Notes under the pieces: model-generated | What the model saw: the letters and a program-made list of their open reading frames with translations, nothing else | What the model was told of the DNA's origin: nothing | The model's database searches: none | In this document: in pieces, positions 1-1,344 of the stretch | Numbering within the stretch: position 1 is the stretch's first letter | How the letters are laid out: every line of letters starts with the position of its first letter | Program-made: the position numbers and the translations under genes | IMG/VR virus record: IMGVR_UViG_2663762948_000003 | Reading direction: 5' to 3' (one strand) | Length of the DNA stretch: 1,344 nucleotides | Origin: a virus | Lineage: Duplodnaviria; Heunggongvirae; Uroviricota; Caudoviricetes

Positions 1-480
1 TTCTTCCTCCGTTGCAATTTCCAGATCTGCAGCATCCTGAAGCGGCGCAATATGCTCACTGGCTACCTGCATCAGGCTGTTTTTTGTTTCTTCTGCCTCC
101 CGGATCCGGAACAGTTTTTCTGCTTCCGTATCCTTCACCCAGGCTGTGCCGTTCCACTTCTGATATTCCCCTCCCGGCGACAACCAGGTAACATTTTCCG
201 GTAACGGACCGAGTTCAGAAATAAATAACGCGTCGCCGGAAGCCACGTCATAAACCGTTTTACCCCGATGGTCTTCAACGAGATGCCACGATGCCTCATC
301 ACTGTTGAAAACAGCCACGAAGTCTGCCGGAATATCTGGTGGTGCAATATCGGTACTGTTTGCTGGCAGACCTGTATGAGGCGGAATATATGCGTCACCT
401 TCACCAATAAATTCATTAGTTCCGGCCAGCAGATTATAAATTTTTATGGTCCGTGCTTGTTCACTCATTCTGAATGCCAT
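1..480 (-). CDS. tfa: Tail fibre assembly protein Tfa, N-terminal 160 codons; the 3' end lies beyond position 1
   Basis: My own translation of the minus strand from the ATG at 480..478 gives [160 protein letters not shown], open for all 160 codons to the window edge. This is near-identical to lambda Tfa as I recall it. It is absent from the supplied ORF track, apparently because it has no stop inside the window. A GAGG Shine-Dalgarno sits 8 nt upstream, and the start overlaps the upstream stop (TAATG). Confidence 0.88.
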
Positions 481-493
481 TATGCAAGCCTCA
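478..493 (-). promoter_or_regulatory. tfa ribosome-binding site and stop/start overlap (TAATG)
   Basis: The minus strand reads GTGAGGCTTGCATAATGGCA. GAGG is at 492..489 with an 8-nt spacer; the TAA stop of the upstream ORF (482..480) shares one base with the tfa ATG (480..478). Confidence 0.55.
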
Positions 494-1133
494 CAATATA
501 GTTAAATGCGATGTTTTTGACGGTGTTTTCCGCGTTACCCGCAGCGTTAACGGTGATGGTGTGTCCATGTGAGCCAATCGCAACGGAGTGCGTATGAGCA
601 CCAATATCCACCTCAACCGGATCGAAGGCTTCACCGGTCATGGTGTATTTGCCCTTAAGCACGGCAGAAACTGCCTGCATCTCTTCGACCTGAGCAATGG
701 CCAGCTCTTCGTCACGCATGTTCTGCATGATGATGCGACGGCGGCGGTAAACAGTTGTTGATTGAGTCTCTTTGGTCATTCGCCCTCCTGAGAGACGGGA
801 TTTACGTGCATCCAGTGCATCACGGATGACGGTGATCGCATCGGTGCTGTTAACAAGTTCATCAGCCAGTCCGGCATCAATGGCCTCCTGACCGCTGTAC
901 ACTGCAGCCTCGGTAGCCTTCCAGCGTTCGAATATCTTCACTCGATTAACACCAAGCGCTCGCTGATCAACCGCGCCACCTTCATCTGTGACACGCTGAA
1001 CATCGATGTTCGGGCGCTCTTTCAAAGCCCAGAATGCTTCAGTGATTAATATCGTCGCCTGCTCCTGTGTCATTCCTGGTCGACATATCCAGGCATCCAG
1101 AGCCTCACGAGCCTGTTCAGGAGTGATTTTCAT
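480..1133 (-). CDS. Mosaic ORF (217 aa): in-frame fusion of an unassigned N-terminus with fragments resembling protease C/scaffold Nu3, major capsid protein E and the side tail fibre tip; probably a deletion-scarred remnant, function unknown
   Basis: Intact ORF from ATG 1133..1131 to TAA 482..480 (track protein MKITPEQ...NYIVRLA). Residues 74-128 carry the S49-peptidase-like GLADELV motif followed by the Nu3-type start [10 protein letters not shown]. Residues 129-176 match a lambda E internal segment as recalled. Residues 177-217 carry HxH repeats and the ...[18 protein letters not shown] ending typical of lambda-type Stf. It is too short to hold a protease catalytic domain or a capsid fold. 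Confidence 0.6.
483..605 (-). other. Segment 4 of the mosaic ORF: side tail fibre (Stf) C-terminal tip-like domain
   Basis: [41 protein letters not shown] has HxH motifs and the characteristic C-terminal ending of lambda-type side tail fibres. It sits directly upstream of tfa, as stf does in lambda. Confidence 0.65.
606..749 (-). other. Segment 3 of the mosaic ORF: major capsid protein E internal fragment-like
   Basis: [48 protein letters not shown] matches an internal stretch of lambda gpE as recalled (...[54 protein letters not shown]...). Confidence 0.6.
750..914 (-). other. Segment 2 of the mosaic ORF: protease C C-terminal region / Nu3 N-terminus-like
   Basis: [55 protein letters not shown] corresponds to the end of the lambda C region that precedes and includes the internal Nu3 start. 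Recalled from memory; about one substitution (I for M) against my recollection. Confidence 0.65.
777..789 (-). promoter_or_regulatory. Shine-Dalgarno (AGGAGG) plus in-frame ATG: retained Nu3-type internal translation start inside the mosaic ORF
   Basis: The minus strand reads CAGGAGGGCGAATGACCAAAGAG. AGGAGG is at 789..784 and ATG at 779..777 (Met119 of the 217-aa ORF). In lambda, Nu3 is made from an internal in-frame start within C. Confidence 0.5.
915..1133 (-). other. Segment 1 of the mosaic ORF: unassigned 73-aa N-terminal region
   Basis: [73 protein letters not shown]. It does not match the lambda C N-terminus or any lambda protein I can recall. It is preceded by a G-rich stretch (GGGCGGGGCGG) that may act as a weak ribosome-binding site. 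Confidence 0.4.
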
Positions 1134-1344
1134 TGTTCAACCGCCCCGCCCGCTTCGTCTTACGATATTCATCATAAACTTTGGGATCATACTGAAGCTC
1201 CCCGCCAGATGCCTCCTGTAGACGCATCGCGCGACCTTCAGGAACCAGTATCCCCCAAGCAGCAACACTTGCCAGCCTCACTCCTGCGGCATTGGCAAGC
1301 TTTGTTTTGCTGCCAAAAAAAGTAATTGCGTCAACTTTAAGCAT
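1117..1344 (-). CDS. 3' portion of a hypothetical protein, probably phage-derived; the 5' end may lie beyond the window
   Basis: Track ORF ...[19 protein letters not shown] with stop TGA at 1119..1117. It overlaps the downstream start (1133) by 17 nt in a different frame, a typical coupled phage gene arrangement. The ATG at 1344..1342 is only the first Met inside the window; the frame may stay open upstream. I do not recognise it as the lambda B, A, W or Nu1 C-terminus. Confidence 0.4.

Follow-up and report, generated by a model that had tools for sequence, protein, structure and literature searches.

A single 217-residue open reading frame (ORF) with an ATG start, found by ORF listing at positions 480 to 1133 on the minus strand of the 1,344-nucleotide stretch of DNA analysed here (the window), is very probably a non-functional deletion scar, that is, a fused pseudogene, in a Qin-type lambdoid cryptic prophage of Escherichia coli or a close relative. 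We establish the composition, breakpoints, frames and colinearity of this fusion ORF, the independent occurrence of one of its joins and the lack of full-length relatives; the absence of function is what we infer. An earlier note on this DNA had offered three readings: a multiply scarred prophage remnant, a domain-shuffled protein under selection, and an assembly or construct chimera. Colinear segments, less-deleted relatives and microhomology at the joins bear out the first. The second fares poorly, as the fusion ORF is a singleton, keeps no complete domain and has an in-frame state within neutral expectation. A chimera is excluded for one of the three joins, which was seen on at least ten independent contigs, and is made unlikely for the other two.

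Segments and joins of the fusion ORF

To place the window against its parents, we relied on blastn alignments. Positions 910-1344 correspond to dicC and the 5′ end of ydaT in the Qin-type prophage of CFSAN064036 (99.8% identity), 749-918 to lambda 5203-5372 (C/Nu3, 98.8%), 601-750 to lambda 6449-6598 (E, 99.3%) and 1-612 to lambda 21841-22452 (the 3′ end of stf, and tfa, 95.3%), the last being 99% identical to other stf-tfa copies. The four segments of the fusion ORF are 93-100% identical to their parents in amino acid sequence, and each stands in its parental frame (Table 1). The in-frame fusion of C/Nu3, E and Stf pieces that the earlier note had described was thus confirmed almost to the base by the alignments and the residue map. 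Its junctions (914/915, 749/750 and 605/606) coincide with the crossovers we found, and its bounds for the E piece (129-176) and the Stf piece (177-217) held, although the C piece begins at residue 73 and not 74. The N-terminal 73 residues, which had been called unassigned, proved to be residues 1-72 of a YdaT-family gene product, encoded next after dicC in the normal arrangement; the matching protein, WP_000705355.1, is a 173-residue 'toxin YdaT family protein'. Segment 2 comprises the tail of the S49 domain and the start of the scaffold region. Segment 4 agrees at 41 of 41 positions with Stf residues 983-1023 of phage mEp460_ev081 and at 38 of 41 with lambda.

All three joins show microhomology of 2-3 bp, a length typical of illegitimate recombination. 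At J3, the parental stf reads GTCGGTAT/TGGTGCT (here and below, a slash marks the crossover). In lambda coordinates, J2 removed 1,077 bp (the remainder of C/Nu3, D and the 5′ end of E) and J3 removed about 15.2 kb, in agreement with the gaps of 1-2 kb and more than 10 kb estimated in the earlier note. The loss at J1 is estimated at about 23 kb. Together the three deletions amount to about 39 kb, collapsed to a 654-bp open frame.

The order and strand of the segments are those of an intact Qin-type prophage (dicC, ydaT, ... Nu1-A-B-C-D-E ... stf-tfa-pin). CFSAN064036 encodes dicC (20001), ydaT (20212), nohA (38497) and then the terminase on a single strand. The dicC of the window matches a gene annotated in that genome as 'Cro/CI family transcriptional regulator' at 99.8% identity, and the 17-nt overlap between the dicC-type gene and the start of the fusion ORF is identical to the overlap with ydaT there. 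At the other end, the tfa ATG overlaps the stop codon of the fusion ORF as TAATG at window position 480. The earlier note had described both flanking genes as coupled to the fusion ORF. The tfa portion is 97-99.8% identical to tfaQ and tfa copies. The window carries the hallmark of Qin-type immunity, dicC with an overlapping ydaT-family gene. In other strains, partial versions of the window lie at the Qin locus (nohA...tfaQ-pinQ-ydfK-ydfJ′). Among 189 strains, Qin ranges in size from 11 to 97 kb (PMC6379469). Rfam, promoter and terminator scans returned nothing bearing on the fusion ORF.

Table 1. Features of the window, listed in the direction of transcription.
Feature	Position	Strand	Evidence
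dicC-type Cro gene, intact, 75 aa, upstream of the fusion ORF	1117..1344	minus	Pfam P22_Cro 4.9e-12
Segment 1: YdaT-family (CII-position) codons 1-72, native start codon	914..1133	minus	72/72 residues identical to WP_000705355.1; DNA 99.8%
J1: ydaT to C	914..915	minus	Crossover inside shared TA; three-way alignment with both parents
Segment 2: lambda gpC 263-318 (Nu3 25-80), ORF residues 73-128	749..915	minus	54/56 residues; DNA 98.8%
J2: C to E	749..750	minus	Crossover inside shared TT; three-way alignment with both parents
Segment 3: lambda major capsid protein gpE 106-153, ORF residues 129-176	604..750	minus	48/48 residues; DNA 99.3%
J3: E to Stf	604..606	minus	Crossover inside shared TAT
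Segment 4: last 41 side tail fibre (Stf) codons, His-box tip, plus stop; ORF residues 177-217	480..606	minus	
tfa (tail fibre assembly), first 160 codons, cut by the window end	1..480	minus	Pfam Caudo_TAP 7.5e-23

Occurrence of the joins elsewhere

Of the right end expected of a Qin-type prophage (stf-tfaQ, then pinQ-ydfK, beside ydfJ′), the window shows the stf tip and part of tfa, and it stops inside tfa, short of where pinQ and ydfJ′ would lie. J3, just upstream, recurred as an exact 39-mer at six loci on at least ten contigs from independent assemblies. These lie in prophage remnants at three chromosomal sites, including the DLP12 and att-lambda sites; J3 is an old and widespread scar. The junction strings of J1 and J2 each gave 0 matches in 5,426 complete E. 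coli genomes, in genome contigs (one genome per species for about 100,000 species), in IMG/VR viral contigs and in JGI metagenome contigs. None of the 5,426 genomes covered at least 80% of the window at one place, and the exact 217-residue product was absent from about 15 billion protein sequences. A search for full-length homologues found none, the best homologue covering 66%, and no widespread family of the same architecture, which the earlier note had considered, came to light. Judged from these searches, the whole fusion ORF appears to be a strain-specific singleton.

We considered whether J1, J2 or both might be artefacts of mis-assembly, of a chimeric read or amplicon, or of a laboratory construct. 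The lack of either string in the collections just listed is compatible with this. Each of the four parents also has several copies in E. coli genomes (a median of 3 places in each), and assemblers do err in such a setting. Assembly chimeras, however, form across long shared repeats, whereas the parents share only 2 bp at J1 and at J2. The segments of the fusion ORF also stand in the order and orientation found in a single colinear prophage, with every join a simple deletion; the adjoining J3, a join of the same type, is independently confirmed; and, on inspection, the joins were free of linker, restriction-site and vector sequence. An artefact is excluded at J3, and we find it very unlikely that J1 or J2 arose in this way.

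On the deletion-scar reading, the ancestor would have carried dicC, ydaT, replication genes, Q, lysis genes, Nu1-A-W-B-C-D-E, tail genes and stf-tfa next to pin, all on one strand, and would have lost about 39 kb through three illegitimate deletions at 2-3 bp of microhomology. J3, running from E codon 153 to Stf codon -41, would be the oldest, having reached this lineage by descent, or by copying through recombination, from a scar in circulation in the prophage remnants of E. coli. J2 (C codon 318 to E codon 106) and J1 (ydaT codon 72 to C codon 263) would be private to this lineage, with a presumptive order between the two. The frame would have been kept at the three joins by chance. Because all three joins keep the parental frame, the fusion ORF would have borrowed its start codon and dicC overlap from ydaT and its stop codon and TAATG overlap with tfa from stf. 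The dicC gene, the fusion ORF and tfa presumably now form one early-right transcript.

Domain content, reading frame and deletion endpoints

No segment keeps a complete domain, and the C, E and Stf pieces (56, 48 and 41 residues) are not autonomous domains. Of the 439 residues of gpC, the fusion ORF retains only 263-318, and the S49 domain, which when complete includes the catalytic serine region, is incomplete: the Pfam Peptidase_S49 profile aligned over positions 116-151 of 154 only, with 24.0 bits against a cut-off of 24.9. The HK97-like capsid fold (PF03864, about 330 residues) is incomplete as well, with Phage_cap_E profile positions 93-152 of 329 aligned at 19.1 bits against a cut-off of 22.9; segment 3 matches chain residues 103-159 of PDB 7sj5/7vi9. 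The T4 gp37 tip (PDB 2xgf) is an intertwined trimer. Segment 4 matches the C-terminal 44 residues of gp37 in this structure (1.1e-16, 39 of 44 identical), and of the trimeric Stf/gp37 shaft and tip with several His-box repeats it provides the last 41 residues only, compared with 242 residues in the 2xgf tip fragment. The YdaT-family profile PF06254 had no match on the fusion ORF in Pfam; on the intact protein P0034 it matches residues 59-131. Tetramerization and DNA binding by YdaT require the complete POU-like domain (approximately residues 1-96) and helix α6, and YdaT cut at residue 96, which has lost α6, stays monomeric and fails to bind DNA (PMC9986795). The fusion ORF has residues 1-72 only, without the full POU-like domain and without α6. 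AlphaFold modelling of the fusion ORF gave a mean pLDDT of 47.6, a pTM of 0.30 and 0 residues at or above 70 from single-sequence input, which cannot prove non-folding; this predicted model, uninformative alone, may lend weak support to the deletion-scar reading.

If each join had a 1/3 chance of falling in frame, three out of three would have P = 0.037. On the same basis, P = 0.045 for the joins into stf compared across strains, where five of seven independent cases are in frame, among them K-12 stfQ and a 1,247-residue TerL::Stf ORF of strain JX2. These counts, together with the retained native start and native stop/restart overlap, would fit an open frame under selection, either because the chimera is functional or because translation to the stf stop drives the coupled (TAATG) tfa and avoids polarity. 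However, among short identical strings between co-oriented lambda structural genes, we found a proportion of 0.40-0.50, not 0.33, to agree in codon phase. This bias of microhomology, a result that may be of wider use, raises the neutral in-frame expectation for deletion scars and makes three in-frame joins unsurprising. Under a phase-aware null, P becomes 0.06-0.09 for the three joins and 0.10-0.15 for the five of seven stf joins, and the neutral bias thus removes the significance. Selection is further opposed by the singleton status of the fusion ORF, by the loss of every whole domain, by the low-confidence fold prediction and by the natural scars of strains 2452 and P377, which are out of frame while tfaQ is still intact. 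We give selection on the open frame very little credence.

The endpoints of the deletions raised a separate question, which concerns mechanism only. The joins might reflect site preference, with breaks or end-processing favouring GG(N)TA(T)-like strings, or with older junctions re-used as endpoints. The stf 'tip' endpoint GTCGGTAT/T is common to the E join (window and 21EVA) and the Nu3 join (HL15), and the stf 'mid' endpoint GGTCGGGTA/A is common to K-12 stfQ and strain P377; mEp460_ev081 was taken as the parental stf, as K-12 Rac stfR does not cover the 'mid' site. In addition, the E endpoints of P377 and J3 agree within 1 nt, J1 joins AAGGCTA/T to GCTGGATA/C, and J3 is spread over remnants at three chromosomal sites. 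This endpoint pattern is nonetheless post hoc, and the GGNTA background is about 1 per 260 nt. The motif is absent from J2 and from the Nu1-to-B join of 21EVA, the A-to-C join of HL15 and the TerL-to-Stf join of JX2, and by eye the endpoints are unlike invertase crossover sites. Shared endpoints are also explicable by descent from one ancestral scar combined with homologous exchange between prophages, which has been demonstrated for Qin stf-tfa (PMC3945230). On balance, we consider site preference unlikely.

Two specific candidates were considered. For a GG(N)TA(T) deletion hotspot, an idea that we did not adopt, we mapped five more joins, three of which lacked the motif; in the essD-to-C join of P377 and the D-to-Stf join of 23AR1101, a GG(N)TA(T)-like string arises only across the join. 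Invertase sites of the hix/gix/cix consensus span 26 bp with AAACC..GGTTT half sites. An origin of the joins through a Pin, Gin, Cin or Hin invertase was dismissed on comparison by eye with this consensus, since pix/gix-like half sites were absent at every join. Re-use of deletion endpoints across strains is a minor unexplained point. Some endpoints and the whole scar J3 recur across strains and prophage sites, which is possibly useful more widely. A broader proposal, that decay of lambdoid structural modules is non-random, with re-use of a few preferred endpoints beside GG(N)TA(T)-like strings or at older junctions, and a tfa frame kept above the neutral level as Tfa or read-through matters to the host, seems to us decidedly unlikely; if it were true, the triple in-frame scar would be an extreme product of directed, selected trimming.

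Relation to other decay states of Qin

Returning to the deletion-scar reading, the segments are colinear with and near-identical to one ancestral genome, they are joined by simple low-homology deletions, and their architecture is unconserved elsewhere, which are the marks of a pseudogene. Annotation pipelines would label the fusion ORF as such. It is nonetheless a tidy illustration of how phage genome can collapse: the open frame has the look of a 'new' multi-domain protein, by which gene callers and surveys of domain architecture could be misled.

The less-deleted intermediates that the earlier note had suggested looking for do exist. In 21EVA and its relatives, a 194-residue 'capsid protein' (P0001) consists of E(1-153)::Stf41. 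It sits at the Qin locus upstream of tfaQ-pinQ and shares J3 with the window down to the exact 39-mer. In contrast to the window, 21EVA keeps intact C, D and the first 105 E codons and is without J1 and J2. The two differ at 12 of 750 shared bases; 21EVA is such a less-deleted intermediate. In HL15 and about 10 other genomes, a Nu3::Stf41 pseudogene (P0004, 182 residues, 'S49 family peptidase, partial') carries a C/Nu3 piece in frame with Stf41 upstream of tfaQ at the Qin locus, as in the Stf41-tfa arrangement of the window. It differs in joining Nu3 directly to Stf via a 6-bp CGGTAT microhomology, with no E piece and with terminase A′ upstream. A portal-to-E-to-Stf41 arrangement was also found (P0027). 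Strain 2452, which has rspA′, E′ and Stf joined out of frame, was ruled out as a J3 carrier, its E-to-Stf join being a different one.

The parental families of the fusion ORF are well known. Residues 1-72 belong to the same family as YdaT of CP-933P (PDB 8bt1), and segments 2-4 derive from the families of lambda gpC/Nu3, gpE, Stf and the T4 gp37 tip, with 93-100% amino acid identity to lambda. Within K-12 Qin, YdfX (b1568) resembles the fusion ORF in being a truncated member of the YdaT family that overlaps the preceding dicC by 17 nt. K-12 stfQ (b1547, formerly ydfN) is an in-frame deletion scar directly upstream of tfaQ, at the locus and position of the fusion ORF, and shares with it an identical stop/start overlap with tfaQ and an identical Stf C terminus. 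Terminase gene A supplied its first three codons, V-N-I (GTGAATATA), onto which the final 317 codons of stf are fused. Thus, stfQ has one join (A to stf), 317 Stf residues and nohA upstream, whereas the window has three joins, 41 Stf residues and additional ydaT, C/Nu3 and E pieces, with dicC upstream because the whole late region is gone. Compared with these systems, the fusion ORF would be an ordinary scar, another allele in the well-known Qin decay series rather than a new kind of protein.

Parentage of the 217-residue reading frame

Comparing the window by blastn with lambda and with fetched E. coli loci resolved it into four blocks, of which the stf-tfa block matched other stf-tfa copies at up to 99.8% identity. 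All four ORF segments are read in their parental frame. Therefore the earlier note, which had described a fusion of C/Nu3, E and Stf pieces, was right about the coordinates of the ORF, its segment assignments and the distances between the parental regions, as the blastn map, the residue map and the frames agree. It had begun the C/Nu3 segment at residue 74, one residue too late, and had left the N-terminus, here identified as YdaT, unassigned. Solved structures concur, with ORF residues 126-182 resembling lambda gpE and 174-217 the C-terminus of the T4 gp37 tip.

Features of the window and of the 217-residue ORF
Feature	Position	Strand	Detail
Cro-type gene, 75 aa	1117-1344	minus	Pfam P22_Cro 4.9e-12
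Fusion ORF, 217 aa	480-1133	minus	ATG 17 nt within Cro gene
tfa (tail fibre assembly), first 160 codons	1-480	minus	Caudo_TAP 7.5e-23
Rfam IS009 (RF02111) match	1-137	minus	E = 2.9e-37
dicC and ydaT 5' end block	910-1344		Qin-type prophage of CFSAN064036, blastn 99.8%
Gene C with nested Nu3 block	749-918		lambda 5203-5372, blastn 98.8%
Gene E block	601-750		lambda 6449-6598, blastn 99.3%
stf/orf-314 3' end and tfa block	1-612		lambda 21841-22452, blastn 95.3%
YdaT segment	ORF 1-72		YdaT 1-72, 72/72 identical
C/Nu3 segment	ORF 73-128		gpC 263-318 = Nu3 25-80, 54/56 identical
E segment	ORF 129-176		gpE 106-153, 48/48 identical
Stf segment	ORF 177-217		last 41 Stf residues, 41/41 vs phage mEp460_ev081, 38/41 vs lambda
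J1 crossover (ydaT-C)	914-915		shared TA
J2 crossover (C-E)	749-750		shared TT
J3 crossover (E-Stf)	604-606		shared TAT

Crossovers were placed by three-way alignment with both parents. In lambda coordinates, the J2 deletion is 1,077 bp and the J3 deletion about 15.2 kb; that at J1 is about 23 kb, as estimated from lambda coordinates projected onto the CFSAN064036 prophage. On a single strand, this prophage carries dicC, ydaT, replication genes, relBE, hokD, Q, lysis genes, csp genes, nohA and terminase. The window segments match this intact arrangement in order and orientation and, given this agreement, three simple deletions in one colinear ancestor explain the structure. The suggestion of a structural module collapsed by internal deletions is thus borne out by colinear, same-strand segments relative to an intact Qin-type prophage.

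The ORF listing gave three genes, all co-oriented, and the ORF stop overlaps the tfa ATG as TAATG. A scan of the window turned up nothing resembling a terminator and no meaningful promoter-like sequence. Any effect of the scar is most likely an incidental, regulatory one: tfa now lies directly behind dicC, in what we infer to be the early-right transcription unit. The IS009 match (152 bits against a gathering score of 117) falls within the coding sequence of tfa and is truncated at the window end; this 'RNA family' thus corresponds to a conserved part of the tfa gene.

Occurrence of the junctions in other genomes

The J3 39-mer was found verbatim in six loci on at least 10 contigs (NCBI, Logan and ENA assemblies), including P0027, a portal-E-Stf variant. 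Because these contigs are independent, J3 is real and predates the window's lineage, and an artefact can be excluded for this join. Remnants bearing J3 occupy three chromosomal sites: Qin, on the ydfJ side (L012 and L014); DLP12, at appY-ompT (L013); and att-lambda, beside lambda-type int-exo-bet-gam-kil (L017). This suggests that resident prophages pass the scar on through homologous exchange, or that it forms repeatedly. The window and 21EVA (L001 7247-7996) have J3 in common, but of the 750 bases flanking it 12 differ (1.6%), across E', the Stf tip and tfa. Such divergence exceeds that expected of a recent common scar, implying that the junction is old or that patches were later exchanged with other tfa copies.

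Neither J1, J2 nor the full ORF was found outside the window. In none of 5,426 complete genomes was the window, or a J1+J2 probe, covered to 80% or more at any place, the two junction strings were absent from three contig collections, and the exact protein was absent from approximately 15 billion sequences, the best homologue covering 66% of it. The chimera that the earlier note had raised is unlikely at these two joins: their parents have just 2 bp in common per join, not the long repeats through which assemblers connect sequences; neither has foreign linker sequence; and both are deletions that keep order and strand, as does the confirmed J3.

Reading frame, product and shared endpoints

The earlier note had also considered a shuffled protein under selection. 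Three in-frame joins at one in three each give P = 0.037. Of 7 independent joins into stf in the strains compared, 5 are in frame (K-12, J3, HL15, 23AR1101 and JX2, against P377 and 2452), giving P = 0.045. Identical k-mers between different, co-oriented lambda structural genes from nu1 to tfa (L004 191-22557) were in the same codon phase at fractions of 0.40, 0.43, 0.46 and 0.50 for k = 3 to 6 and in 54% of cases for k = 7, against 33% expected. Deletions between genes at microhomologies should therefore preserve the frame in more than a third of cases; at p = 0.40-0.45, the probabilities become 0.06-0.09 for the three joins and 0.10-0.15 for 5 of 7. Both out-of-frame scars are followed by an intact tfaQ. 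Selection is not needed to account for the in-frame joins.

Nothing points to any activity of the 217-residue product, which is most likely non-functional. Its S49 match spans only the last 36 domain positions and its capsid match 60 of 329, both below the Pfam cut-off. A YdaT(1-96) construct without the tetramerisation helix is a monomer unable to bind DNA (PMC9986795), and the YdaT piece here is shorter still. Of Stf there remain only the last 41 residues, from a tip that is an intertwined trimer. An AlphaFold model, weak evidence given its single-sequence input, was of low confidence throughout (mean pLDDT 47.6, pTM 0.30).

Several scars share endpoints (L010 21213 and 22040; L003 7298 and 8129; L002 6373; the stfQ start in L008; and J3 and J1 in the window). 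The stf 'tip' site (GTCGGTAT, then T) is common to the E join of the window and 21EVA and to the Nu3 join of HL15, which has 6-bp microhomology; the 'mid' site (GGTCGGGTA, then A) is common to the gene A join of K-12 and the E join of P377, and the E endpoints of P377 and J3 agree within 1 nt. Each later form follows from an earlier one if a deletion ended exactly at the older junction. The sharing could reflect descent with homologous exchange between prophages, documented for Qin stf-tfa (PMC3945230), or a preference for certain sites in breakage or rejoining. A GG(N)TA(T)-like string precedes many crossovers, and at J1 a partner ending in GGCTA was joined to one ending in GGATA. Of five further joins, three lacked the motif, and at the P377 essD-C and 23AR1101 D-Stf joins a motif-like string is created only by the joining itself. 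At about 1 per 260 nt the motif is frequent, and the pattern is post hoc.

Relatives of the scar in the Qin locus

Over its right-hand two thirds, the window corresponds to the Qin locus (nohA ... tfaQ-pinQ-ydfK-ynfT-ydfJ'), present in many E. coli strains in varied states of decay. Less-deleted intermediates, sought in related genomes, were found: 21EVA retains partial nohA and portal genes and intact C and D, with E(1-153) joined to the window's 41 Stf codons (P0001, 194 aa). In HL15 and about ten other genomes a Nu3-Stf41 fusion comes after A', and in strain 2452 rspA' is joined to a longer E fragment and then, out of frame, to Stf. JX2 carries a 1,247-aa TerL::Stf ORF directly upstream of tfaQ (L007 384-4127), comprising about 400 large terminase codons and about 850 side tail fibre codons in frame, and annotated 'terminase gpA endonuclease subunit'.

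Two public records look like E. coli/lambda contamination or mislabelling: 'Campylobacter phage CJLB-4' (MW057783.1, 48,361 bp), 95.4% identical to lambda stf-tfa within about 80 bp of lambda coordinates, and a 'Rhodococcus qingshengii' protein (P0048), which shares 93% identity with the N-terminus of E. coli YdaT.

Phage mEp460_ev081 (L010, LR597641.1) is a living relative of the ancestor and looks like a living counterpart of the Qin cryptic prophage. It shares Cro/YdaT, dicB, Stf, Tfa, Pin and YdfK-like genes with the Qin type but has an HK97-type rather than a lambda-type head module. Its Qin-type gene set also includes int/xis, a repressor, rem, Q, lysis genes, csp and gnsB, and its pin-like gene encodes a serine recombinase. 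In K-12, stfQ opens with GTG AAT ATA, the three initial codons of terminase gene A, and continues in frame with the last 317 stf codons, and ydfX is a truncated ydaT-family gene of 96 aa; both are annotated as ordinary CDSs in MG1655 (L008 4886-5848 and 17347-17637). The 217-residue ORF belongs with K-12 stfQ in kind: it is a real scar, left by three deletions in a Qin-type cryptic prophage and specific to its strain.

Follow-up and report, generated by a model that had tools for sequence, protein, structure and literature searches.

Among described systems, the nearest to the locus analysed here is the right-hand end of Qin, a decayed prophage of Escherichia coli K-12 that is laid out as dicC and, further along, stfQ (b1547), tfaQ (b1546), pinQ (b1545), ydfK and ynfT, adjoining ydfJ. 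Roughly 12 kb of lysis, cold-shock and toxin-antitoxin genes lie between nohA and dicC in that element, and its stfQ is itself a deletion fusion of gene A codons 1-3 with the last 317 residues of the lambda-type side tail fibre Stf, giving 320 fibre codons that include a whole gp37-like distal module of collar, two-stranded HxH stem and receptor tip. StfQ residues 90-320 align with T4 gp37 (PDB 2XGF) at E=2.9e-83, and the receptor tip of gp37 comprises residues 932-959 (domain limits from PMC6957217). Phage lambda (Ur-lambda) has the same stf-tfa gene order, with a 1-nt stop/start overlap between orf-314 and orf-194 at 21973, and its Tfa, a member of the Caudo_TAP family, helps assemble the full 774-aa fibre and stays with the fibre in the virion (PMC7291167). 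Proteins of the TFA family combine a variable N-terminal fibre-binding domain with a conserved C-terminal trimerisation domain (PMC9608196), and the C-terminal helical region of TfaQ (127-191) matches that of phage Mu U (PDB 5YVQ), whose N-terminal domain is unrelated.

The window, a stretch of 1,344 nucleotides filed as viral in IMG/VR, is likely the right-hand end of a decaying Qin-type lambdoid cryptic prophage of E. coli, in which decay is advanced but recent and what survives is undecayed rather than kept. Positions 1-606 are 97.5-98.4% identical in nucleotides to annotated Qin-locus tfaQ/stf ends, up to 99.8% identical to sequences in E. coli genomes and up to 98.7% identical to phages (96-98% for most of the matches listed), and the homology to phage fibre genes ends at 606-612; resemblance on this scale is no coincidence. 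Positions 910-1344 are 99.8% identical to E. coli dicC-ydaT loci. Qin immunity genes (dicC and ydaT/ydfX) and a tfaQ-type fibre end thus share one strand, which places the window in the Qin type (Table 1). Shared with K-12 Qin are tfa (96% amino-acid identity over 160 aa, 97.5% nucleotide identity), the last 41 Stf residues, the TAATG overlap and dicC with ydaT/ydfX; the differences are that only 43 fibre codons remain here and that tfa lies 0.65 kb from dicC. Relative to lambda, nucleotide identity is about 96% over tfa and the fibre end, but the 43 terminal fibre residues are fused here to unrelated fragments. The earlier note, made from the letters alone, had called tfa the only apparently undamaged lambda-like gene; dicC (1344..1117, 75 aa) is also complete, is 100% identical to annotated E. 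coli DicC, and overlaps the ydaT start by 17 nt. A promoter and terminator scan of the whole window returned no candidates on the minus strand and stayed at background level. Qin-type prophages are already known to carry this tfaQ/stf remnant, which is annotated in thousands of genomes, and the discovery value of this ordinary remnant type is small.

Table 1. Features of the 1,344-nt window
Feature	Position	Strand	Evidence
tfa (tfaQ-type tail fibre assembly gene), codons 1-160	1..480	-	open frame; Pfam PF02413; PHROG 105
Rfam RF02111 'IS009' match	1..137	-	cmscan 152 bits vs gathering 117, E=2.9e-37
TAATG stop/start overlap, fibre ORF stop (482..480) with tfa ATG (480..478)	478..482	-	read from sequence
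217-codon mosaic ORF YdaT'::C'::E'::'Stf	480..1133	-	ORF list; all four pieces in one frame
Last 43 codons of lambda-type side tail fibre (Stf), two HxH motifs and C-terminus	483..611	-	tblastn; gp37 alignment
Dead major capsid gene E (gpE) fragment, approx. codons 106-151/153, joined in frame at either end	612..749	-	tblastn; Pfam Phage_cap_E positions 93-152
Dead head protease/scaffold gene C fragment (gpC, S49 peptidase), codons 264-318	750..914	-	tblastn; Pfam Peptidase_S49
ydaT-family N-terminal 75 codons with native start, opening the mosaic ORF	909..1133	-	tblastn to YdaT aa 1-75
dicC, Cro-like regulator of Qin immunity region, complete, 75 aa	1117..1344	-	Pfam P22_Cro 45.9 bits; 100% identity to annotated E. 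coli DicC

The fibre end had been described as a fragment of its own, whereas it is the 3' end of an uninterrupted 217-codon ORF (1133..480) that sits behind the intact dicC and has been shortened by in-frame deletion at three junctions, which lie roughly at 909-918 (microhomology TAT), 749/750 (TT) and 606-611 (GGCTA/CCGA, an imperfect 9-mer). By tblastn the fibre end corresponds to residues 278-320 of K-12 StfQ and 1090-1132 of the full-length 1132-aa Stf, at 97.7% identity over 43 positions; the two codons nearest the junction read VD in place of VG and are capsid-derived, and nucleotide homology to Stf reaches 606. Upstream of these 43 codons the ORF consists of capsid, protease and YdaT sequence, and the tail-attachment and shaft regions of the fibre are missing. 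The 43 residues match gp37 984-1026 nearly residue for residue, so that of the distal module only the equivalents of those positions are present, and the outgoing stem strand and the receptor tip are absent. Judged by this alignment, the retained piece is the returning stem strand and the end of the collar, not the receptor-binding tip, and the earlier suggestion that it contacts the receptor is not supported.

Two of the first observations on this DNA hold as they were made: tfa is undamaged over its first 160 codons (open frame 480..1, with 81.6 bits to Pfam Caudo_TAP, PF02413, against a cut-off of 22.1), and the C-terminal end of a fibre lies upstream of it, coupled through TAATG. The tfa product also matches PHROG 105 'tail fiber assembly' (E=3.5e-80), and the gene directly follows and overlaps the fibre ORF in the order typical of Caudo_TAP genes. 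The frame runs without a stop to the edge at position 1, with about 31 codons lying outside, as judged from relatives whose tfa has 191-194 codons; the window therefore ends at residue 160 with the conserved Mu U-like domain only partly visible. Qin-locus tfa alleles are modular, the match in some genomes being limited to the last ~37 codons, in agreement with the layout of variable N-terminal and conserved C-terminal domains. The RF02111 match, which covers model positions 1-137 of 199 before the window edge cuts it, is contained in the coding region of tfa and has the orientation of the gene; a published list of excluded RNAs on which ribosome footprints are to be expected includes IS009, and same-strand RNAs inside genes form one of the categories in that list (PMC5331693).

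Comparison with other remnants places the mosaic in a series. Strain 21EVA carries the tip::capsid junction together with tfaQ (191 aa) and pinQ, and a metagenome contig (L015), at 99.5% identity, carries both the tip::capsid and the capsid::S49 junctions and then continues into intact portal, W and nohA genes. The ydaT::S49 junction was seen only in the window. Junction sharing is thus cumulative, one in 21EVA, two in L015 and three here, and its most parsimonious reading is an order of deletion that runs in the same direction, which suggests that decay went step by step and has gone furthest in the window. The exact arrangement is absent from 5,426 complete E. coli genomes: megablast against them found the tip::capsid junction in 2 and the other two junctions in none. 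Pattern searches found no genome match for the capsid::S49 junction, which occurred in one metagenome contig, and no ydaT::S49 junction in GTDB representative genomes or JGI metagenomes. An exact look-up of the 217-aa product returned no record, and among 5.8 billion proteins the best match covered 66% of it, none being full-length. This absence of the ydaT::S49 junction and of the product from every collection searched could mean that the mosaic is, wholly or partly, a chimera of assembly or amplification and not a real chromosomal arrangement, and a tfa module boundary, a spot at which repetitive sequence would interrupt an assembly, does lie about 15 nt from the left edge of the window. Such an artefact is very improbable, given that two of the three junctions were found independently in 21EVA and L015 and that the third is of the same kind. 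Junctions across the remnants show 2-6 nt or an imperfect 9 nt of microhomology, and 2-9 nt is typical of genuine deletions, whereas repeat-driven misassembly needs repeats of k-mer length.

The state of preservation of the window argues for neutral decay, one of the readings the earlier note had offered for a remnant caught midway, and the position of the window as the most reduced of three states with cumulative junctions agrees with it. The capsid fragment has 0 differences from phage lambda E in 138 nt, the S49 fragment 1 private nonsynonymous change (M->I vs lambda) in 165 nt, and tfa likewise 1 private nonsynonymous change (G53D, position 323) in 480 nt. Capsid and protease fragments that are certainly dead are therefore preserved as well as tfa, and the intactness of tfa provides no evidence of selection. 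An estimate of dN/dS had been proposed as a check; values are indeed low (pN/pS 0.15-0.29, tfa pooled 0.15), but they are uninformative as a test of selection, since the alleles form a recombining mosaic common to phages and the dead capsid piece likewise differs between the window and 21EVA by 2 synonymous and 0 nonsynonymous changes. The low pN/pS of tfa is therefore a legacy of its history in phages and no sign of selection at its present site. From these observations we infer that the survival of tfa and the fibre end has been neutral and without function.

The reading frames of the junctions could point in another direction. All three junctions of the window are in frame (chance P=1/27); in a small sample of loci chosen by similarity, and with marginal significance, the distinct junctions of related remnants are in frame in 9 of 15 cases against 5 expected (9 of 14, P=0.017, before the out-of-frame nohA/W junction of L015 was added), as are 6 of the 9 distinct X::Stf junctions that immediately precede tfa (P=0.042). 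This excess, which is suggestive only, might be a sign of maintained translation into tfa, as would be the case if Tfa were domesticated, with the host gaining from TfaQ and in-frame deletions persisting where a working start reads through to TAATG. Five of the in-frame fusions, K-12 stfQ among them, retain the partner gene's own start codon, and tfa is intact (191-194 aa) in 12 of 12 related loci at no fewer than five chromosomal sites. Nevertheless, domestication seems unlikely. Out-of-frame variants with an intact tfa occur in strains 2452, P377 and Z1323CEC0018, tfa is truncated or lost in Rac-type loci (H149, H151) and survives near appY as a fragment with an internal stop, the dead fragments are conserved just as well, and the only private tfa change in the window replaces a glycine that is invariant across the other alleles compared. 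In an evenly spaced sample, tfa is present in all 21 Qin right ends that have pinQ, which indicates that the whole right end is kept and not tfa alone. We know of no host function for Tfa. It is also improbable that independent deletions in lambdoid remnants are filtered so that an upstream frame with a functional start codon enters TAATG and E. coli keeps TfaQ translated for some host function; were this true, the window would exemplify the filter at its extreme, with three in-frame junctions that put tfa 0.65 kb downstream of the dicC promoter region.

The absence of the receptor tip bears on two further proposals for why the pair might have been retained. One is that it serves as a host-range reservoir and owes its retention to its capacity to recombine into lambdoid phages entering the cell. 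Exchange of this kind has been measured: a marker inserted into K-12 tfaQ passes to lambda by way of 657 bp of 96% identical stf-tfa homology in Qin, at about 2e-6 and mainly by Red-beta (PMC3945230), and the modularity of Qin-locus Tfa alleles fits it as well. As a consequence of the pair's presence such recombination is real and already published, and the reservoir idea draws weak support from it, but a substrate for recombination needs homology alone and no selection, a gain for the phage does not explain why the host should retain the pair, and the sequence is 96-98.7% identical to what phages already have. With only the equivalents of gp37 984-1026 present there is no receptor-binding sequence and hence no new host range to donate, and we regard retention as a reservoir as improbable. 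The other proposal, that the fibre end and Tfa block a surface receptor against superinfecting phages, draws its sole support from reported host-surface binding by TFA proteins, as given in the title of a paper (North and Davidson 2021) that PMC9608196 cites. Such exclusion is extremely unlikely, for the fibre piece lacks both the receptor tip and the outgoing stem strand needed for an iron-coordinated trimer, and the first residues of the mosaic product and of Tfa, read by eye, show no typical N-terminal export signal. In addition, the operon sits behind dicC, a region that in K-12 Qin we take to be repressed by DicA.

Beyond the window the relatives offer a view of the flank, where the earlier note had hoped to find an invertase or alternative fibre cassettes. 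The invertase is there, with pinQ lying 98 bp beyond tfaQ in relatives, and the alternative cassette is not. In seven relatives (L001, L002, L004, L005, L009, L011 and L012) pinQ-ydfK-ynfT follow tfaQ with ydfJ as neighbour, while in JX2 (L006) ydfJ adjoins too but a hypothetical gene replaces pinQ-ydfK-ynfT. A serine invertase next to tfa recalls the Din-family invertase cassettes Mu G/Gin, P1 C/Cin and e14 P/PinE; in the relatives, however, pinQ converges on tfaQ and there is a single cassette, and none of this lies inside the window. We rejected an invertible cassette, since the relatives have no second, opposed fibre/tfa cassette and neither K-12 nor a locus that has a full-length stf yielded a convincing pair of inverted crossover sites. 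A Pin-mediated origin of the reused breakpoints was likewise set aside, as about 6 of 12 positions per half-site agreed, by eye, with the gix/hix consensus.

A scenario of neutral decay is the most likely explanation of these features. Through successive illegitimate deletions at short microhomologies the element would have lost its tail genes, the greater part of the fibre gene and most head genes, and a final deletion would have taken everything between ydaT and the protease gene. What was left would have been dicC, the mosaic ORF of 217 codons and tfa, arranged in a row with one orientation and linked in translation. The 43-residue fibre end would have no function of its own, and a Tfa without a fibre would have no substrate. 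Both would have lain at the extreme end of the element, adjoining pinQ-ydfK-ynfT as in relatives, and the time elapsed would have been too short for point mutations to break them. Recombination with near-identical copies in other lambdoid prophages probably refreshes them as well, and many copies are on hand, since 3,860 of 5,426 complete E. coli genomes carry the fibre-end sequence, at 6,591 places. The survival of tfa and the fibre end may thus be explained by end position, short time and this probable refreshment.

In summary, the window provides a clean example of prophage erosion in which three microhomology deletions can be ordered with the help of one genome and one metagenome contig. 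It also illustrates that the intactness of a gene within a remnant is uninformative where the adjoining dead fragments are equally unmutated. The excess of in-frame junctions, if upheld on a large scale, would bear on which genes of cryptic prophages are domesticated.

The window genuinely holds a further-decayed allele of the known stfQ-tfaQ remnant of Qin, a cryptic lambdoid prophage of E. coli, but as a finding this is unremarkable. Identity to the tfaQ/stf ends of the Qin locus is 97.5-98.4% over positions 1-606, and identity to dicC-ydaT is 99.8% over positions 910-1344. The tfa reading frame matches Pfam Caudo_TAP (81.6 bits, cut-off 22.1) and PHROG 105 (E=3.5e-80), its product is 96% identical to K-12 TfaQ, and by these criteria it is clearly a predicted tail fibre assembly gene. 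The last base of the fibre-end TAA (482..480) doubles as the first base of the tfa ATG, the same one-base overlap as between lambda orf-314 and orf-194. Given the Pfam, PHROG, TfaQ and Stf matches, the earlier note was correct, far beyond chance, in seeing tfa preceded by an overlapping fibre end. It erred in taking tfa for the sole undamaged gene, as dicC is also intact, and in treating the fibre end as a loose fragment when it is the final part of one 217-codon ORF. A strong Rfam RF02111 'IS009' match (152 bits, window 1-137, minus strand), truncated at the window edge, falls wholly inside the tfa frame, and this RNA family may be just a model of conserved tfa coding sequence.

Features of the window, which carries every gene on the minus strand
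Feature	Position	Strand	Description
dicC	1344..1117	-	intact
Mosaic ORF (YdaT'::C'::E'::'Stf)	1133..480	-	217 codons
Mosaic piece 1			YdaT residues 1-75; native start, overlaps dicC
Mosaic piece 2			head protease gpC (S49) residues 264-318
Mosaic piece 3			major capsid gpE residues 106 to about 153
Mosaic piece 4			Stf, last 43 residues
Junctions of mosaic ORF (window 480-1133)	~606-611, 749/750, 909-918
Fibre end	611..483	-	directly upstream of tfa; aligns to the 43 C-terminal residues of lambda-type side tail fibres
tfa	ATG at 480..478	-	open reading frame, open 160 codons up to window edge

The four pieces of the mosaic ORF share one reading frame (tblastn against lambda and E. coli reference proteins, with PHROG and Pfam in agreement), and dicC, the mosaic ORF and tfa form a string in which every gene overlaps its successor. 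Because the first two fibre-end codons (VD, against native VG) belong to the capsid-derived part, fibre-gene nucleotide homology reaches only 606; among phages and prophages this homology has its limit at 606-612. At each junction, comparison with native sequence revealed a short shared stretch, namely TAT, TT and an imperfect 9-mer (GGCTA/CCGA); such microhomology is typical of illegitimate deletion.

The distribution of these junctions suggests how the mosaic arose. The tip::capsid junction occurs in 2 of 5,426 complete E. coli genomes, one of them 21EVA, where capsid residues 1-151 are fused to the 43-codon tip, tfaQ is complete (191 aa) and pinQ follows 98 bp past it. The capsid::protease junction occurs in none of the 5,426 and is present in a metagenome contig (L015; ERZ773111 NODE-5750, 1-3426) that matches window 518-918 at 99.5%, holds both junctions and runs on through the N-terminal rest of the protease, the still intact portal gene, W(17-68) and nohA(1-172). 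This contig begins within the fibre tip, which fits an assembly break at a repeat. The ydaT::protease junction had no match in the complete E. coli genomes, GTDB representatives or JGI metagenomes, and the mosaic protein has no record in a collection of 5.8 billion proteins. Judged by its sequence, L015 would represent the stage immediately preceding the final deletion seen in the window. On the simplest reading, a single lineage underwent three deletions one after another, and the window shows its latest state.

The curated gene order in K-12 MG1655 runs ydfJ / ynfT ydfK pinQ tfaQ stfQ nohA ... dicC dicA ... intQ, and across related strains the right end is constant while the amount of phage left is very different. 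One relative still has the complete tail cluster, its stf encoding 1132 aa, HL15 has the protease C-terminus fused to the tip, EC590 and JX2 have terminase fused to Stf, and strain 2452 keeps almost only tfaQ and a 57-codon tip. Similar tfa and truncated-stf ends lie at further prophage sites near bioA, appY/ompT, yejM and ssrA. K-12 stfQ (b1547; start at L005 5800-5900), annotated 'side tail fiber protein', carries the GTG start and codons 1-3 (V-N-I) of terminase gene A joined in frame to the 317 C-terminal residues of Stf, and is itself a deletion fusion on the translation start of A. In JX2 (L006 4480-8223), the supposedly intact gene annotated 'terminase gpA endonuclease subunit' is a 1,247-codon ORF made of a terminase-like N-terminus and Stf ~356-1132 in frame; it ends in the same TAATG before tfaQ, and a hypothetical gene stands in place of pinQ/ydfK. 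The Ec42 prophage near yejM/tRNA-Pro (L013 3413-8123) carries an stf N-terminal fragment, then a gene for an SGNH/GDSL hydrolase, two small genes, an orphan 61-codon Stf end and intact tfa; the fibre module seems to have been replaced and the old tip/tfa pair left in place.

All three window junctions are in frame (chance 1/27), as are 9 of 15 distinct junctions in related remnants against 5 expected (9/14, P=0.017, before the out-of-frame nohA/W junction of L015 was added), and in five in-frame fusions the start codon is still that of the partner gene. Domestication, in the form of selection for translation into tfa, is an improbable source of this excess. Several breakpoints are reused with different partners (L002 ~6606-6612, by tblastn only; L007 ~5436-5441; L001 ~8606-8612; L005 ~5848; and the nohA 3' ends of L012 and L015, all related loci). 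Nearly identical breakpoints join capsid codon 151 to Stf -43 or -318, Stf -317/-320 to capsid or gene A, Stf -41/-43 to capsid or protease, and nohA codon 171/172 to W, portal or J, with microhomology that is just short or imperfect (GGTAT, GATA..CGGG). Nested deletions at short imperfect repeats, deletion alleles spreading between prophages, or small-sample noise could also underlie the excess.

The earlier note took the fibre piece for the receptor-interacting part, which the structural alignment contradicts. K-12 StfQ 90-320 aligns to the crystallized T4 gp37 construct (2XGF; E=2.9e-83), and the window's 43 residues are equivalent to gp37 984-1026. The gp37 collar comprises residues 811-881 and 1010-1026, the stem 882-931 and 960-1009, and the receptor-binding tip 932-959 (PMC6957217), so the remnant corresponds to the returning stem strand, with two HxH motifs, and the collar end. 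Unlike gp37, it has neither the receptor tip nor the partner strand without which the iron-coordinated trimer cannot form, and as aligned it cannot determine receptor binding or host range.

Across 14 alleles, tfa has a pooled pN/pS of 0.15 and the tip only synonymous differences. This low value is no argument for selection, because the non-functional capsid fragment is equally conserved, with two synonymous and no nonsynonymous differences from 21EVA. That fragment (window 612-749) is identical to lambda gene E over 138 nt, which suggests that it arose very recently or has repeatedly been converted from lambda-like head genes. The window's two private substitutions are both nonsynonymous: M->I at ~824, the one such change in the 165 nt of dead protease fragment, and G53D at 323, the one in the 480 nt of tfa, at a glycine invariant across the other alleles compared. 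By these counts tfa is preserved no better than adjoining dead DNA. Variants form a mosaic common to loci and phages, and 3,860 genomes together carry 6,591 copies of the tip sequence, making gene conversion from live prophages plausible. Among genomes sampled at even spacing along the ranking, tfa accompanied pinQ in 21/21 Qin right ends (15 with the window's allele, six with another matching only the last ~37 codons), which argues for retention of the whole right end, not of tfa specifically; elsewhere, tfa copies are broken or lost. In ~10% of sampled genomes the K-12 match of the Qin-locus tfa is confined to those codons, whose boundary falls at about window position 16, placing the left edge ~15 nt from a tfa module boundary. 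Tfa proteins combine a variable N-terminal fibre-binding domain with a conserved C-terminal trimerisation domain (PMC9608196), and the match to Mu U is confined to TfaQ 127-191.

The proposal of a cassette for recombination holds as a property and is already published: a marker in K-12 tfaQ was acquired by lambda at about 2e-6 through 657 bp of 96% identical stf-tfa homology, mainly by Red-beta (De Paepe et al. 2014; PMC3945230). The remnant nevertheless offers phages nothing new, lacking receptor-binding sequence and being 96-98.7% identical to phage-borne copies. Of the invertase and alternative cassettes sought in relatives, pinQ lies beyond and convergent with tfaQ, but neither a second cassette nor a convincing inverted crossover-site pair was found. 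The Qin remnant and its recombination with lambda are already known, and neutral decay of that remnant is the best supported of the readings first put forward.

Follow-up and report, generated by a model that had tools for sequence, protein, structure and literature searches.

A probable fossil of the lambda Nu3 start, likely still competent, in a thrice-deleted remnant of the Qin prophage

The closest described system for the locus analysed here is the C/Nu3 gene pair of phage lambda, in which the shorter protein begins inside the longer open reading frame (ORF) and in the same frame. A second group consists of the late-region scars of the Qin cryptic prophage, which adjoin tfaQ, pinQ, ydfK and ydfJ. 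In K-12, dicC shares an operon with ydfX and is transcribed from dicCp, a promoter analogous to lambda PR; this transcription is blocked by DicA (PMC10448788; PMC11430063). Further comparisons are provided by the E'-Stf' fusion of E. coli 21EVA, by the HL15-type A'-C'-Stf' pseudogene and by the fibres T4 gp37 and lambda Stf (2XGF). Here, we describe a stretch of 1,344 nt (the window), to which all positions refer and in which all coding sense lies on the (-) strand. Its features are as follows.

1117..1344, (-) strand: dicC-type Cro-like regulator gene, 75 aa, identified as an ORF with a Pfam P22_Cro match (E=4.9e-12, above the cut-off)
480..1133, (-) strand: chimeric 217-aa ORF of four pieces (YdfX/YdaT, C, E and Stf), with its stop TAA at 482..480
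915..1133, (-) strand: YdaT/YdfX-family N-terminal 73 codons (ORF residues 1-73)
910..918, (-) strand: junction J1 between YdfX and C, crossover TACCGA at 915..910
750..914, (-) strand: fragment of the head protease gene C, codons 264-318 (ORF residues 74-128)
784..789, (-) strand: Shine-Dalgarno (SD) sequence AGGAGG of the Nu3-type internal start
777..779, (-) strand: in-frame ATG, the Nu3-type start, corresponding to lambda 5342 and C codon 309
480..779, (-) strand: nested 99-aa ORF, including its stop
749..750, (-) strand: junction J2 between Nu3 codon 10 and E codon 106, with a 2-nt TT microhomology
606..749, (-) strand: fragment of the major capsid gene E, codons 106-153 (ORF residues 129-176)
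604..606, (-) strand: junction J3 between E and Stf, crossover TAT
483..605, (-) strand: last 41 codons of a side tail fibre gene of gp37/Stf type (ORF residues 177-217)
478..482, (-) strand: TAATG overlap between the stop of the 217-aa and 99-aa ORFs and the start of tfaQ, with one shared base
1..480, (-) strand: first 160 codons of tfaQ, a tail fibre assembly protein gene (Pfam Caudo_TAP, E=7.5e-23), which continues past the window

The dicC counterparts in E. coli genomes are annotated as Cro/CI or DicC, and dicC is the first gene of a PR-like operon; since the window begins at the dicC ATG, the promoter lies outside it. The last 17 nt of dicC overlap the beginning of the 217-aa ORF, whose start at 1133 may be translationally coupled to dicC. 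The YdfX piece shares 99.8% DNA identity with 'toxin YdaT family protein' genes adjoining dicC, and a PHROG CII-like match covers residues 1-80 of the 217-aa ORF. At the other end, the gene at 480..1 is named tfaQ in the annotation of relatives, and the TAATG stop/start arrangement before it is common to all related scars.

Like lambda, the window nests the shorter frame inside the longer one, and its SD and ATG are lambda sequence, as are the 139 nt before and the 30 nt after them; the C fragment carries the Nu3 ribosome-binding site (RBS) and the first 10 Nu3 codons (C codons 309-318). Unlike lambda, however, the window keeps only codons 264-318 of C, which leaves the protease domain down to its last ~45 residues, its scaffold ends after 10 residues and is fused to unrelated fragments, and its outer start belongs to ydfX in an operon that is early (PR-like) rather than late. 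Two elements of this picture are already known, as the internal start is the lambda Nu3 start and the scar is one more chimeric ORF of prophage decay. In our judgement, the feature is very probably a fossil lambda Nu3 start in a thrice-deleted Qin remnant, that is, a neutral relic whose start is intact and probably competent.

To describe the nested start, the letters were read directly and the frame was checked. The AGGAGG at 789..784 and the in-frame ATG at 779..777 reported by the first-pass annotation of this DNA are both present, separated by the 4-nt spacer GCGA (783..780), and the ATG shares its frame with the 217-aa ORF at 1133..480. The nested ORF translates into Nu3 residues 1-10, E residues 106-153 and the last 41 residues of the fibre, in agreement with the 99-aa product that had been proposed (10 Nu3 residues, an E fragment and the Stf end). 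An AGGAGG-N3-9-ATG arrangement is expected by chance 0.14 times per window of such composition. Comparison of window 918..749 with lambda 5203-5372 gave 98.8% identity over 170 nt, and because the sole mismatches of this block are at 916 and 825, the RBS is identical to that of lambda. Judged by this identity, the presence of the RBS in the window is owed to inheritance from lambda-type sequence and not to chance.

The 217-aa ORF has 13 in-frame ATG/GTG/TTG codons, which were compared for their strength as starts. The duplex with the 16S 3' end reached -10.8 kcal/mol at the 779 start, -7.1 kcal/mol at the 1133 start and -5.9 kcal/mol or weaker at the others, and the best anti-SD pairing among the in-frame candidates thus bears out the earlier description of the site as strong. 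At the 779 start, unfolding of the region -18..+12 took 11-12 kcal/mol, which equals the cost at the 1133 start and exceeds that in the native lambda context (~11 kcal/mol) by ~1 kcal/mol, and the local RNA fold around the site was unremarkable (z = -0.16). In addition, a separate annotation pipeline picked exactly the 99-aa ORF, in preference to the 217-aa ORF, as a CDS (HAV9757764.1, in GCA_016666845.1). It is reasonable to regard the nested ORF as translatable in principle. Since the RBS is intact and its predicted accessibility is about that of lambda, ribosomes should use the 779 start whenever the RNA is made; the 1133 start should then function as well, and the strength of the SD makes it plausible that the 99-aa form outyields the 217-aa form.

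The first-pass annotation had also stated that lambda itself starts Nu3 at this position. GenBank J02459 places the nu3 start at 5132, giving 201 aa, and the HK630 record uses the equivalent position 4942. Inside lambda C, 5342 is the only strong SD, while 5132 lacks an SD at normal spacing, and unfolding of its region, with 100-150-nt flanks, takes ~17.6 kcal/mol. The 5342 product was computed as 131 aa and 13,394 Da (13.39 kDa); this agrees with the mass of purified gpNu3, which we take to be ~13.4 kDa, with an N-terminus that was presumably obtained by protein sequencing. In the literature searched, we did not find an experimentally determined Nu3 N-terminus stated, and the works that touch it only cite it; the PDB holds no Nu3 chain. 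A search with lambda C for related loci returned only relatives of 98-100% identity, which were uninformative on conservation. Conservation was therefore judged on five diverged C-type genes from a translated search of phage genomes, with 31-52% protein identity to lambda C (Escherichia phage PhiR12_1, Vibrio phage HY01, Stenotrophomonas phage Bhz60, Klebsiella phage KPN U2874 and Salmonella phage BPS2). In all five, the strongest or joint-strongest internal in-frame SD-start aligns at lambda residue 309 (~318 in Casjensviridae), just past the protease domain, leaving 134-200 residues. The only strong SD, the 131-aa product and the boundary start kept in five diverged genes agree with the earlier statement and support lambda 5342 as a genuine Nu3-type start, against the 5132 of public records. 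Because the SD, mass and diverged-gene evidence favours 5342, the widely copied 201-aa nu3 annotation is probably wrong.

The codons of the SD region before the nested start, TCAGGAGGG, encode S-G-G, and the alternative AGCGGTGGC keeps S-G-G without an SD. A second AGGAGG-ATG (889..875), with an alternative-frame ORF that ends on the Nu3 ATG, was found across lambda-like genes; it was considered as a conserved leader and rejected, as it has no counterpart in the diverged homologs.

To account for the RNA, the minus strand of the window was scanned for a sigma-70-like promoter and for an intrinsic terminator, and neither was detected. Because the minus strand of the window has no promoter, transcription must start upstream of dicC, and the dicC (PR-like) promoter is the only visible RNA source for the scar. 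The Qin gene rem has been reported to relieve DicA repression (PMC10448788; PMC11430063); it belongs to the interval that was deleted, and the 10.7-kb source locus lacks it. In the source lineage, the divergent repressor gene is intact (135 aa), the intergenic region contains a TTGACT-N17-ATAATG promoter-like element and TTAG...CTAA palindromes, and the immunity type of the repressor differs from that of K-12 DicA. Since the repressor gene and the promoter/operator-like region are kept and rem is absent, most cells probably keep the scar silent and transcribe it only when the immunity switch flips; because the immunity type differs from that of K-12, repression in the source strain is taken by analogy.

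These results bear on the strongest rival to a competent start, namely that the site is silent, either with the RNA essentially never made or with ribosomes from the 1133 start occluding 779, so that no 99-aa species appears. The missing minus-strand promoter, the repression of the K-12 dicC operon by DicA and the loss of rem from the source locus all favour it. However, the identical lambda site at 5342 works inside the translated C gene, and for that reason elongating ribosomes do not prevent its use. Furthermore, dicBp is reported to be induced spontaneously in a subpopulation, for which dicC is needed (PMC10448788), and dicC is reported to be highly expressed after norfloxacin or cold shock (PMC11430063). 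We consider a silent site unlikely, although it is the rival that survives best, and we infer that the 779 site would be used in vivo when its operon is induced. K-12 translation data are uninformative for the window start, because K-12 stfQ (b1547) is, unlike the window, a plain 320-aa Stf C-terminal fragment without the C/Nu3 piece.

The junctions were mapped by base-level comparison with the parental sequences. The crossover of J1 falls inside a 9-nt near-repeat, GGCTACCGA, and that of J3 inside a 9-of-12 near-repeat; together, J1-J3 remove about 12.4 kb on the K-12 map, from ydfX to the Stf end. Two intermediates were found. In 21EVA, C and D are intact and E(1-153) is joined to the Stf end by the same junction as in the window (J3), whereas the window has the two further deletions J1 and J2 and its scar lies directly behind dicC. 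The metagenome contig ERZ773111 (L004), 99.7% identical, has J2 and J3 but not J1 and still carries Nu1, B and C. Because these intermediates exist, the deletions likely occurred in the order J3, J2, J1. According to this model, three successive illegitimate, microhomology-mediated deletions would have stripped a lambda-like prophage at the Qin site of almost its entire late region, the first joining E codon 153 to Stf, the second joining Nu3 codon 10 to E codon 106 and the third joining ydfX codon 73 to C codon 264. The frame would have been kept by chance through all three, and the surviving C piece would have brought the lambda Nu3 internal start (AGGAGG-N4-ATG) with it unchanged. The outcome would be two nested frames that share the native Stf stop, the longer (217 aa) opened by the ydfX start and the shorter (99 aa) by the Nu3 start. 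J1, J2 and J3 are all in frame, for which the chance is ~1 in 27, and this is a point against reading the scar as a neutral relic.

The Stf breakpoint shared by two scar types was also considered as a site of the Pin invertase (pix/gix-like). Inspection by eye revealed no gix/hix-like core near 606, and the candidate was rejected; the junctions at this breakpoint are accounted for by the microhomology GG[GA]TAT, and pinQ adjoins.

The distribution of the scar was followed in complete E. coli genomes, GTDB species representatives, viral contigs and protein collections. No complete E. coli genome covered more than 68% of the window (coverage <=68%); the part with dicC and the start of a YdaT-family gene is common in E. 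coli, and the tfaQ side matches the Qin late-region scars. J1 was found in 0 of 5,426 complete E. coli genomes and in none of the GTDB species representatives; J2 was likewise found in 0 of the 5,426 genomes, in no GTDB species representative and in no viral contig. J3 was contiguous in one of the 5,426 (21EVA), J2 and J3 occurred together in a single metagenome contig (L004), and the three-junction mosaic occurred in one draft assembly, E. coli GCA_016666845.1. An exact look-up of the 217-aa product returned nothing on record, and no protein in a collection of 5.8 billion covers more than 66% of it. The 99-aa product is on record once, as the 'hypothetical protein' HAV9757764.1, in one single-member cluster.

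The contig of GCA_016666845.1 (L008) differs from window 1344..78 by one mismatch in 1,267 nt, at 323 in tfaQ, and then ends; because only this single mismatch occurs across the shared stretch, the window is a very close relative of this assembly, and the known near-identical copies of the scar number two (the window and GCA_016666845.1). Its gene order is rspA/rspB-like genes, integrase, DUF1233, ydfE, ydfD, dicB, ydfA and an HTH_3 repressor, followed divergently by dicC (P22_Cro), the scar with the 99-aa CDS, and tfaQ. This confirms a Qin-type position, near rspAB, with a divergent dicA/dicC-type pair, dicB, and tfaQ at the far end, and the window shares with the Qin scars both the neighbourhood rspAB ... 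dicA/dicC ... tfaQ and the Stf end with its TAATG overlap with tfaQ. Taken together, these results demonstrate that the scar is a recent, lineage-specific erosion and not a conserved architecture.

Related scars upstream of tfaQ were compared for their reading frames. The HL15-type scar, present in 10 of 5,426 genomes and formed at a 6-nt microhomology, resembles the window in that its Nu3 RBS opens a frame running into the same 41 residues (nested product, 118 aa), and its Nu3-Stf junction falls on the same Stf nucleotide as J3. Six of nine independent junctions were in frame (J1, J2, J3, HL15 Nu3-Stf, CREC-532 A-Stf and 23AR1101 D-Stf) and three were out of frame (HL15 A-C, strain 2452 E-Stf and K-12 Nu1-Stf), giving a binomial p of ~0.04 in a set in which some loci were chosen by annotation names, a choice that favours in-frame fusions. 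This result is the sole indication of anything other than neutral decay. An excess of this kind would be expected if the Nu3 RBS and the open frame behind it had been selected as a translational on-ramp, with ribosomes from 779 re-initiating on tfaQ at the TAATG, Rho-dependent polarity averted and TfaQ placed under the DicA/DicC switch. The intact TAATG overlap is consistent with such a role, as are the in-frame state of every junction seen between the Nu3 RBS and tfaQ (J2, J3 and HL15 Nu3-Stf) and the intact tfaQ in all relatives examined. However, tfaQ has a native SD of its own (GAGG, 8 nt upstream), an intact tfaQ follows out-of-frame junctions or very short frames in K-12 and strain 2452, the in-frame excess is marginal given the name-picked loci, and the scar types are rare (10, 1 and 0 of 5,426 genomes). 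Because each scar type is so rare, recent neutral events fit better than a maintained function, and we regard selection of the RBS for tfaQ translation as very unlikely. The broader proposal, in which the scars upstream of tfaQ would have been filtered by selection for an efficiently initiated frame ending on TAATG, here driven by the fossil Nu3 RBS, that keeps TfaQ translated and in this lineage wires it to the DicA/DicC switch, is scarcely probable either. We know of no host function of TfaQ.

The pieces of the chimera were examined one by one. Pfam searches placed none of the C, E and fibre fragments above the gathering score. Peptidase_S49 reached 24.0 bits against a cut-off of 24.9 and matched the profile only from position 116 to 151 of 154; no complete S49 protease domain lies in frame upstream, as only C residues 264-318 are kept. 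The Nu3 scaffold domain (~130-200 residues) is absent as well, with 10 residues left before the E junction at 750/749. The E piece has exactly the sequence of residues 106-153 in the solved lambda gpE chains 7sj5 and 7vi9, and Phage_cap_E reached 19-21 bits against a cut-off of 22.9; with 48 of 341 residues kept, a complete HK97-fold capsid (~340 residues) is absent. In alignments, the fibre piece corresponds to the end of K-12 StfQ and, in the T4 gp37 fragment 2XGF, to residues 199-242; it matches PHROG tail fibre positions 752-794 of 794 and contains two HxH motifs; a complete Stf/gp37 fibre, with attachment region, shaft and C-terminal HxH series, is absent, as only the last 41 residues remain.

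Over these 41 residues, the window and the end of gp37 are nearly identical, the two HxH motifs included, whereas the remaining ~200 C-terminal residues are missing from the window. We take the C-terminal region of 2XGF to be an interwoven trimeric needle, composed of a collar, ascending needle strands and a receptor-binding head, with the last 41 residues presumably running back along the needle to the collar. Because the collar, needle strands and head of this structure are missing, the fragment cannot form the trimeric needle. The first-pass annotation had spoken of a 'tail fibre tip'; the piece is indeed the C-terminal end of the fibre, but the term is imprecise, since in this structure the receptor-binding head falls in the deleted part and the piece is not the receptor-binding tip proper.

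Structure prediction of the 99-aa product (the first-pass annotation had suggested one together with Tfa) yielded no confident fold. AlphaFold2 gave a mean pLDDT of 45 and a pTM of 0.28 with single-sequence input, which often produces poor models even for real proteins; the model consists of one long helix (residues 3-44), and its fibre part has no confident structure. The product is thus a patchwork: 10 residues of disordered scaffold come first, then a stretch of the long helix of the capsid protein plus a single segment after it, and finally the fibre end. Most likely, it would be rapidly degraded and functionless. The suggestion that the 99-aa ORF encodes a functional new small protein, such as a decoy or a partner that binds TfaQ through the fibre C-terminus, could draw on the strong RBS, on the retention of the last 41 fibre residues right upstream of tfaQ and on the binding of Tfa-family chaperones to the distal or C-terminal part of their fibre (PMC9608196), but we give it almost no credence, given that 41 residues are a small share of a C-terminal fibre region that exceeds 200 residues in K-12 StfQ and 2XGF, that the product has neither a confident fold nor a complete domain, and that it is present exactly in one assembly and has no diverged relatives of like architecture.

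As a probable neutral relic in a single lineage, made of sub-domain fragments with no confident fold in a normally repressed operon, the scar carries small biological weight. Placed in series, 21EVA, L004 and the window document cleanly, step by step, how microhomology-mediated deletion eroded the late region of a prophage. Should an unbiased census confirm the in-frame bias among the scars, a host-selected role of TfaQ would be indicated. For phage lambda, the comparison favours 5342 (131 aa) over 5132 (201 aa) for the annotation of nu3. Finally, the locus illustrates that a strong internal RBS can outlive the decay of its gene and mislead annotation, as a pipeline called the 99-aa patchwork a protein.

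Two start positions come into question for nu3. In the GenBank record of lambda (J02459), nu3 is entered as a 201-aa product starting at lambda 5132, and the HK630 gene is annotated from the equivalent position. The start at 5132 has no Shine-Dalgarno (SD) sequence. The SD-backed nu3 start is lambda 5342, which gives a product of 131 aa (13.39 kDa), and an SD-backed start at this position is kept across diverged homologs. Judged from the sequence, the 201-aa nu3 annotation looks like a propagated error.

A second SD and a short ORF that overlaps the Nu3 ATG are present in the window:

889..884, minus strand: second AGGAGG, upstream of TTG 880 and ATG 877, in a frame differing from that of Nu3
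within 776..889, minus strand: 33/34-aa ORF behind the second AGGAGG, with its TGA stop at 778..776

The stop of this ORF shares bases with the Nu3 ATG, as ATGA. The layout is inherited from lambda C, and its reading frame runs uninterrupted in 76 of 80 lambda-like C genes. The arrangement is probably due to chance, because no strong-SD equivalent of the alternative-frame ORF was found when sought in five diverged C homologs.

The E-Stf scar (the window and E. coli strain 21EVA) and the Nu3-Stf scar (HL15 type, 10 genomes) have Stf cut at the identical nucleotide, from which Stf continues as ATT GGT GCT CAT:

604..606 in the window; 6365..6372 in locus L001; about 5395 in locus L002: common Stf breakpoint

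The shared cut would be explained either by a microhomology hot spot at GG[GA]TAT or by descent of the HL15 type from a 21EVA-type scar; in the latter case, a second deletion in such a scar would have ended on the old junction. In the scars upstream of tfaQ (loci L001, L002, L003, L009, L011 and L012), the reading frame was kept in 6 of 9 independent deletion junctions (p about 0.04, with biased sampling).

The 217-aa chimeric ORF, whose start shares 17 nt with dicC, opens with the following fragment:

915..1133, minus strand: YdaT-family ('toxin YdaT') fragment, 73 residues, N-terminus of the ORF

Over 1,267 nt, the sole difference between the window and E. coli assembly GCA_016666845.1 is at window position 323 (minus strand), the second position of tfaQ codon 53, which is GAC (Asp) in the window and GGC (Gly) in the assembly. 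The immunity region lies outside the window:

8948..9663 of the GCA_016666845.1 contig: immunity region, upstream of window position 1344

Compared to K-12, the source lineage diverges strongly in the DicA-type repressor (42 of 136 positions identical, ungapped), the operator/promoter region and the DicC N-terminus; integrase and ydfE are both intact. By these sequence features, the source lineage carries a heteroimmune Qin variant.

Terminase A(1-350) is joined in frame to Stf(62-320) in CREC-532 (L011 825..2630) and in JX2. Annotation treats these A-Stf fusions as normal coding genes for a 'terminase' (WP_049254577.1, 601 aa), a further case of scar chimeras getting into protein databases.

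Follow-up and report, generated by a model that had tools for sequence, protein, structure and literature searches.

The window, the whole 1,344-nucleotide stretch of DNA analysed here, contains a 217-codon open reading frame in which parts of four lambdoid phage genes are fused, each in its native frame, at three abrupt junctions. The fusion is best read as a by-product of ordinary prophage decay. Three illegitimate deletions would have produced it, in frame by chance aided by the codon phase of TA dinucleotides and with no selected function, and the window would be what remains at the centre of a Qin-type lambdoid prophage after heavy erosion (joint probability about 0.78). Two of the three junctions belong to a wider class of prophage deletion joins centred on TA.

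Gene content of the window

All coding sequence of the window lies on the minus strand. The most upstream gene is a dicC-type Cro repressor gene of 75 codons (positions 1117-1344; open reading frame list, Pfam P22_Cro), whose start codon forms the window edge at 1344. In relatives this gene is annotated as Cro/CI or DicC. It is followed by the chimera (positions 480-1133, minus strand), delimited by the open reading frame list, segment matches, Pfam fragments and PDB alignments. The last gene is tfaQ (tail fibre assembly; Pfam Caudo_TAP, annotated as tfaQ in relatives), the first 161 codons of which occupy positions 1-483 and which continues beyond the window. The dicC stop codon overlaps the chimera ATG (ATGA at 1129-1133) and the chimera stop overlaps the tfaQ ATG (TAATG at 480-484). 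These overlaps at both gene boundaries suggest that the three reading frames form one translationally coupled string. tfaQ also has its own Shine-Dalgarno sequence, GAGG, placed 8 nt ahead of its ATG. No terminator was predicted over the window. The sole Rfam match was IS009 (RF02111, an sRNA candidate; 152 bits), which lies inside the tfaQ coding sequence (window 1-137, minus strand) and is truncated by the window edge.

Both ends of the window are of Qin type. The reference used was the near-complete 44-kb Qin of E. coli CFSAN064036 (locus L022, NZ_CP028166.1 786000-830000). Window 1-606, which comprises the stf C-terminus and tfaQ, is 98.4% identical to this complete Qin; compared with E. 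coli strain 21EVA the window shows 12 differences in 750 bp. At the other end, window 910-1344 shares 99.8% identity with dicC-ydaT, the pair that stands beside dicA-ydfABC-dicB in CFSAN064036; the single mismatch is located at the junction.

In protein order the chimera consists of YdaT residues 1-73, C residues 264-318 (Nu3 26-80), E residues 106-153 and the last 41 residues of Stf. The sequence-only reading of this DNA had proposed such a four-part mosaic with three breakpoints and a continuous frame, and parental alignment and translation confirmed it exactly. The ydaT segment (positions 916-1133, minus strand) is the 5' part of the CII-like gene, 73 codons with the native start codon. It shares 99.8% identity with the ydaT gene in the Qin immunity region; besides CFSAN064036, more than 1,000 other genomes contain the matching ydaT. 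Pfam detected no YdaT domain in the chimera at E<=0.01, and over its N-terminal 73 residues it agrees at 100% with part of P0010 and P0015, two YdaT-family proteins annotated with PF06254. The C/Nu3 segment (751-913, minus strand) covers the end of the S49 protease domain and the start of the scaffold region. Lambda 5203-5372 corresponds to window 749-918 at 98.8% identity (BLAST, ungapped parental tracks), and only positions 116-151 of the S49 profile PF01343 (36 of 154) are covered.

The segment from E, the major capsid protein (607-748, minus strand; residues 106-153 of 341), was likewise found by its match to lambda, where 6449-6598 corresponds to window 601-750 at 99.3% identity. It covers 60 of the 329 positions of the Phage_cap_E (capsid-E) profile, and in the PDB alignment (7vi9/7sj5) the chimera matches lambda gpE residues 103-159. 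The Stf segment (480-603, minus strand) is the C-terminal 41 codons of the side tail fibre gene, the end of its HxH repeats, and runs to the native stop codon. It is 98.4% identical to Qin stf and matches the C-terminal tip of T4 gp37 (residues 199-242 of PDB 2xgf).

Sequence of the three junctions

Sharp breakpoints, as opposed to gradual divergence, had been predicted from the sequence alone, and the nucleotide alignment to the parents shows an abrupt switch at all three junctions. The parents are 98-100% identical right up to each switch. Scoring of microhomology at the breakpoints, which had been proposed as a check, found TAT, TT and TA at J1, J2 and J3 respectively. At J1, between E and Stf (shared TAT at 604-606, minus strand), the coding strand reads ...GGTGGA-TAT-TGGTGC..., or GTGGATAT followed by TGGTGC, where the E parent reads GGATATGGGCC and the stf parent CGGTATTGGTG. 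At J2, between C and E (shared TT at 749-750, minus strand), it reads ...AACTGT-TT-ACCGCC..., with the switch between CTGTT and TACCGCC; the C parent has CTGTTTCAGCC and the E parent GGCTTACCGCC. At J3, between ydaT and C (shared TA at 914-915, minus strand), it reads ...GAAGGC-TA-CCGAGG..., with the switch between GGCTA and CCGAGG, and the parental sequences are GGCTATCGAC in ydaT and GGATACCGAG in C. All overlaps were taken from the parental alignments. The CCGCC-type microhomology that the sequence-only reading had suspected at J2 is absent: in lambda and three Qin relatives, Nu3 continues with TCAGCC (...CTGTTTCAGCCACTGC).

Each switch shows a few shared bases and no inserted element, the pattern by which microhomology-mediated illegitimate deletion is recognised. 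In a random-join simulation the probability of an overlap of at least 2 bp was 0.165 and of at least 3 bp 0.059, which gives a product of about 0.0016 for 2, 2 and 3 bp. Microhomologies of these lengths are jointly unlikely under random joining. Two other sources of the breakpoints were rejected. IS-mediated adjacent deletion fails because there is no IS end at any joint and phage gene passes directly into phage gene. Internal HxH repeats of stf as the source of the common stf breakpoint fail because Qin stf holds only one copy of GGNATNGGNGC.

Size, order and rarity of the deletions

In the reference Qin all parental genes are co-oriented, in the order dicC, ydaT, ..., nohA, A, W, B, C, D, E, ..., stf, tfaQ, pinQ; the fuller intact order is dicC - ydaT - replication - Q - lysis - nohA - A - W - B - C/Nu3 - D - E - tail genes - stf - tfaQ. 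Compared with this reference, J1 removes 15,954 bp (the remainder of E through most of stf), J2 removes 1,078 bp (the Nu3 3' end, D and the 5' part of E) and J3 removes 23,082 bp.

A survey of homologous remnants for the same junctions, also proposed beforehand, recovered part of this series. In strain 21EVA, C, D and E' are fused to 'stf by J1 alone. Metagenome contig L011 (ERZ773111 NODE-5750) carries J1 and J2, with B and full-length C upstream, and J1 was also found in contig L038. J3, and the three junctions together, occur in this window only. The history therefore ran J1, then J2, then J3, and the three-junction allele is a singleton. Under the decay account, three separate RecA-independent deletions would have eroded the co-oriented Qin genes, each rejoined at 2-3 shared bases. 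The first would have removed the stretch from E codon 154 to the last 41 stf codons (16.0 kb), the second that from Nu3 to E codon 105 (1.1 kb) and the third that from ydaT codon 74 to C codon 263 (23.1 kb).

The junctions are rare. Junction-spanning 100-mers were contiguous in 1 (J1), 0 (J2) and 0 (J3) of 5,426 complete E. coli genomes. An exact look-up of the 217-residue protein in a collection of 15 billion proteins returned no entry, and a homologue search gave partial matches only, none of which covers more than 66% of the chimera. The exact 30-mer over J2 was absent from species-representative genomes and that over J3 from the metagenome collection. A 20-mer over J3 hit only unrelated taxa among the species-representative genomes, without further similarity to the window. 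The 20-mer searches gave chance matches in Pedobacter, Bradyrhizobium and soil contigs, and one true match, the J1 and J2 contig L011.

J1 itself is found in three flank haplotypes (21EVA, L011 and L038; window 556-680). The variant sites lie on both sides of the join, 31 nt away downstream and 51 nt away upstream. The alleles at these sites are known from lambda or Qin. J1 had either a single origin with later gene conversion of its close flanks, or a repeated origin.

A class of deletion joins centred on TA

Besides selection, the sequence-only reading had raised non-random joining as a possible cause of the preserved frame. A census of 21 prophage junctions with both parents known, compared with 400,000 simulated random joins, partly supports this. 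The shared bases include TA in 14 of the 21 junctions (0.34% expected, p ~4e-30), and 12 have an overlap of exactly 2 bp (10.7% expected). J1 and J3 fall into this class, which has reused sites and a chance of frame preservation of about 0.4-0.5, but J2, with its TT overlap, lies outside it. Four extra junctions, from contigs encoding fused proteins, added one TA join and three ordinary microhomologies, for a total of 15 of 25.

The same sites recur with different partners. The nohA site GAACTGATA^CCGGGG (L022 ~24009) has four partners, namely W, B, C and a fibre variant, with the qualification that the nohA-B join falls 2 nt ahead of the TA and has none among its shared bases. E has hot sites at L022 ~18111 and ~17848: the E site GGTGGATA^TGGGCC was joined to three different stf positions, and the E site CCTATA^AGGGG was used three times, once as the retained right side. 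Within stf (L022 numbering), site 2158 has E and Nu3 as partners, site 2539 has D and Z, and site 2936 has E and the start of A. Reuse of TA sites extends across prophages from different chromosomal loci and across diverged lineages. The lineages sharing the E hot spot differ in their flanks by 24-29 of 1,302 bp, compared with 3 between the J1-bearing 21EVA copy and intact Qin, and this divergence argues for independent events. The flanks of used TA sites carry 3.64 bits of information against 2.05 +/- 0.34 for random TA sites of the same region, and none of 300 random sets reached 3.64. G occupies position -2 in 16 of the 21 used sites.

A 2-nt staggered exchange, or 2-nt annealing at breaks formed at preferred TA steps, fits these joins best. 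A bolder proposal is that an as yet unrecognised break-and-rejoin activity with a sequence preference makes most of the deletions that erode lambda-like prophages in E. coli. It would be distinct from Pin, with a 2-bp TA overlap and the preference C-N-G-R-TA-Y-S-G, and would over-produce in-frame chimeras, since TA mostly straddles codon boundaries. This is conceivable, although the balance is presently tilted against it. The TA class is the one result here that deserves follow-up. If the pattern holds at scale, prophage erosion would proceed via preferred sites and a specific mechanism and not by random nibbling, which would affect the modelling of prophage age and domestication. It would also explain recurrent 'pseudogene' architectures in E. 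coli annotation and give a neutral reason for an excess of in-frame fusion ORFs.

Frame preservation

The sequence-only reading had calculated that three random deletions would all preserve the frame about once in 27 times, and had seen in this a hint of selection. The figure stands under a uniform model only; it is post hoc, and other remnants show no significant in-frame excess. This was tested in a census of 18 related remnants at Qin, DLP12, Rac and lambda-att loci, with junctions called against the reference Qin and frames determined by translation. The loci L036 and L037 proved to be intact mosaic prophages and contributed no junctions. In this small census, in which the junctions are not fully independent, 12 of 23 distinct gene-gene junctions are in frame (binomial p=0.048), or 9 of 20 without the window's own three (p=0.19). 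Among joins directly upstream of stf, 7 of 12 are in frame (p ~0.07).

The codon phase of TA accounts for a modest excess. Any deletion has at least a one-in-three chance of being in frame because the parental genes are co-oriented. Across all TA dinucleotides in these genes the phases are 0.33/0.16/0.51, with T at codon position 3 in 51%, which gives an in-frame probability of 0.39. At the used sites the counts are 2/5/14 (14 of 21 at position 3), and the probability is 0.51. TA therefore mostly straddles codon boundaries, and the in-frame expectation rises from 0.33 to 0.39-0.51; among the TA-class junctions 8 of 14 keep the frame. Joining chemistry thus predicts an in-frame excess of this modest size. 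Because of the same bias, the odds of the window's triple rise from about 1/27 to roughly 1/12-1/19. The two joins concerned have their TA across a codon boundary (NNT|ANN), the commonest TA phase in these genes. Selection appears unnecessary to account for the three preserved frames.

Of the alternatives, a selected frame survives best, and it is improbable. It holds that an uninterrupted translated frame running into the TAATG overlap keeps tfaQ coupled and prevents Rho-dependent polarity, so that out-of-frame derivatives are lost more often. The overlap of the chimera stop with the tfaQ ATG agrees with this, as do the share of in-frame joins upstream of stf (7/12) and the presence of an intact tfaQ in almost all remnants. 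The reading frame was also open to the stf stop from a native start codon at every stage: that of E in 21EVA, that of C in the contig with J1 and J2, and that of ydaT in the window. Selection for translational coupling would likewise give a frame open at all three stages. However, tfaQ has its own Shine-Dalgarno sequence, and tfa is intact in five remnants (L003, L023, L029, L030, L034) despite an out-of-frame join to stf. The suggestion that absence of polarity on tfa had been selected thus found no support. The in-frame excess, moreover, is non-significant and is of the kind that the TA codon-phase bias predicts. To our knowledge TfaQ has no function in a host without tail genes.

Selection for a translatable product, the other trait that had been suspected, is not supported either. 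The fusion is not conserved across lineages (J1 in one, J2 and J3 in none of the 5,426 genomes), it is absent from the protein collection, its parts are domain fragments, and other remnants are in frame in 9 of 20 cases. Between 21EVA and the window, all five differences inside the fused reading frame are synonymous. This could point to selection but was not taken as a sign of it, since the alleles already segregate in lambda and intact Qin. The five alleles therefore look imported by recombination with functional copies and not filtered in place. In 21EVA (6760-6960) the nohA-B join is in frame, yet a later 1-nt frameshift is present in the portal fragment that was kept; joins that preserve the frame are not being shielded from further decay.

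Far less probable still is a functional new protein, for example one in which a truncated YdaT DNA-binding domain with a novel tail regulates the Qin immunity region. The native ydaT start codon is retained and coupled to dicC, the YdaT portion is identical to part of the family homologues named above, and databases hold many other truncated or fused YdaT variants. Against this, the chimera has been seen in this window only, its other 144 residues derive from a protease, a capsid protein and a fibre tip, in pieces unable to form native folds, and the YdaT domain escapes Pfam detection. Under the decay account the 217-residue product would be an accidental read-through chimera of four domain fragments and not a selected gene, expressed, if at all, from the dicC (pR-like) operon. 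As one more accidental product of prophage decay, it does not warrant annotation as a functional gene.

Candidate joining agents

DNA gyrase and Topo IV, as type II topoisomerases, are attractive as agents of the TA joins, since a TA step can form the centre of a G-segment. In one cryo-EM study the G-segment is reported to be centred on GTAC (PMC13284261); the text of the Topo-Seq paper states no consensus for the centre. These enzymes are nevertheless less likely on reasoning, because a 4-nt stagger should not confine overlaps to TA, and the 2-nt overlap of the joins fits better with a 2-nt process.

Joining at pseudo-sites by pinQ, the Pin-type DNA invertase next door, would account for overlaps of 2 bp as well as for repeated use of the same sites. 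pinQ adjoins tfaQ in Qin, serine recombinases exchange strands over a 2-bp core, and the overlaps here are of 2-3 bp. The sites themselves speak so strongly against it that this agent is very hard to credit. Real Pin (pix) sites recovered from e14 read TTCTCCCAAACC-AA-GGTTT, with an AA core, and AAACCnnGGTwT does not occur in the 44-kb Qin reference. The junction flanks (for example GGTGGA-TA-TGGGCC and CAACTG-TT-TCAGCC) are unlike Pin half-sites, and the same hot spots were used in prophages at loci without an adjacent pin. The arrangement typical of Pin, Gin, Hin and Cin, a 26-bp site with 12-bp half-sites (TTCTCCCAAACC for Pin) around an AA or GA core, was not found at the junctions.

Rpn nucleases have no sequence specificity in vitro (PMC5350276) and were rejected, as this lack cannot explain a preference for TA. 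Resemblances to Chi, dif/XerC sites, DnaA boxes and F nic at individual sites were inspected by eye and were unconvincing.

Comparison with known systems

Short-homology, RecA-independent illegitimate recombination in E. coli likewise gives sharp junctions with overlaps of 0-9 bp and no mobile element. We know of no dinucleotide preference described for it, whereas in the present set 12/21 junctions overlap by exactly 2 bp, 14/21 share TA and sites were reused in independent lineages.

On a larger scale the window resembles the domestication and decay of 'grounded' prophages, for which a Qin size range of 11-97 kb has been reported and in which Qin is eroded stepwise, with chimeric and hypothetical ORFs as by-products, as here (PMC6379469). 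The passages of that review consulted here give no junction sequences, frames or microhomology, and its text lacks the words 'in-frame', 'fusion', 'microhomology' and 'chimeric'.

Further fusions of this general kind were encountered in other genomes. In strain JX2 (locus L025, NZ_CP173160.1; 4480-8223) the C-terminus of Qin stf, beside tfaQ, forms the end of a 1,247-codon CDS annotated as 'terminase gpA endonuclease subunit'; this CDS seems to be one more terminase-fibre fusion, in frame and very large, that comes from a different phage type. A 6.29-Mb genome (locus L039, CP050222.1) holds a Nu3'-'J fusion with a 9-bp overlap, GCTGACGTT, and a rearranged Z/FII fragment between conjugative-transfer (tra) genes. 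Lambda-type late-gene debris is therefore also found outside prophage loci.

Close counterparts of the chimera are found at Qin itself. StfQ of K-12 (b1547) and the remnants of HL15, 21EVA and 2452 share both locus and process with the window. K-12 StfQ consists of the GTG start and two further codons of terminase A, joined at TA to the C-terminal 318 stf codons (MG1655, locus L006, 5840-5848). The annotated stfQ is thus itself an in-frame deletion chimera, and its stf site, 2936, was also used by an unrelated E-stf junction in strain P377. In HL15, Nu3 is joined to the same last 41 stf codons as in the window. The Qin remnants differ from the window in their upstream partners and deletion spans, and only the window reaches into the immunity region (ydaT).

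The chimera can be classed with StfQ and with YmfN of the K-12 e14 element (oweE'-'aaaE; in RefSeq 'chimeric replication protein/phage terminase'). YmfN is likewise an in-frame ORF, produced when a large internal deletion in a cryptic lambdoid prophage brought together, as in the window, an early-region gene and a co-oriented gene of the late region. YmfN has one junction and two parents and is part of a reference genome, whereas the window chimera combines four parents across three junctions and is the only one known so far.
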